48,589 bases of DNA from Dehalococcoidia bacterium (GTDB lineage Bacteria > Chloroflexota > Dehalococcoidia > Lucifugimonadales > UBA3495), in contig JAJEDS010000190.1 in assembly GCA_022821365.1 (NCBI GenBank), positions 1-48,589 on the forward strand, written 5' to 3'. The translations under genes were made by a program, and so were the position numbers. Below, in pieces: positions 1 through 48,589 of the stretch; positions within the stretch are counted from its first letter, which is position 1; each line of letters opens with the position of its first letter. The notes under the pieces were generated by a model. The model saw nothing but the letters and a program-made list of their open reading frames with translations, made no database searches and was not told the origin of the DNA.

Positions 1-2
1 AG

Positions 3-1187
3 GACTCGTATGCCAGGTTTAATCAGAAAGACCACATGGGCTCTCAGATGGTCTGGGATGCCTATTACAACGCTGAAAGGGACAAGCTGAAGGACAAGCA
101 GCGCCTGCTGATGAGCAAGGGACGCCTCGGCTACGAGTCCACCGCCTGGGGCCTGGACTCCGCCGCGGATTCTCTGCTTTCATTGATGAACTTCTCCAAG
201 AACCAGCCGGACACGAGGGCTACCGCATGGCAATCGGACCTGGAGCCCTCGCCCGTGGGCCGGCCGGAAACCACTCCCAAGGAAGCCTCTCAGATTGTGC
301 GAAAGGCCGCTGAACTCCTGGGCGCGGACCAGGTTGGCTTTGCCGAACTCGACCGCCGCTGGGTCTATTCCCATTACTTTGACGCTGATACCAAGCAAGC
401 CTTCCCCATCAAGTTTTCCGATGAACCCGGTTACGAGCAGCATGACCGGCCCGTTCGCCTGGAAGACGGCACCCGCGTCATTCCAAAGGAGATGAAGTAC
501 GTGGTGGTGATGCTCCACGAGTGGGGAAAGGACCTGGATGGCACGGAGCATGCGCCCACCCTTCTCACCGAGGGTCTCAGCACGCTGGCGTACGCCCGCA
601 TGGCGCCCACCCTCTGGATGGTGGCTGAGTTCATCAGGGGACTGGGCTACAACGCAATCCCGGCAGCCAACGATACGGCCCTGAGCATTCCGTTGGCCAT
701 TGACGCGGGTCTCGGCCAGGTAGGCAGGCACGGAATGTTGATTAACCCCAAGGTCGGGGCGCGCTGCCGCATATCCAAGATCTTCACCGACCTGCCCCTG
801 GAGCCCGCCGGCGCGGTGGATTCCGGCATCACCGAGTTCTGCAACGCATGCCTGAAGTGCGTACCCAAGTGCGGCACAAAGGCCATAACGACAGGCGAAC
901 GGACTTTCGATCCCATTGACGAAAGCAATGCCAGCGGGGTGCTTACCTGGAAACTGGACGCAAAGAAGTGCATGACTTTCCAGAACCGGGTGGGGAGCAC
1001 CTGCAGCACCTGCGTGCGCCGGTGCGCCTGGACCAAGCCGCCCAACAGGATGTATGCAATCCCGCGTTTCTTTATCAGGAACTTCCGGTGGAGATGGTTG
1101 AACAAGACCTGGATTTGGCTGGACGACCTGGCGGGAAACGGAAAGTTTGACAAGAAGTCAAACGACTTCTGGGTGAGCAGCCGCTAG
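3..1187 (+). CDS. Reductive dehalogenase (RdhA)-family corrinoid/Fe-S protein, 5' end cut by the window edge
   Basis: The frame is open from nt 3, with no stop before the first ATG at 36. Translation shows RdhA-like motifs: ARFNQKD near the start, KAAELLGADQVGFAELDRRWVYSH, and two C-terminal Fe-S motifs, CNACLKCVPKC (CxxCxxCxxxC) and C-x10-CSTCVRRC. Confidence 0.6.
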   Translation, partial: DSYARFNQKDHMGSQMVWDAYYNAERDKLKDKQRLLMSKGRLGYESTAWGLDSAADSLLSLMNFSKNQPDTRATAWQSDLEPSPVGRPETTPKEASQIVRKAAELLGADQVGFAELDRRWVYSHYFDADTKQAFPIKFSDEPGYEQHDRPVRLEDGTRVIPKEMKYVVVMLHEWGKDLDGTEHAPTLLTEGLSTLAYARMAPTLWMVAEFIRGLGYNAIPAANDTALSIPLAIDAGLGQVGRHGMLINPKVGARCRISKIFTDLPLEPAGAVDSGITEFCNACLKCVPKCGTKAITTGERTFDPIDESNASGVLTWKLDAKKCMTFQNRVGSTCSTCVRRCAWTKPPNRMYAIPRFFIRNFRWRWLNKTWIWLDDLAGNGKFDKKSNDFWVSSR

Positions 1188-1248
1188 GAACTGTCGTCAG
1201 CTTTATGGTCGGATTCTCCGAGTGTCCTGTTTCGTCATACCGGGTACT

Positions 1249-1277
1249 GTCATACCCGCGAAAGCCGGTATCCAGGA
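1249..1277 (+). repeat. Palindromic repeat unit, family C (GTCATACCCGCGAAAGCCGGTATCCAGGA)
   Basis: Imperfect hairpin unit, preceded by a partial copy (gtcataccggg, 1234-1244). It has the same architecture as the units at 1316-1344 and 37895-37927. Confidence 0.6.
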
Positions 1278-1315
1278 GCCATTGCGCTCCATTCGCTGGA
1301 TTGGACCTGGCCATT

Positions 1316-1344
1316 CTGGATTCCGGCTCGAGGCCGGAATGACG
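1316..1344 (-). repeat. Palindromic repeat unit, family C (reverse orientation)
   Basis: ctggATTCCGGCtcgagGCCGGAATgacg forms a perfect 8-bp stem. Its reverse complement (cgtcattccggcctcgagccggaatccag) closely matches 37895-37927. Confidence 0.65.
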
Positions 1345-1394
1345 ATTTGGGCTGAAGGCGACTTCGCGAATCTGAACAGTTACAATAAGAAGGC

Positions 1395-1427
1395 CCCCGG
1401 AGTCCCAATTTAGGGAGACTCCAGGGG
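1395..1427. terminator. Hairpin between the convergent rdhA-like and VOC genes (possible bidirectional terminator)
   Basis: CCCCGGAGTC-N12-GACTCC(A)GGGG, followed by a T-rich stretch (actttgatttctg) on the + strand. Confidence 0.4.
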
Positions 1428-1478
1428 ACTTTGATTTCTGCGGGGCGGCTGTCAGGGCAGCCGGGCCGCGATGAAGGG

Positions 1479-1928
1479 TTACTTCATAAACTTCGCCGCC
1501 GAGGGCACCGGGTCAGGGTCGCCCATCGGGTCCCTTTCGTCCTCTTTGGTCTGTATTTCGATTTGCAGCCTGATGCCGTTGGGGTCGCTGAAGTAGAAAG
1601 TCTTGCCCCAATGCCTCTCGATTACATCGGTAACTTCCACGCCGTTGTCCTTCAGCAGTTGTAATGCTTCGTCGAACTCTGCTTCGGTGGCGACCGGAAT
1701 GGCGAAGTGGTTCAGGTACTGGTTGCTGGTCGTGGTGAGGTCCGCGTCGGTCTCGAAGAAAGCGAAGGCGTTCCCCCCGCCAATCTCCACGTTATAGTGC
1801 CGCCCTCCGCTGGGAGTGCGCATGGTCCGGGCTATCTTCATTCCCAGGATGCAGCAATAGAACTGGACTGTAGCTTCCATGTCGTTGGTGTTGACGGCCA
1901 CGTGGTCGATGTTGGTTGTCTTGAACAT
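1479..1928 (-). CDS. VOC-family protein (glyoxalase/bleomycin-resistance/dioxygenase fold)
   Basis: 149-aa ORF with a typical VOC N-terminus (IDHVAVNTNDMEATVQFYCCILGM) and a second half reading LNHFAIPV...DPNGIRLQI. GGAGG lies 7 nt upstream of the ATG at 1928. Confidence 0.75.
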   Translation of the reverse strand: MFKTTNIDHVAVNTNDMEATVQFYCCILGMKIARTMRTPSGGRHYNVEIGGGNAFAFFETDADLTTTSNQYLNHFAIPVATEAEFDEALQLLKDNGVEVTDVIERHWGKTFYFSDPNGIRLQIEIQTKEDERDPMGDPDPVPSAAKFMK

Positions 1929-2145
1929 GGTGCTGCCTCCTTTTATTGTGGAGTTGTCTTGATATTACCAGAGGGACTGTTCCGACGGTAGACTTGGATG
2001 CCCGGCCTTATTGCCTGACCCTGTCCTCATTTCATACGAAGAAGAAACCCGGTTGGCCCGGGTTCCAGGCTCCCGACTTCGCGGCAAGGACGGGTTTCCC
2101 CCTAATCTGGAATGCGATAGTCTTGCCCCAGCGTCAACCCTTTCG

Positions 2146-2174
2146 TTGACATTCGATTTGGCCAATCCTAATAT
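2146..2174 (+). promoter_or_regulatory. Candidate sigma70-type promoter of DUF1800-DUF1501-NHL cassette 1
   Basis: TTGACA (2146-2151), 17-nt spacer, TAATAT (2169-2174), about 55 nt upstream of the ATG at 2230. Confidence 0.55.
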
Positions 2175-2229
2175 GTGGTGAAAAGGCGCCCGTATCAGTG
2201 CTTTGGGCTCGAAAAACGGAGAGGCGGTT

Positions 2230-3639
2230 ATGCCCCACCAGGAAGACGTCCGGTTGATGGCCCACTTGATGAGACGCGCAGGCTTCGGCGATCCCCGCGA
2301 GGAACTGGAGAAGCGTGTCTCCAAAGGCTACGAAGCCGTGGTCGAGGAGCTGCTTTATCCGGAGCGGCAGCCGGCTATTGACGAAGAACTGCTGTACCGG
2401 TACTTCCCGGGTTATGAGGGGGCCGGTGCGCCGCCAATTAACCAAGCCAACTGGGTGTACCGGATGATCAACACCAGGCGGCCCCTGGAAGAGAAAATGG
2501 CCCTCTTCTGGCACCAGTTGTTCGCCACCGGCAACTCCAAGGTGGACAATCCGCCGGAGATGACTCGCCAGATTGCCATTTTCCGGGAGCACGGACTGGG
2601 CGCCTTCCGCGACCTGCTGGTAGAAGTTGCCAAGTCGCCCGCCATTATCTTCTGGCTGGACAACCACGGGAATCGCGACGGCGCCATAAACGAAAACTGG
2701 GGGCGGGAGCTGCTGGAGCTTTTCTCCATGGGGGTCGGAAACTACTCCGAGGACGATATCAAGGAAGCAGCCAGGGCCTTTACCGGCTGGACCATTGCTC
2801 CCAAGATTCCCCGCAATCCCTATGGTCGTTTCCACTGGCAGTTCGAGTACAAACCTGAGAATCACGACAGTAGAGAAAAGACCTTTCTGGGGCATACCGG
2901 CAACTTCAATGGCGAAGATATCGTCGACATTATTGTCGACCAGCCGGCTACGGCCCGGTTCCTGGCCCGCCACCTCTACCGCTTTTTCGTCGCGGACGAG
3001 CCCCACGTGTCCACCTGGAACATTACCCCACCCGTTGACCCTGAAGCCATCGAGTTCCTGGTGAACGTCTACAATGAGTCCCGCGGCGACATCCGGTCGA
3101 TTTTGCGAGCGCTGTTCAATTCACACTACTTCAAGAATGCCCGGTTCGCCCGGGTGAAATGCCCCGCTGAATTGGTCGTTGGCGCCGTGCGTTTGGCTGG
3201 CAACTATAACGGCTTCAAGCCGGGATTCAACAACCTGGCGCTGGAATGCGGCTGGCAGGGACAGGAGCTTCTCAATCCCCCCAGCGTGGAGGGTTGGCAC
3301 GCCGGCTCCGAATGGATCGACCCCGGCGTCTTGATGCGCAGGGTTAATTTTGCTGCCAGGGTATTTGGAGATGTCTCGCTGCCCGGTGTGCAGGCTATCA
3401 TCAAACGGGTGGTGGTCAATGCCCATGGGGATCCTTCTCCCCAAGCGATAGTGGCAGCCTGTCTTGATGCCATGGGACCACTGGAAGTCGGCGAAGCGAC
3501 TTACTCGGAGTTGATCGCCCATGCCGAAAGGTGCGGAGACCTGGCCTGGGGCACCAGCGAGGAACTGCTTGCTACATTGCGGAATGTGAGCAAGATATTG
3601 ACCTTGATCGCAGCCTCCCGAGAGTTTCAGTTTGCCTAG
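2230..3639 (+). CDS. DUF1800 family protein (copy 1)
   Basis: The ORF is open from TTG 2203. ATG 2230 follows GGAGAGG. The N-terminus LMAHLMRRAGFG and the motifs MALFWHQLFAT, ENWGRELLELFSMGVG and FTGWT are typical of DUF1800. It is a paralogue of 38538-39956. Confidence 0.85.
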   Translation: MPHQEDVRLMAHLMRRAGFGDPREELEKRVSKGYEAVVEELLYPERQPAIDEELLYRYFPGYEGAGAPPINQANWVYRMINTRRPLEEKMALFWHQLFATGNSKVDNPPEMTRQIAIFREHGLGAFRDLLVEVAKSPAIIFWLDNHGNRDGAINENWGRELLELFSMGVGNYSEDDIKEAARAFTGWTIAPKIPRNPYGRFHWQFEYKPENHDSREKTFLGHTGNFNGEDIVDIIVDQPATARFLARHLYRFFVADEPHVSTWNITPPVDPEAIEFLVNVYNESRGDIRSILRALFNSHYFKNARFARVKCPAELVVGAVRLAGNYNGFKPGFNNLALECGWQGQELLNPPSVEGWHAGSEWIDPGVLMRRVNFAARVFGDVSLPGVQAIIKRVVVNAHGDPSPQAIVAACLDAMGPLEVGEATYSELIAHAERCGDLAWGTSEELLATLRNVSKILTLIAASREFQFA

Positions 3640-3642
3640 AAG

Positions 3643-3692
3643 GCATTAAAGAGTCCTTCCCCCTTGACGGAGGAAGGTCAGGATGGGGGTGA
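3643..3692 (-). repeat. Intergenic hairpin repeat, family B (reverse orientation)
   Basis: The reverse complement reads acccccatcctgaCCTTCCtccgtcaaggGGGAAGGactctttaatg. This matches the family pattern: C-rich arm, GTCAA loop, G-rich arm, GGACT-tail. Confidence 0.55.
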
Positions 3693-3711
3693 TAGCTCGC
3701 TGTCGGGAGAT

Positions 3712-3760
3712 TCCCCCTCACCCTAATCCTCTCCCACCAGGTGAGAGGGGACTTATTCAG
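3712..3760 (+). repeat. Intergenic hairpin repeat, family B variant
   Basis: ccccctcaccctaatCCTCTCcCACcagGTGaGAGAGGggacttattcag. It shares the leader (cacccta) and the tail (GGACTTATTC) with 4958-5003 and 11319-11362. Confidence 0.55.
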
Positions 3761-3799
3761 ACCTTCCTTAGCAAGCGCCTGCAACTGATGTAGAGGGAT

Positions 3800-4687
3800 A
3801 TGAAGATGGCATCTACCTATAAGGACCCCGTGCTGGTGGTACTGGAGCTGACCGGGGCTAACGATTACCTCAATACCATCGTTCCCTACAGCGATCCCCT
3901 GTATTGGGATAACCGACCCAAAGTTCATATCTCGGAAGACCAATTGCTTCCCATAGATGACCGGTTGGCATTCCGTTCTGATATAGAGCCGCTGAAAGAA
4001 ATCTACGACCAGGGCGACATGGCAATCATACACGGTATCGGGTTCGAAAATTCGCCCCGTTCCCATTTCCGCGCCATGGACATCTGGCACACTTGCGAGC
4101 CGGATTCCATCGGGATTGATGGCTGGCTGGCCAAGGTGGTCCGGGACCTGGATCCCGGCGGCGAGAACGTGCTCAAGGGAGTGAGCCTGGGACAGGGCCT
4201 GCCTCGGGCGCTGGCGATGAAGGGCGTCCCCGTCACTTCGGTCAACAACCTCCCTACCTACGGCGTGTTGTCGTCAAATCCGGCTATCACCTCCGAGCGG
4301 GACCGGACGCAGCTATTGGAAAGTTTTGCCCGCATGTATGCTCCCGCCATCGGCACCGGACCGACCATGGAATACCTGGGACAGGCGGGACGGGATGCGT
4401 TGAGGGGAGCCGACATCATCCGGGTTGCTCCCCAGGCCTATTCTTCAACCGTAGAGTACGCCAATAACCCCATCGCCAGGCGCCTCAGGGATGTGGCCCA
4501 GGTGCATCTGGCCGGCCTGGGCACCCAGGTGTTTTACACTGCCTACGGGTCCTTCGATACCCACTATGACCAGATGGGATCACATACCAAACTCTGGATG
4601 GACATTTCCGTTGCCATACGAGACTTCTTCGCGGACCTGCGTGAGCACGGCGCCTCGGAAGAGGTCGTCATCATGCTGTTCAGCTAG
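3800..4687 (+). CDS. DUF1501 family protein (copy 1), N-terminal 295 codons ending at an in-frame TAG
   Basis: ATG 3800 follows GAGGGA. DUF1501/sulfatase-like motifs are present (SHFRAMDIWHTCEP, GLPRAL, FDTH). The ORF stops at TAG 4685-4687, where the paralogue at 39979-41115 has Glu in the motif TEFGRR. Confidence 0.8.
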   Translation: MKMASTYKDPVLVVLELTGANDYLNTIVPYSDPLYWDNRPKVHISEDQLLPIDDRLAFRSDIEPLKEIYDQGDMAIIHGIGFENSPRSHFRAMDIWHTCEPDSIGIDGWLAKVVRDLDPGGENVLKGVSLGQGLPRALAMKGVPVTSVNNLPTYGVLSSNPAITSERDRTQLLESFARMYAPAIGTGPTMEYLGQAGRDALRGADIIRVAPQAYSSTVEYANNPIARRLRDVAQVHLAGLGTQVFYTAYGSFDTHYDQMGSHTKLWMDISVAIRDFFADLREHGASEEVVIMLFS

Positions 4688-4942
4688 TTTGGGCGCCGCG
4701 TCCGCGACAACGGCACTGGCACCGACCACGGAGCGGCCGGGGCGGCCTTCGCCATCGGAGACCGGGTGAACGGGGGAATGTATGGGACCTATCCGTCGCT
4801 GAAACCGGGCGATCTCATTGAGGGCGACCTGGCGCCCAATTACGATTTCCGTGGCTTTTACTCCACCCTGGCGGAAAAGTGGCTGGGCCTGGACCCGGTT
4901 CCCATCGTAGGCGGACACTTCGAGCAAATGGCATTCGTATAA
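4688..4942 (+). pseudogene. In-frame continuation of DUF1501 copy 1 (C-terminal 84 codons downstream of the TAG)
   Basis: The same frame reads FGRRVRDNGTGTDHGAAGAAFAIGDRVNGGMYGTYPSL...IVGGHFEQMAFV, then TAA at 4940-4942. It is colinear with the paralogue's FGRRISDNGSGTDHGAGGIAFVVGEHVKGGIYGEYPSL...IVGGSFEKVNFL. Confidence 0.75.
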
Positions 4943-4957
4943 TTGTGAGCGGGGGCG

Positions 4958-5003
4958 CCCCATCCTAACCTTCCCTCGTCAAGGAGGAAAGGACTTATTC
5001 GAG
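4958..5003 (+). repeat. Intergenic hairpin repeat, family B
   Basis: gccccatcctaaCCTTCCCTCgtcaagGAGGAAAGGacttattcgag, lying between DUF1501 copy 1 and NHL copy 1. Confidence 0.55.
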
Positions 5004-5014
5004 GGAGACTGATT

Positions 5015-6013
5015 ATGCTAACCACCGTCGCCGCTGGCCGAGTGTATGACTACAGCTACTGCATCGGCATGTACAGTCAGGCGGGCCGGGGATTTTGGGC
5101 TCCCCAGGACTTTGTGCTGGGACCGAACGGCCGAATGTATGTGTTGAGCCGCGGTGTGGAGCAATTGGGTCAGCGCGTCAGCAAAGTCACCCTGGACCAC
5201 GAGTTTCAAGGCCAGTTCGGCTCCGTCGGCGCGGAGGACGGGCGCTTTGTCTGGCCCCGATCCATTGATTTGGATGACCACGGACGAGTTTTCGTTTCGG
5301 ATGAGCACCTGAACCGGATAACCATTTACGACGAAGAGGGTGGTTATCGGTATCATTGGGGTAGGTCCGGCAGCGGGGACGGGCAGCTGAACGGACCGTC
5401 GGGCATTGCCTTCGATTCCAGAGGCGCCATTTGGGTGGTGGACAGCCTGAATCACCGGGTGCAGAGTTTCAGCCAGATCGGTGAGTTTCAGTCCGCATTC
5501 GGGAAACAAGGCGCCGGTGACGGAGAACTGGAAATGCCATGGGGCATCTGCGTTGACCGCCAGGACAACATATACGTAGCGGACTGGGGAAACAACCGGG
5601 TGCAAAAGTTCGCTCCCACCGGGGAGTTGCTGGTCAAGTTCGAGGGGACAAGCGCCGGCGTTGGCTCTCTGAAAGGGCCGTCCGGTGTAGCTGTGGACTC
5701 GGAAGGGGATGTATACGTAACGGATTGGGGCAACCACCGCGTCCAAATCTACGCTCCTGACGGCCAGTACATCACGGCGCTGGTCGGTGACGCCCAGGAG
5801 CTTTCGCCATGGGCTAAGGCTTACATTGACGCCAATCCGGATCTCATCAAAGCCAGGCGGCGGACAGACCTGGAGCCGGAATGGCGGTTCCGGCGACCGG
5901 TGGCCGTCAACGTGGACGCCGATGACCGGATAGTAGTTTTGGAGTCCTACCACCACCGGCTTCAAATCTACAACAAGCTAAAGGACTACGTGGAACCGGC
6001 GATAAACCTTTAG
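5015..6013 (+). CDS. NHL-repeat (six-bladed beta-propeller) protein (copy 1)
   Basis: Repeated blocks of the type G.G.GQL..P.GIA.D..G.I.V.D..N.RVQ.F occur about six times. GAGGGAG lies upstream of ATG 5015. It is a paralogue of 41272-42276. Confidence 0.85.
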   Translation: MLTTVAAGRVYDYSYCIGMYSQAGRGFWAPQDFVLGPNGRMYVLSRGVEQLGQRVSKVTLDHEFQGQFGSVGAEDGRFVWPRSIDLDDHGRVFVSDEHLNRITIYDEEGGYRYHWGRSGSGDGQLNGPSGIAFDSRGAIWVVDSLNHRVQSFSQIGEFQSAFGKQGAGDGELEMPWGICVDRQDNIYVADWGNNRVQKFAPTGELLVKFEGTSAGVGSLKGPSGVAVDSEGDVYVTDWGNHRVQIYAPDGQYITALVGDAQELSPWAKAYIDANPDLIKARRRTDLEPEWRFRRPVAVNVDADDRIVVLESYHHRLQIYNKLKDYVEPAINL

Positions 6014-6022
6014 GGCGTATCC

Positions 6023-6064
6023 CACACCAGCAGGGGCGATTCGCGAATCGCCCCTACTGGTGTG
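6023..6064. terminator. Long palindrome between convergent genes (bidirectional terminator candidate)
   Basis: CACACCAGcAGGGGCGATTCG/CGAATCGCCCCTaCTGGTGTG. The stem potential is about 20 bp and there is no clear T-tract. Confidence 0.5.
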
Positions 6065-6090
6065 GTGTGTGTTCGTGAAGGACGAAAGAC

Positions 6091-6140
6091 ACCCTCATCC
6101 CCTATCTAGCTTTTTCCCGTCAAAAAGGGAACGGACTCTT
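6091..6140 (+). repeat. Intergenic hairpin repeat, family B
   Basis: accctcatcccctatctagcttTTTCCCgtcaaaaaGGGAAcggactctt. Confidence 0.45.
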
Positions 6141-6236
6141 GACGGGGGCTATGGCATCAGGTGATTGGGGAGTAAGCATCGTTCCCTCGAGGCGATAGCA
6201 TCGCCACTGGTCATTCACCACACCGACCTCGCCTGC

Positions 6237-7610
6237 TCACCCGCCCAGCAGGCCGGTCAACTCCCGTACACTATCCAGGCTGTCCAGCCGCCCCACGGCA
6301 GCGATAACCTGTTCGGTTGCTTCGTCTCCCAGGCTCTCGCCGGCCAGGGATCGGAACTTGTCCAGCAGATCCTCCCTGGGCCGGGGGTTGTGGCTGTCGC
6401 CGTAGTGGGCGCCGGCGCTGCCTTCCAGCGTCCGGCCGTCGTCCAGGGTAATGGCCACCCTTGCCGCCGGGTAGTCATAACGGCGCATGTTCATGTCCGG
6501 GTCCGAGTTGATCTCAACCCGATCGGCCAGGGACCGCACGGCTGGGTCTCCCACCCGTTGGTCATAGAAGGCCGGAGCGCCGGTTTCGCCCCGCACCAGG
6601 GCGGCGGCCAGGGCGTAGGGTATGGAGAACTTGGCGGACAGCATGTTCTCCGGCGCGGGATTGGCCATTATCCGCACTATGGGCGGCGCGGTAACGTCAA
6701 TGCGCTTGACGGCCTCGGCCCTGAAGCCATCCTGCTGCTGCAGCGCCAGGGCCGCGTCCAAGACCGGGTGGTTGTAAAGGCAGCAGGCGTGGTATTTGGT
6801 GTAGTTCTGCTCGATGCGCAGTGGCCCGATGGGGCCGGCATCGCCCCAGCCGGCAACCACCGCCTCCGGGTCAAAGCCCTCGCCCAGAATGCTGGTGTAC
6901 AGGTCAGCAGGCCCATCGTTGACGGCGGTGAAGCCGCACTGCCCCAGGTAGGCGGCCATTATTCCCTGGAACTCGGAGCGGCCGGGGTACAGGTTGCGGA
7001 TGGTGGCCCCCTCCAGGCAGGGAGTCCAGGTGTTGGCCGGGCTCATGGACATGGCCAGGTTCATAGCCTGCCGGGTGGCCGCGGCATCGTAACCCAGCAG
7101 TTTCGCCGTGGCCGCTGCCGCGCCGATGGTGCCCCAGGTGCCGTGGGAGTGGACTTCAGACTTTGCCTGTACGCCCGTCCCGATGCGGGAGGTAACCTCG
7201 TAACCCACGATCACCGCCTCCAGGGCAGCCCTGCCGGTGGCCCCCACCTCCTCGGTCACGGCAATGGCCCCGGGTGTTACGTGGATGGAGGGATGCCCGC
7301 CGCCCAGCCGGCTGCCCTCGTCCAACTCCAACGCCACCCCGGCAGTGGCGTTGACCAGCGCAGCGAATACAGGCTGCACCCGCCCGACCCGGTGCCCAAG
7401 GATGGTAGCGTGCCCCGCGCCGCTCATAGTCCGGGCCAACCTGGCCAGGCTCTCGTTCTCCGCCAGCCGGCTGCCACCCAAAATGGCCCCAACGGTATCC
7501 AGCACCACGTCCCGGGCCGCTGCCAGGGTAGATTCTGACAGGTCTTCCAGCCGGGTTTCCGCTACAAACCTGGAGAGTTTATCGAGGTAATCGGAAGGGT
7601 GGTTGTTCAT
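6237..7610 (-). CDS. MmgE/PrpD family protein (2-methylcitrate dehydratase-like)
   Basis: The 457-aa product starts MNNHPSDYLDKLSRFVAETRLEDL (a typical PrpD-family N-terminus). GGAGG lies 7 nt upstream of ATG 7610. The track ORF extends further upstream to 8021, but that part has no family-like sequence. Confidence 0.8.
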   Translation of the reverse strand: MNNHPSDYLDKLSRFVAETRLEDLSESTLAAARDVVLDTVGAILGGSRLAENESLARLARTMSGAGHATILGHRVGRVQPVFAALVNATAGVALELDEGSRLGGGHPSIHVTPGAIAVTEEVGATGRAALEAVIVGYEVTSRIGTGVQAKSEVHSHGTWGTIGAAAATAKLLGYDAAATRQAMNLAMSMSPANTWTPCLEGATIRNLYPGRSEFQGIMAAYLGQCGFTAVNDGPADLYTSILGEGFDPEAVVAGWGDAGPIGPLRIEQNYTKYHACCLYNHPVLDAALALQQQDGFRAEAVKRIDVTAPPIVRIMANPAPENMLSAKFSIPYALAAALVRGETGAPAFYDQRVGDPAVRSLADRVEINSDPDMNMRRYDYPAARVAITLDDGRTLEGSAGAHYGDSHNPRPREDLLDKFRSLAGESLGDEATEQVIAAVGRLDSLDSVRELTGLLGG

Positions 7611-7835
7611 TGGGAGACCTCCGGGGGGCGGACGAATAGATTGGTGACAAGATGTGCCTATCTTAACAGATGGCAGCCGGATGCTTGCGGTGAAACACGA
7701 GGGGCGCGAAAGGTAAGGTAGCGCATGGGCCGCTGGACCGATCGTCGACTCTGTAGAATCAACCCGTCCTTGAAAAGGACAGGCCGCAGCTTTACCATAC
7801 GGTACAGCAAATTTCGGCGCAGGCCAGGTGCGACT

Positions 7836-8453
7836 ATGGCGACTACACCGGTAAAGGCTCCCCCAGCAACCCGGGAAAGGCGCAAGTTCACGGTGGACGA
7901 GTATTTCCGCATGGTGGAGGCGGGTGTTCTGAAACCCAAAGAGCGGGTGGAGTTGATTGAAGGGGAGATACTGATTATGCCACCGATGGGACCGCCTAAT
8001 TTTGGGGGCGTAACTCGCCACGCGCGAGTATTTATCAGCCGAGCGGCCAATCGGTTCAGCGTTCTAGTCCAAGGACCAGTGCATTTGGATGAGCACACGG
8101 CTCCGGAGCCAGACGTAATATTGGCGAAGTTCCGCGATGACGACTATTCCTTTGCCCACGCCACCCCCGAGGACATTCTTCTGATAGTCGAGGTGGCCGA
8201 CTCTTCGTTGGCCTACGATCGCGAAGTTAAGGCCCACATCTACGGGCGTTTCAATATACCTGAGACGTGGGTGCTGAATCTGCCCGGGAATTGTCTGGAG
8301 CGGTTTACGGAACCGGGGCCAGAGGGTTACGGCCAGCACACCGTCCTGCGGCGGGGGGACAAGGTCAGGCCGGTAGCATTACCTGACCTGGAGTTGGTGG
8401 TGGATGAATTGTTGCTGCCGGTGGCGCCAACAGTGGAGGAAGAGCAAGGTTAA
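7836..8453 (+). CDS. Uma2 (DUF820) family putative endonuclease
   Basis: ATG 7836. Motifs seen: FTVDEYFRM, ELIEGEI, PEPDV, LIVEVADSS...D...K...Y...IPETWVLNL (a PD-(D/E)xK-like Uma2 pattern). Confidence 0.75.
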   Translation: MATTPVKAPPATRERRKFTVDEYFRMVEAGVLKPKERVELIEGEILIMPPMGPPNFGGVTRHARVFISRAANRFSVLVQGPVHLDEHTAPEPDVILAKFRDDDYSFAHATPEDILLIVEVADSSLAYDREVKAHIYGRFNIPETWVLNLPGNCLERFTEPGPEGYGQHTVLRRGDKVRPVALPDLELVVDELLLPVAPTVEEEQG

Positions 8454-8464
8454 TCCACTAATTT

Positions 8465-8935
8465 TCACGAATTGTCACTAATGGGTAGTTCGGGTTTTTT
8501 GGTGCCGTTAAGCAGGCCATTGGCTTCGCGGTAGGCCTCGGTGAGGGCGGAGAGTAGGTCATCCGTTGCTTCCTCGAGATAGATAAGGGCAGGACGGTTG
8601 GTTTTCCATAAATCCCGCATCGAGTACCTATTCAGGGCAGGAATCGCGCTTGGTGCAAGTTGCCTAAGCTCATGGGCATTCAGGTAGAGCCAAGGACCCT
8701 TGGTTCTGCTCTGACCGGAGTTAACCTTCGCCAATGGTCTTTTTGTCTTGTATGAGCGGATAAGAAGATTGACATATTTTCGGCCATTAAGCTCAAGGAT
8801 CACTAAATTCTCCTGGTCAAGAAGTTCGCACCAACTGATAATACGTTCCATATCGTCCTTAAACTTGACCGGAATGTTTTCAAATTCCTTATGCAAGGAA
8901 ATCGTATCCGATTGAGCACTTGTCTTCATTGGCAC
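8465..8935 (-). CDS. Hypothetical protein (A+T-richer orphan ORF)
   Basis: 156-aa ORF starting at GTG 8935, or at ATG 8929. AGGAGGA lies upstream. I recognise no family motif. Composition is visibly more A+T-rich than the neighbours. Confidence 0.5.
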   Translation of the reverse strand: MPMKTSAQSDTISLHKEFENIPVKFKDDMERIISWCELLDQENLVILELNGRKYVNLLIRSYKTKRPLAKVNSGQSRTKGPWLYLNAHELRQLAPSAIPALNRYSMRDLWKTNRPALIYLEEATDDLLSALTEAYREANGLLNGTKKPELPISDNS

Positions 8936-9079
8936 TTGCTATTCCAGTTCCTCCTATTTCGGTAAGTCATTCAATGCTTACTCTGGAATCATAATTGGGT
9001 TCGGCGGGCGCGAACCGCTGAGGTTCCAGGGTCCGGTGATTACGATAGAAGGCAGCCCGTTTACAGCCAGCAGGTCCGT

Positions 9080-9125
9080 CACCCCCATCCTGGCCTCCCC
9101 CCGTCAATGGGGAAGGGACTTTATC
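9080..9125 (+). repeat. Intergenic hairpin repeat, family B
   Basis: cacccccatcctggcctCCCCccgtcaatGGGGaagggactttatc. Its tail overlaps the aroC stop codon (9121-9123). Confidence 0.5.
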
Positions 9126-10311
9126 GGTAAACCTTCCTCGGCCCCACCGTCTTCATATACCCTTCGAAGTTGCGGCGGGTTTCGGGGATGGAGTCGCCGC
9201 CGAACTTTTCCATGAAGGCGTCGGCCAGCACCAGGGCCACCATGGCCTCTCCGATTACCCCGGCCGGCGGGGCTTGGCAGACGTCGGAGCGTTCGAAGTG
9301 GGCCTGCACCGGTTCGCCGGTGTCCAGGTCCACCGAGGGCAGGGGGTTGTGCAGGGTGGCGATGGGCTTGATGCCGAAGCGGGCCACCAGGGGCATGCCG
9401 TCGGTCATGCCGCCCTCGGTGCCGCCGGCCCGGTTGGTCTTGCGCTGCCAGGGGTTGTCGGGGTCGGTTACCGGCTCGATAACGTCGTGGACTTCGGAAC
9501 CCCGCTTGTTGACCACCTCCCAACCGGGGCCGATGGAGACGTCCTTGACGGCGTTGATGGACATGAGGGCCTGGGCGATGCGGCCGTCAATCTTCTTGTC
9601 CCACTGGATGTGGGAACCCAGGCCGATGGGCACGTTCTCGGCAATGACCTCGACAGTGCCGCCCACCGTGTCGCCGGCGTCCCGGGCGGCGTCGACCTCG
9701 GCAATCATCTTCTGGGTGGCCTCGGGGTCGGCGCAACGCACCGGCGACTCCTCCACCGCGTCCCAGTCAATGGCGTCGTGGGTGTCGGGAGTGTCCGCCC
9801 ACACGCCGCCGATGGATATGACGTGGCTGTGGAGCCTGATGCCGAACTCCTCCAGCAGGCGCATGGCGATGGCGCCGGCGCCCACCCGCGCGGCAGTCTC
9901 CCGGGCGCTGGCCCGCTCCAGGACGTTACGCACGTCGGAGAAGCCGTACTTCATAGTCCCGGGCAGGTCGGCGTGGCCGGGTCTGATGCGGGTGACACGG
10001 CGATTGCGGCCCTCCTGGGAAGGATTCTCCACGTACTCCACGGCCATGGCCTCGGTCCAGTTAGCCCAGTCCTTGTTCTCAATGGTCATGCCGATGGGGC
10101 TTCCCAGGGTGAGGCCGTGGCGAACGCCGGTCATTATGTGGGCCCAGTCCTGTTCGATAAGTTGGCGGCCGCCCCGTCCGTAGCCGCGCTGCCGCCGGGC
10201 CAGTTGGGTGCCGATGTACTCCTCGCTGATGGGCAGGGCCGCGGGGACGCCCTCCATGATTATCACCAGGCCCTGGCCGTGGGACTCGCCTGCCGTAAAC
10301 CACCGGATCAT
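9121..10311 (-). CDS. aroC: Chorismate synthase
   Basis: The N-terminus FTAGESHG and the motifs RRQRGYGRGGRQ, RPGHAD and RSDVC are the canonical AroC pattern. 396 aa. Confidence 0.95.
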   Translation of the reverse strand: MIRWFTAGESHGQGLVIIMEGVPAALPISEEYIGTQLARRQRGYGRGGRQLIEQDWAHIMTGVRHGLTLGSPIGMTIENKDWANWTEAMAVEYVENPSQEGRNRRVTRIRPGHADLPGTMKYGFSDVRNVLERASARETAARVGAGAIAMRLLEEFGIRLHSHVISIGGVWADTPDTHDAIDWDAVEESPVRCADPEATQKMIAEVDAARDAGDTVGGTVEVIAENVPIGLGSHIQWDKKIDGRIAQALMSINAVKDVSIGPGWEVVNKRGSEVHDVIEPVTDPDNPWQRKTNRAGGTEGGMTDGMPLVARFGIKPIATLHNPLPSVDLDTGEPVQAHFERSDVCQAPPAGVIGEAMVALVLADAFMEKFGGDSIPETRRNFEGYMKTVGPRKVYR

Positions 10312-10336
10312 AATTCGCTACCTCTTCTATCGATTG

Positions 10337-10419
10337 ATCCACGAATAGGCACGAATATTCACTAATGGTCCCTTAATTGCAAAGAGCGCATTAGTGTTTA
10401 TTCGTGTCTATTCGTGGAC
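10337..10419. repeat. ATTCGTG-repeat element, family A, inverted-repeat form
   Basis: Left arm atCCACGAATaggCACGAATattCACTAATg (10337-10367). Right arm cATTAGTGtttATTCGTGtctATTCGTGGac (10389-10419). 27 of 31 positions are complementary and the loop is 21 nt. It fills the aroE-aroC intercistronic gap. Confidence 0.8.
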
Positions 10420-10453
10420 AAAAAGGGAATGAACAAAGCGGGATGTTTGCCGC

Positions 10454-11308
10454 TCAGATGCGGGACTGCATGGCCCGGATTGCCGCTTCCAGCATTACCG
10501 GTACCGGCGCGGGCCGCTCCAGCCACATCTCAAAGGAGGCCGCCCCCTGGTAGACCAGCATTTCAATGCCGCCCAGGGTTTTTGCGCCGGCCTGGGCCGC
10601 TTCCCGCAGCAGACGGGTTTCGATGGGATTATACACCAGGTCATTGACCAGGGCCGTTGGTGGGATGGCGTCTCCGGGCAAGGGCGTTTCATCCTCACCA
10701 GGGCCGTGGGTCATGCCGATGGTGGTGCAATTGACGATGAGTTCGGCGGTGGCGGCGGATTCAATTAACTCGGGACCAGGAAGGGGTATGGGACTGGAGG
10801 TTATGCCCCGGTTCCGGGCCAGTTGGGCCAGGCTTTCCGCCCGTTCCGGGGTGCGGTTTGCGATGGTGAGGACGCCTACCCCTTCGCGAGCCAGGGCCAG
10901 AACCACGCCCCGGGCCGCGCCTCCGGCCCCCAGGACGAGGGTACGGCGTCCCCGGGGTTCAAAGCCCGCGCTTTCCCGCAAGGCCCGAAGGAAGCCGTAG
11001 CCGTCGGTGTTGTGGCCGGTGAGCCGCCCCTGCCGGTTGACGATGGTATTGACGGCGCCGGCCTCGGTGGCCCAGTCGTCAATTTCGTCCAGGAAGGGCA
11101 TCACCGCCAGCTTGTGCGGGACGGTTACGTTGATGCCCAGGACGGCGGGCTGGCGCAGGCCGTTGACGAACTCCTCAACCTCGTCCGGCGCCACCTGGTA
11201 CGCCATGTACCTGGCATCTACACCGCAGGCATCCAGCGCCGCCTGCTGAAACACAGGCGACATGGAATGCCCTATGGGGTAACCAATTATGCCAAGGGCG
11301 GTGTTCAT
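10454..11308 (-). CDS. aroE: Shikimate dehydrogenase
   Basis: N-terminus GIIGYPIGHSMSPVFQQAAL, plus NVTVPHK, NTDGYGF and the Rossmann motif LGAGGAARG. 284 aa. Confidence 0.93.
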   Translation of the reverse strand: MNTALGIIGYPIGHSMSPVFQQAALDACGVDARYMAYQVAPDEVEEFVNGLRQPAVLGINVTVPHKLAVMPFLDEIDDWATEAGAVNTIVNRQGRLTGHNTDGYGFLRALRESAGFEPRGRRTLVLGAGGAARGVVLALAREGVGVLTIANRTPERAESLAQLARNRGITSSPIPLPGPELIESAATAELIVNCTTIGMTHGPGEDETPLPGDAIPPTALVNDLVYNPIETRLLREAAQAGAKTLGGIEMLVYQGAASFEMWLERPAPVPVMLEAAIRAMQSRI

Positions 11309-11318
11309 TTGAAGGGAG

Positions 11319-11362
11319 CCCTCACCCCCGGCCCCTCTCCCTCAGGGAGAGGGGAGTATTCT
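11319..11362 (+). repeat. Intergenic hairpin repeat, family B variant
   Basis: ccctcacccccggCCCCTCTCCCtcaGGGAGAGGGGagtattctc forms a perfect 10-bp stem. Confidence 0.6.
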
Positions 11363-11429
11363 CATAAGTGAACATTCGTGACTATTCGTGGATAAATCCC
11401 TTCGCGGCCCTTCGTGTTCCTTCGTGGAT
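11363..11429 (+). repeat. ATTCGTG-repeat element, family A, long direct form
   Basis: CATAAGTGaacATTCGTGactATTCGTGGATAAATCCCTTCGCGGcccTTCGTGttccTTCGTGGAT. It is nearly colinear with 42343-42409. Confidence 0.8.
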
Positions 11430-11432
11430 TGA

Positions 11433-14126
11433 TTAACCGCCGAGTTGGGCCAGAATATCGCCCAGGCGTTGCTGCTGTTCCTGGAGGTTGCGCAAGCGGT
11501 CCTCCTCGGTTTCCACCACGTCGGGGCGGGCCTTGGCGCGGAAGTTGGGGTTGTTGACCAGCTTTTCCTTGCGCTCCAGTTCCCGTTCGGTGCTGGCCAG
11601 TTCCTCCCGCAGCCTGTCCTGCTCGGCGGCCAGATCCACCACCCCCTCCAGGGGCAGTCGCACCACCAGGGGATTTACCACCAGGGTAACGCCCCTGGTC
11701 TGCTCCGAATCCTCCGGAGCGCCGGAGGTAATGCTCAAGGGTTCCACCCGGGACAGGGTGCGGATTACCTCCGCCTCTTCTTCCATGGCTCGCCGCAGGC
11801 CGTTGGCCTCCACCTGGGCCTCCAGCCGCTGGTTGGCCGGAATACGAAGCTGGGCGCGGGTGTTGCGCACGGCGCGGATGGTCTGCATCACCAGGGAGAT
11901 TTCGTCCTCGGCCTGCCGGTCGTGGCGCGGAGACTCGGCCTGAGGGTAGTCGGCGACCATTATGGACGGGTCCAACTCTCCCTCAACAGGCAGGCAGGAG
12001 GTCAGGTTCCGCCAGATTTCCTCGGTAATGAAGGGCATGAAGGGATGCAGCAGGCGCAGGGTACGCTCCAGCACGTGGGCCAGCGCCGGACGGGGCGAGG
12101 GCCCTTCGCCGGAACGCATGCGCACCTTGGCCATTTCGATGTACCAGTCGCAGAAGTCGTCCCAGATGAAGTCGTACAGGCTCTGCTGTGCCTCGCCCAG
12201 TTCGAAGGCAGCCAGGGAGGCGTTGACGTCGGCAGTAACCCGGTCCAGCAGGCTGACGATCCAGCGGTCCTCCCGGTGCTCCAGGTTGGGCAGATCCCGC
12301 CAGCCGGCCAGGTCGTCCTGCCCCTCAAGGGAAGTAATGACGAAACGGGCGGCGTTCCATACCTTGTTGGCGAAGTTGCGGGCGGCCTCCAGCTTGCCCT
12401 CGGTGATGCGCAGGTCGTTGCCCGGGGCGGTGCCGGTGGACAGGGCAAAGCGGAGGGCGTCGGTGCCGTAGCGGTCGATAAGGTCCAGGGGATCCATAGT
12501 ATTGCCCCGGGTCTTGCTCATTTTTTCGCCGTTGGCGTCGCGGATCAGGCCGTGCAAGTACACCGTGCGGAAGGGAATATCCCCGGTGTTCTCGATGCCC
12601 ATCATAATCATGCGGGCCACCCAGAAAAAGAGGATGTCGTAGCCCGTTTCCATGACGGCGGTGGGGTAGAAGTAGCTGAAATCATCGGTGTCGTCGGGCC
12701 AGCCCAGGGTTGAATGAGGCCACAGGCCGGAACTGAACCAGGTATCCAGCACGTCCTCGTCCTGGCGCAGGCCCTCGGAATTGCAGGTGGGACAGGCGTT
12801 GGGATCTTCGGTAGAGACCACAATCTCGTCGCACTCGTCACAGTACCAAACGGGGATGCGGTGGCCCCACCATAGCTGGCGGCTGATGCACCAGTCCCGA
12901 ATGTTCTCCAACCAGTTGAGATAGACCCGGCCGAAACGGTCGGGGACTATGGTAATGTCACCCTTGGCCACGGCGGCGTGGGCGCGGCCGGCGATGGTGT
13001 CGGGCTCCTGGTGGCTGCCCACCTTGAGGAACCATTGCAGGCTGATGAGGGGTTCCACCACCGCGTCGCAGCGCTGGCAGTGGCCCACCGAATGGCGGTA
13101 GTCCTCCACCTTCTCCAGCAGGCCCAGGCTGTCCAGTTCCTCGGCCACGGCCTGGCGGGTGTCGAACCGCTCCCGCCCCTCATACTTGCCGGCCTGGTCG
13201 GTCATGTTGCCGTCAAAGCCAATGACGTTGATGATTTCCAGGCCGTGGCGTTCGCCAATCTCGAAGTCGGTAACGTCGTGCCCCGGGGTTACCTTCAGGG
13301 CGCCGGTGCCGAACTCCATCTCGATGGCCTCGTCGCCCACGATGGGGATGGGCCGGTCCATGATGGGCAACATGGCATCCTTGCCCACAAAGGCGGCATA
13401 GCGCGGGTCCTCTGGATGCACCGCCACGCCCGTGTCGCCCAGCATGGACTCGGGGCGGGTGGTGGCCACGGTTATGTGGCCGGTGCCGTCGGCCAGGGGG
13501 TAGCGGATGTAATAGAGCTTGCCGTCCTGCTCCTGGTATTCCACCTCCAGGTCGGAGAGGGCCGTGGCGCAGCGGGGACACCAGTTGATGATGCGCTCGT
13601 GCCTGTAAATGAGGCCCTTGTTGTACAGGTTGACAAAGGTGGTGCGGACGGCCCTGGCCGGGCCTGGGTCCAGGGTAAAGCGCAGGCGGGTCCAGTCGCA
13701 GGAGGTGCCCAGTCGCTTGTGCTGCTCGTCGATGGTGTTGCCGTAGCGGGCCACCCACTCCCAGATGCGCTCCTGGAACTTTTCGCGGCCCAGGTCGTGG
13801 CGATTGGTCCCCTCCTCGGCCAGCAGCCGCTCCACCACCCACTGGGTGGCAATGCCGGCGTGGTCCTTGCCCGGAAGCCACAGGGTATCGTCGCCCAGCA
13901 TACGGTGCCAGCGGGTCAGGGCATCCTCGATGGTGGCGGTAAGGGCGTGGCCCAGGTGCAGCTCACCGGTAACGTTGGGCGGCGGCATGATGATGACGAA
14001 GGGTTGGCGGCCTGGGCGTATTTGTGGCGTGAAGTAACCGGCATCCTGCCAGTCCTGGTAAATGCGCTGTTCCACGGATGCGGGATCATAGGCGCGGGGG
14101 ATCTCGGCGGGGGCGCTGGAGGTCAT
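11433..14126 (-). CDS. valS: Valine--tRNA ligase
   Basis: 897 aa. It has the class I HIGH motif (PNVTGELHLGHA), KMSKT (EKMSKTRGN) and a C-terminal coiled coil, with a ValRS-type N-terminus (YDPASVEQRIYQDW). Confidence 0.95.
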   Translation of the reverse strand: MTSSAPAEIPRAYDPASVEQRIYQDWQDAGYFTPQIRPGRQPFVIIMPPPNVTGELHLGHALTATIEDALTRWHRMLGDDTLWLPGKDHAGIATQWVVERLLAEEGTNRHDLGREKFQERIWEWVARYGNTIDEQHKRLGTSCDWTRLRFTLDPGPARAVRTTFVNLYNKGLIYRHERIINWCPRCATALSDLEVEYQEQDGKLYYIRYPLADGTGHITVATTRPESMLGDTGVAVHPEDPRYAAFVGKDAMLPIMDRPIPIVGDEAIEMEFGTGALKVTPGHDVTDFEIGERHGLEIINVIGFDGNMTDQAGKYEGRERFDTRQAVAEELDSLGLLEKVEDYRHSVGHCQRCDAVVEPLISLQWFLKVGSHQEPDTIAGRAHAAVAKGDITIVPDRFGRVYLNWLENIRDWCISRQLWWGHRIPVWYCDECDEIVVSTEDPNACPTCNSEGLRQDEDVLDTWFSSGLWPHSTLGWPDDTDDFSYFYPTAVMETGYDILFFWVARMIMMGIENTGDIPFRTVYLHGLIRDANGEKMSKTRGNTMDPLDLIDRYGTDALRFALSTGTAPGNDLRITEGKLEAARNFANKVWNAARFVITSLEGQDDLAGWRDLPNLEHREDRWIVSLLDRVTADVNASLAAFELGEAQQSLYDFIWDDFCDWYIEMAKVRMRSGEGPSPRPALAHVLERTLRLLHPFMPFITEEIWRNLTSCLPVEGELDPSIMVADYPQAESPRHDRQAEDEISLVMQTIRAVRNTRAQLRIPANQRLEAQVEANGLRRAMEEEAEVIRTLSRVEPLSITSGAPEDSEQTRGVTLVVNPLVVRLPLEGVVDLAAEQDRLREELASTERELERKEKLVNNPNFRAKARPDVVETEEDRLRNLQEQQQRLGDILAQLGG

Positions 14127-14176
14127 GGAAACTCTCCCTGATTAAAGCGGGTTGCGGATAGGGTTAAGCGAATCCG

Positions 14177-14200
14177 TTACGAACTGGCCTTGTTTCGTAA
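14177..14200. promoter_or_regulatory. Perfect 7-bp inverted repeat in the divergent valS/ATPase intergenic region (operator-like)
   Basis: TTACGAA (14177-14183), 10 nt, TTCGTAA (14194-14200). Confidence 0.3.
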
Positions 14201-14338
14201 TTTGGTACCGAAAATATACCATTGGGGGAGTGGGGGCGTCTATTGGGGGGAATGGCCTCAATGCTAAACTATGTCCAGAATCTGAGACTCCACGACGCGA
14301 CGGCACTCCCTCAAGACATCACGGCGGGAGCAGGGAAA

Positions 14339-15445
14339 ATGTACCGCAGCTTCACCATCAAAAATTTCCGGTGCTTCGACGAGTTAACCGTGGAAGGCAT
14401 GGGCCGAATAAACCTGATTGCGGGCAAGAACAACGTGGGGAAGACAGCGTTGCTGGAGGCGTTGTGGGTGCATAGTGGGGCCGTAAATCCGGATTTGGCC
14501 GTGAGAATCGATTCTTTCAGGGGATTGGAACAGCAGACTCTGGAGAGCTTTCTCGGAAGTTTGTTCAGGGGATTTGACCGCGAACTGACCATAGAAATAT
14601 GCAGCACAGGTGATTGGGAGGACTCACCTTTCTACCATAAAATCTATTTCGAAGACGGTTCATCCTTCGAGATGCCATTGGCTGGTCCTGAAAATGACCA
14701 GCTATCACTATTCCAGAATTCTTCTATTGCAATGCGTGCAAGCCAGGTAGTCGTTATGGAATACTCTGATGGTATGGGCGAGAAGACTATCGCCAAAGGA
14801 AGGTTAGTTGCCCGCCAGTTGGGTCCGGTCCAAGATGTAGGTCTAGAGGTAGCTTTCGAAACAGGCCAACCTTTACAAGACCATGCGAGAGCAATATTTC
14901 TCGCAGCGAGACGAGCATCTGTAGGTCTGGAAGACGTGAATCGCTACAGCGAACTGGAAGTCAATGGCGAGGCGGACGGCGTACTTGAAATCCTGCAATG
15001 CGTTGAACCGGAACTGAAGAGGCTTGCGGTTGTTTCTGCAAGGCAAGCTCCGAGCATTTACGCTGATGTTGGCAGAGGGAGGCTTATTCCCATTCAACTC
15101 TTAGGGGACGGAATGTCTCGCATCCTATCTCTGGCACTGGCCATTGCCAGTGCCCCAGAAGGCAATGTGATGGTGGACGAAATCGAAAACGGCGTCCACC
15201 ACTCGGTGATGGAAAAGGTGTGGAAGGCCATTGGGGCCTTTGCCCGCAGTTATGACGTGCAGATTTTTGCCACCACCCACAGCTACGAGTGTATCGGGGC
15301 GGCCTACCGGGCCTTTGAGTCGGACGAGGAGGACGAACTGCGGCTGTTTCGTATTGAGCGGAGCCCTGAAGGCAAGTATAGGGCGGTGAAGTTCGACCGG
15401 GAGCGTATCGGATCTGCTTACCAGTTCAATATGGACGTGATTTAA
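14339..15445 (+). CDS. ABC/SMC-like AAA ATPase (AAA_15/AAA_21 type)
   Basis: ATG 14339 follows GGGAG. The ORF is open from 14222, so an earlier start is possible. Motifs: Walker A GKNNVGKT (14423-14446), signature-like LGDGMSRIL, Walker B VMVDEIENGVH (from 15167) and H-loop-like ATTHS (from 15269). Confidence 0.8.
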   Translation: MYRSFTIKNFRCFDELTVEGMGRINLIAGKNNVGKTALLEALWVHSGAVNPDLAVRIDSFRGLEQQTLESFLGSLFRGFDRELTIEICSTGDWEDSPFYHKIYFEDGSSFEMPLAGPENDQLSLFQNSSIAMRASQVVVMEYSDGMGEKTIAKGRLVARQLGPVQDVGLEVAFETGQPLQDHARAIFLAARRASVGLEDVNRYSELEVNGEADGVLEILQCVEPELKRLAVVSARQAPSIYADVGRGRLIPIQLLGDGMSRILSLALAIASAPEGNVMVDEIENGVHHSVMEKVWKAIGAFARSYDVQIFATTHSYECIGAAYRAFESDEEDELRLFRIERSPEGKYRAVKFDRERIGSAYQFNMDVI

Positions 15446-16023
15446 TGGTGCAATGGGGTCAGGGCAGAGAAATGCCTGCCGTCAGTAGCGGCAGGCAACT
15501 GCTTGTCGAGGGGCGGGAGGAAGTACAGTTCTTTCAGGCTTTTTTAAGACACCTGGGAATAGGCGATATTCAAATACGGGACTATGAAGGAAAAGACAAT
15601 CTTCGCAGGTATCTCCTTTCCTTTACCGGCCTCAATGATTTTGTCCATGTTCGATCTGTCGCCATAGTCAGAGACGCCGATGACAACGCTCCCTCGGCGC
15701 TGCAGAGCGTCCAGGACAGTTTGCGGAACGCAGAGTTATCCGTGCCCAGGGGATTCACCACCCCGTCGGACGGTCCCCCGCGAATATCCATATTCATCAT
15801 GCCCGACAACCACAGCGCCGGCGCCCTGGAACAGCTATGCCTTTCCGCGCTGGCGGACGACTCCGCAATGTCCTGCGTGGACGATTTTCTTCGATGCGTC
15901 AACGACAGGGTTGTAGACCCGCCGAAGGACCACCAAAAAGCCCGCATCCACGCCTTCCTGGCATCCCGCCAAGACCCTGAATTACGCCTTGGGGAGGCCG
16001 CCCAGCGGGGCTACATCCCCTAG
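15445..16023 (+). CDS. Small TOPRIM-like protein (DUF4435/DUF3226/DUF4276/RloB-like pattern)
   Basis: The ATG overlaps the upstream stop (TAATG at 15443-15447). It has LLVEGREE (Glu codon 15508-15510) and IVRDADDN (DxD, 15673-15684). 192 aa. An alternative start is M10 at 15472. Confidence 0.6.
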   Translation: MVQWGQGREMPAVSSGRQLLVEGREEVQFFQAFLRHLGIGDIQIRDYEGKDNLRRYLLSFTGLNDFVHVRSVAIVRDADDNAPSALQSVQDSLRNAELSVPRGFTTPSDGPPRISIFIMPDNHSAGALEQLCLSALADDSAMSCVDDFLRCVNDRVVDPPKDHQKARIHAFLASRQDPELRLGEAAQRGYIP

Positions 16024-16387
16024 TCCCACCCCTCCTTTGCCCAACTAACCCAGTTCCTTAAATCCCTTTAGCCGCCGCCTGACCCGACCTACGCCCAATT
16101 GGCGCCTCGTCAATGCGCTATTCGACGGGAATTCCTTTTGTTGCTTCCCCCGCGTTGCCTTAACTTATGAACAACCTGCCATAACTGCGGGTGTATAATC
16201 AGATAGTAGCGTCGCCTGTCCCACAATTTGCCCATAATTACGTTTTATCATATGGCAGGCGGCGGCAGGCGGCCACGAAAAGGATTTTTGGCTAGTCGCT
16301 TCTCCCCAACAATAGAAGGGTTTCCGAAGGCAACCCGAGAGCGTCAACCAGTTGAACGTGTTTTCCAGTTCCATTCCCGGTATTGCA

Positions 16388-18832
16388 ATGCTCATTCGAT
16401 CCGGTGGCGCCACTGTCCCCCTTTTCCTCGCCGGCTTCTTCCTGATTTTCCTGGTTTCCTTCCTCTTGCTAGTCCCTGGCGGCCCGCCGTCGCCGTTGGA
16501 AGCCCAGACTGATCCCCAGATGGAATGCCCTGATTCCGGGAATTGTGAACCTAACGTAGAGGCCGACTCTCGAACTCCTGCAGCCAACACAAGCTACGAA
16601 GTGTCCTTCAGGACTCCGGTGGCAATTGCACCTCTAACCGACAGCATAGTCATGGAGCTGCACGAGGACATACGGGTGCCTCGGGCGATCATACCCGCGC
16701 TGGTGAGGGTCCAGTACGAGTCAAATGGTGCGCCAAATGGCGAAAGGGGCAGAGGGGTCGCGACCGATGTTTCTCTGAACGACCAGAACGACCCACGTCA
16801 CCCTACCACCGTCAGGATTACGCACGGAATTCGGTCTGCAGGAGAAAATGGGAGTCCAGTCGTTATCCCTGCTAACGCCACCGTCACCGTAATTTTCGAC
16901 AAGAACGCCGGCATTTCCAACCCCACCGAGGGCGGCGCTTTTTCCTGGAAAGTAGGCGTGGGAGACGACGAAAACCTGGTGGATGCCAAGCACCCCGACG
17001 TTGACGTGCGCAAGGCCTTTTTGGCCGCCTCGGGCGCTGTCGAAGATGCCGATGTCGGCCTGCTGGTGGACCGGGAAATACAGTTGAGCCACGAGGAGAT
17101 CAGCCGAGGCCAGTCCCTCACCGTCATCGCCCGGGGCTTCAAGAACGGCCATACCCTGACGGTGTGGCGGGACGCGAATGTCAACGGCATGCGGGAAACC
17201 GGAGAAAGCGACCTTTGCCAGGTGTTGGTGGAGGGCAATGACATCGGCTATTGCAACTTTAACGTCCATTCGCCGCCTTTTTCGGCCGGATTTGGAGAGT
17301 GCACCGACGAGTCAAAGCTGGACTGCAATTTCATCAACGCGGTGGACGGCCTTAGCGGATCTTCGGTTATAGTGATGGATGAAGATGATCCAAGCTCCAT
17401 TTACGAAGCCGATCAGATACTGGAACTGGTGGGCCGGATTGAGGCCGATATCGTCCAGGGGCCGGGTGGCGATATCCAGGTGCAGTTAATCGACTTCCCA
17501 GAAGGTGTGATAACTGCCGTTACCATTGGCGGGGTACCCGCGGAAGTGGACCAACTTAGGATCGGTCCTTCGGGCAGGCTCTATTTCAGCGTTCCGGTTC
17601 CCGATGAAGTTCGCCTGGGCCGGCAATATCTGCGGGTCGAAGTGGACAGAGTCGACAATCTGGAGCCTGACCCCTACTCTCGTGAAGTTATAATTGACAT
17701 CTCCCAGCCAAAGGCCATAGTCCGTATCTTCCCCGAGACGGTGCTGGCCAATCAACGGGTTTCCCTGTCGGGCCTTGGCTTTCACGATGAACGTGGAACG
17801 ACAATCGAAGAAGTCCGCTTTGGCGGTTACACGCTCAAGCCTTCCCGGGTCAACGGGGGTGTTGGAACCATAGACGTAGCTGGGGACGGCAATTGGAACG
17901 GATCGGTGGATTTGCCCATTGTGGAGGCCACCACCTCAGAAGGGACCCACACCCTGCGGGCAAAGGACAGTCGGGGCCGCACCTGTTCGGTGGAGGTCAC
18001 CGTGCCCCCCAGGCAAGTGACGGTCTCGCCCATCTGGGGCCGGCCGGGGACCACGATCGAGGTAACCGGCACGGGTTTCCCCAGCCGCAACGACCACGGC
18101 TCCAGTGTCAACCTGCGCATCTACTACGATGCCGGAGACCGCTTCACAGTCAATTTCGCCGAGCCCGACGCCAACGGGAACTTCTCCCGGGAAATACTGA
18201 TTCCCCTGAAGACACCCACCCCTTCTTCCAATTTTGTCCGAGTTGAATTTGACGATGACAACGGTATAACCGTGGTAACATCGGCGCCCCATGAAGTGCC
18301 CGGGGCAGTGGTCCGGCTTAGCCCCAACGTCGGGCCCCCAGGGACTCGCTTCACCATGAGGGGGGCCGGATTCAGGCATCACATACCGGTGTCCCTGGTA
18401 GAGTTTTCCGATATCGACGTTTCACCCGGTCACGGGGTTTCGACCGACGCCAACGGCGAGTTTGAAGTGGACCTGGTGGCTCCCGGCCTGGATACAGGTC
18501 AGCAGACCGTACGGGCCACTGTGGCCGGGGTCACCGCCAGCGCTACCTTCTACATGAAACCGCCCGGAGTCGTACCCGGGTCTCCGACTCCGGTGGCAAG
18601 AGCGCTGGAGGGCCTGGGTGACCGGCTCCTTCGAGTCTTCCACTTCAACAACGACACCAAGGTCTGGGCCTTCTACGCCCCGGCGGTGGCTGGCGACAGC
18701 ACTTTAGACTTGATGGTTGAAGGGGAAACCTATTTGGTTCTGGTCAGCGAGACGACGCAAGCCATCCTGAACGGAGAGTCCCGGAACCTGTCCTGTTACC
18801 AGGGCAACTGCTGGAACCAGATAGTGTGGTAA
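16388..18832 (+). CDS. Large secreted or membrane-anchored surface protein with repeated IPT/TIG-like Ig-fold modules and a conserved Cys-containing C-terminal domain
   Basis: The ORF is open from TTG 16352. ATG 16388 gives MLIRSGG followed by a hydrophobic segment (PLFLAGFFLIFLVSFLLLV). At least four G.GF modules are present: SLTVIARGFKNG, RVSLSGLGFHDE, TIEVTGTGFPSR and RFTMRGAGFRHH. The C-terminus is shared with 20276-20914. Confidence 0.7.
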   Translation: MLIRSGGATVPLFLAGFFLIFLVSFLLLVPGGPPSPLEAQTDPQMECPDSGNCEPNVEADSRTPAANTSYEVSFRTPVAIAPLTDSIVMELHEDIRVPRAIIPALVRVQYESNGAPNGERGRGVATDVSLNDQNDPRHPTTVRITHGIRSAGENGSPVVIPANATVTVIFDKNAGISNPTEGGAFSWKVGVGDDENLVDAKHPDVDVRKAFLAASGAVEDADVGLLVDREIQLSHEEISRGQSLTVIARGFKNGHTLTVWRDANVNGMRETGESDLCQVLVEGNDIGYCNFNVHSPPFSAGFGECTDESKLDCNFINAVDGLSGSSVIVMDEDDPSSIYEADQILELVGRIEADIVQGPGGDIQVQLIDFPEGVITAVTIGGVPAEVDQLRIGPSGRLYFSVPVPDEVRLGRQYLRVEVDRVDNLEPDPYSREVIIDISQPKAIVRIFPETVLANQRVSLSGLGFHDERGTTIEEVRFGGYTLKPSRVNGGVGTIDVAGDGNWNGSVDLPIVEATTSEGTHTLRAKDSRGRTCSVEVTVPPRQVTVSPIWGRPGTTIEVTGTGFPSRNDHGSSVNLRIYYDAGDRFTVNFAEPDANGNFSREILIPLKTPTPSSNFVRVEFDDDNGITVVTSAPHEVPGAVVRLSPNVGPPGTRFTMRGAGFRHHIPVSLVEFSDIDVSPGHGVSTDANGEFEVDLVAPGLDTGQQTVRATVAGVTASATFYMKPPGVVPGSPTPVARALEGLGDRLLRVFHFNNDTKVWAFYAPAVAGDSTLDLMVEGETYLVLVSETTQAILNGESRNLSCYQGNCWNQIVW

Positions 18833-18890
18833 TTTCCTGCGCTGCCAGTCCTGGACCAAGGTCCTGAAGCGACTGTCGAATAAATAGCTT

Positions 18891-18921
18891 GCCGCCGCTT
18901 CTGTTCAACAGAAGCGGCGGC
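18891..18921. terminator. Bidirectional terminator hairpin between convergent genes
   Basis: GCCGCCGCTTCTG-ttcaa-CAGAAGCGGCGGC forms a perfect 13-bp stem. The flanks are T/A-rich (aataaatagctt before it, gtcctcttc after it). Confidence 0.7.
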
Positions 18922-18951
18922 GTCCTCTTCAGGGCGTCCTGCCTGGTCAGG

Positions 18952-19596
18952 CTAAACTGCTCGCGCCCTGGGTTCCAGCACCGTAACCTGCATGTTGGGC
19001 GGCAGGTTGCCGGTGGTGACCGTCAGGCTGCGGCGGGGCTGGACTTCGCTAACGCCCATCAACTGCAGGAAGGTGTCCAGGTTGCCCAGGGGTTCGGTGG
19101 CGCCCGGTATCTGGTAGTGCATGGGGATGACGATCTTCGGGTCCAGGTCCTGCATCAATTGCAGAATGCGCTCCAGGTCCAGCGTGCAGCCGCCGCCGGC
19201 CGGCGCCAGCAGCACGTCCACCGGCTGAAGCTCCTCCACCTGACGCGTGGTCAAGGGTGTGGCGATGTCCCCCAGGTGGCACACGTTGACGTTGTCCATC
19301 ACGATGGAATAGGCCACGTTGCGCTCCTTCTGGGGCTGCCCTTCCTTCAGGGTGGTCATAACGCCCCGGGCCGCTACTCCAGAGTACTCATACTCCCCGG
19401 GGGCGTCGAACACCTTGGGCGCCCCGCCCACTTCCAGGCGGTTACTGTGGTTGGGGTGGGTGTTGCTGATGGTTACCACGGTGGCTTGCCGGTTTTCGGG
19501 GCGGAGACCCAGGGAAGAGGGGAAGGGGTCAGTTACAACCACCAGGTCGTCGGAACGCAGTCGGAAGCAGGCGTGGCCCAGCCAGGTAATTTCCAT
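18952..19596 (-). CDS. MBL-fold metal-dependent hydrolase (UPF0173-like)
   Basis: N-terminus MEITWLGHACFRL...VVTDPF, which is the typical UPF0173/MBL pattern. 214 aa. It starts 4 nt after the bioY stop. Confidence 0.8.
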   Translation of the reverse strand: MEITWLGHACFRLRSDDLVVVTDPFPSSLGLRPENRQATVVTISNTHPNHSNRLEVGGAPKVFDAPGEYEYSGVAARGVMTTLKEGQPQKERNVAYSIVMDNVNVCHLGDIATPLTTRQVEELQPVDVLLAPAGGGCTLDLERILQLMQDLDPKIVIPMHYQIPGATEPLGNLDTFLQLMGVSEVQPRRSLTVTTGNLPPNMQVTVLEPRARAV

Positions 19597-19600
19597 AGTC

Positions 19601-20215
19601 TTATTGATCCCTTCCCTTCACCAGATTCACCAGTTTCCAGGCCCCCGGCAGCAGCAGGGAAGCCGCAACCAGCTTGACCGCGTCCCCCACAACGAAGGGA
19701 TACAGTCCCCACTCCAAGGTGGTAGCCCAGCGACTCTCCGCCGGCGCGAAGGTGGTCAGCCATAGCAGCCCCGGCACGTAGAGGATTACGTTTCCGGCCA
19801 GCATTGCCAACAGGATCTGGGGCCTGCGGTCCCAGCCCCTTTCCGCCAGCCATCCCACGGCAAAGGCCGCCGGAATGAACCCAACGATGTAACCACCCGA
19901 GGCGATGCTCCCCACGAAGCCCGAAGCGCCGCCGGCGTAAAAGGGCAGCCAGGTGCCCGCCACCAGGTACAGCAACAACGCCGACGCGCCACGCCAGCTG
20001 CCCAGGCTGGCGCCCACCAGCAGTACCGCAAAGGTCTGGCCCGTTATGGGCACCGGCGTGAACCCGAGGGGTATCTTAACCTGGGCCAGCAGGGCAACCA
20101 ACAGGCAACCCCCGATTACCAGGGCCAGGTCGCGGGTGATTCGGCGGGCGCCGTCGCCGACGGGGAGGACGGCATCGGCCAGCACCGGCCAGGATTGCTG
20201 TGCTCTAGCGTTCAA
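19601..20215 (-). CDS. bioY: Biotin transporter BioY
   Basis: Polytopic membrane protein containing VPITGQTFAVLLVGASLG, the BioY hallmark. The start is uncertain: TTG at 20215 or a downstream GTG. Confidence 0.8.
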   Translation of the reverse strand: MNARAQQSWPVLADAVLPVGDGARRITRDLALVIGGCLLVALLAQVKIPLGFTPVPITGQTFAVLLVGASLGSWRGASALLLYLVAGTWLPFYAGGASGFVGSIASGGYIVGFIPAAFAVGWLAERGWDRRPQILLAMLAGNVILYVPGLLWLTTFAPAESRWATTLEWGLYPFVVGDAVKLVAASLLLPGAWKLVNLVKGRDQ

Positions 20216-20275
20216 AAGACTTGTCCTGGTTCAAAAATAGGGGCATCCCTCTGGCGCACCGGCGCTGGAAACTCA

Positions 20276-20914
20276 TCAAGGCCAGACTACCTTGTTCCAG
20301 CAGTCGCCATCGTCGCAACTCAGTTCCAGTTGTTGCCCATTCACTATTAAGGTAACGGATTCCGTTACCAGAATCAAATAGGTCTGGCCCGAAGCCACGG
20401 CCTTCAACGTGCTCTCCTCAGGCACCAGGGGATCGTAGTAGATGAATTCACCCGTTTCCTGTACCCAGTGCCACACCCTTAAGAACTTGTTCCCCAGGGG
20501 CGCCATTGCATCGGTTACGGGCACGGGGACCGCTGCATCTGCGATTTCCGTTTCCGGTGAGGGAGACCCTGCATTACCTTCCTGGTCAGCCATTCTTTGG
20601 GGAGCAATGGACTGGGGAGCAATGGACGTTGGGAAATCGGGGGAAGCAGCTTCTGGCGTGGCTTGGGCCGGGGGTGTGTCGGGTTCGGCCACAACCGCAT
20701 TGCCCGCGGACGACTGCAACGGCACAAGGGTAGGGGCGTTAATTGTTTCAGCTTGCTGCGCCACACTGCCCTGGGGAAAACCGAGACTCCATTGGTACGC
20801 CTGGTTTGGCCCCGGGGGAACGAGATACACCGCCGTGCGCACCGCGCCCGTAACCAGCAGAATTGCTCCAATAGCCAGCAGGACCGTATTCCCCACGTTT
20901 AGAGCCATTGCCAT
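20276..20914 (-). CDS. Membrane-anchored protein with a low-complexity linker and the same C-terminal Cys-containing domain as 16388-18832
   Basis: ATG 20914. There is one N-terminal TM segment (VLLAIGAILLVTGAV) and a Pro/Ala-rich linker. The C-terminus FLRVWHW...YYDP...STL...GQTYLILVTES...NGQQLELSCDDGDCWNKVVW aligns with the end of the 826-aa protein. Confidence 0.7.
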   Translation of the reverse strand: MAMALNVGNTVLLAIGAILLVTGAVRTAVYLVPPGPNQAYQWSLGFPQGSVAQQAETINAPTLVPLQSSAGNAVVAEPDTPPAQATPEAASPDFPTSIAPQSIAPQRMADQEGNAGSPSPETEIADAAVPVPVTDAMAPLGNKFLRVWHWVQETGEFIYYDPLVPEESTLKAVASGQTYLILVTESVTLIVNGQQLELSCDDGDCWNKVVWP

Positions 20915-21247
20915 TCCCCGTCAGCCGGGCCGCAATTCAGTTTCTTCAGGAGAGACTGTACGGTACAACAATTCACTTCCAATAAGCTGATGTGCCCGTG
21001 GTCATTCTACATTCCTGCGAGGAGCGGACTAAAGCCGCATCGGCGTAGATGCCAGGGCCGGAAATCAATGGGCAGTATAAGTACGGCTGCGCAAAGGGGT
21101 CAACGCTTGACAGTCTTTTTTGGGGCGTGCTACTTTCCAATCACACGCCGCCATTGCTGCGGCCAGATTCAATTCGACTTGAAATCCCTTACCAGGGCAG
21201 AATCGTATATAATTGGACTGATACCCCGTTAGCTTTTGGGGCATGCG

Positions 21248-22303
21248 ATGCTAACCCAACGCGCTGGCAGCGTATTAAACATCCTGGTTACCGAATACAT
21301 CAGCACCGCCAATCCGGTGGCGTCGGAGGAGATTGCCCGTCTTTCTCCTACCAAGGTCAGCCCGGCCACCGTCCGCAACGCCATGTCCCTCCTCACCGAC
21401 GAGGGCTACATTTCCAGGCCCCACGTCTCTGCGGGCGCCGTCCCCCTGGACCGGGGATACCGTTACCACGTGGAAACCCTGGATGAGGTTCCCCCACTGC
21501 CTGTCAGCATACAGCAGCAGATTCTTCACCACTTCGACCGGACCGACGCCGACCTGGCCGAATTGAGCCGGCGCTGCGCCCTGGTACTCTCTCGCATAAC
21601 CACCAACATGGCTATCGTGACCGTGCCCCAGGCCCGCTCTCCCCGGGTCAGGCACATCCAGCTGGTTTACCTGGATGAACTCTCGGTCCTGGTGATCCTG
21701 GTCCTGCAGGACGCAAGGTTGCTCAGGCGCCTGCTGACCGTGGATGAACCCACGGATCAGGGCGCGTTGAGCCAGGTGGCAAATTACCTGAACGACCGTT
21801 TCAGCGGCCTTACATTGCCGGCAATCGAAGGGTCGGATATTGAAAGTGTGTCCGGCGACTACGGCCCACTGGCGGAACGAGTGCGCCAGAGTACACTGTC
21901 TCTGCTCCGGGAAGCCGACACCTACTCAATGCCTGAGCATTACGTGGACGGACTGCGCTGGCTGTTGAACCAGCCGGAAATGGCCCAGGGCAGCCAGGCC
22001 AGGGAACTGGTGGAATTGCTGGAGGAGCAGGTGCTGCTGGACAGCGTCCTGTCGGAGCAGCCCGACAGCGGGGACATTGCCGTTTTCATCGGTGGCGAGA
22101 ACATGGAAGAACCCCTGCGACCCTTCAGTGTAATCCTTTGCCAGTACGGCATACCCCACCAGGCCAGCGGTACCATCTGCGTAATCGGCCCTACCCGCAT
22201 GAGCTACGCCGGCGCCATCAGCGGCGTGGGCTACCTGTCGTCTCTTATGAGCAGCCTGGTCCTGGAGTTGTACGGGGGTCGGGGGGCGGGCGGCGGACAG
22301 TAG
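21248..22303 (+). CDS. hrcA: Heat-inducible transcriptional repressor HrcA
   Basis: MLTQRAGSVLNILVTEYISTANPVASEEIA...VSPATVRNAMSLLTDEGYISRPHVSAGAVP is a canonical HrcA winged-helix N-terminus. The track ORF begins at TTG 21236. Confidence 0.9.
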   Translation: MLTQRAGSVLNILVTEYISTANPVASEEIARLSPTKVSPATVRNAMSLLTDEGYISRPHVSAGAVPLDRGYRYHVETLDEVPPLPVSIQQQILHHFDRTDADLAELSRRCALVLSRITTNMAIVTVPQARSPRVRHIQLVYLDELSVLVILVLQDARLLRRLLTVDEPTDQGALSQVANYLNDRFSGLTLPAIEGSDIESVSGDYGPLAERVRQSTLSLLREADTYSMPEHYVDGLRWLLNQPEMAQGSQARELVELLEEQVLLDSVLSEQPDSGDIAVFIGGENMEEPLRPFSVILCQYGIPHQASGTICVIGPTRMSYAGAISGVGYLSSLMSSLVLELYGGRGAGGGQ

Positions 22304-22338
22304 GCGGAAGCGGTTCAGATACACAGACTGCCTGGAGG

Positions 22339-22366
22339 GGGCGGGTTTGTAGCCCGCCCTTTTGAG
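22339..22366 (+). terminator. Rho-independent terminator after hrcA
   Basis: GGGCGGG-tttgtag-CCCGCCC followed by TTTTGAG. Confidence 0.75.
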
Positions 22367-22743
22367 TTTCTTGGACGCCTGTTGACCGTCGGTCGAAGTG
22401 ACAGTGAACAATTCCAGGGCAATCGCGTATTAACGGAAACCCATTCTTCCCCTCTGTGAAACTCCATGCCCCCAGTGAACAGACTCCCCATTTCCTGATT
22501 CCTGGTTCTTAATTCCTGACGCCCCCCCTTGCCAACCTGCATAACCCATCTCTACCGTAAATAATACCTGGCCCGTCGGAGAACACCTCCGCCTCAGGCG
22601 AAGCTGCAGCCGCCAGCGTCAAAGAGATGCAGCCCCCGCCCTCCCCCGCAAAACAAAACGAAAATGTCGGGAAATAACCGGAAATGTAGGAGCTAATTTT
22701 TTTCTGAACCTCCCTTCCCCCGAACGCCCGTGGGGGCCACCCA

Positions 22744-22774
22744 CATTTGTGAATATTCGTGTCCATTCGTGGAT
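22744..22774 (+). repeat. ATTCGTG-repeat element, family A, short form
   Basis: CACATTTGTGaatATTCGTGtccATTCGTGGAT, about 20 nt upstream of the ATG at 22796. Confidence 0.75.
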
Positions 22775-22795
22775 AGACAAACAGGAGACAAACCC

Positions 22796-23134
22796 ATGAC
22801 CCTGACCCAAATCAGAAACCAGATTCATCAACTCCAGCGCAAATTCGCTAAGGAACTGGCCGTCTACCGCCTCCGCCAACTGGCCGAGCAAATCGCCGAG
22901 GACTGGACCGTAGCCACCGCCGAAAAGGAACCACTTCCCAATCCGGTCCAGGTGGTCCAGCGCGTCGCCCGGGAGGGCCATGTCCTGAGGACCTACATGA
23001 ACCTGAACCAGTACGTCCAGCGGTGCATCGACGAGGGAAGATGTCTGGAGGCCCCGCAAATCGTCCTGGCCCTGCTGCCCTGGGCCTGGAACCACCGCTA
23101 CGACGACATCCTCTACGGCGAAATCCCCGCCTGA
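22796..23134 (+). CDS. Hypothetical protein (112 aa)
   Basis: ATG 22796 follows AGGAG. The translation looks plausibly coding but I recognise no family. Confidence 0.5.
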   Translation: MTLTQIRNQIHQLQRKFAKELAVYRLRQLAEQIAEDWTVATAEKEPLPNPVQVVQRVAREGHVLRTYMNLNQYVQRCIDEGRCLEAPQIVLALLPWAWNHRYDDILYGEIPA

Positions 23135-23315
23135 CCGGCGAAGGTTCCCGTAGGGGCTGCCCCTCGTGCTCTTTGTGGACAAAAAAGAGAGAACAGCGAG
23201 AATTAAAACGCGATTGCCCTGTGAACAATTCCCCAGCCAAAGTGAGCGCCGGCGCCAATGTGTTAAACTGTGCCAAAAGCCATACAACTTTTGGAATCGT
23301 ATATTTGGGGTGCAG

Positions 23316-23966
23316 ATGTCCGATAACCACAGGCGAATGCTGGCATTAACGACATTGCCTCTGTTGATTGTGGGCATTATCGTTGGCGTCTTCGGCGGTT
23401 ACCTGCTTTGGGAAGAGTCTCCGGAGTTGGCCACGGCCGTAGGCCTGGCCCTTTTCATTATCTCCGCGCTGGGCGGGCGGCTGGCCATCGAAATAGTGCT
23501 GGGACTGACGCGGGTGTATATCGCCGTGTATGAAATTCAGCAGAACACGGTGGAAAACACCATCGCCCTCACCGAAAAGAAGGTCGATGACATGGTCCGC
23601 CTGTCTGAAAGGAATCCCAGGTTCGGATATTCAGACATCCAGACTTTTCCCCGGTTCGCCCGCCGCAACCCTGTCTTCCAATCGATTCGCAGGAAAGTCT
23701 GGAAGGCTTGCTGGTTCCTTTATCCCACGGGGCTGGTGTTTACCCTGATTACCGGCAGTACCGCAGCGGTTTTCGAGTTCGTCGGTATTGGCTATCCTCT
23801 CATTGTGCTGGCCATTGGCGGCGCCTTTACCCTGCTGACCATGTTGATTGCCTTTGGGGAACCGCTCTTCGGCAACTGGCAGATCATGCGCAAATGCAAC
23901 CGCATGCTCCAGGCTGCCTACCAGGTGGAAAAACGTCTGGAAAGCGGGGGCGCAGGCAACGTCTGA
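23316..23966 (+). CDS. Hypothetical integral membrane protein
   Basis: ATG 23316 (MSDNHRR). There are two N-terminal and two C-terminal hydrophobic segments around a charged middle. I recognise no family. Confidence 0.55.
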   Translation: MSDNHRRMLALTTLPLLIVGIIVGVFGGYLLWEESPELATAVGLALFIISALGGRLAIEIVLGLTRVYIAVYEIQQNTVENTIALTEKKVDDMVRLSERNPRFGYSDIQTFPRFARRNPVFQSIRRKVWKACWFLYPTGLVFTLITGSTAAVFEFVGIGYPLIVLAIGGAFTLLTMLIAFGEPLFGNWQIMRKCNRMLQAAYQVEKRLESGGAGNV

Positions 23967-24023
23967 AAACTCTGGCCTTAGCCCGCTCAATTCCTTTGGG
24001 CCGGCATAGAAAGTGGCTTAGTT

Positions 24024-25841
24024 ATGCCCGTCAGCAACGAAGACATAGCGGAAATATTCGAGAGCATGGCCACCCTCCTGGAGATGAAGGGCGACACCGT
24101 GTTCAAGATCCGCGCCTACCAGCGTGCCGCCCGCACCATCGGCCACCTCTCCTTTTCCCTTGAGCAGGCGGTGGGAGAAGGCGTCGACCTGAAGAAAATT
24201 CCGGACATTGGCAAGGCCATCAGTGAAAAGACCCAGGAATACCTGGAAACTGGACGCATCCGCGCCTACGACGAACTGGTGGGCGAGCTGCCCGACGGTG
24301 TCCTGACCCTCATGACCATTCCCGGCATTGGACCCAAGTCGGCCATGACGATTTCTCAGGAACTGGGCATCAGCACCATCGAAGGTATCGAAAAGGCCAT
24401 TCACGACGGTTCGCTGGCCGCCCTGCCCCGCATGGGGCGGCGCACCGCTCAGAACATTCTCCGCCATCTCCAGACCGTGGGCGCCAAGAACGGGCGCACC
24501 CCCATAGGGCCCGCCCTGGCCGTAGCGGAAGAAACGGTTGACACTCTCCGCGCCGAATGTCCCTTTATCGAGCAACTCTACCCCGCCGGAAGCCTGCGCC
24601 GCTGGGAAGAAACCATCGGAGACATTGACCTGGTGGGCGTAGCGCCGGAGGATCAGCAGGCAAAGGTGGGGGATGTCCTGGCGTCGTTGCCCGCAATCCA
24701 GGAAGTGCTGGTGCACGGCCCGAAGAAGACCAGCGTCGTGCTGGAAGAGGGAATACAGGTAGACCTGCGGTTGGGCGATGCCGCATCTTTTGGCGCCATG
24801 CTCCAGTATTTTTCGGGCAGCCAGCAGCACAACATTCGCCTGCGCGACTTCGCCAACCGCAAAGGGTACTCCCTGAACGAGTACGGCATTACCAACCTGT
24901 CCACCGGCGACGCAAGCCACTTCCCCGACGAGGAGTCCTTTTACGGTTTCCTGGGCCTGCCTTACATTGCGCCGGAGTTGCGCCTCGGCTTTAACGAACT
25001 GGAAGTGGCCCAGGCCAACGCCCTGCCCAACCTGGTGACGGTGTCTGACCTGAAGGGCGACCTGCACCTGCACAGCGAGTGGAGCGACAGCCGCGACCCC
25101 ATCGAGCGCATGGTGGAAGCGGCGGTGGAGCAGGGCTACCACTACATGGCCCTGACCGACCATTCATCCGGCCGGGGCATCGCCAACGGCCTCTCCAACG
25201 AGCGACTGGTGGAGCAGATTGGCATCCTGCGGGACCTGCAGTCCAGCTACCCGATAACCATCCTGTGCGGGTCGGAAGTGGATATTCGCGCCGACGGCAC
25301 CCTTGACTACCCTGATGAACTGCTGGCCGAGCTGGACGTGGTGGTGGCATCGGTGCATTCCGCCATGGGCCAGGACAGCGATACCATGACCCGGCGCATC
25401 ATCCGGGCCATGGAGCATCCCTCGGTAACCATCATCGGCCACGCATCCACCCGCCTGCTGAGCCGCCGGCAGCCTGTGGAGTTCGACATCGAGGCGCTGC
25501 TGCGGGCGGCCCGGGAAACGGGCACGGCCATGGAAGTCAACTCGGCGCCGGAACGTATGGACCTGAAGGATACCCACGCCCACCGGGCCAGGGAACTGGG
25601 CGTACCGCTGGCCATCAACACCGATTCGCACCACTACACCAGCCTGGGACAGCGGCGCTTCGGGGTAGGCATCGCCAGGCGCGCCTGGTGCGAGTCCAGG
25701 CACATCCTGAACACGCTGCCCCTTGACCGGTTCCTGGCCTACATTCGCGCCCCCAAGCCGCATCGGCTCGAAATTTTCGACTCCCGCGACGACGTGCCGG
25801 CCGCAACCCCTACACTCCCCAGTCCATTGGTATCCCCGTGA
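24024..25841 (+). CDS. polX: DNA polymerase/3'-5' exonuclease PolX (Pol beta-like domain plus PHP domain)
   Basis: N-terminus IAEIFESMATLLEMKGDTVFKIRAYQRAA, HhH motif IPGIGPKSA, nucleotidyltransferase motif GSLRRWEETIGDIDLV, and PHP motifs GDLHLHSEWSDS and TDH. Confidence 0.92.
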   Translation: MPVSNEDIAEIFESMATLLEMKGDTVFKIRAYQRAARTIGHLSFSLEQAVGEGVDLKKIPDIGKAISEKTQEYLETGRIRAYDELVGELPDGVLTLMTIPGIGPKSAMTISQELGISTIEGIEKAIHDGSLAALPRMGRRTAQNILRHLQTVGAKNGRTPIGPALAVAEETVDTLRAECPFIEQLYPAGSLRRWEETIGDIDLVGVAPEDQQAKVGDVLASLPAIQEVLVHGPKKTSVVLEEGIQVDLRLGDAASFGAMLQYFSGSQQHNIRLRDFANRKGYSLNEYGITNLSTGDASHFPDEESFYGFLGLPYIAPELRLGFNELEVAQANALPNLVTVSDLKGDLHLHSEWSDSRDPIERMVEAAVEQGYHYMALTDHSSGRGIANGLSNERLVEQIGILRDLQSSYPITILCGSEVDIRADGTLDYPDELLAELDVVVASVHSAMGQDSDTMTRRIIRAMEHPSVTIIGHASTRLLSRRQPVEFDIEALLRAARETGTAMEVNSAPERMDLKDTHAHRARELGVPLAINTDSHHYTSLGQRRFGVGIARRAWCESRHILNTLPLDRFLAYIRAPKPHRLEIFDSRDDVPAATPTLPSPLVSP

Positions 25842-26614
25842 CCTGGCAGTCCTGGCATAACGACCTTCCCGGTTCCGTTACCGCCGACGTTGAGGCTACC
25901 GGCCATTCCGCCGAAGATAACGCCGGCGTCCTGGCTGCCACGGCTCCGGACGCGGTCCTTCACCTTCGCGCTGCGGTGCGGTCAGGAGCAGCCTGGCCCC
26001 GGGCCCTGCTGGAGGCCATGGCCCTCTGGACCAGTCCCGAAGAGACCCGGCAGGATCGGACATTCCGTTACTTGATTGCCGGCGAGGCCCTGGACTGGCT
26101 TACCCTGGCCGAACGGCTGTGTCCTGAAATCGAGGACTTCATTCCCCCCGCAGACCTGGAACGCCTGCTTTTTGAGGGCCGGCTGCCCGACGACGTTACC
26201 CCCGAGGAGTTCAAGGACTGGATAGGCGGCAACAAGCACCGGGCTTACCTGAACTACTGGTATGGCGTAATAGTAGAGGAGGCCCTGCAGCAGTCTGCGG
26301 AAGACGACGTGCGCAAGCGGGAAAAGGCCCGCTGCTACCCCGACCACGAGGAAATGGTGGAGGAGGCCTTTACCCACATCTACGGGAAGACCCGAGCCGA
26401 ATTGCTTCAGAACTACCGGAAGGAAGCCGGCATCCCCGAATATGCCCCCCTGTCCCTGGCGGACTGCAAGGAATTTACCTACTGGCTGTCCAAGCTGCGC
26501 TTCAATCTCTGGGACCCGGCCCGGGTCGCCAGCGACACCCGCAAGGGAATCCGCTACCTCAACTGGCTGGAGCAAGTCCCCGGGCCGCTGCTGGAGGAGG
26601 ATATGGAGGGCTAG
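25838..26614 (+). CDS. Hypothetical protein translationally coupled to polX
   Basis: GTG 25838 overlaps the polX stop (GTGA). The 258-aa ORF has coding-like composition but I recognise no family. Confidence 0.55.
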   Translation: MTWQSWHNDLPGSVTADVEATGHSAEDNAGVLAATAPDAVLHLRAAVRSGAAWPRALLEAMALWTSPEETRQDRTFRYLIAGEALDWLTLAERLCPEIEDFIPPADLERLLFEGRLPDDVTPEEFKDWIGGNKHRAYLNYWYGVIVEEALQQSAEDDVRKREKARCYPDHEEMVEEAFTHIYGKTRAELLQNYRKEAGIPEYAPLSLADCKEFTYWLSKLRFNLWDPARVASDTRKGIRYLNWLEQVPGPLLEEDMEG

Positions 26615-26928
26615 TCGAGCCGGCGAACATTCAGGGGCTGTTGTCAAATTGGAAGTAGAAATCTCCCCGCTTTCCATTACGTCGTTCCCGAGCAGGCGGG
26701 TACCTCGCAGCCAGGCCGGCTTGCATTCAGGTTCTCTCCATCGGTGCGCCATTCCGCTGGGCAATTCCTGGCGTTGATGTCTTCTCCAAAATACCCTGTG
26801 CGTTTTTTCCTCTTCTGTGCCTCTTGGCAACGAAAGCCTGCGGGTTCGGTCAGCGTTTCAGCTATCCGCGTTAGTGGCCGGCATCAGCCTGATGAATTGT
26901 TATTCACATTTCTCTAATCACCAACATA

Positions 26929-26957
26929 TTGAAAACCCTGCCCTTCCCGTCTAAAAT
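26929..26957 (+). promoter_or_regulatory. Candidate sigma70-type promoter of rpsA
   Basis: TTGAAA (26929-26934), 17 nt, TAAAAT (26952-26957), about 90 nt upstream of the ATG at 27047. Confidence 0.5.
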
Positions 26958-27046
26958 CTGCTGGGCCCAGTTGGATTAAAGTCGGCAAAATTTTGTGCAG
27001 GGCGACCAGGTGTCTCCCTCCAGCTGCGGCAGGAGTAACCCCCGGC

Positions 27047-28141
27047 ATGGTAAGCAGCAATTACGAAGAAGTTTCCACTATGGCAGAATTGTCCGAGCAG
27101 GACTTGTCGCCCCGTCGTTATCAACGGGGCGAAATTGTAGAAGGCGAGGTGGTGCGGGTGGACGACGACGGTATTGTCGTCAGCATCGGCCTCAAGACTG
27201 AAGGCATAGTTCCTCCCCAGGAAATGAGGACCCTGTCCCAGGAGGAGCGGGATGGTCTGTGTTCCGGGGACAGCGTAATGGTCACAGTGAAGGGTGGCCG
27301 GGGCCCCGGCGACATGGCACTTCTCTCCCTCGACGCGGCCAAGGAGGAGCAGGGCTGGCTGGACCTGCTCCAGCACTCCAAGGAAGGCGATACCATCACC
27401 GCTCGGGTGGTGGAACAGAACCGGGGCGGCGTGGTGGTCAACTACCAGGGCATCCGCGGGTTCGTTCCCTTTTCCCAGTTGGCGCCCATGCCCAGCGACA
27501 CCCGCGAACAGGCCATCGCGGAACGCATGGGCCAGGAATTCCCCTTCCACATCCTGGAAGTGGACCAGGCCAGGGAGCGTCTGGTGCTGTCCGAACGCGC
27601 CATCTGGCAGAAACAGCAGGAAGAGGAGCGGGACCAATTCCTGGCTACTCTGGAAGAGGGAAGCAGGGTCAGCGGCAGGGTAACGTCCTTGCGAGGATTC
27701 GGAGCCTTCGTCAACCTGGGCAAGGCCGAGGGCCTGGTCCACATTTCCGAGCTTTCCTGGAGCCGTATCAAGGGGCCGGAAGAGGTAGTCAGCGTCGGGC
27801 AGGAACTGGAAGTGCAGATACTCAAGGTGGACCCGGAAACCAAGCGCATCAGTCTCAGCCTGAAGCGCACCCTGCCCGAACCCTGGGAAACGGTGCCCGA
27901 GCGCTACAACGTAGGCGACATTGTCGATGGCACGGTTACGCGCCTGGCCGACTTCGGCGCCTTCGTGCGGCTGGAAGACTGGGTCGAGGGTCTGGTCCAC
28001 ATCTCCGAACTTTCTCCCCGCCAGGTCAAAAACCCCAGCGAATGCGTTTACGTCAACCAGCAGGTCCGCGTGCTGATCATGGATATCGACCCGGTTAAGC
28101 GGCGTATCAGCCTCAGTTACAAAAAGGCCTTTGGAATGTAG
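27047..28141 (+). CDS. rpsA: 30S ribosomal protein S1 (four S1 domains)
   Basis: Repeated S1 motifs are present (G.IV.G.V....D.G..V..G...EG..., for example GRVTSLRGFGAFVNLGKAEGLVHISELS and GTVTRLADFGAFVRLEDWVEGLVHISELS). ATG 27047 follows AGGAG. An alternative ATG is at 27080. Confidence 0.88.
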   Translation: MVSSNYEEVSTMAELSEQDLSPRRYQRGEIVEGEVVRVDDDGIVVSIGLKTEGIVPPQEMRTLSQEERDGLCSGDSVMVTVKGGRGPGDMALLSLDAAKEEQGWLDLLQHSKEGDTITARVVEQNRGGVVVNYQGIRGFVPFSQLAPMPSDTREQAIAERMGQEFPFHILEVDQARERLVLSERAIWQKQQEEERDQFLATLEEGSRVSGRVTSLRGFGAFVNLGKAEGLVHISELSWSRIKGPEEVVSVGQELEVQILKVDPETKRISLSLKRTLPEPWETVPERYNVGDIVDGTVTRLADFGAFVRLEDWVEGLVHISELSPRQVKNPSECVYVNQQVRVLIMDIDPVKRRISLSYKKAFGM

Positions 28142-28143
28142 CA

Positions 28144-28938
28144 ATGTCCCCAAACGAAGAAGCCCACGCTGCCGGCGGAGAACCAACGGAACCCACCCGG
28201 ACTGCCGAGTCGCCGGCCTCCGCACCTGGTGAACAGCCGACATCCCAGGAACTGGGCCGGGTGGAGCGGCCGCCGGCCGACCTGTTCCAGGGCAAGCGGC
28301 GGTTGCTGCTGGTGCCCCTGATGCTGGCGCCGCCACCCGACCTGACCGAGGAAAATCCCGAACCCCAGGCAATCTACGACCGGTACTGGGACCAGGTCCG
28401 CACTCAGGTAGATGCCCTGGCCTCCGCCATGGGCGGCCTGCACCGTATCTACCATGAAAGCATGATGGAAGGCGGGGATGCGGGTATGGCCTATCTTGAG
28501 ATGGCCGACCCCAATGCTTACGCCCTGGCTCACGTCCGTTATCAGGCCGGCGCTACCCTGGAAGCCACCGAGGACTTTAACCTGATTTCCGAGACCCTGG
28601 ACTTGCAGCGATGCCTGATGCTTCCCCTGACCAACGAAGGTGTGGCCACCCGTTTGCAGCAGTGGTTGGCCGAAAGCACACATGGCCGTTACGAACACAT
28701 TGCCGGCCAGATTGACCAGACCCTTCAGCCCGACGAAACCGGCCTGCTGCTGATTGGTGAGCGCCACCAGGTCCAGTTTCCTGCCGATATAGAGGTGTTC
28801 TACGTGGCGCCGCCGGCCCTGGACGAGTACCGCCGCTGGCTCCAGAACTGGGCCGCCGCCCAGCAAAGGGCTGCGGAAGCAGACATGGCAGCTGAGTGGG
28901 AGGCGGATGGTGAAGAGTCAAGCAACCAGCAAGCCTGA
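28144..28938 (+). CDS. Hypothetical protein immediately downstream of rpsA
   Basis: The ATG lies 2 nt after the rpsA stop. The N-terminal ~40 aa are Pro/Glu/Thr-rich and the rest looks globular. I recognise no family. Confidence 0.5.
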   Translation: MSPNEEAHAAGGEPTEPTRTAESPASAPGEQPTSQELGRVERPPADLFQGKRRLLLVPLMLAPPPDLTEENPEPQAIYDRYWDQVRTQVDALASAMGGLHRIYHESMMEGGDAGMAYLEMADPNAYALAHVRYQAGATLEATEDFNLISETLDLQRCLMLPLTNEGVATRLQQWLAESTHGRYEHIAGQIDQTLQPDETGLLLIGERHQVQFPADIEVFYVAPPALDEYRRWLQNWAAAQQRAAEADMAAEWEADGEESSNQQA

Positions 28939-29097
28939 TTGGCCGTATTCCTGTTCTCCGGCCCACCAGATTTAGCAGCTATTACAGGGCAATCACCTTT
29001 TTCAGCCACTTCTTGCGACTGACTGCCCTTGAAACCGTCGAAGGTCCCAGTTCACCTATAGTCTGAAGCTTGATTGCTTTCAGTTACGGGAAATTAC

Positions 29098-29127
29098 TTG
29101 ACATAGAGAAATTTACTTGAATATAAT
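29098..29127 (+). promoter_or_regulatory. Candidate sigma70-type promoter of pyrG
   Basis: TTGACA (29098-29103), 18 nt, TATAAT (29122-29127), about 120 nt upstream of the ATG at 29249. Confidence 0.6.
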
Positions 29128-29248
29128 CAAGCCGGCTCCAGTCCACCAGCCAAGCTCCCCGGCATGGGCCGTCTCCCTTACCCATCCAGGACAGCACTTT
29201 CTCCAGACCTATTTTTTTGTCGCCTCTCGATTGGTTAATGGCTGAGGC

Positions 29249-30889
29249 ATGACCACCAAGTATATTTTTGTCACAGGCGGAGTAGTCAGCTCCATCGGCA
29301 AGGGGATTTGCGTCGCCTCCATAGGCCGTCTCCTTAAGAGCCGCGGACTTTCCGTCTCCGTGGCAAAGCTTGATCCCTACCTGAATGTCGATCCGGGTAC
29401 CATGTCTCCCTACCAGCATGGCGAGGTTTTCGTAACCAAGGATGGGGGAGAGACAGACCTGGACCTGGGCCATTACGAGCGGTTCATTGATGTCGAACTT
29501 ACCCGATCCTCCAACCTCACCGCCGGCCAGGTTTACATGACCCTGATTGCCAGGGAACGGCGGGGGGATTTTTTGGGCGGAACTATTCAGACGGTGCCCC
29601 ACGTTACCAACGAAATCAAGGCTCGCCTTACCGAACTGGCCGAGGAATCCCAGCTGGACGTGCTGGTGGTGGAGGTTGGCGGCACCGTGGGCGACATTGA
29701 GGGTCTGCCCTTCCTGGAAGCTATCCGCCAGATGCGCAAGGACGTTGGCCGGAATAACGTTTGCTACGTTCATCTCACCTTGCTGCCCTACATTACCGGG
29801 GCCGAGGAATTGAAGACCAAGCCAACTCAGCATAGCGTCAAGGAGTTGCGCGGCATCGGCATTCAGCCTGACGCTCTGATCTGCCGCAGCGACATGCCCA
29901 TATCTGACTCGATCCGCGAGAAATTGTCCCTGTTCTGCGACGTAGACGGTGAAGCGGTCATACCTCTCCAGACAGTGGAAAATGTCTACGAGGTGCCCCT
30001 GATCCTGGAACAGGCCGGACTGGGCGAATTCATAATGGATCTGCTGCGCCTTAAAGGGCGGCCGCACGACCTGACGGAATGGTCCCAGATGGTGGAACGC
30101 ATGAGCAGGCCCAAGGGAAGGTTGCCCATCGCCATCGTCGGCAAATACGTTGAGTACCCCGATTCATACCTTTCGGTGCGGGAGGCCCTGCGCCACGCCG
30201 GCACGGCCTATGACCAGGAAGTGGATATCAGGTGGGTGCATTCGGAAGACGTGGAGCGCAACGGCCCGGAAATGTATCTGGACGGCGTGCAGGGCATCGT
30301 GGTGCCCGGTGGATTCGGCCCCAGGGGCGTCGAGGGCATGATCGACACTGTACAATACGCCCGCAATAACAATATTCCTTACCTGGGCCTGTGCCTCGGT
30401 ATGCAGGTGATGGTAATTGACTGGGCCAGGCACGTTTTGGGGCTGGAAGGGGCCAATTCGTCGGAACTGGACCCGGAAACTCCCTACCCGGTAATCCACA
30501 TAATGCCGGAACAGGCAGCGGTCACCGACATGGGCGGCACCATGCGTCTGGGAGGCTATCCCTGCCTTCCTCAGAAAAACACGCTTACGTCCTTTGCCTA
30601 CGGAAAAGAAGAGATTCAGGAAAGGCACCGTCACCGGTTTGAAGTGAACAACCGGTACCGGGAAAGCCTGGAAGAATCCGGCATGATCATGGGGGGCCTC
30701 TCGCCGGACGGCAAGCTGGTGGAGACAGCCGAGGTTTCCAGCCATCCCTTCATGGTGGGGGTCCAGTTCCACCCGGAGTTTCAGTCTCGCCCCAACCGGC
30801 CCCACCCCTTGTTCTGCGAATTCGTCCGGCAGTCGCTGGGGACCATGCTTGAGGGCAGCCAGCAGGCCCTGCCCCTTGAAGCCAGGTAG
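29249..30889 (+). CDS. pyrG: CTP synthase
   Basis: N-terminus [19 protein letters not shown], plus [21 protein letters not shown] and the glutaminase motifs GLCLGMQ and FHPEF. 546 aa. Confidence 0.96.
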
Positions 30890-31004
30890 GGGGGCATGGA
30901 AATATACCGCGTTTCAGGTGGTTGAGACCTGAGGGAATTGCGGACAACTCTCTTAAGTATCGAATAGAAACAACTGCCACTGAACCAGGCCAGGCAGGAT
31001 TGCT

Positions 31005-31664
31005 GTGAAGATTTTTCTGGATACCGCGAACATTGATGAAATACGCGAGGGCGCCGAACTTGGAATCGTAACCGGCGTTACTACCAACCCTTCCCTGGCT
31101 GCCAAGGAAGGCATCGGCGGCAAGGCCGGCTACCGCGCCGCGGTGGAAGAAATTGCCGACATTATCGACGGCCCCATTTCAGTGGAGGTGGTCAGCACCG
31201 ACGCCGAGGGAATGGTCGCTGAAGGCCGGGACATTGCCGAATGGATCGCAAACCCTTGGGTCAAAATCCCCAGCACCACCGAGGGCTTCAAGGCCATATC
31301 CGTGCTGGCGCGGGACGGAATCAAGATAAACCAGACCCTTTGCTTCTCCGTGAACCAGGCCATCCTGGGCGCCCAGGCCGGGTCCACTGTTGTCAGTCCG
31401 TTCATCGGCCGCCTGGACGACATAGGGCAGGAAGGGATGGCCCTGGTTGAAGACATTGTCGCCATTTTCCGGCAATACGAAATCCCCACCTTGGTAATGG
31501 CGGCCAGCATTCGCCATGCCCTGCACTGCACCATGGCTGCGAAGTCAGGGGCGGATATTTCCACCGTCCCCTATCCCGTTCTGAAGCAAATGGTGCAGCA
31601 TCCCCTTACTGACGCTGGGCTCGCCCGTTTCCTGCAGGACTGGGAAAAAGCGGGCAATGCCTGA
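31005..31664 (+). CDS. fsa: Short transaldolase / fructose-6-phosphate aldolase family protein
   Basis: GTG start. MKIFLDTANIDEIRE...VTGVTTNPSL, VKIP and SPFIGRLDD are the canonical TalC/FSA pattern. 219 aa. Confidence 0.9.
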   Translation: MKIFLDTANIDEIREGAELGIVTGVTTNPSLAAKEGIGGKAGYRAAVEEIADIIDGPISVEVVSTDAEGMVAEGRDIAEWIANPWVKIPSTTEGFKAISVLARDGIKINQTLCFSVNQAILGAQAGSTVVSPFIGRLDDIGQEGMALVEDIVAIFRQYEIPTLVMAASIRHALHCTMAAKSGADISTVPYPVLKQMVQHPLTDAGLARFLQDWEKAGNA

Positions 31665-32012
31665 AAAAATACGAACCGGTGCCTTGACATAACAGATGAC
31701 ACAATGGCCAAATGATATATGGGGAATTAACCTATCCTTGCGGTGCGAGGACCTTCTTCAGAAAGCATAGCCCTCTGCAAGAGTGGATAAATCCGGCTAT
31801 TTCCTTTTCCGACGAGGGCCGGCGCTGGAATAGCAACCCAACAACGGCAGGCGGTCTGGGCAGGAAAGGCCCCCGCCGGCTACCCCAGTCTCTTTGATCC
31901 CTTAACATTTGGAAGGCTTCCCGACTCGGGACTGTACCCCTTCATTCCCAATTCGGGTCGTTTACGGCCCACCGGCAGAGCGCATAGCGGCCGGTCCCAA
32001 GAGCAAATCGAG

Positions 32013-33314
32013 GTGATGATGACGACTACTACCAAGCCCAGGATGATGGACGTAGCCGAAATGGGGGCTATGACCAAGGAGCAACTGCTCGACATGGCCG
32101 AGGATTACGGCTTGGAAGATGGCGCGGCCCTGGCGGCAGTCCGCCGGGAAGACGTCCTTAACCGGATGCTGCACGCCGTCTCCTCCCAGCAGTCCCTCCT
32201 CTCCTCCGGTATCCTGGAGATAATGGACGAGGGATACGGTTTCCTCCGCCAGATCAACTATTTGCCGGCCACGGGCGACGTCTACATTTCCCAGTCCCAG
32301 ATTCGCCGGTTCGGCCTCCGTACCGGGGACACCGTAACCGGACAGGTGCGCCCGCCCAAGGAAGGTGAGCGCTACTTTGGGCTGGTTCGAGTTGAAAGAG
32401 TCAACGGGCTGGAAACCGACCAGGTCCATGCCAGGTACCGGGCCCAGTTCGAATACCTTACCCCCATCTTCCCGGAACGGCAGGTGGTGCTCGAGACCGA
32501 CAGTGTCAACCTCTCCACCCGCATGGTCGACCTCTTCGCCCCCATAGGGCTGGGTCAGCGGGGACTGATCGTCTCGCCCCCAAAGGCGGGTAAGACAACC
32601 ATCCTGAAGCAGATCGCCCACAGCGTGTCCCTCAACATGCCCGAGGCGGTCCTGATGGTGGTGCTGATCGGCGAGCGCCCTGAAGAGGTAACCGACATGC
32701 GCCGCGCCGTTGACGGTGACGTCTTCGCCTCCACCTTTGATGAGTCGGTGGAGGAACAGTGCCGCGTGGCCGAGTTGGCCCTGGAACGGTCCAAGCGGCT
32801 GGTGGAGAACGGACAGGACGTCATCATCCTGCTGGACAGCGTTACCCGCCTGACTCGCGCCTATAACCTGGCAGTGCCCACCAGCGGCAGGACCCTGTCG
32901 GGCGGCATCGACCCGGCGGCACTCTACCCGCCCAAGAAGTTCTTCGGCGCCGCCCGTAACATCGAGGAAGGCGGCAGTCTGACCATTATCGGCACCTGCC
33001 TGGTGGATACGGGCAGCCGCATGGACGAGGTAATCTACGAGGAGTTCAAGGGCACCGGCAACATGGAACTGCACCTGGACCGGAAGTTGGCCGACCGCCG
33101 CTTCTTCCCGGCGGTGGATATCGTGCGCAGCGGCACCCGCCGGGAGGAGCTGCTGTACAGCGAGAACACCATGAAGCAGATCTGGCTGCTGCGCCGAATG
33201 ATTTCTCTTATCTCAAACGACGGCTCCACCAATGCCACCGAGCGGGTGCTGGAGCGTCTCTCCAAGTACGCCAGCAACGAGGAGTTCCTGGCCAACCTGA
33301 ATAAGGAAACCTGA
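32013..33314 (+). CDS. rho: Transcription termination factor Rho
   Basis: Motifs seen: [30 protein letters not shown], Walker [17 protein letters not shown] and SGTRREELL. The exact start is uncertain (GTG 32013, ATG 32016/32019, or downstream Met codons). Confidence 0.93.
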
Positions 33315-33345
33315 CCGGCAATCCCCTAAAGCGAACGGTTCGAAG

Positions 33346-33380
33346 GGCCCCCTCCTTCCGGGTAAGAGGGGGCCTTTCCG
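33346..33380 (+). terminator. Terminator-like hairpin after rho
   Basis: GGCCCCCTC, 11-nt loop, GAGGGGGCC, followed by TTTCCGTT. Confidence 0.5.
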
Positions 33381-33512
33381 TTACTCCACCAGCGGCTTTG
33401 GGCGCATATTCAAATGGCGCAGATTCTTTCCCATCAAGGGGCGTGGTATCATAAACGAAAGAGATGAGGTGATTTACGATTTTCAGGGACGGCCTATAAG
33501 GCTGCCCTCGGA

Positions 33513-33797
33513 GTGGTGGCTGCATATTATTGTCTTGCCCCTGGGTATGGCTACATGGCTTCAATGCGTTCGGGACTGGCAGAGTGTCTGCTAGACCCTG
33601 AAATTATTGGATGGTCCAGTTCAGAACCGGAAGCGGTAAAGCTCTACTACAGGTGGATCGATAACACCATTGCGGGCGCCAAGTGGGTCTGTGTGGTAGT
33701 AAGGACTTTTGATGACGGTGACGCCTTTGTTCGAACCGCTTATGTTACTAATCGTCCGAAGCAAGGCGAAAAGTTATGGCGAAAAGAGAATCAGTGA
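33513..33797 (+). CDS. Small hypothetical protein, possibly the 3' part of a frameshifted ~108-codon gene beginning at GTG 33469
   Basis: The track ORF is 94 aa. A 41-codon ORF in another frame (33469-33594, VIYDFQGRPIRLPSEWWLHIIV...) overlaps its 5' end. Joining the two near the GGG run at 33572-33574 gives one coherent small protein. Confidence 0.45.
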   Translation: MVAAYYCLAPGYGYMASMRSGLAECLLDPEIIGWSSSEPEAVKLYYRWIDNTIAGAKWVCVVVRTFDDGDAFVRTAYVTNRPKQGEKLWRKENQ

Positions 33798-34231
33798 GAG
33801 TCTGGTTTGACCATCCCGGCGGGGGCTTCCTGGAGATTTTCTGGGGGAACGACGATGGCTCAGGAAACGTACGGGATCCTGGCGGTGAACTGGACCCCAC
33901 CGTGTTTATAGACTCGGCAAACGACTTGGTGGGTTTTCACATCATCAGCCCGCTCTATGTTAAGGGCGGCTACTCGGAAGAAACCTATATATTCGAGGAC
34001 TGCCCAGGCCAACCTCTTACCGTCAAATACGACCTGGCCACTGACCTGTGGGATGTTCAGTGGGGTCGCGGAGCCGTGGAGTGTGTCGACATTCCCAATC
34101 CTCGAATCAGGGCCAGCGTTGATGCCGAGGGTGATATACAGGGAGTGTTGATATCCGGCCTTCGTACCTTTGAGGACGAAATCCTGAACCAGGACATCTA
34201 CCCGGTGAAGCCCGGAGCCGCCGCCACCTGA
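33776..34231 (+). CDS. Tandem DUF2283-like protein (putative antitoxin-like partner)
   Basis: Two DUF2283-like halves are present: VRVWFDHPGGGFLEI...FIDSANDLVGFHII and LTVKYDLATDLWDVQW...VDAEGDIQGVLISG. An alternative start at GTG 33794 overlaps the upstream stop (GTGA). Confidence 0.5.
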   Translation: MAKRESVRVWFDHPGGGFLEIFWGNDDGSGNVRDPGGELDPTVFIDSANDLVGFHIISPLYVKGGYSEETYIFEDCPGQPLTVKYDLATDLWDVQWGRGAVECVDIPNPRIRASVDAEGDIQGVLISGLRTFEDEILNQDIYPVKPGAAAT

Positions 34232-34273
34232 CGCAGGTTGCCCTGGCATTCTCTGTCACCAGGACTTATCAAA

Positions 34274-35056
34274 ATGCCTGACAGCAAGATACTGATAATC
34301 GACGACGAATGGGAATCGGCCATCGTCAAAGCCGTCCAACGGCGACTGCAGGACGAGGGCTGGCAGACCATCATTGTCCAGCCCCAGTCCCAGTGGCTGG
34401 TGGGCGACGAGTTTGAGGACGCCACCATCTACGCCATTGAAGACGAACGTCCCGACGGCGTCCTGCTGGATGTGCGCCTTGGCGAGCACCGTGATGATCA
34501 ATTCAAAGGCCTGGAGATTCTGCGCCAGATTGTGGAGCATTACCCCACCCTGCCGGTGTTGATGTTCACCCAGTATGCCCAGGGACCGGCGAGAGATACG
34601 GCCGTCCGGGGCGCCCTGCGCTGGAACGCTCCGGTGGACTTCATTGATAAACTCGCCAGCCCCGAAGAGGTGGTGCTGCGGCTCCGCCGGTTAATGGGTT
34701 CCAGCCCCGAGCTTATACCCATAGGCGCCCACCTGCTGGTCGACGTGGGTGCGGAGACGGTATCCGCCCGCAGGGAAAGAGACGCCGTTCTGGCTCCGGT
34801 AACCGATATTCACGGAATGAAATTCGAGATCTTTCGTGAACTGGCCGCTGCCTGGTACCGCAGTCCCGGTGAACTGGTGCCCTTCAGCCGCCTGGAACGT
34901 TACTCAGAAGGGGAGGAAGCCCGCGCTTCGTTGCGGGTTCGTATCCGCGAGATCAAGATTTCCATCGGCAGGGCTTTGGGCGTGCAATTGGGGGCTAACG
35001 ACCTCATTGTGAACGTGAGGGACCGGGGTTACCGGCTGGCGCCCCCCCAAATGTGA
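34274..35056 (+). CDS. OmpR/PhoB-family response regulator (receiver with an extended alpha2 region)
   Basis: The receiver domain has ILIIDDE, LLDVRL (phospho-acceptor Asp), MFTQ and FIDKL. The winged-helix output domain has FEIFRELA...RVRIREIK...VRDRGYRL. The ORF is open from TTG 34238. Confidence 0.8.
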   Translation: MPDSKILIIDDEWESAIVKAVQRRLQDEGWQTIIVQPQSQWLVGDEFEDATIYAIEDERPDGVLLDVRLGEHRDDQFKGLEILRQIVEHYPTLPVLMFTQYAQGPARDTAVRGALRWNAPVDFIDKLASPEEVVLRLRRLMGSSPELIPIGAHLLVDVGAETVSARRERDAVLAPVTDIHGMKFEIFRELAAAWYRSPGELVPFSRLERYSEGEEARASLRVRIREIKISIGRALGVQLGANDLIVNVRDRGYRLAPPQM

Positions 35057-35060
35057 GACC

Positions 35061-36116
35061 GTGCTTTTACCTAACCTGAGGAACTCTTTGTCCTGGAGCC
35101 TACCCCGGGCCTGGGTTCATCCCGTGGGCCCCGGGGGAGTTTCCCGTCTGCTGGGAATGGTGGTCCTGGCCCTGGGCGCAGCTGGACTGGTGCTCGCTCC
35201 CTTCGTTGGCGAAGCCATGTTCACCCGCATCTGGGGAATAGAACCTCTTACCTACGTAGGGGCTGCGCTGGTCATCCTTGGCCTTGCCGTTACCACTCTT
35301 TCTTATTTTGTTTCCGAGTTACTGCGTTCCCGGCGCCAGGCAGCCGACGAGGAAACCCGCTTCGCCGAACGCTGGACCCAGGTCACCCAGCAGTATTTCG
35401 ACCTTTTCAACCATGACTTGGGCCGTCCCCTGCGTCGCATCCTGGGCAAAGAACGTGAAATCCGCGAACAATTGCAGGCCATGGGAGCAGAGGTCCCGCC
35501 TTCAGTCCGGGAGTTGCTGGACGAAATCGAGGAGCAGACACCCAGTTTCCGCCTGATGATGTCCAATATGCAGGTCCTGATTGAGCTGGAGACGCCCATT
35601 ACGGGAAAAAACCTGCACGCCGTTGAACCGGTGGAGGTCGTGCGCCGCATTGTTGACCGTTATAGCCTGGTGGCTGCCGACGCCAGCAAACAGATAGTCT
35701 GGTGGTCAGAACCCACAGACTTCGGCATCGTGTATAGCGACAGTTCGGCCATAGAGCACATAGTTACCAATCTTGTGGACAACACCGTTCGTTACGCCGA
35801 GTCCTTTGCCGAAATCGGCCTGACCAGGGACGAAAACAATTTCCACATTAGGGTATGGGACGATGGTCCGGGCATCGCCGCCCGCTACCTGCCCTACCTG
35901 TTCGACCGGGGCTGGACACCGGAAGTGGCGCGCCACGAAGAGCGAACCACCTCCGGCCTGGGCCTTTTCATCGCCCACACCCTCGCCAAGCGTTACGGCG
36001 GCGACCTGACCGTGGAAAGCATCACCGACCCGGACCCGGACCACCACACCTGCTTTACGGTAACTCTGCCGCTCCATACCAGGCCGGGCCGGAGTTCGGG
36101 GGAACCGGTGGCATGA
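35061..36116 (+). CDS. Sensor histidine kinase
   Basis: The GTG start lies 4 nt after the response-regulator stop. It has two TM segments, an H-box ([12 protein letters not shown]), an N-box (LVDNTVRYA), G1 (WDDGPGI) and G2 ([16 protein letters not shown]). Confidence 0.85.
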
Positions 36117-37027
36117 CCTTTCCGCCCGGCGGCAGCCGGCCCAGGTCCACCCGGACCAGTACCCTCCTCTTCCGATTGCTAGTCGTGGTCAGCCTGGGCT
36201 TGGTCGCATTGCTGGGTTGCGTCCAGGTGATAGACCGGCCGGGATCCCCTACCATCGCGCCGGTTGAGACCCCCGTTCCGGTGACCCCCATACCGGCGCC
36301 GACACCTGCACCGGAACCCACCTTTACTCCGGCGCCTTCGCCCACTCCGGCGCCGACACCCAGACCCACCCTTACGCCAACACCGACACTAACGCCGGTG
36401 CCAACCCCTACTCCTACTCCGGAACCTACGCCTACACCTACGCCCACACCTACCGTCACGCCGGTGCCGGAACCTACGCCCACACCCGGGCCTACGCCCA
36501 CTTCGACCCCGGAACCGCCCATACTCATTATCGAATCGCCCCTGAACCGAAGCATAATCCGGGAAGAGTCGGTTACCATCGAGGGAATAACCAGCCTGAG
36601 AGCGTCGGTAAGTGTGCGGGGAAGGGCCGTGGCCGCCGGCGAGGAGGGACGGTTCCGGCTGTCCGTTCCCTTGGCGCCCGGCGTGAATAACCTTGACATT
36701 TTCGCCATCAATCCCGGCGGTCAGCGGCAGGGGAAGACCCTGACCTTTACCTACCTTCCGCTGGAGCCCTTCTTCCTGACCATTACCCAGCCCGACGAGC
36801 AGGACCTCAGGGTGACGCAGCCCACGATCCGCCTGTGGGGCCGCACTGCTTCGGATGCCACCGTGGCGGTGAACGGCATTTCCATTCCGGTGGACCAGCT
36901 TGGAATCTTCTCAACCACCATCAGCCTGCAGCCGGGGCCCAACGTCATAAGGGTAGTTGCCACCAGCGCAGGCGGCGCTGTTCTGCGCGAAACCCTGGAG
37001 ATCGCTTACGAAACTCCCCAACCCTGA
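36113..37027 (+). CDS. Lipoprotein with a long Pro/Thr linker and two Ig-like beta-sandwich modules
   Basis: The ATG overlaps the kinase stop (ATGA). There is a signal peptide plus lipobox (LVALLGC), a P/T-rich linker of about 90 aa, and two similar modules (VTIEGIT...VSVRGRAV...[20 protein letters not shown] and IRLWGRT...VAVNGISI...[20 protein letters not shown]). Confidence 0.75.
36245..36520 (+). repeat. Low-complexity ACN/CCN codon repeats encoding the Pro/Thr linker
   Basis: The translation reads [83 protein letters not shown]. The repeat lies inside the CDS. Confidence 0.8.
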
Positions 37028-37149
37028 TATACTTCGGCTCCACGAGCCGAGAGAGGCGCTGCTGACGCTTGCCACTACCAACCTTCCCCAAAACCGGCTA
37101 TCATCCTGTTAATCCTGTACATCCATGTAAATGAAGGAGGCATCCAACC

Positions 37150-37704
37150 ATGCGCACACCCGTAACGACCCGTGATATGGTTCCCGAGGAATTGCGCGAA
37201 GCCTTTGACCACGAAACCGCCAGCACCGGCGGCGCCGTAACCAGCGGCCCCGGCTCTGCCATGATCAACAGCCCGGAGATGCGCCGCCGGGCCAACAGCC
37301 TGGTTAACTACCTGCGCGACGAGTCCACCCTGCCCAAGCGCATCCAGGAACTGGCCATGATCGTTACCGCTCGGGCCAACGATTGCCAGTTCATCTGGAA
37401 CGCCCATGCCGCCGGCGCCCGCCGGGAGGGCATCCCCGATGCTTTCGTGGACGCCCTGCGGGATGGCCAGCCCCTGCCCGAACTTCGGGCCGACGAGCAG
37501 GCCGTGGTCAACTTGGGCCAGGAATTCTTCAGCACCCGCAAGGTAAGCGATGCGACCTTCCAGGCAGCCCACGACCAGTTCGGCGCTCAGGGCCTGACCG
37601 AACTTTGCACCCTGTTCGGATACTATGCCTTGCTGGCCTTCAACGCCAACACCTTCCTGATTGATTTGCCGGAGCAGCGGACGGAGGCGGTGCTGCCCAT
37701 TTAG
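37150..37704 (+). CDS. Carboxymuconolactone decarboxylase (AhpD-like) family protein
   Basis: AAGGAGG lies upstream of the ATG. The pattern ELAMIVTARANDCQFIWNAHAAGARREG...LTELCTLFGYYALLAFNANTF is typical of the CMD family. Confidence 0.75.
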   Translation: MRTPVTTRDMVPEELREAFDHETASTGGAVTSGPGSAMINSPEMRRRANSLVNYLRDESTLPKRIQELAMIVTARANDCQFIWNAHAAGARREGIPDAFVDALRDGQPLPELRADEQAVVNLGQEFFSTRKVSDATFQAAHDQFGAQGLTELCTLFGYYALLAFNANTFLIDLPEQRTEAVLPI

Positions 37705-37894
37705 GGAACCGCTGCATTAGTCGCCCAAGATGGTCTTTCCGGCGGACGCCTGTGTCAGGAAGGTCAGTGAGCCTGCGGCGCATCGGAAATAAGGCGTCGG
37801 GACACGGGCTCTGGCCGATATGAACAGGTTCTTATTTCGTATGCGGTCACCCTGATGTTCCTGCAGAGCTGCAAGTTCGGGAGCCTTTGTGTAA

Positions 37895-37927
37895 CGTCAT
37901 TCCGGACTTGACTTGGAATCCAGAAGG
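37895..37927 (+). repeat. Palindromic repeat unit, family C
   Basis: cgtcATTCCGGacttgactTGGAATccagaagg closely matches the reverse complement of 1316-1344. Confidence 0.6.
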
Positions 37928-37956
37928 TCCGGCCAAGGCGGGAGGCCTTGGCCGGA
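37928..37956. other. Strong stem-loop in a long non-coding gap
   Basis: TCCGGCCAAGG-cgggagg-CCTTGGCCGGA forms a perfect 11-bp stem. There is no T-tract on either side. Confidence 0.6.
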
Positions 37957-38373
37957 AAGATAGCCTTGTGGAACAAGAGATAACCGGTTTAGACTGTCCC
38001 TGCATCGTGGAGAAGCACCGTCGTGCGTCGTCTTGTCCCTCTGCATGACAGCCGTCTACCGTAAAAATTGTAAACCAGCTCTCCGCCGCCCTGTAGGAGA
38101 GGGGCCGGGGCGACGTCAAAGATGGGCCAAAATGAGACGAAATAAGACGAAAAGCAAAAATTCCGAACTTTGTGCCCCCTCGAGATAAGCCTTACCCTCT
38201 TATGCGGCTCCATGAAGGCCAGGGCAATTCAAGCGAGAGAAGAAATCCAGCGACCTCAGTGGTCAGTTTTCCTTAAGAACCCGGCGGTCGGCGATTTCCG
38301 GACTCCGGCTCTTGCCGGAGAGATGAGTATGTAACTTGGAATGCGATTGCCCGCAACCTCGCACCGCCAAATA

Positions 38374-38402
38374 TTGACAGGCAAAAGGCGTTAGGTTATC
38401 TT
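38374..38402 (+). promoter_or_regulatory. Candidate promoter of DUF1800-DUF1501-NHL cassette 2
   Basis: TTGACA (38374-38379), 17 nt, TATCTT (38397-38402). A perfect TATAAT at 38413-38418 is an alternative -10 but has a poor -35. Confidence 0.45.
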
Positions 38403-38537
38403 TTTTCTACCTTATAATCGGTACCAAACAACGGCCTGCAGGGAGGTTTCTCAGATAGGCGGTTGTCGGTTAGGTCCGGCCAGTAACCGGGCCAGCGGAA
38501 ACAGCGCATTGAAAGATAAAAGCTAAAGGAGGACTGT

Positions 38538-39956
38538 ATGGCTGACCAGCAAGATGTTGCCTTGATGGCCCACCTGTTGCGACGCGCCGGTTTCGGCGCC
38601 AGCCGCGATGAGATTGAGGCCAAAGCTGCCCAGGGTTACGACAGCGTGGTTGACGAACTGCTCAACCCCGACACCGTGCCCAATGTGGAAGAAGACCTGC
38701 TGATGCGGTACATGCCGGCCTATCACGAAGCGGCCGCCATCGAAACCAACATCCAGGCGTGGGTCTGGCGGATGATCAACACTCCCCGCCAGTTGCAGGA
38801 AAAGATGGCCCTCTTCTGGCACATGATTTTCTGTGCCGGCCACTCCAAGATCGACAGCGGCCAGGAAATGGGTCGCATGATCGCCATGTTCCGGGAACAC
38901 GGCATGGGCAACTTCCGCCACCTGCTGTGGCTGCTGTCCACCAGCCCGGCCATGGTCTACTATCTGGACAACAGCGAAAGCCACAAGACCAACCTGAACG
39001 AGAATTACGGTCGGGAACTGCTCGAGCTGTTCTCCCTGGGCGTTGGCAAGGACGAAGAGTTCAACTACTCCGAGGACGACGTAAAGGCCTGCGCCCGCGC
39101 CTTCACCGGCTGGAACATCGCTCCTTCCTACCCGCCCTTCCCCTATGGCCGCAGCCCCTGGGAGTTCCGTTTCGATCCGGCCGACCATGACGACAGTGAG
39201 AAGACCTTCCTGGGCGAGACCGGGAACTTGAATGGCGATGACGTGCTGGACATCATTGCCAGGCAGCCGGCCACCGCCCGCTTCCTGGCCCGCCACCTTT
39301 ACAACTTCTTCGTCGCCGACGACGTGCAGATTCCCGCCTGGCGCCTTACTCCCCCGCGGGACATGAAGGCCATCGAGGCCATGGAGAAGGCTTACTTCGA
39401 CTCCGGCTACGAGATCAAGGCCATGCTGGAAGTCCTTTTCAAGTCCGACTTCTTCAAGGCTGAGGACGTTCGCTACGCCAAGGTCAAGAACCCCGCCGAG
39501 ATGGTGGTTGGCACCATGCGCCTTGTGGGCGAACACCGGGACATCCAGCCCGGTCTGTTCGAGTTCTCCCAGGAGCCCAAGTACATGGGAATGGACCTGA
39601 TGAATCCCCCCACCGTTGAAGGCTGGCATACCGGCCGCGAGTGGATTGACAGCGGCACCCTGGTGGAGCGCATCAACTTCGCCGCCGACCTGATGGGCAA
39701 CACCGAACTCCCCGGCGTTCAGTCCCTGGTGGGTCGCCTGATGGCCCAGGGCGACACACTGACCCCCGACCAGTTCGTGGCAGGCTGCCTGGACCTGACC
39801 GGCCCGCTGACCGTTACGGATGATACCCTGCAGCAGCTTCGGACCCACGCCTCCAAGGACGGCGACTTGAGCACCGCCAACCAGGCCGAGTTTTCCCGCC
39901 GCGCCGGCGAGATGTTCCAGATGATTGCCGCTACGGCAGAGTTCCAGTTCGAGTAA
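38538..39956 (+). CDS. DUF1800 family protein (copy 2)
   Basis: AAAGGAGG lies upstream of the ATG. Motifs: LMAHLLRRAGFG, MALFWHMIF, ENYGRELLELFSLGVG and FTGWN. It is colinear with copy 1. Confidence 0.85.
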   Translation: MADQQDVALMAHLLRRAGFGASRDEIEAKAAQGYDSVVDELLNPDTVPNVEEDLLMRYMPAYHEAAAIETNIQAWVWRMINTPRQLQEKMALFWHMIFCAGHSKIDSGQEMGRMIAMFREHGMGNFRHLLWLLSTSPAMVYYLDNSESHKTNLNENYGRELLELFSLGVGKDEEFNYSEDDVKACARAFTGWNIAPSYPPFPYGRSPWEFRFDPADHDDSEKTFLGETGNLNGDDVLDIIARQPATARFLARHLYNFFVADDVQIPAWRLTPPRDMKAIEAMEKAYFDSGYEIKAMLEVLFKSDFFKAEDVRYAKVKNPAEMVVGTMRLVGEHRDIQPGLFEFSQEPKYMGMDLMNPPTVEGWHTGREWIDSGTLVERINFAADLMGNTELPGVQSLVGRLMAQGDTLTPDQFVAGCLDLTGPLTVTDDTLQQLRTHASKDGDLSTANQAEFSRRAGEMFQMIAATAEFQFE

Positions 39957-39978
39957 TACAGTAGAAGGAGAAGAGACT

Positions 39979-41115
39979 ATGGTTTCTACGCAGAAAGACC
40001 CGGTACTGGCCGTGCTGTCCCTTTCCGGCGGCAACGATGGCCTGAATACCGTGATTCCCTATAGCAACCCCCTGTATCGGGACTATCGCCCCACCCTGGG
40101 TATTCCCGAAGGGCAGATCATTCCCATTAACGACGACCTGGGGTTCCACCCCACCATGGGCCCGTTGAAGAAGTTCTGGGACGAAGGCAAGCTGGCCATT
40201 TTCCTGGGCGTCGGCTACGACAACCCCAGCTACTCCCACTTCCGGTCCATGGACATCTGGCACACCTGCGAGCCCGACAAGATCGGCACCGAGGGTTGGC
40301 TGGGTCGCGTCCTCAAGGAAATCGACCCCAATGCCGAGAACGTACTTTGCGGCGTTAACTTCGGTCGCGGCCTTCCCCGCGCACTGGTGATGGAAGGCGT
40401 GCCCGTGGCCTCCGTCGGCAACCTGGAGACCTACGGCCTGCTGACCGGCATCGACGGCGCGGACCAGCGCGACCAGGCCCTGGACGTCTTCGGTCGCATG
40501 TACTCCCCGGCCATGGGCAGCGGCGCCGTGATGGACTACATCCACAGCACCGGCACCAACGCCCTCAAGGGCGCCGACATCCTGGCCACCGCCCCCGACA
40601 AGTACACCTCCGAGGTCGAGTACTCCAACACCGTCGTGGGCCAGTACATGAAGAACATCGCCCAGACCCATTTGGCCGAGTTCGGCAGCCGGGTGCTCTA
40701 CACCACCTCGCCGTACAACAGCTTCGACACCCACGCCAACCAAGCCTCCCTGCACTCCGGCCTGTGGAGCGACGTGTCCAACAACGTGGACACCTTCTAC
40801 CAGGACCTGCGGGACCATAACGCCAGCGACAACGTCATGCTGCTCATGTTCACCGAGTTCGGTCGCCGTATCTCCGATAACGGCTCCGGCACCGACCACG
40901 GCGCCGGCGGCATCGCCTTCGTTGTGGGCGAGCACGTCAAGGGAGGCATCTACGGCGAATACCCGTCCCTGGAACCCAGCCAGCAGGAAGAGGGCGGCAA
41001 CCTCAAGTACAACATGGACTTTCGCTCCATCTACACCACCGTCGTGGAAGACTGGTTCAAGATGGACGCCCAGCCCATCGTTGGCGGTTCCTTCGAGAAG
41101 GTCAACTTCCTTTAA
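39979..41115 (+). CDS. DUF1501 family protein (copy 2, intact)
   Basis: GAAGGAG lies upstream of ATG 39979. Motifs: SHFRSMDIWHTCEP, FDTH and TEFGRRISDNGSGTDHG. No twin-arginine N-terminus is visible. Confidence 0.85.
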   Translation: MVSTQKDPVLAVLSLSGGNDGLNTVIPYSNPLYRDYRPTLGIPEGQIIPINDDLGFHPTMGPLKKFWDEGKLAIFLGVGYDNPSYSHFRSMDIWHTCEPDKIGTEGWLGRVLKEIDPNAENVLCGVNFGRGLPRALVMEGVPVASVGNLETYGLLTGIDGADQRDQALDVFGRMYSPAMGSGAVMDYIHSTGTNALKGADILATAPDKYTSEVEYSNTVVGQYMKNIAQTHLAEFGSRVLYTTSPYNSFDTHANQASLHSGLWSDVSNNVDTFYQDLRDHNASDNVMLLMFTEFGRRISDNGSGTDHGAGGIAFVVGEHVKGGIYGEYPSLEPSQQEEGGNLKYNMDFRSIYTTVVEDWFKMDAQPIVGGSFEKVNFL

Positions 41116-41128
41116 GCCCGATAGCCCG

Positions 41129-41155
41129 CAGGGGCGGGATTCAGACCCGCCCCTG
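41129..41155 (+). other. Intra-operon stem-loop between DUF1501 and NHL (copy 2)
   Basis: CAGGGGCGGG-attcaga-CCCGCCCCTG forms a perfect 10-bp stem with no T-tract. Confidence 0.55.
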
Positions 41156-41271
41156 CCCAAATGGCTTGACGGCAGCAACCGAATTGAGCCAGCGGGGGTT
41201 CCGGCTGTCATCGCTGTAGATGAGGGCCGGCGTTCCCCGAATAACATAAAGCAGAAAGACGAGGTAAGAGC

Positions 41272-42276
41272 ATGAGCACCCATTTCTTTGGTCTTACCAG
41301 CCGGACCTACGAGTACAGCCATTCCGTTGGCCGAAACGAGTTCGCTGGTACGGGGTTCCGCAACCCCTCAGACATGGCAGTGGATGCCGAAGGCACGGTG
41401 TACGTGGTCAACCGGTCCTATGAGAACCGCCCCGACGGTGTGCGGATAACGGCCTGCACCCTGGACGAGGAGTACATCAGCGAGTTCGGCACCTATGGCG
41501 AGGAAGACGGCAACTTCATCTGGCCCGCCGGCATCGCCCTCGACAGCCAGGAAAGGCTTTTCATCACCGACGAGTGGCTGAACCGGGTAACCATCATGTC
41601 CAAGGACGGCGAGTTCCTGGGCAAGTGGGGATCCGGCGGATCCGGCGACGGTGAAATGGACCGCCCGGCCGGCATCGCCATCAGCGAAGACGGTACCGTC
41701 TTCATCGTGGACAGCCGCAACTCCCGGGTCCAGAAGTTCACCCTGGACGGCCAGTACCTGGGCCAGTTCGGCAGCTTCGGCAGTGGCCCCGGCCAGTTGA
41801 ACATGCCCTGGGGCATCGACCTGGACAAGGAAGGCAACGTCTATGTGGCCGACTGGCGGAATGACCGCATCCAGGTCTTCAATTCCGATGGTGAGTGGCA
41901 GGCCAGCTACGGTCAGTCCGGCGACGGCGTGGGCCAGTTCAATCGCCCCAATGGTGTGGCAGTGGACGAAGACGGCGACATCTACGTCGCCGACTGGCTG
42001 AACGACCGGGTACAGGTCCTGGCTCCCGACGGACGGTTCGTTACCCAGATGGTGGGTGACCACGTGATGTCCCAGTGGGGCAAGGACAAGCTGCTCTCCA
42101 ACCCGGACATGATCCGGCAGCGGGCGCTGGCCTTCGCCAACGACCCGACCTACGAACGCAACTTCGCTCACCCCTGCGCCGTCCGCGTGGACAGCCAGGA
42201 TCGCGTCTGCGTCCTGGACCACACCCGCGGCCGCATCCAGGTCTACAGCAAGGTAAAGGACCCTGTCCTAGTGTAA
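41272..42276 (+). CDS. NHL-repeat (six-bladed beta-propeller) protein (copy 2)
   Basis: Repeated G.G.GQ...P.GI..D..G.VYV.D..N.R.QVF blocks. It is colinear with 5015-6013. Confidence 0.85.
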   Translation: MSTHFFGLTSRTYEYSHSVGRNEFAGTGFRNPSDMAVDAEGTVYVVNRSYENRPDGVRITACTLDEEYISEFGTYGEEDGNFIWPAGIALDSQERLFITDEWLNRVTIMSKDGEFLGKWGSGGSGDGEMDRPAGIAISEDGTVFIVDSRNSRVQKFTLDGQYLGQFGSFGSGPGQLNMPWGIDLDKEGNVYVADWRNDRIQVFNSDGEWQASYGQSGDGVGQFNRPNGVAVDEDGDIYVADWLNDRVQVLAPDGRFVTQMVGDHVMSQWGKDKLLSNPDMIRQRALAFANDPTYERNFAHPCAVRVDSQDRVCVLDHTRGRIQVYSKVKDPVLV

Positions 42277-42312
42277 CTGCCGGTCCTGTACCTTAGACCC
42301 AGGCGAAAGTTA

Positions 42313-42338
42313 AGGGGCGCACCGTGCGGTGCGCCCCT
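42313..42338. terminator. Palindromic hairpin after NHL copy 2
   Basis: AGGGGCGCACCG/CGGTGCGCCCCT, a 12-bp palindrome arm. It shares the AGGGGCG...CGCCCCT ends with the hairpin after NHL copy 1. Confidence 0.5.
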
Positions 42339-42342
42339 CATC

Positions 42343-42409
42343 CATTAGTGCTCATTCGTGCCCATTCGTGGATAAATCCCCTTCGTGGTTCTTCGTGTCC
42401 TTCGTGGAT
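42343..42409 (+). repeat. ATTCGTG-repeat element, family A, long direct form
   Basis: CATTAGTGctcATTCGTGcccATTCGTGGATAAATCCCCTTCGTGGttcTTCGTGtccTTCGTGGAT. It is nearly colinear with 11363-11429. Confidence 0.8.
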
Positions 42410-42412
42410 GAC

Positions 42413-42763
42413 TCAGTCCGCCGGCGGACCCTCCGGCATCCCGTCGTCAATCCACCGGGCGATTTCGTCCACCTCGTCCCTGGTGATGAAGGGGCCGCGC
42501 AGGGGCATTTTGCCGAAGGTGCCCACGCCCCGGTATAGGGAACGCACAAAGTGAGTGTCCCGTCCGGCAACGCCCGGTTCAATGGCCCGGAAACCGTTCA
42601 GCACTGCGTTCCTCAAGTCTTCGGGCGTCTCCCAGTAGTATTCGTGGATCCCCGGGTAAGGCTCCCGCCCCCACCGTTCCTTCCACCGTTCCATGATGTC
42701 GGCGATGATTTCCTTGACCCTGGGCCAGTAAACGGGTTCCAGGTTCTCGTTGGGCTGCGTCAT
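42413..42763 (-). CDS. Hypothetical small protein (116 aa)
   Basis: The ORF has coding-like composition. The C-terminus reads FGKMPLRGPFITRDEVDEIARWIDDGMPE. I cannot make a confident family assignment. Confidence 0.5.
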   Translation of the reverse strand: MTQPNENLEPVYWPRVKEIIADIMERWKERWGREPYPGIHEYYWETPEDLRNAVLNGFRAIEPGVAGRDTHFVRSLYRGVGTFGKMPLRGPFITRDEVDEIARWIDDGMPEGPPAD

Positions 42764-42863
42764 TGACTGCGCTCCTGGCTTTACTTACATGGATAGGCAG
42801 GATGAGCAGAATCTTTCCTTCTCAATAATCCTGTATATCCTGTCCATCCTTGTTTGAATTTTT

Positions 42864-43355
42864 CTACACCGGGTGCTCCTGCACCGACTCCCGTCTCAGC
42901 AGTTCCAGCGCGTGGGGCAGGACGGGCATGACCACTTCCAGGGTTTCCGCCACCCCCTTGGGGCTGCCTGGCAGGGTAAGGATGAGGGTCTTGCCGCGGA
43001 TTCCCGCCACTGAGCGGCTGAGCATGGCCATGGGAGTGAACTTTAACGTTTCCGCCCGCATGGTCTCCGCCATACCTGGCACCTCCCGGTCGATGATGGA
43101 GAGGCAGGCCTCGGGGGTAACATCCCGGGGGCCCAGGCCCGTGCCGCCGGTGCTGATGATCAGGTTGACGTCGGGAGAGTCGGCCCAGTCAGCCATGCGC
43201 TGGGCAATCATGGCCTTTTCGTCGGAGACAACCTCGTATCGGACCAGTTCGTAGTCGGGAGGGGGCAGAAGTTCCTTGATCCTGTCGCCGCTGGTATCTT
43301 CCCGCTGGCCGTGGTATCCCGAAGTGCTGACCGTAAGAACCGCAAGTCCAAACAT
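42864..43355 (-). CDS. MogA/MoaB family molybdenum cofactor biosynthesis protein
   Basis: ATG 43355 follows GGAGGG. Motifs: VLTVSTSG, LIISTGGTGLGPRDVTPEA and LPGSPKG. 163 aa. The longer track ORF upstream is non-family sequence. Confidence 0.85.
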   Translation of the reverse strand: MFGLAVLTVSTSGYHGQREDTSGDRIKELLPPPDYELVRYEVVSDEKAMIAQRMADWADSPDVNLIISTGGTGLGPRDVTPEACLSIIDREVPGMAETMRAETLKFTPMAMLSRSVAGIRGKTLILTLPGSPKGVAETLEVVMPVLPHALELLRRESVQEHPV

Positions 43356-43428
43356 ATACCCTCCAGGGAAGAATAATACCATAGGAGGATTATGCGATGA
43401 AGTTGACCCACGTAGGTACCCGATTCCC

Positions 43429-43477
43429 CACGAATAATGAGCAGGCCATTCGTGAGTATTCGTGCCGATTCGTGGAT
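43429..43477 (+). repeat. ATTCGTG-repeat element, family A
   Basis: CACGAATaatgagcaggCCATTCGTGagtATTCGTGccgATTCGTGGAT: one inverted heptamer followed by three phased direct heptamers. Confidence 0.75.
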
Positions 43478-43500
43478 GGACGATCAGCCGGGAAGGAACG

Positions 43501-44388
43501 TTAACCCATGCCGGCCAGCACCGCCTGGGCGGTAGCGCCAATATCGGCAGGCGTGGGGATGATGTGGGCGCCGGCGTCGCGCATGGCCGCAATCTTTGCC
43601 TCGGCGCGGGCGCTGTCGCCGGTGATAATGGCCCCGGCGTGGCCCATGCGCTTGCCCGGGGGCGCCGTTGCCCCCACTATCAGGGTGCAGACGGGCTTGG
43701 TAACCGATTCCTTGATGTAGGCCGCCGCTTCCTGCTCCATGGTGCCGCCGATTTCCCCGATGAAGACGATCAGATCCGTCTCCGGGTCCTCGTTGTACAG
43801 CCGCAGGATTTCGGTGAAGCTGGTGCCGATGATGGGGTCGCCGCCAATGCCGACGCAGCTGGACTGGCCGATGCCCAGGTTGGTCAACTGGCCCACCGCC
43901 TCGTAGGTCAGGGTACCGCTGCGGGAGACGACGCCAACGCGGCCGGGCATGTGAATGTTGCCGGGCATAATGCCCACCTTGCAGCGGGCCCCGGGGTTGA
44001 TCATGCCGGGGCAGTTGGGGCCGATGAGCCGCACTTCCGGCTTGCGCTCCAGGTAGCGGGCCACCCTGGCCATGTCCTGCACGGGCACGCCCTCCGTTAT
44101 GCAGGCTATGAGGGGCATCCCGGCGTCGGCGGCCTCCACGATGGCGTCGGGCGCGAAGGGTGGCGGCACGAAAATCAGGGACACGTTGGCGCCCGTTTCT
44201 GCCACCGCCTCTTCCACCGAGTTGAAGACGGGGACGGTTTCCTCGAACATCTGGCCGCCCCGTCCCGGGGTAACGCCAGCCACTACGTTGGTGCCGTAGG
44301 CCATTCCGGCCCGGGCGTGAAAGCTGCCCTCCCGTCCGGTAATGCCCTGGACCAGGATGCGCGAATTTTCGTCCAAAAGAATGCCCAT
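43501..44388 (-). CDS. sucD: Succinate--CoA ligase subunit alpha
   Basis: [24 protein letters not shown]..., GVTPGRGG and the phosphohistidine loop region MGHAGAI. ATG 44388. Confidence 0.95.
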
Positions 44389-44415
44389 AGGTTGGTTGCT
44401 CCAGTCAGTTAATCC

Positions 44416-44496
44416 CCCAAGAATACACACGAACCTTCACTAATGATCAATTGGCTCGAATCGGCCATTCGTGGAAATTCGTGTGTATTCGTGGAT
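44416..44496. repeat. ATTCGTG-repeat element, family A, inverted-repeat form filling the sucC-sucD gap
   Basis: Left arm cccaaGAATacaCACGAACcttCACTAATg. Right arm CCATTCGTGgaaATTCGTGtgtATTCGTGGAT. The arms are imperfectly complementary, with a 13-nt identical core (gaatacacacgaa). Confidence 0.75.
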
Positions 44497-44507
44497 CGAT
44501 GCTTTCC

Positions 44508-45662
44508 TTAAGCTGCCCGTCGTACCGCCTCGGCGGCCTCGGTCAGGGTGTCGGCAAAGGTTACGTTGAGGGGTGAGGCGGCCAGGATTTCCTTGCCCTC
44601 GTCCACGTTGGTGCCCAGCATGCGGACGATCAGGGGCAGGTTGGAGTTCATGCGTTCAAAGGCCAGGACAATGCCGCGGGCCGCGATGTCGCAGCGCAGA
44701 ATGCCGCCAAAGACGTTGATCAAGACCCGGTCCACCTTTGGATCGGAGAGGATGATGCTGACCGCACTGGCTACCTTTTCGTCGTCGGCGCCGCCTCCCA
44801 CATCCAGGAAGTTGGCCGGGGCTGCGCCGGCGGCGTTGGTTACGTCCAGGGTAGCCATGGCCAGGCCTGCCCCGTTGACCAGGCAGCCGACGCTGCCCTC
44901 CAGGTTCACGTAGGCGATCTCCATGTCGGAAGCCCGGGCCTCCAGCGCGTCCTCCTGGGAACGGTCCCGCAGTTCCCGCAGGTCGCCGTGGCGGAACATG
45001 GAATCGTCTTCCACGTCCAGCTTGGCGTCCAGGGCCACCACCCGGTCGTCGCCCGTTACGATCAGGGGGTTGATTTCCACCAGTGAGCAGTCGTTTTCGG
45101 TGAAGATGCGATACAGGGCGTTAAGCGCCTGTACGGCGGGTCGTGCGGGGCCTGCTTCCAGACCCAGGCGGGATACCACCCGCCGCGCCTGGTATGGCAT
45201 CAGGCCCAGGACGGGCTCAATGGGTTCGGTGTGGATGTTCTCGGGGTTGGTGGCGGCTACTTCTTCAATGTCCATGCCGCCGGCGGCGCTGGCAATCATT
45301 ACCGGACCGCGAAACCCCCGGTCAATGGTCAGGGCCACGTAAAGTTCCTGTTTGATGTCGGCCAGTTCCTCCACCAGCACCGAGTTTATGGGGACGCCCT
45401 GGGCGTCGGTCTGGCGGGTTACCAGGTTGCGGCCGATGAACCCCCGGGCCACCTCTTCCGCCTCTTCGGGGGAACGGACCACCTTGATGCCGCCGCCCTG
45501 GCCGCGCCCACCGGCATGGACCTGGGCCTTCACCACCGCCTGTCCGCCCATCTCCCTGGTGGCCTGCGCTGCCTCTTCAGGGGTGTTGGCCACGATGCCC
45601 CGGGGCACTTCGATGCCGTAGCGAGCGAAAATCTCCTTGGCCTGGTACTCGTGAAGTTTCAT
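44508..45662 (-). CDS. sucC: ADP-forming succinate--CoA ligase subunit beta
   Basis: MKLHEYQAKEIFARYGIEVPRG is a canonical SucC N-terminus (ATP-grasp). 384 aa. Confidence 0.95.
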   Translation of the reverse strand: MKLHEYQAKEIFARYGIEVPRGIVANTPEEAAQATREMGGQAVVKAQVHAGGRGQGGGIKVVRSPEEAEEVARGFIGRNLVTRQTDAQGVPINSVLVEELADIKQELYVALTIDRGFRGPVMIASAAGGMDIEEVAATNPENIHTEPIEPVLGLMPYQARRVVSRLGLEAGPARPAVQALNALYRIFTENDCSLVEINPLIVTGDDRVVALDAKLDVEDDSMFRHGDLRELRDRSQEDALEARASDMEIAYVNLEGSVGCLVNGAGLAMATLDVTNAAGAAPANFLDVGGGADDEKVASAVSIILSDPKVDRVLINVFGGILRCDIAARGIVLAFERMNSNLPLIVRMLGTNVDEGKEILAASPLNVTFADTLTEAAEAVRRAA

Positions 45663-45769
45663 TTATGCTCCGTCACATAGGTTGGGCAACGGCCTGGCGG
45701 CGTTGCCCATGTTCAATGTTTGCCTATTTCCTCGTAAAAAGGGAAGGCTCCAAACCCAGTCTCTGGCTA

Positions 45770-46708
45770 TCAGTTCGAATCGGGCGAAGCCAGGAACTCG
45801 AACAGCTCCTCGTCTGAAGACAGGATAACCGTGTCCTGGCTGCTCAGGAAGGAACGGTAGGCCTGAAGGCTGCGACGGAAGGCAAAGAAATCAGGGTCCT
45901 GGTTGAGCGCCTGGGCCAGGATGCGGATGGCCTCCGCTTCACCTTGACCACGGATCTGGTTGCTCTCCTGCTCGGCCGTAGCCAGGATGACCTCGCGGTC
46001 ACGGTTGGCCACCGCGCGAATCTTCAGGTCCTCCTCTTCACCTTCGGCCCTGAACCGGGTGGCGATACGGTTACGCTCGGCCCGCATACGGGTGTAGATG
46101 CTGGGGGTCACCGATTCGGGGAAGTCGGCCCGCTTGATTCTCACGTCGATGATTTCAATGCCGAAATTCTGGTCGGCGGTGCGCTGCCGCACCCCCTGCA
46201 ACACTTCATCAAGAATCTCCGACCGGGTCTGCCGGGGTTCGATTTCAGGAAGGCCCTCTGCGTTCAGTATGGGGTTGCCATCCGGGTCTACGATGGGCTC
46301 GGCGCCGATGATCTCGAACCGGTCCCGCAACGCCACCCGGTCACGCAGGGTGGAAGTAACGATGTCGCCCAAACGGCTGCTGGCGTTGATTTCCGTCTGC
46401 AGGGTCTTCCGGAACTGGACGGGATCCTGGATTCGATATCTGGCGTAGGAATCGATGATTAGATTCTGCTTTTCCTTGTCGGGCATGGAAGCCGGGTCGG
46501 CGTCAATGCGCAGAATACGCTTGTCAAAGGTTACTATGGTGTCTACGAAGGGGGCCTTGAGGTAGAGGCCCGGCGTTGTGCGGGTGCCGATAACCTCGTT
46601 GAACCGCAGGATCAGCACCTGCTGGGTCTCGTCGACTATATACAGGGACTGCCGCAGAACTATCAACCCGATGACGACAATCACGCCTATGATTAGCAGC
46701 GCTCTCAT
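45770..46708 (-). CDS. hflC: SPFH/band-7 protease modulator HflC
   Basis: N-terminal TM segment followed by LYIVDETQQVLILRFNEVIG...PGLYLKAPFVD. 312 aa. It lies downstream of the hflK-like gene. Confidence 0.8.
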   Translation of the reverse strand: MRALLIIGVIVVIGLIVLRQSLYIVDETQQVLILRFNEVIGTRTTPGLYLKAPFVDTIVTFDKRILRIDADPASMPDKEKQNLIIDSYARYRIQDPVQFRKTLQTEINASSRLGDIVTSTLRDRVALRDRFEIIGAEPIVDPDGNPILNAEGLPEIEPRQTRSEILDEVLQGVRQRTADQNFGIEIIDVRIKRADFPESVTPSIYTRMRAERNRIATRFRAEGEEEDLKIRAVANRDREVILATAEQESNQIRGQGEAEAIRILAQALNQDPDFFAFRRSLQAYRSFLSSQDTVILSSDEELFEFLASPDSN

Positions 46709-46799
46709 TTTTACTCTCGAAAAGTCCGGTTAAAGCCTGGTTTACCGACAAACGAACTGAGACGGCAGCTACCCAGTAAGGTATCCGCCATTCACATCC

Positions 46800-47879
46800 T
46801 TAGGGTTGTGGGCCGATGGGAACGGGCGTCGTAGTGCCGTCACCGCCCAGAATAAGCACCGTCTCCGCCTCAGGCGACACAATAATCTTGCTGACGGAGG
46901 GGAGAACCTCTTCCATGGCTTCCAGGTACAGGCGGCGACGCGTCACCTCCCGGGACTGCTGGTACTCGGTGAGGATGAAGCGGAACTGGTCGGCTTCACC
47001 CTGGGCCCTGGCGATACGGGCCTGTCTGAAGGCTTCGGCGGCCTCTTTGATCCGTTCGGCGTCACCCTGGGCCCTGGGGATAATATCGGCCTCGAATGCG
47101 CGGGCCTGGTTGATGCGGGTGTCCCGCTCCTGGCGGGCGCGCAGCACGTCGTCAAAGGCATCCCGAACCTCTTCCGGGGCCTTCACGTCCTGCAGCTGTA
47201 CCGTCTCGATGTTGATGCCCGTGTTATAGGTGTCCAGGATTTCCTGCAGGCGCAGCTTGGTCTGCTCCTCAACACCCTCACGGTCGCGGACCAGGATGTC
47301 GTCAATGGAACGCTGCCCGACAACCAGCCGCAGGGCGGCTTCGGCGGCGTCCTTCAGGGTGCGGCCGTCGGGCCTTCCCTGAAGTATACCGCGAGTCTCC
47401 TCACCCGGGTCATCCACCCGGAAAAGGAAGTCGTTCAAGCTCTTGATGTTGTACTGCACCACCATCTGAACGTCTACGATGTTCAGGTCGCCGCTGATCA
47501 TCAGCGCCTCGGTGGGGAAAGGATTGCCGGCGCCGGTGGCGTTGCTGCGGAACCCCAATTCCATACGTCGGGTCTCGGTGACCAGGATGACGTCTCGCTG
47601 TCCTATGGGGCGGGGCCACCACCACCGCAGACCTTCCTGGGTTACCGGGTTGCCTTGCACGGCGCCGAACAGACGCAGGGCGGCGTTTTCACCAGGACCG
47701 ATGGTATAAACGCCGGTACCTAACCAAACAATTATGGCCAATACCAGGATGCCCACAATGAAGAGGGCCATGCCCCCGCCACCGAAGCGACCTGAAAACC
47801 GGCCCACTCCGTCACGAAATCGCGCAGTTACCTGCTCGAAGTCCATTTCAGGCTGACGTTGCCCGCCAGGAGGATACAT
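46800..47879 (-). CDS. hflK: SPFH/band-7 protease modulator HflK
   Basis: ATG 47879 follows GGAAGGA. It has a Gly-rich N-terminus, a TM segment, then VYTIGPGENAALRLFGAV..., an SPFH core and a C-terminal coiled region. Confidence 0.8.
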   Translation of the reverse strand: MYPPGGQRQPEMDFEQVTARFRDGVGRFSGRFGGGGMALFIVGILVLAIIVWLGTGVYTIGPGENAALRLFGAVQGNPVTQEGLRWWWPRPIGQRDVILVTETRRMELGFRSNATGAGNPFPTEALMISGDLNIVDVQMVVQYNIKSLNDFLFRVDDPGEETRGILQGRPDGRTLKDAAEAALRLVVGQRSIDDILVRDREGVEEQTKLRLQEILDTYNTGINIETVQLQDVKAPEEVRDAFDDVLRARQERDTRINQARAFEADIIPRAQGDAERIKEAAEAFRQARIARAQGEADQFRFILTEYQQSREVTRRRLYLEAMEEVLPSVSKIIVSPEAETVLILGGDGTTTPVPIGPQP

Positions 47880-48182
47880 AAGCGGTTTCCTTCCAACAAT
47901 ATTCCGGCGGCAGTTCCTTCGCCCGCCGCCGCTATCCCCGCCCTGAGCGAGCGGAAATCGCACCTATAGATTCTACCACCATTGGCAAGTCCGGCAAGGC
48001 CGTGGCGATCTTCCCCAATATCTGGGCCAATTGGATGTACCTGTCGTCGCACCAGGGCCCTGCTCAGTGGCCCAACCGGCAACGGAGAGCATATAATCGA
48101 CTCAGGAAGGATTGCGCGGCGAGCGGCGGCGCGCTTGCCCCGGGAAGTCAAAGACGCAGGTGGACCAGGAGGACAGGCAACC

Positions 48183-48452
48183 ATGTCGGACAACGGAATG
48201 ACCATAAGCCCAGGGGTGGATATGACCCGTATTCAGGTTACCTGCCCCCACCAAAGCGGTCTGCTCTACGTGGTGCCGGCGGAACGCAGCTGGGTGTGCG
48301 ACCCGGAACAGGTTCCGGCTCACGCGCTGGCCGGGTTCTTCAGGGAACTGGTCAACCTGAAGGACGACCGGGTGGCCGCCCTGATGCAGGACTGGGGCCT
48401 CTACTACCGGCAACTGCCGCTGGAAGCAGACCAGGGCGAAGAGGAAGGCTAG
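48183..48452 (+). CDS. Hypothetical small protein (89 aa)
   Basis: ATG 48183 follows AGGAGGA. Two overlapping longer track ORFs (47982 and 48002) are Arg/Gly/Pro-rich upstream and are unlikely to be real there. Confidence 0.4.
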   Translation: MSDNGMTISPGVDMTRIQVTCPHQSGLLYVVPAERSWVCDPEQVPAHALAGFFRELVNLKDDRVAALMQDWGLYYRQLPLEADQGEEEG

Positions 48453-48461
48453 GGCGTGTCG

Positions 48462-48589
48462 TCAAAATAGTCTTGTCCACATAACCATGGCTCGAATTTG
48501 GCAGGCTGCCAGGAATGAGGCTTCATTCTTGGCATATCTGGTGGCTACTCCGCGCCACTGTTTGAAGGTTCGAAATGCGTTTTCCACCA
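48462..48589 (-). mobile_element. 3' end of an IS5-family (DDE_Tnp_1) transposase gene, continuing beyond the window
   Basis: The minus-strand translation is VENAFRTFKQWRGVATRYAKNEASFLAACQIRAMVMWTRLF, followed by a stop (TGA; complement 48462-48464). The pattern E-N-x-F-x-x-x-K-x-x-R-x-(I/V)-A-T-R-Y-x-K is the conserved C-terminal block of IS5/IS427-type transposases. Confidence 0.7.

Follow-up and report, generated by a model that had tools for sequence, protein, structure and literature searches.

An in-frame TAG in a DUF1501 gene of a Dehalococcoidia metagenome-assembled genome probably reflects a consensus error or an unfixed minority allele

Introduction

How should an in-frame TAG be read when the gene around it looks intact? 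The question is raised by a DUF1501 gene near the left end of a 48,589-nt contig (JAJEDS010000190.1) from the metagenome-assembled genome (MAG) of an uncultured marine Dehalococcoidia bacterium (GCA_022821365.1); we refer to this whole stretch of DNA as the window. A preliminary description, made from the letters of the window, had noted that the stop replaces a conserved glutamate codon and had named four possible explanations: a very recent nonsense mutation, an assembly or consensus error or population polymorphism, stop-codon read-through or suppression, and a deliberately split gene. Here we weigh these explanations against orthologs of the gene, against a scan of the whole assembly for further premature stops, and against the tRNA and terminator repertoire of the genome.

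The assembly totals 3.24 Mb in 379 contigs, of which the window is the longest, and has a G+C content of 60%, an estimated completeness of 83% and a contamination of 2.9%. Related loci come from MAGs of uncultured Dehalococcoidia (Chloroflexota), one of them labeled as SAR202 cluster, and several of their bin names look sponge-derived. The closest relative is called G001 below, and the other of the two closest relatives G012.

Results

A DUF1501 gene is interrupted at a conserved glutamate codon

Translation of the frame yields 295 residues, the TAG, a further 84 residues and a terminal TAA, as the preliminary description had proposed (see Table 1 for the coordinates of all features). When the stop was entered as X, the protein aligned by BLASTP from end to end with the intact paralog encoded further downstream in the window (52% identity, E = 2e-153), and the X fell on the Glu of the TEFGR motif of this paralog; the claimed continuity beyond the stop and the claimed position on a conserved Glu were thereby both borne out. 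The same holds for the proposed single-base change. That is, the codon is GAG in all 11 orthologs from the genus and in 91 of 91 orthologous loci overall, so one base, G to T, separates the assembled codon from that of its orthologs.

Table 1. Features of the window that bear on the interrupted DUF1501 gene
Feature	Coordinates	Strand	Evidence or remark
DUF1800 gene, upstream partner in a conserved two-gene cassette	2203..3639	+	Pfam PF08811, 341.9 bits; syntenic with G001, 90% nucleotide identity
Short hairpin repeat element inserted between the DUF1800 and DUF1501 genes	3640..3770	.	Gap size and inverted match to a G001 element
DUF1501 gene, whole interrupted frame	3800..4942	+	ATG 3800 to TAA 4940-4942
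DUF1501 gene, 5′ part, 295 codons until the premature stop	3800..4684	+	96% protein identity to the G001 ortholog
Premature TAG for GAG (Glu of the SEFGR motif), private G-to-T substitution	4685..4687	+	GAG in 91/91 orthologous loci
DUF1501 gene, 3′ remainder, 84 codons plus TAA, in frame, undecayed	4688..4942	+	Holds the FGRR...GTGTDHG motif
Second premature TAG in the window, in a small Toprim-type gene (15445-16023)	16021..16023	+	Gene absent from G001
Paralogous DUF1800 gene of the second cassette	38538..39956	+	ORF list; 97% protein identity to the G001 ortholog
Intact paralogous DUF1501 gene, 396 aa, comparison copy of the preliminary description	39925..41115	+	

At the level of protein families, the two parts behave as one gene. 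Against Pfam DUF1501 (PF07394), the protein with the stop read through obtains 72.8 bits (E = 4e-20) in a single stretch, residues 235 to 336, which spans the stop; taken separately, the 5′ and 3′ fragments reach 26.6 and 23.3 bits, both below the Pfam gathering score of 27 bits. The read-through protein thus resembles the usual Pfam DUF1501/DUF1800 pairing in scoring above the cutoff, in lying directly 3′ of a DUF1800 gene and in having thousands of homologs of ∼378 aa, and the assembled gene departs from that pairing in being interrupted, with each fragment under the cutoff. DUF1501 presumably belongs to the alkaline-phosphatase-like clan of Pfam. For the protein encoded here we found no obvious signal peptide and no sequence match in the PDB, either with the single protein or with a profile, and AlphaFold, given a shallow alignment, produced a poor model (pLDDT 45).

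The region downstream of the stop shows no decay, in line with the preliminary description. Relative to its nearest orthologs, the gene has 90% nucleotide but 96% protein identity, and all its private codons except the stop are either synonymous or give residues known from orthologs; this includes all six private codons within the 84-codon remainder. Immediately 3′ of the TAG, the local identity with G001 is 1.00. Judged by these codons, the gene was under purifying selection until very recently, or is so even now. The truncated 295-aa product, which is predicted to be left without the most conserved C-terminal motif (FGRR...GTDHG), would probably be inactive.

The stop is private to this genome

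The two closest DUF1501 orthologs share 96% and 95% protein identity with the interrupted gene, and among ∼450 DUF1501 matches in 60 relatives we found none with an internal stop. Similarly, this genome carries 11 DUF1501 genes, of which the copy at 3800–4942 alone contains an internal stop and the other 10 are intact. A search of 5.8 billion collected proteins gave homologs with lengths of 378 to 380 aa in nearly all cases, none of them at ≥97% identity. We found no record of the exact truncated protein, no match in metagenome and genome collections for the exact DNA pattern with either G or T at the site, and, by protein and DNA-pattern searches, no independent assembly of the same species. 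At its regular 3′ end, the orthologous gene terminates with TAG in 89 of 92 loci.

An expanded cassette with a repeat element

DUF1800 directly upstream of DUF1501 is the typical arrangement of this cassette, met at 2203–4942 and likewise at 38538–41115 and in relatives; within the window, the DNA of the second DUF1800 gene is ∼67% identical to the first DUF1800 region. The first cassette differs in its spacing, as 160 nt separate its two genes compared to 29 to 35 nt in most relatives measured. This gap holds the hairpin repeat element, in which positions 3655–3761 form an inverted match (79% identity) to an element located 3′ of the DUF1501 gene in G001; our observations on this element cover positions 3640–3770 and 4945–5010 of the window. 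The cassette is also strongly expanded in the family: almost every family genome that we searched gave 5 to 16 DUF1501 matches, and one gave a single match. As a separate observation on the same contig, its left edge (36–1187) encodes a reductive-dehalogenase-like protein with Pfam Dehalogenase and 4Fe-4S dicluster domains.

Premature stops are scattered across the assembly

The preliminary description had suggested looking for other in-frame TAGs in conserved genes. We scanned all contigs for in-frame stops with coding-like sequence on either side and searched the flanking peptides in G001 and G012; this indeed recovered such codons, and TAA and TGA besides. Because scans based on composition gave many shadow-frame artifacts, real genes were separated from these by codon-difference and amino-acid-composition filters combined with manual reading. 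Among the genes hit, a glutamate codon is lost in those for RarA, a NorD-like protein and an HTH protein (GAG to TAG in all three) and in a ClpC-like gene (GAA to TAA); glutamine is lost in those for an LLM oxidoreductase and SBP56 (both CAG to TAG) and a methyltransferase (CAA to TAA), tyrosine in the GlmS copy on contig C56 (TAC to TAA), and tryptophan in a phage portal gene (TGG to TAG). The RarA, ClpC-like and NorD-like stops are on contigs C65, C327 and C63, the first two of them on the minus strand; nonsense sites outside the window further include, in forward contig coordinates, C56:2373, C106:12631, C107:9014, C123:4205, C178:10266, C182:3633, C74:6464 and C198:6456. The orthologs of nonsense-hit genes are intact in G001 and G012, at local protein identities of 84 to 99%, except for the methyltransferase (76%) and the HTH protein (80%).

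For a quantitative comparison, we used reciprocal tblastn against 1.26 Mb of G001, which covered ∼200,000 aligned codons of real-looking genes. Within these, nine premature stops were present in our genome and no convincing one in G001, where three candidates lay 1 to 3 codons from the C-terminus and a fourth in a stop-riddled 5′ region. All three stop codons occur among the nine, in place of codons for E, Q, W, Y and G, and at least nine further premature stops were found elsewhere in the genome, outside this comparison. Extrapolating from 9 per 200,000 codons, we estimate that the whole assembly contains ∼40 premature stops. Real-looking frameshifts showed the opposite bias, with about 1 in this genome versus ∼11 in G001. 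The ∼11 apparent frameshifts of G001 (G001:C5:1-1260000, loci L126-L185) hit genes that are intact in our genome; G001 is probably a long-read assembly, and the two assemblies each show the kind of error to which their technology is prone.

Across the stretches that the window and G001 have in common, 4685 is the sole position with an internal stop in a real gene. The second premature TAG lies in the Toprim-type gene; past it, the frame reads ...GYIP*SHPSFAQLTQFLKSL (the asterisk marks the stop), continuing for 15 codons to a TAG at 16069–16071, and the residue lost is probably Trp. We also considered a specific G>T signature of oxidative damage and rejected it: roughly half of the changes are G>T/C>A and half C>T/G>A, as expected from the common precursor codons (GAG, CAG, TGG).

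A consensus error or an unfixed allele is the favored origin of the stop

We consider it probable, though far from certain, that the TAG at 4685 stems from a wrong consensus base, or from a minority allele that is not fixed, in a MAG of low quality or low coverage, and that it represents no programmed feature. According to this explanation, a single G-to-T substitution would have turned GAG into TAG in this MAG and nowhere else, as one of ∼40 substitution-type premature stops scattered through the assembly, and the predicted DUF1501 protein would be cut short before its FGRR...GTDHG motif. Since the stop at 4685 is one of many across the assembly, a consensus error or captured minority allele is the most likely source, and the 9:1 ratio of nonsense codons to frameshifts speaks for substitution-type errors, or captured minority alleles, in a MAG built from short reads at probably low coverage more than for natural gene decay. 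We infer that the stop stems from sequencing or assembly and not from a fixed mutation. Three further lines of evidence agree: the change is private, with none of the relatives' genes and none of the 10 sister copies interrupted; isolated disruptions are in excess compared to the close relative; and the assembly is fragmented and incomplete. In all these respects, that is, a private one-base change in an otherwise undecayed gene, and many stops of all three kinds with almost no frameshifts, the case resembles the sporadic premature stops of draft MAGs. Some observations pull in the other direction. The site lies deep within the longest contig, away from contig ends, short-read consensus errors at ∼3e-4 per base would be a high rate unless coverage was low, and the repeat element inserted in the cassette could mean that the cassette is really being lost.

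A real and very recent loss of the gene is the main alternative

Such a loss is among the explanations that the preliminary description had listed: a fixed nonsense mutation has just turned this DUF1501 copy into a pseudogene, which is tolerated through ∼10 other DUF1800/DUF1501 cassettes. We regard this as a possibility to be taken seriously, albeit not the likelier one. If real, the event must have been recent, given one base change and no downstream decay, and it would be specific to this genome, at a codon that is a sense codon in the orthologs. Ten intact paralogs are available, and several of the other stops also hit genes with paralogs, for instance glmS and the ClpC-like gene. The widened DUF1800-DUF1501 gap can likewise be read as a sign of a degenerating cassette. 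With one substitution in 1 of 11 copies, an intact 3′ part and paralogs that could compensate, the locus does look like a recent nonsense pseudogene in an expanded family.

What speaks against this alternative is the company that the stop keeps. Dozens of recent nonsense knockouts would have had to strike well-conserved genes in a single lineage at the same time, with hardly any frameshifts alongside them (9 versus ∼1), and the closest relative shows no such nonsense codons. Natural gene inactivation usually gives frameshifts at least as often as nonsense codons, judging by mutation-accumulation studies, and real decay normally brings frameshifts together with further substitutions; here, the changes are almost purely nonsense and fall in conserved genes. 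Strong purifying selection on the gene throughout the branch that ends in this genome is a further argument against it. The earlier notion of a copy on its way to becoming a pseudogene therefore changes its meaning in light of the genome-wide stops: what looked like the fate of a single gene now looks like one instance in an assembly peppered with nonsense substitutions. Whether the stop arose by error or by knockout, the TAG at 4685 is an ordinary stop codon.

In-frame TGA codons point to selenoproteins

A different type of in-frame stop surfaced during the same scan. An MFS transporter gene on contig C24 contains an in-frame TGA (...RLTFGYFV*GYSMSFVN...) that is shared with G012 (G012:C90:123999-127430, L103) at 97% protein identity; this TGA is a candidate selenocysteine codon and probably no defect. 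Further in-frame TGA codons occur in thioredoxin-like UxxC or TUPPF contexts on contigs C44, C47, C211, C308 and C320, examples being FWTYT*INC, WATY*PVC, GSYT*PPF, AY*TLCG and GD*GSCS. ARAGORN located a tRNA-Sec on contig C2. Going by these motifs, the organism appears to be rich in selenoproteins. TGA is also its least used terminator (25%) despite a G+C content of 60%, at which TGA is usually the most used one; heavy use of TGA for selenocysteine may be tied to this low use as a terminator.

Recoding, suppression and gene splitting are very unlikely to account for the stop

Of the four options listed in the preliminary description, recent nonsense mutation and error or polymorphism survive, with the latter favored, and suppression and a split gene fall away. 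Reassignment of TAG to a sense codon was considered as well and discarded: it would require TAG to be depleted as a terminator. However, of 465 genes confirmed through their G001 orthologs, 210 (45%) end in TAG, which makes it the commonest terminator, ahead of TAA (140) and TGA (115).

We regard it as very unlikely that full-length protein is still made across the TAG at 4685, whether with the help of a suppressor tRNA or through read-through that depends on the codon context. As this explanation would have it, the sequence 3′ of the stop is undamaged and keeps the frame, and a suppressor tRNA might be missing from a genome that is 83% complete. Against this, none of 41 tRNAs found by ARAGORN, along with one tmRNA, carries a CUA anticodon in this 83%-complete genome, TAG serves to end nearly half of the validated genes, and the stop is conserved in none of the 91 orthologs. 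Moreover, since the premature stops vary in both the codon and the residue lost, neither one suppressor nor one reassignment can account for all of them. We give even less credence to the broader idea that the many in-frame stops of this genome are real and are tolerated through unusually leaky termination or general nonsense suppression; if it were true, full-length proteins would still be made from the glmS copy on C56, rarA and the DUF1501 gene.

A deliberately split gene, whose two polypeptides assemble after separate synthesis, is highly improbable. Both parts are undecayed, but no start codon lies at or close to the stop: the nearest in-frame one beyond it is a GTG at 4766, 27 codons downstream and already past the FGRR...GTDHG motif. 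None of the relatives carries the gene in split form, and homologs are of nearly uniform length. Pyrrolysine can be dismissed as next to impossible, even though the codon is a TAG and the organism makes use of another recoded amino acid, with a tRNA-Sec and many TGA codons in UxxC motifs. The locus does resemble the methylamine methyltransferase genes of Methanosarcina and of some Firmicutes and Deltaproteobacteria in that a TAG lies within the frame of a gene that is otherwise intact. It differs from them in that pylS, pylD and tRNA-Pyl were not found and in that the TAG is unconserved, doubles as the main terminator and replaces a conserved Glu, the orthologs having neither TAG nor Lys at the site. 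The search for pyl genes that had been proposed earlier gave a best PylS match of 21.8 bits here, compared to a cutoff of 178, with 0 of 17 genus genomes passing it, and no match to PylD in this 83%-complete genome.

Discussion

The finding is an ordinary one and reveals no new way of reading the genetic code. Its significance is chiefly one of caution, as a lone in-frame TAG in an intact-looking gene readily invites ideas of pyrrolysine, suppression or a split gene. Gene calls, pseudogene counts and metabolic reconstructions derived from this assembly will under-report intact genes, and the affected genes include a glmS copy, rarA, the ClpC-like gene and several members of the DUF1501/DUF1800 family. 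If the stops were real after all, they would amount to an unusual burst of nonsense-only inactivation in a lineage of Dehalococcoidia whose near relatives include several apparently sponge-derived MAGs.

Follow-up and report, generated by a model that had tools for sequence, protein, structure and literature searches.

The window analysed here, a 48,589-nt stretch of DNA from a Dehalococcoidia bacterium, is one contig (C115) of a 3.24-Mb assembly (G000) that comprises 379 contigs, is 83% complete and has a G+C content of 60.5%. Between its genes, which include aroE and aroC, valS, and sucC and sucD, lie seven loci with rows of three ATTCGTG-type heptamers at 10 bp and a GGATAAA end. The pattern ATTCGTG-N3-ATTCGTG, with up to two mismatches, has 22 matches in the window, against 0.30 expected from shuffled sequence, and none of 100 shuffles reaches 22. 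The original prediction had listed six copies, all of which are present, but the list is short by one, the minus-strand array at 8450-8482. It had also treated every locus as a single array, and three of them (10334-10420, 43405-43477 and 44410-44496) turn out to be inverted array pairs. The two 67-nt long copies, 11363-11429 and 42343-42409, are less alike than the "near-identical" of the original prediction, with 85% identity (58 of 68 aligned columns). Each of these long forms is an A-type array (ATTAGTG-N3-ATTCGTG-N3-ATTCGTGGATAAA) followed in tandem, in the same orientation, by a B-type array (three CTTCGTG units with a GGAT end). The coordinates of all arrays in the window are collected in Table 1.

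Table 1. Heptamer arrays of the window, with their arms, strands and neighbouring codons
Feature	Position	Strand	Remarks
Solo A-type array	8450-8482	-	TTAATC-CACTAAT-ttt-CACGAAT-tgt-CACTAAT
Left arm of divergent pair, aroE-aroC spacer	10334-10366	-	GGATCAA end toward aroC start codon at 10311
Loop (23 nt) between aroE-aroC arms	10367-10389		Sequence unique in the genome
Right arm of aroE-aroC pair	10390-10420	+	GGAC end toward aroE stop codon at 10454
A-type array, first long form	11364-11396	+	ATAAGTG-aac-ATTCGTG-act-ATTCGTGGATAAA; kept at the orthologous site in at least seven species
B-type array in tandem, first long form	11400-11429	+	CTTCGCG-gcc-CTTCGTG-ttc-CTTCGTGGAT; end 3 nt from valS stop codon at 11433
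Solo A-type array	22745-22777	+	End 24 nt before ATG (22796) of a small multi-copy gene (MTLTQIRNQIHQLQR...)
A-type array, second long form	42344-42376	+	
B-type array in tandem, second long form	42381-42409	+	Heptamers 10 and 9 nt apart, like those of B-type arms around GxxExxY genes; abuts stop codon (42413) of a minus-strand gene
Degenerate left arm, downstream of sucD	43405-43435	-	Only intact heptamer CACGAAT at 43429-43435; orthologous arm better preserved in G012 and G001
Intact arm, downstream of sucD	43448-43477	+	sucD stop codon (43501) 26 nt from the end of the last heptamer
Left arm of sucC-sucD pair, partly decayed	44410-44444	-	Toward sucD start codon; pair fills the spacer
Right arm of sucC-sucD pair	44467-44496	+	Toward sucC stop codon at 44508

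Phased ATTCGTG arrays are a real feature of the genome as a whole. A genome-wide pattern search of G000 returns 152 triple arrays, well over a hundred, together with 60 doubles; exact terminal doublets number 63 for the A-type and 77 for the B-type. Successive TTCGTG words start 10 nt (178 cases) or 9 nt (61 cases) apart, and spacings of 7, 8, 11 and 12 nt never occur. The conserved block is ~36 nt long, cCATTaGTGaacATTCGTGyCcATTCGTGGATaAA, with weakly conserved spacers, and no conserved motif is found in the array flanks. Both the intergenic enrichment and the spread beyond the window that had been proposed are borne out, as 133 of the 156 arrays with at least three heptamers (85%) lie outside genes (binomial p = 6e-73, on our own crude gene calls covering 81.5% of the genome). 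The arrays also give rise to spurious ORFs, as had been suspected from odd peptides such as LIRAHSW, and they break assemblies.

The placement of the arrays relative to each other and to genes is highly regular. All 38 of the 38 array pairs are divergent, with their GGAT ends pointing outward, and none is convergent; the lengths of the loops between the arms form two clusters, 1-25 nt (mode 21-23) and 59-113 nt. An array always has its outward end close to a gene. Where this end faces a stop codon, the gap is 2-20 nt, and TTTATC often follows the stop immediately; where it faces a start codon, the gap is 17-41 nt and contains the ribosome-binding site. The inner side is 1-938 nt from the next gene. 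Solo arrays face start codons in 40 cases and stop codons in 24, and neighbouring arrays 0.3-3 kb apart mostly bracket single genes, pointing inward. The earlier suggestion of sites for an RNA-binding protein is unlikely on this evidence, since start-proximal and stop-proximal arrays run in opposite senses relative to the flanking genes.

Blind clustering of the ORFs that adjoin arrays gave one small family common to Prevotella, Dehalococcoidia and Bacteroidetes loci, and GxxExxY was recovered in this way in the Prevotella and Bacteroidetes loci. The GxxExxY protein (PF13366 PDDEXK_3/TIGR04256) has ~125 residues, a PD-(D/E)XK nuclease fold and the invariant residues G27, E30, Y33, D70, E80 and K82. 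A sequence search for a solved structure of a relative returned none. The AlphaFold model (pLDDT 88.6) has Cas4 SSO0001 as its nearest fold, a weak match (E = 3e-4), followed by further weak matches to lambda exonuclease, a splicing endonuclease, a Hjc-type resolvase and the catalytic domain of I-Bth0305I. The family is very large, with 3,315 and 7,675 cluster representatives matched in just two homologue searches; a 2012 survey of the PD-(D/E)XK superfamily lists its function as unknown and describes multiple transfers between lineages.

In G000, a profile search finds a single TIGR04256 match, on contig C258, and this gene is enclosed by a divergent array pair, the only one whose interior is long (477 nt). 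In order, the locus consists of TTTATCCACGAAT-atc-CACAAAT-aat-CACTAAT, the gene, ATTAGTG-aac-ATTCGTG-ttt-ATTAGTGGATAAA and then the start codon of der. The innermost unit, ATTAGTG, is common to the gene-flanking and the dispersed arms, and no other gene is enclosed by any divergent pair of G000. The G000 gene itself carries a premature TAA where its relatives have a Glu codon. The arrays of the window are most likely copies, without the gene, of the repeat arms found on either side of this small nuclease gene in many bacterial phyla. Literature searches by sequence and by keyword returned neither a published link between GxxExxY and flanking repeats nor a description of such a heptamer-array element.

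The 17 species of the genus, G000 included, amount to a natural experiment: the state of the cassette ranges from intact through a single mutation and decay to deletion or absence, and the array populations become smaller to match. Throughout the genus the cassette keeps to a single locus, between a gene ending in ...HNRKHAQKAVLEF and der. It is found there in ten species: the gene is intact with A-type arms in G003, G014, G006 and G011 and with B-type arms in G010 and G007, has a single premature stop in G000, and is decayed in G004, G013 and G008. Four more species (G009, G001, G012 and G015) have lost the gene and keep arm remnants, nothing is left in G002 and G016, and a run of 100 N, either an assembly gap caused by the repeat or a withheld stretch, stands at the cassette site on contig C70 of G005. 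Within the genus, the exact array motif is present in 15 of the 16 other species, in 0-94 copies, and a search of 24 other genera in the family and order did not find it. A-type and B-type arrays together number 35-134 (median 59) in species with an intact gene versus 0-63 (median 11) where the gene is degraded, deleted or absent. Array count follows gene integrity with a Spearman coefficient of 0.78 and a Mann-Whitney p of 0.003, and sister contrasts on a four-protein tree fall in the predicted direction in five of five cases. These figures are indicative only, and the p-values overstate the support, because the species are related. G000 has the most arrays, yet its own gene is broken, G009 has 63 arrays and no gene, and G005 has 83 arrays with the gap at its cassette locus. 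The numbers in G000 and G009 suggest that arrays outlive the gene, or that another copy is unassembled.

Two close sisters, G010 (L214, B-type arms) and G011 (L216, A-type arms), carry different GxxExxY subtypes at the same locus upstream of der, which indicates that the cassette has been swapped with its flanks undisturbed. The numbers of A-type and B-type arrays do not match up with A-type and B-type genes in the genus, so A and C at the first base are perhaps not told apart.

Heptamer word and protein lineage vary together. A second GxxExxY lineage, 49% identical to the first, is flanked by rows of CATGGATAGACAGGAT... and ...ATCCTGTCCATCCATG, so that the word is TTCGTG for lineage 1 and ATCCTGT for lineage 2. 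The second-lineage sequence TCCTGTCCATCC occurs in 31-57 copies in the four species that carry a second-lineage gene and in at most 15 copies in 11 of the 13 others, the exceptions being the fragmented G000 and G005 assemblies. The same pairing of heptamer and lineage is seen in six protein clusters outside the genus. CACGAAG/CTTCGTG arms flank three lineage-1 homologues, most of which sit within restriction-modification operons, and ACAGGAT/ATCCTGT arms flank three lineage-2 homologues, labelled Thiotrichales, Nitrospirae and Deltaproteobacteria. A third lineage has CGCAGAG/CTCTGCG arms; counts of the CTCTGCG word show no correlation with its gene, with a search pattern that was possibly too strict.

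Several further observations concern these sister families and the cassettes. In G000, TCCTGTCCATCC is present in 44 copies, yet no GxxExxY gene of the matching lineage is found in the 83%-complete assembly. At 42788-42855, the window itself has two divergent arms (CATGGATAGGCAGGATGAGCAGAAT ... ATCCTGTatATCCTGTccATCCTTG) that belong to a second heptamer-array family and have 9-nt phasing. In metagenome contigs (L227-L238, L244-L245), GxxExxY cassettes repeatedly interrupt restriction-modification or SNF2-helicase operons, where they lie either between hsdR and hsdM or between methylase and helicase; the upstream stop codon overlaps the first arm (TGATCCACGAAG).

Beyond the genus, the 20-base motif ATTCGTG-N3-ATTCGTGGATAA was found in more than 114 stretches, where about one chance match is expected in 596 Gb. 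The labels among the matches listed are Chloroflexota, Planctomycetota, Verrucomicrobiota, Bacteroidota, Desulfobacterota, Sumerlaeota, Armatimonadota and others; in Paramagnetospirillum, the spacer between pccB and pccA holds a pair, and the cassette also occurs in public MAGs labelled Dehalococcoidia. Five such foreign genomes have 5-44 copies each, in the same divergent architecture and with unconserved loops. A 2.9-kb divergent pair in a planctomycete (L168) was considered as a larger autonomous element and rejected, as it encloses ordinary secretion-type genes. A Planctomycetota genome (G041, L169-L176) carries intergenic modules in which arrays of two words are nested in one ~250-nt unit: ATTCGTG arms on the outside enclose inverted rows of CACAGAG/CTCTGTG heptamers.

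We consider it likely that the arrays, whether solo arms, tandem arms or inverted pairs, are gene-less members of a GxxExxY heptamer-array family, whose full-length form is the gene between two inverted arrays with the GGAT(AAA) ends outward. The original prediction had offered an array of DNA-binding sites or a REP/MITE-like element as alternatives. The evidence suggests that each is partly right and that the two belong together: the heptamers are conserved as binding sites would be, and the spread in copy number and the presence of the same arms around GxxExxY fit a dispersed repeat family.

The arrays might instead be classical MITEs moved by an ordinary transposase (e.g., of the IS1380 type or another DDE enzyme), with GxxExxY as a frequent passenger between the arms. 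Indeed, the arms are inverted repeats that end short non-coding units, and their presence differs between species. The difference is evident in the sucC-sucD spacer, which holds an ~85-nt pair with alignable loops in G000, G005, G011, G003 and G008 and is empty (~25 nt) in the six species G001, G012, G014, G009, G004 and G002. The closest kin of G000, namely G001 and G012, have the empty spacer, which points to repeated clean loss or allelic exchange, and no convincing target-site duplication emerges from the comparison. An IS1380-like DDE gene is present on contig C187 of G000, but it was rejected as a partner since no TTCGTG arrays flank it, and the pairs of this genome enclose GxxExxY and no other gene. 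The pair interiors are unconserved: no similarity was found between any two of 34 pair loops, and with no loop sequence in common the pair is not copied as a unit in the way of a classical MITE. Array abundance, moreover, tracks the integrity of GxxExxY and the heptamer tracks its lineage. We therefore regard an origin as classical MITEs as improbable, given the unrelated loops and the C187 transposase without arrays. The pairs were also considered as deletion remnants of full cassettes, a reading that was rejected because the loops share only trivial word matches with the cassette interior.

The arrays could also serve a DNA-binding protein of the host (a response regulator, an MraZ-like or a nucleoid protein) as operators or architectural sites, kept at gene boundaries to control or insulate transcription and unrelated to GxxExxY. 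Direct repeats at one helical turn resemble the sites of OmpR/PhoB, CtsR or MraZ. The 40 solo arrays that face start codons, most of them 17-41 nt away, would suit such sites, as would the slower change of the heptamers at fixed loci. At orthologous loci in up to seven species the heptamers diverge by 14% versus 40% for the spacers, a contrast that carries an ascertainment bias toward conserved heptamers because the loci were picked with arrays still recognisable. Heptamers are likewise conserved, and N3 spacers not, across the copies in the genome. The constraint acts on the heptamer words, which fits sequence-specific recognition of DNA by a protein, and the slow change could alternatively reflect a host function unrelated to mobility. 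Nevertheless, about as many arrays lie toward stop as toward start codons, no promoter-like motif is conserved around them, and a search for an MraZ gene found none, so that an MraZ operator was rejected. A promoter reading was dropped as well, since there are no sigma-70-like hexamers at usable spacing and the flanks are unconserved. The range of 0-94 copies among congeners, with sites missing at orthologous spacers, is unlike a conserved regulon, and the identical motif recurs in many phyla. On balance, host operators seem as improbable to us as MITEs do.

A third possibility is that the elements act at the RNA level: the pairs would be intercistronic hairpins that direct the processing or termination of transcripts or stabilise mRNA, and the heptamers would be incidental. 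E. coli REP elements that adjoin stop codons have such roles in processing, stabilisation and termination. If transcribed, the aroE-aroC and sucC-sucD pairs are predicted to fold strongly (-44.5 kcal/mol, z = -10.2, and -37.3 kcal/mol, z = -5.1, respectively). However, no compensatory variation is seen between the arms: arm-to-arm identity of the spacers within pairs is 0.39 against 0.40 for shuffled partners (p = 0.6). About 40% of the arrays are solo or tandem and have no predicted structure, including the tandem long forms (z = 0.6 for the 11363-11429 copy), the strict 9/10-nt phasing is superfluous for a hairpin, and an Rfam search returned no family at the gathering threshold. Conserved heptamers, variable spacers and arms without co-variation argue for recognition by a protein rather than for a hairpin, and we rate an RNA-level function as still less probable than host operators. 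A UUCG-type mini-hairpin around each heptamer, considered by eye, was dropped because the GGAT tail is unchanged when the preceding spacer changes.

Least probable is that the arrays titrate or recruit DnaA. Three facts suggest this reading: the outer unit, when read on the opposite strand (TTATCCACG), agrees with the DnaA box TTATCCACA in 8 of 9 positions, 118 of the 175 TTATCCAC words in G000 have G next and lie in arrays, and canonical TTATCCACA boxes are what the genus has in the spacer that follows dnaA. The reading is contradicted by inner heptamers that leave box positions 3-5 free and so are not DnaA boxes, by an origin-like spacer that has no heptamer arrays, and by sister families (ATCCTGT, CTCTGCG) with unrelated ends. 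In a search for 9-mers fitting TTWTNCACA, only the outer unit came close, at those 8 of 9 positions, and canonical boxes lie elsewhere. Of four species inspected (L159-L162), G014, G009 and G002 have a cluster of TTATCCACA and TGTGGATAA boxes downstream of dnaA, and G003 does not; the cluster likely marks the origin region; dnaA was not found in the G000 assembly.

Among known systems, REP/BIME and REPIN-RAYT elements come closest to the GxxExxY arrays. They too are short extragenic repeats in tens to hundreds of copies, frequently paired as inverted doublets and frequently only a few bases away from a stop codon. A further likeness to REPIN-RAYT systems is that a single gene, inherited vertically and usually in one copy, has these repeats on both sides, and that the repeat population shrinks after the gene is lost; GxxExxY here takes the place of RAYT. 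The partner differs, however, being a ~125-aa protein of PD-(D/E)XK fold rather than an HUH tyrosine transposase (TnpA_REP, Y1 HUH), the arms are direct heptamers at 9-10 bp rather than GTAG/CGTC-tagged palindromes, and the identical motif spans many phyla. The array units show no self-complementarity, being direct repeats, so there is no imperfect-palindrome unit. RAYT (PF01797) has no match in G000 and only weak partial matches in five congeners, which do not track array counts, and the REP/RAYT motifs listed in PMC3733652 include no such heptamer motif. By analogy, the arrays would work like REP/REPIN-RAYT systems but stand outside that family, with neither an HUH gene nor a palindromic unit.

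Other mobile elements resemble the arrays in part. MITEs such as the Correia elements of Neisseria are small, non-coding, located between genes and bounded by inverted ends, and co-transcribed Correia copies form long hairpins; the arrays differ in their unconserved interior, in that no DDE transposase partner was found, and in the many copies that are single arms. The ends of Mu and Tn7 each carry two to four direct copies of a recognition word, and the two ends are mutually inverted, whereas here the units are 7 bp at 10-bp phasing and the element is ~0.5 kb with a single tiny gene. Among transposition proteins, the nuclease fold recalls, to our knowledge, only TnsA. Finally, PD-(D/E)XK homing endonucleases (I-Bth0305I, I-Ssp6803I) are likewise encoded by small selfish nuclease genes of the same superfold in host operons, but they are not known to leave hundreds of gene-less flank copies at unrelated sites.

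The best reading of the arrays, drawn by analogy, is as recognition sites of the GxxExxY nuclease in a REPIN/RAYT-like system, in which the protein would bind and mobilise them. Each heptamer of an arm might be bound by one nuclease protomer, with several protomers lined up head-to-tail along the same face; they might then bring the two arms together and cut at their outer ends. Acting in trans, the nuclease would spread or renew arms in the way that RAYT transposases treat REP/REPIN, and the copies that survive would mostly be those just after stop codons and just upstream of ribosome-binding sites. Pairs transcribed within operons would have to form long hairpins, probably as a side effect and not as their purpose; the arrays put such strong hairpins inside operons such as sucCD and aroE-aroC. 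More tentatively, we suggest that GxxExxY proteins may be the dedicated enzymes of an undescribed, phylum-spanning repeat class with one 7-bp word per lineage, and that in this genus the rows may be selected at gene boundaries. If true, the rows would be more than junk, for example nuclease-guarded operon punctuation or a vertically inherited "genomic symbiont" like REPIN-RAYT. The link of PF13366/TIGR04256 to a defined phased DNA word gives a large family a testable role, and it points to a second, mechanistically different example of the long-term partnership between repeat and gene known from REPIN-RAYT. New from the comparison of the genus are the decay of arrays after gene loss, the different rates of heptamers and spacers, and the rules of divergent pairing and of placement at stop and start codons.

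The heptamer arrays share their intergenic sites with other repeats, and several repeat families compete for the same short spacers. Hairpins of the CCCCTCTCCCTCAGGGAGAGGGG-CCGGGGGTGAGGG and CCTTCCCCCTTGACGG(A/G)GGAAGGTCAGGATGGGGGTGA families lie at 11325-11355, 3655-3692 and 9079-9116 of the window and in orthologous spacers of G006, G007, G013 and G015, and in some species they replace the heptamer pair in the sucC-sucD spacer. GC-rich hairpin repeats of the GTAGGGGCGGCCCTTGTGGCCGCCCTG type adjoin or replace heptamer arrays, in the window at 42310-42340 and also in the spacers downstream of sucD in G003, G014, G009, G008 and G013. The small multi-copy gene at 22796-23134 (~131 aa, MMTLSEIKREIRALQRKYHRE...), whose window copy has no Pfam match, recurs on contigs C2, C101, C181, C184, C203, C304, C351 and C352 of G000; its copies sit at contig ends, which indicates that this family breaks the assembly. 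It is nearly always preceded by an A-type array together with the composite GGGCCAAAATGGAACCAAATGGAAC-N-ATTATCAAAAAATTCCC, itself two 10-bp-phased AAATGGAAC units.

Follow-up and report, generated by a model that had tools for sequence, protein, structure and literature searches.

A stretch of 48,589 nucleotides (referred to below as the window) of a Dehalococcoidia genome was found to carry a genuine, translationally coupled gene pair, of which the first gene (ORF1; 14339..15445, plus strand; ATG at 14339, TAA at 15443-15445) encodes a 368-aa ABC-type ATPase (AAA_15/AAA_21, AbiLi-like), and the second (ORF2; 15445..16023, plus strand; ATG at 15445, TAG at 16021-16023) a 192-aa stand-alone DUF3226 OLD-type Toprim protein. 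The locus is probably a coupled module of the PDC-M38 family, in which the AbiLi-like ATPase would regulate the OLD-type DUF3226 protein as a putative Toprim toxin in abortive-infection defence. The system itself is of a known kind. The family is already present in Pfam and in PADLOC (as PDC-M38), and some 6,000 DUF3226 representatives remain when sequences are clustered at 50% identity, so the suggestion of an earlier note, made from the DNA alone, that the pair may be a minimal, undescribed variant had to be abandoned.

The pair is located between valS (11433-14126, minus strand), which is divergent from it, and a gene (16352-18832) whose 826-aa product contains an IPT/TIG domain, i.e., the surface-protein gene described by the earlier note. 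Both promoters are presumed to lie in the valS-ORF1 intergenic region (14127..14338), where a search for a sigma-70-like consensus gave a single weak minus-strand match, within chance; the matches from promoter and terminator scans were likewise no more numerous than expected by chance. A purine-rich stretch (GGGAG...AGGGAA) can be read directly 5' of the ORF1 start codon. The ORF1 stop and ORF2 start overlap in TAATG (15443..15447, plus strand), an arrangement implying translational coupling that is also a family trait, 46 of 50 related loci having a stop-to-start spacing between -4 and +2 nt. A hairpin with a 9-bp stem a little way into ORF2 (15473-15497) was examined as a possible conserved regulator of translation and rejected, as it is allele-specific (z=-2.2), being found in the window allele alone and absent from 13 relatives. 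The 39 remaining large ORFs of the 48.6-kb window gave no PADLOC match (E<=1e-8) and the pair therefore stands alone in it; no tRNA genes were found in the window, hence there is no tRNA-linked island signature. The G+C content is 51.9% for ORF1, 64.6% for valS and 60.1% for the entire window. The hand-counted G+C values of the earlier note proved correct (45.0% at 14641-14700, 43.3% at 14701-14760 and 60.0% at 13981-14040), as did its ORF coordinates and lengths, its view of the pair as solitary and its placement of the motifs that it named.

The ORF1 product matched the Pfam families AAA_15 (1.3e-19) and AAA_21 (4.7e-19), in agreement with the ATPase type initially assigned to it. In PADLOC it matched, over its entire length, PDC-M38A (PDLC04611; 8.5e-58, residues 1-367 on profile positions 1-382 of 383) and AbiLi (PDLC02336; 2.6e-55, residues 1-365 on profile positions 1-337 of 340); the matches to AriA models were far weaker and partial, in two segments (1.9e-24 and 1.5e-19). 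A sequence search of the PDB found only Rad50, OLD and PtuA, in weak N-terminal matches. The protein aligns end to end with homologues at related loci, and since the family N-terminus begins with MYRSF, the ATG at 14339 is favoured over a TTG at 14222 as the start codon. The following motifs were distinguished on the plus strand: (i) a Walker A P-loop, GKNNVGKT (14423..14446), whose columns are more than 90% conserved in 55 family members; (ii) an ABC signature-like LGDGMSRIL (15101..15127); (iii) a Walker B/D-loop, VMVDEIENGVH (15167..15199), with DEIENG nearly invariant in the family; and (iv) an H-loop, ATTHS (15269..15283), also nearly invariant.

Residues ~60-200 of ORF1 (14516..14938, plus strand) form a hypervariable insert, which shares 20-45% identity with relatives whose ValS is 92-95% identical, compared with 80-100% for the flanking lobes. 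The insert coincides with a dip in G+C (48.3% at 14519-14938) and in GC3 (30-55%, vs. 60-80% in the rest of the gene). The A+T-rich middle of the gene had been ascribed to either horizontal acquisition or a fast-evolving variable region, and it is the latter that was found; recent horizontal transfer was rejected as an explanation for the reduced G+C content, because the clade members fall into one group in the tree of either protein. We propose that ORF1 is a putative sensor, scaffold and antitoxin-like regulator, and that its insert is a putative specificity or trigger-recognition region.

The ORF2 product, proposed to be the putative nuclease, effector or toxin of the pair, matched Pfam DUF3226 (PF11536; 3.2e-30, 105.9 bits vs. 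a gathering threshold of 27) along residues 17-189 (profile positions 2-187 of 208), and the PADLOC PDC-M38B models PDLC04624 (1e-14) and PDLC04623 (5.5e-12) along residues 16-188. DUF3226 was among the partner families initially named for this gene; two others gave no match in Pfam (DUF4435 at E<=1, and RloB), and neither AriB nor AbiLii was matched at E<=1 in PADLOC. The match to Pfam OLD-like_TOPRIM (PF20469) was below threshold (16.8 vs. 23.2 bits, E=0.01). In an AlphaFold2 model of the truncated ORF2 protein (pLDDT 91.6) the Toprim strand-helix core is present, and the corresponding model of a full-length homologue (P0003) has a pLDDT of 92.9. A PDB search with the ORF2 sequence alone found nothing, and the DUF3226 family profile found a single chain, PH0156 (2p62; E=1.3e-4). 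A Foldseek search of the PDB with the model gave as best matches the C-terminal regions of class 2 OLD proteins (6njx, 6njv and 6nk8; E from 5e-4 to 4e-3), whose Toprim and helical regions were the sole significant structure matches (probability 0.98-1.0, ~200-230 aligned columns). The expected OLD-type Toprim fold was thus recovered, with class 2 OLD as its best counterpart; the likeness is moderate (TM 0.41-0.50, 14-16% identity). A TM of ~0.45 and a sub-threshold OLD-like_TOPRIM match count against the OLD likeness.

Members of the DUF3226 family are nearly all stand-alone proteins of 200-215 aa. Among 39 homologues, E22 and G23 of the Toprim motif VEGREE (15508..15522, plus strand; Glu22 codon 15508-15510, followed by the acidic E25 and E26) are invariant, as are D77 and A78 of the DxD motif D77-A78-D79 (15673..15681, plus strand; 15673-15684 with D80); D79 is conserved to 90% or more. 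The helical domain (15829..15939, plus strand) contains the invariant residues E129, C132, C144, C151 and K165; in the model, helix 128-135 has E129 at its start and helix 163-173 contains K165. The family thus has three invariant Cys residues, and also a nearly invariant His. The order of the invariant residues, taken together with the acidic E25/E26 positions (E, E+4, DxD, E, K), matches that of the OLD two-metal site and its Lys. On this pattern E22 and E26 would correspond to E400 and E404 of Bp OLD, and K165 to its K562, E129 being a putative metal-B ligand; the roles of these Bp OLD active-site residues are given in PMC6755086.

The window copy of ORF2 is C-terminally truncated (192 aa vs. 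~203-208 aa in the family) by a premature TAG (16021..16023, plus strand) that stands in place of a Trp codon (TGG) conserved among homologues. Its translation ends ...RGYIP-stop-SHPSFAQLTQFLKSL-stop, and that of homologues ...RGYIPWNHSAFAQLAQFLQAL. This nonsense codon had been overlooked by the earlier note. The 15 C-terminal codons of the family are still in frame at 16024-16068 and, with the original stop codon (16024..16071, plus strand), lie stranded and untranslated unless the TAG is read through. They encode a conserved amphipathic helix, which includes the invariant F198 and corresponds to helix 196-207 of the full-length P0003 model (pLDDT 95-96). As the mutation removes this helix, the window copy may be attenuated or heading for loss, perhaps even defective, just as sister genomes have already lost the pair, and its activity is doubtful. 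The locus could accordingly be a decaying, functionless remnant, its effector inactivated by the nonsense codon. The loss of 15 conserved residues points in that direction, as do the confident prediction of the lost segment as a helix in the homologue, the packing of the equivalent helix of class 2 OLD into a groove of the Toprim sheet (PMC6755086), and the lack of most or all of the pair in the closest relatives. The truncated protein is nevertheless modelled confidently with all its putative catalytic residues kept, and another family member (P0014) likewise lacks most of the C-terminal helix. Moreover, the 45 nt following the TAG show no degradation and ORF1 remains intact, its motifs all present, so that any inactivation would be recent. 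The same TAG allele recurs in an independent metagenome contig (L148; 823 of 825 nt identical to the window), i.e., in a second sample two SNPs apart, and is therefore carried by a living population. Decay of the window copy is therefore a serious possibility, though we would not bet on it.

The pairing of the two genes is obligate in the family, the ATPase gene being placed directly upstream of DUF3226 in ~55 of 59 loci, which come from Chloroflexota, Latescibacterota, Planctomycetota, Poribacteria, Sumerlaeota, Nostocaceae and Desulfomonilaceae; a third conserved gene was not found beside the pair across these 59 loci. A two-gene system consisting of an ATPase and a Toprim protein was reportedly described in Nostoc by Makarova et al. 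in 2011. The major groups agree between the ATPase and DUF3226 trees. The phyletic spread is patchy, with the pair present in one of 5,426 E. coli genomes, on a small plasmid. This type of replicon, a 3.8-kb ColE1-type mobilizable plasmid of Salmonella and E. coli, carries the pair as its only cargo besides mobA and rop, and both plasmid-borne homologues match PDC-M38 in PADLOC. No match for the family was found by tblastn in 50,697 phage records, and no significant match among predicted viral structures. The defence-island association of the pair is weak: 142 neighbours of 45 distant loci, pooled from three genes per side of the pair using gene calls by a crude longest-ORF heuristic, were mostly housekeeping or miscellaneous by Pfam, with sporadic PADLOC matches. 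This weak association, the lack of phage or viral relatives in these searches and the inactivity of HEC-01 (described below) count against a role in defence. Full-text literature searches on DUF3226 and PDC-M38 found no papers.

Within the Dehalococcoidia clade the pair is constantly found beside valS, a single position that is unusual for mobile defence cargo and counts against the defence reading. Both proteins form a single group each in neighbour-joining trees. Within the clade, the window ATPase groups with L008 and L009 and the window DUF3226 protein with L001 and L007; as the trees were built without bootstrap, this incongruence merely hints at recombination. An apparent frameshift in the L002 ATPase gene was set aside as a probable assembly error (the contig is labelled 5x coverage). 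In genomes with 81-95% identical ValS, the ATPase is 44-82% and the DUF3226 protein 47-73% identical. Because dS values above ~1.5 are saturated, raw differences at 4-fold sites were used instead, and these amount to 0.48-0.71 for the pair vs. 0.19-0.49 for the flanking genes. The pair diverges 3-5 times faster than its flanks, synonymous sites included, with the variability concentrated in the ATPase insert.

Variable presence at the valS site, which the earlier note had suggested checking, was observed. In L051 the pair is cleanly deleted, L063 carries an internal deletion, and in L065 a DUF5131 and GMT-wHTH cassette, matching the PDC-M30 candidate system (PDC-M30B 1.9e-96, PDC-M30A 8.5e-72), takes its place. 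Homology with L051 reaches window position 14356 and that with L065 position 14247, marking the left edges of the deletion and the replacement, respectively. A DUF3226-based scan is blind to genomes with complete loss of the pair, and a metagenome scan with the ValS N-terminus added only two clade contigs, one of them with usable flanks, so the loss frequency in the clade is poorly sampled.

The fixed position beside valS and the single tree groups would also suit a lineage-specific housekeeping module for repair or recombination, in which an SMC/RecF-like ATPase acts with a Toprim protein (cf. RecF/RecR and Rad50/Mre11) and is inherited vertically. Such a role would accord with purifying selection on both genes (dN/dS of 0.05-0.19 vs. 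relatives), with the largely housekeeping neighbours, including PolX, found near the pair in the valS-linked clade and immediately adjacent to it in five other Chloroflexota loci, and with the weak N-terminal RecF and Rad50 matches of ORF1. We regard it as very unlikely. The RecF match (TIGR00611) reaches 35.9 bits vs. a cut-off of 172 and covers the N-terminal 43 residues only, RecR is unmatched and ORF2 has no NCBIfam match. The best matches of the family are defence-system models. The pair also diverges far faster than every flanking housekeeping gene, its spread is patchy, and it is not found beside valS in lineages with ~60% identical ValS. Finally, its loss, replacement or truncation in L051, L063, L065 and the window, among relatives with ValS 80-95% identical, shows that it is dispensable.

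The pair could also be a selfish toxin-antitoxin (addiction) module devoid of an immune role, with a Toprim toxin and an ATPase neutraliser whose loss is lethal. AAA:Toprim_OLD pairs do act as toxin-antitoxin systems in toxicity-neutralisation assays, and two such pairs, in which the AAA protein counteracts the Toprim_OLD toxin, have been validated (PMC10440598). Addiction is plausible on the 3.8-kb plasmid of which the pair is the sole cargo; the pair is solitary amid housekeeping genes, and a mutated putative toxin beside an intact ATPase, as in the window, is the order of decay expected of a toxin-antitoxin pair. Hypervariability within an insert of the putative antitoxin would not be expected of such a simple module, nor would the elevated synonymous divergence. 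The presence of another phage-defence candidate at the same site in a sister genome and the ATPase-first order with tight coupling, as in the defence systems PARIS and AbiL, argue against it as well, and we consider addiction alone unlikely. Addiction and defence are, however, not mutually exclusive.

A bolder view is that the DUF3226/AbiLi-like pair constitutes a distinct, fifth OLD-like class, in which a split ATPase is combined with a minimal Toprim nuclease bearing the three invariant Cys and the nearly invariant His. In this clade the pair would then be an immune locus long settled in the chromosome rather than mobile cargo, with balancing or diversifying selection maintaining its polymorphism. 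This view is put forward tentatively, and we consider it unlikely. In its favour, the alleles seem older than the flanking genome, given the 3-5 times higher synonymous divergence. If it were true, the hypervariable ATPase insert would be the specificity determinant, the pair and the equally hypervariable surface-protein gene would form one phage-interaction hotspot, and cassettes would occasionally be swapped there, PDC-M38 for PDC-M30.

For the preferred reading, an ATPase-regulated Toprim toxin of the PDC-M38 family, the following mechanism may be proposed by analogy with PARIS and AAA:Toprim_OLD pairs. An oligomer of the ATPase would bind the Toprim nuclease and hold it inactive, until an invader-derived trigger was recognised by the ATPase insert (residues ~60-200). 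ATP binding or hydrolysis would then free or activate the nuclease, whose two-metal site (E22, E26, D77xD79, E129 and K165) would cut nucleic acid (tRNA or DNA), and this cutting would arrest the infected cell or destroy the invader.

ABC ATPases combined with Toprim nucleases, as in OLD, Gabija, PARIS and AbiL, recur as a major theme of bacterial immunity, in which the DUF3226 branch, with its thousands of sequence clusters, is catalogued merely as a phage-defence candidate. The locus described here adds (i) predicted structure and conserved residues suggesting that DUF3226 may be a minimal OLD-type catalytic module, (ii) a hypervariable insert in the partner ATPase as a plausible specificity region, and (iii) a natural series of intact, truncated, deleted and replaced forms at one syntenic site in uncultivated Dehalococcoidia. 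Jointly they suggest that the function is dispensable and driven by conflict; the enterobacterial plasmid homologue offers tractable material for its study.

The initial designation of the locus as a PARIS/OLD/AbiL-like defence pair holds for its architecture and not for its membership, as the window pair is not PARIS, AbiL or OLD. Nor is it Gabija, since the GajA matches are weak and partial (7e-13) and no helicase gene is present beside the pair. [quoted passage not shown] In PARIS, as in the window, an AAA_15/21 ABC ATPase (AriA) is separate from the Toprim nuclease (AriB). The inserts of AriA are thought to recognise triggers, and AriA sequesters AriB, a tRNA-cleaving enzyme, freeing it when triggered (PMC11464382). 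AriA (~55 kDa) and AriB (~35 kDa, with DUF4435; PMC11464382) differ from the proteins of the window family (368 aa and ~208 aa), and AriB structures were absent from the Foldseek top 50. The sole, remote PARIS link is PH0156 of Pyrococcus horikoshii, the founding DUF3226 structure, which is the best HHpred match of a lactococcal AriB (PMC11381338). The family profile matches this solved DUF3226 protein in a segment that includes the Toprim strand with VEG and the part around RDxD, yet it is very distant in sequence and was not among the Foldseek top 50.

Class 2 OLD proteins (Bp OLD 6nk8; Xcc OLD 6njv, 6njw and 6njx) share with ORF2 the order of Glu, Glu+4, DxD, a Glu in the helix that opens the helical domain and a late Lys. 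Both they and the DUF3226 family have a C-terminal amphipathic helix, which in class 2 OLD sits in a hydrophobic groove formed by the Toprim sheet (PMC6755086). However, in OLD (classes 1-3) the ATPase and nuclease form one polypeptide and in the window they are separate ORFs, and the three invariant Cys of DUF3226 are unmentioned in the passages of that source that deal with the OLD active site. AbiL (AbiLi/AbiLii) of Lactococcus lactis is likewise a two-gene operon, with the ABC ATPase gene first and that of a small Toprim/OLD-like partner second. AbiLii is of the RloB type (PMC10440598) and ORF2 is a DUF3226 protein; AbiL is plasmid-borne with a demonstrated abortive-infection phenotype, whereas the window pair is known from its sequence. 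The closest relationship is with PDC-M38 (Payne et al., bioRxiv 10.1101/2024.01.29.577857). The PDC families were defined from copies inside BREX, DISARM and type I RM systems, and all 145 PDC systems are regarded by their authors as phage defence candidates only (bioRxiv 10.1101/2024.01.29.577857). Unlike the founding PDC-M38 copies, the window pair is solitary, has a truncated B gene and occupies a fixed chromosomal place next to valS; as in PDC-M38, its two genes are adjacent and co-oriented, and both the A and B models are matched.

The pair consists of two ORFs on the plus strand, divergent from valS. ORF1 (ATG 14339 to TAA 15443-15445; 368 aa) encodes an ABC-type ATPase and ORF2 (ATG 15445 to TAG 16021-16023; 192 aa) its predicted Toprim partner, the stop codon of the former overlapping the start codon of the latter (TAATG). 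On the same strand, ORF1 carries a Walker A motif (14423-14446), a signature-like motif (15101-15127), a Walker B/D-loop (15167-15199) and an H-loop (15269-15283), and ORF2 contains the Glu22 codon (15508-15510) and a DADD motif (15673-15684). All of these elements were found where the earlier note had placed them, and its hand-counted G+C values proved exact (45.0 and 43.3% for two lines in mid ORF1 vs. 60.0% for a valS line). The G+C content is 60.1% over the whole window, 64.6% in valS and 51.9% in ORF1. ORF1 could begin further upstream, at an in-frame TTG (14222), but it probably starts at ATG 14339, because the N-terminus of the family aligns from MYRSF. Just within ORF2 lies a perfect 9-bp inverted repeat (TGCCTGCCG...CGGCAGGCA; 15473-15497), which starts at the second base of an alternative ATG (Met10, 15472-15474); its hairpin folding gave z=-2.2, and no equivalent was found among 13 relatives.

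ORF1 matched the Pfam families AAA_15 (1.3e-19) and AAA_21 (4.7e-19). Its best full-length PADLOC matches were PDC-M38A (8.5e-58), the ATPase of a two-gene phage defence candidate, and AbiLi (2.6e-55), and those to the AriA, GajA, PtuA and HEC-01A models were partial and weaker. ORF2 belongs to DUF3226 (3.2e-30; 105.9 bits vs. a threshold of 27), one of the families the earlier note had proposed, and matched PDC-M38B, the second component of that candidate (1e-14); OLD-like_TOPRIM was hit only below threshold, PADLOC gave no match to the AriB or AbiLii models, and an NCBIfam search returned nothing specific. Judged by these Pfam and PADLOC matches, the pair is a member of PDC-M38 and DUF3226, and thus of an already catalogued family, so the suggestion that it is undescribed has to be abandoned. 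At E<=1e-3 the family counts 6,048 cluster representatives (50% identity; 3,664 at E<=1e-10), almost all of them stand-alone proteins of 200-215 aa. The 145 PDC systems, identified by their position inside BREX, DISARM or type I RM loci, are regarded by their authors as candidates only (Payne et al., bioRxiv 10.1101/2024.01.29.577857). A full-text literature search retrieved no paper naming DUF3226 or PDC-M38.

The AlphaFold2 model of ORF2 (39 homologues; pLDDT 91.6, pTM 0.86) has a Toprim-like core of the strand-helix type, with helices after it. Its best Foldseek matches in the PDB were class 2 OLD nucleases, in which the ATPase is fused to Toprim (Xcc 6njx and 6njv; Bp 6nk8), over their C-terminal Toprim plus helical catalytic region (E 5e-4 to 4e-3, probability 0.99-1.0, about 200 aligned columns, TM 0.43-0.48); the remaining matches were weak and generically Rossmann-like. 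This modelled fold, with the Pfam assignments, bears out the ATPase plus Toprim architecture recognized earlier from the sequence. The DUF3226 profile found PH0156 (2p62) as the only solved relative. In the family alignment, E22, G23, D77, A78, E129 and K165 are invariant and D79 nearly so. In Bp OLD (PMC6755086), the two-metal site comprises E400 and E404, D455-x-D457, T506 and E508 (at the first helix of the helical domain) and K562. The DUF3226 residues E22, E26 (at +4 from E22), D77xD79, E129 and K165 follow the same order on corresponding secondary-structure elements, with E129 opening helix 128-135 and K165 lying within helix 163-173 of the model, and are the putative counterparts of that site. 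The helical part of the family further contains invariant C132, C144 and C151 and a nearly invariant H169 (window 15838-15954), which may form a metal or redox-sensitive site; the description of the OLD active site in PMC6755086 mentions no counterpart.

Full-length DUF3226 homologues have 203-208 aa and end in ...RGYIPW(N/D)xxAFxxLxxFLxxL, and ORF2 of the window ends in ...RGYIP-TAG-SHPSFAQLTQFLKSL-TAG. Since the homologues continue past RGYIP with Trp, the ORF2 stop codon (16021-16023) is a TGG-to-TAG nonsense change at this conserved residue, which removes 15 residues, among them the invariant F198. An assembly error was ruled out by an 825-nt contig from an independent sample (L148), which is identical to the window at 823 of 825 positions and carries the same TAG. 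The last 15 codons of the family C-terminus persist intact and in frame beyond it (16024-16068; the tract from this TAG to the original stop spans 16021-16071); because these 45 nt are undegraded and ORF1 is intact, the change appears to be recent. The segment missing from ORF2 is modelled with confidence as a helix in the full-length homologue P0003 (196-207; pLDDT 95-96), and P0003 aligns with the OLD C-terminal regions over 227-233 columns, more than the truncated ORF2. In Bp OLD, the C-terminal amphipathic helix occupies a hydrophobic groove on the Toprim sheet (PMC6755086). Loss of the C-terminal helix plausibly destabilises or attenuates the ORF2 protein. Whatever the function of the family, the copy in the window genome may thus be defective, a reading to which we give appreciable but minority weight.

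A DUF3226-based scan of 185,579 species genomes yielded 59 loci, mostly in Dehalococcoidia and other Chloroflexota, the others in Latescibacterota, Planctomycetota, Poribacteria, Sumerlaeota, Nostocaceae and Desulfomonilaceae. In about 55 of the 59, the DUF3226 gene is directly preceded by an ORF1 homologue, with no third conserved gene beside the pair in this set. The distance between the two genes is -4 to +2 nt in 46/50 loci, and the trees of both proteins match in their major groups. The pairing is therefore obligate and coupled. The only locus lacking tight coupling, L045 of Latescibacterota, has a 185-nt gap with about 20 tandem 7-nt units (GACGTAA/GACGTGA; about 9780-9965). In five other Chloroflexota (L036, L037, L039, L044 and L047; about 10530-12300), the DUF3226 gene faces a directly convergent PolX-type DNA polymerase gene (HHH_8, DNA_pol_B_thumb, PHP), which in the clade of valS-linked Dehalococcoidia relatives lies within about 3 kb of the pair (L001 13695-15521); this proximity may be due to chance, to old synteny or to a functional link.

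All relatives with ValS at least 80% identical carry the pair or a remnant at the same place, divergent from valS, and the clade ATPases and DUF3226 proteins each form a single group in their trees. Both observations argue for long residence. Recent horizontal acquisition, one of the two explanations offered earlier for the A+T-rich middle of ORF1, is therefore rejected; the other, a fast-evolving region, stands. Despite this long residence, evolution of the pair is very rapid. Among relatives with 81-95% identical ValS, the ATPases are 44-82% and the DUF3226 proteins 47-73% identical, and differences at 4-fold degenerate sites reach 0.48-0.71 in the pair vs. 0.19-0.49 in five flanking genes (aroC, aroE, valS, the Lactamase_B gene and bioY). 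This excess may reflect alleles of great age or recombination among divergent ones, a reading that is tentative owing to saturation. With dN/dS at 0.05-0.19, selection on both proteins is purifying overall. The divergence clusters in ATPase residues ~60-200 (20-45% identity vs. 80-100% in the flanking lobes), a GC3 trough that coincides with the A+T-rich stretch.

The pair is also dispensable and, as comparison of valS neighbourhoods revealed, variably present. In L051 (ValS 95%) window positions 14357-15812 are cleanly deleted, and in L063 all that is left is the 5' end of the ATPase gene together with the 3' end of the DUF3226 gene. In L065 (ValS 94%) positions 14248-15936 are replaced by 2.06 kb (L065 7940-10000) encoding a DUF5131 protein and a GMT-wHTH protein, which match another two-gene defence candidate (PDC-M30B, 1.9e-96; PDC-M30A, 8.5e-72), and the DUF3226 gene is reduced to its last ~28 codons. 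From these deletions and this replacement, the valS site behaves like a small variable hotspot. This natural series at one syntenic site, the hypervariable ATPase insert and the nonsense-truncated effector are the most informative new facts at the locus. A frameshift splitting the ATPase gene of L002 (8900-10001; contig labelled 5x coverage) is probably a sequencing or assembly error and not a pseudogene, since otherwise identical contigs are intact.

Directly downstream of the pair, the window, L051 and L065 share the order surface protein (+), Lactamase_B (-), BioY (-), and L001 has a 260-aa gene, S1, PolX, HrcA, BioY (+), Lactamase_B (+), surface protein (-); the difference (window 16024-20215 vs. 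L001 10624-20627) implies that the region was inverted or otherwise rearranged, one breakpoint lying just downstream of ORF2. Among relatives, the 826-aa IPT/TIG surface-like protein (16352-18832) is hypervariable (45-78% identity, elevated dS); its C-terminal two-Cys module resembles that of a 212-aa protein (20276-20914; ...NLSCYQGNCWNQIVW vs. ...ELSCDDGDCWNKVVWP).

Outside the clade, the pair was never beside valS in the loci compared. A 3.8-kb ColE1-type mobilizable plasmid of Salmonella and E. coli (L146, NZ_AP026957.1, 3,793 bp; also CP056813.1 and NZ_JBQXPE010000005.1) carries, apart from mobA and rop, nothing but a distant homologous pair of the PDC-M38 type, whose ATPase is 27% identical over the full length; experiments on the family could conveniently use it as a model. 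Another distant pair follows P2-like tail genes on a Plesiomonas megaplasmid. Among 5,426 complete E. coli genomes, a single one has the pair.

In the window the pair sits alone, as had been noted: the 39 other ORFs are housekeeping genes without a PADLOC match. One ORF (36-1187) has a weak reductive dehalogenase subunit match (Pfam Dehalogenase, 1.7e-9), in keeping with the window's Dehalococcoidia origin. Like the isolation of the pair, three further observations speak against a defence role: defence matches among the neighbours in 45 distant loci were only sporadic, phage genomes and predicted viral structures yielded no relatives, and HEC-01, an ATPase plus TOPRIM pair, gave no defence in the one published assay. 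Weak association with defence islands is not decisive, because embedded-derived candidates are less associated with other defence systems (bioRxiv 10.1101/2024.01.29.577857).

The best-supported model, which we consider probable, holds that the pair is a Toprim toxin or abortive-infection module regulated by its ATPase. It draws on two precedents: in PARIS, AriB is held by AriA, let go on trigger sensing and then cleaves tRNA (PMC11464382), and AAA:Toprim_OLD toxin-antitoxin pairs have been validated by toxicity-neutralisation assays (PMC10440598). The analysis itself established the fold, conserved residues, pairing, coupling, hypervariability and dispensability; by analogy, the ATPase and the Toprim protein would interact, a trigger would be sensed, and the nuclease would act on its substrate in an immune role. 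That the pair serves purely as an addiction module seems rather unlikely. A housekeeping repair function analogous to RecF/RecR is quite improbable, given the fast evolution and repeated loss of the pair and the failure of the RecF and RecR model tests.

Set against known systems, the pair is by membership not PARIS, as ORF2 lacks a DUF4435 or AriB match, and not AbiL, as ORF1 resembles AbiLi but its partner differs from AbiLii. Canonical OLD or Gabija was likewise rejected, since ATPase and nuclease, fused in those systems, are separate genes in the window and a helicase gene is absent. By analogy, PARIS, AbiL, OLD and Gabija are nevertheless the systems that the pair would most resemble functionally, and in its modelled structure the putative ORF2 nuclease appears closest to the catalytic region of class 2 OLD.
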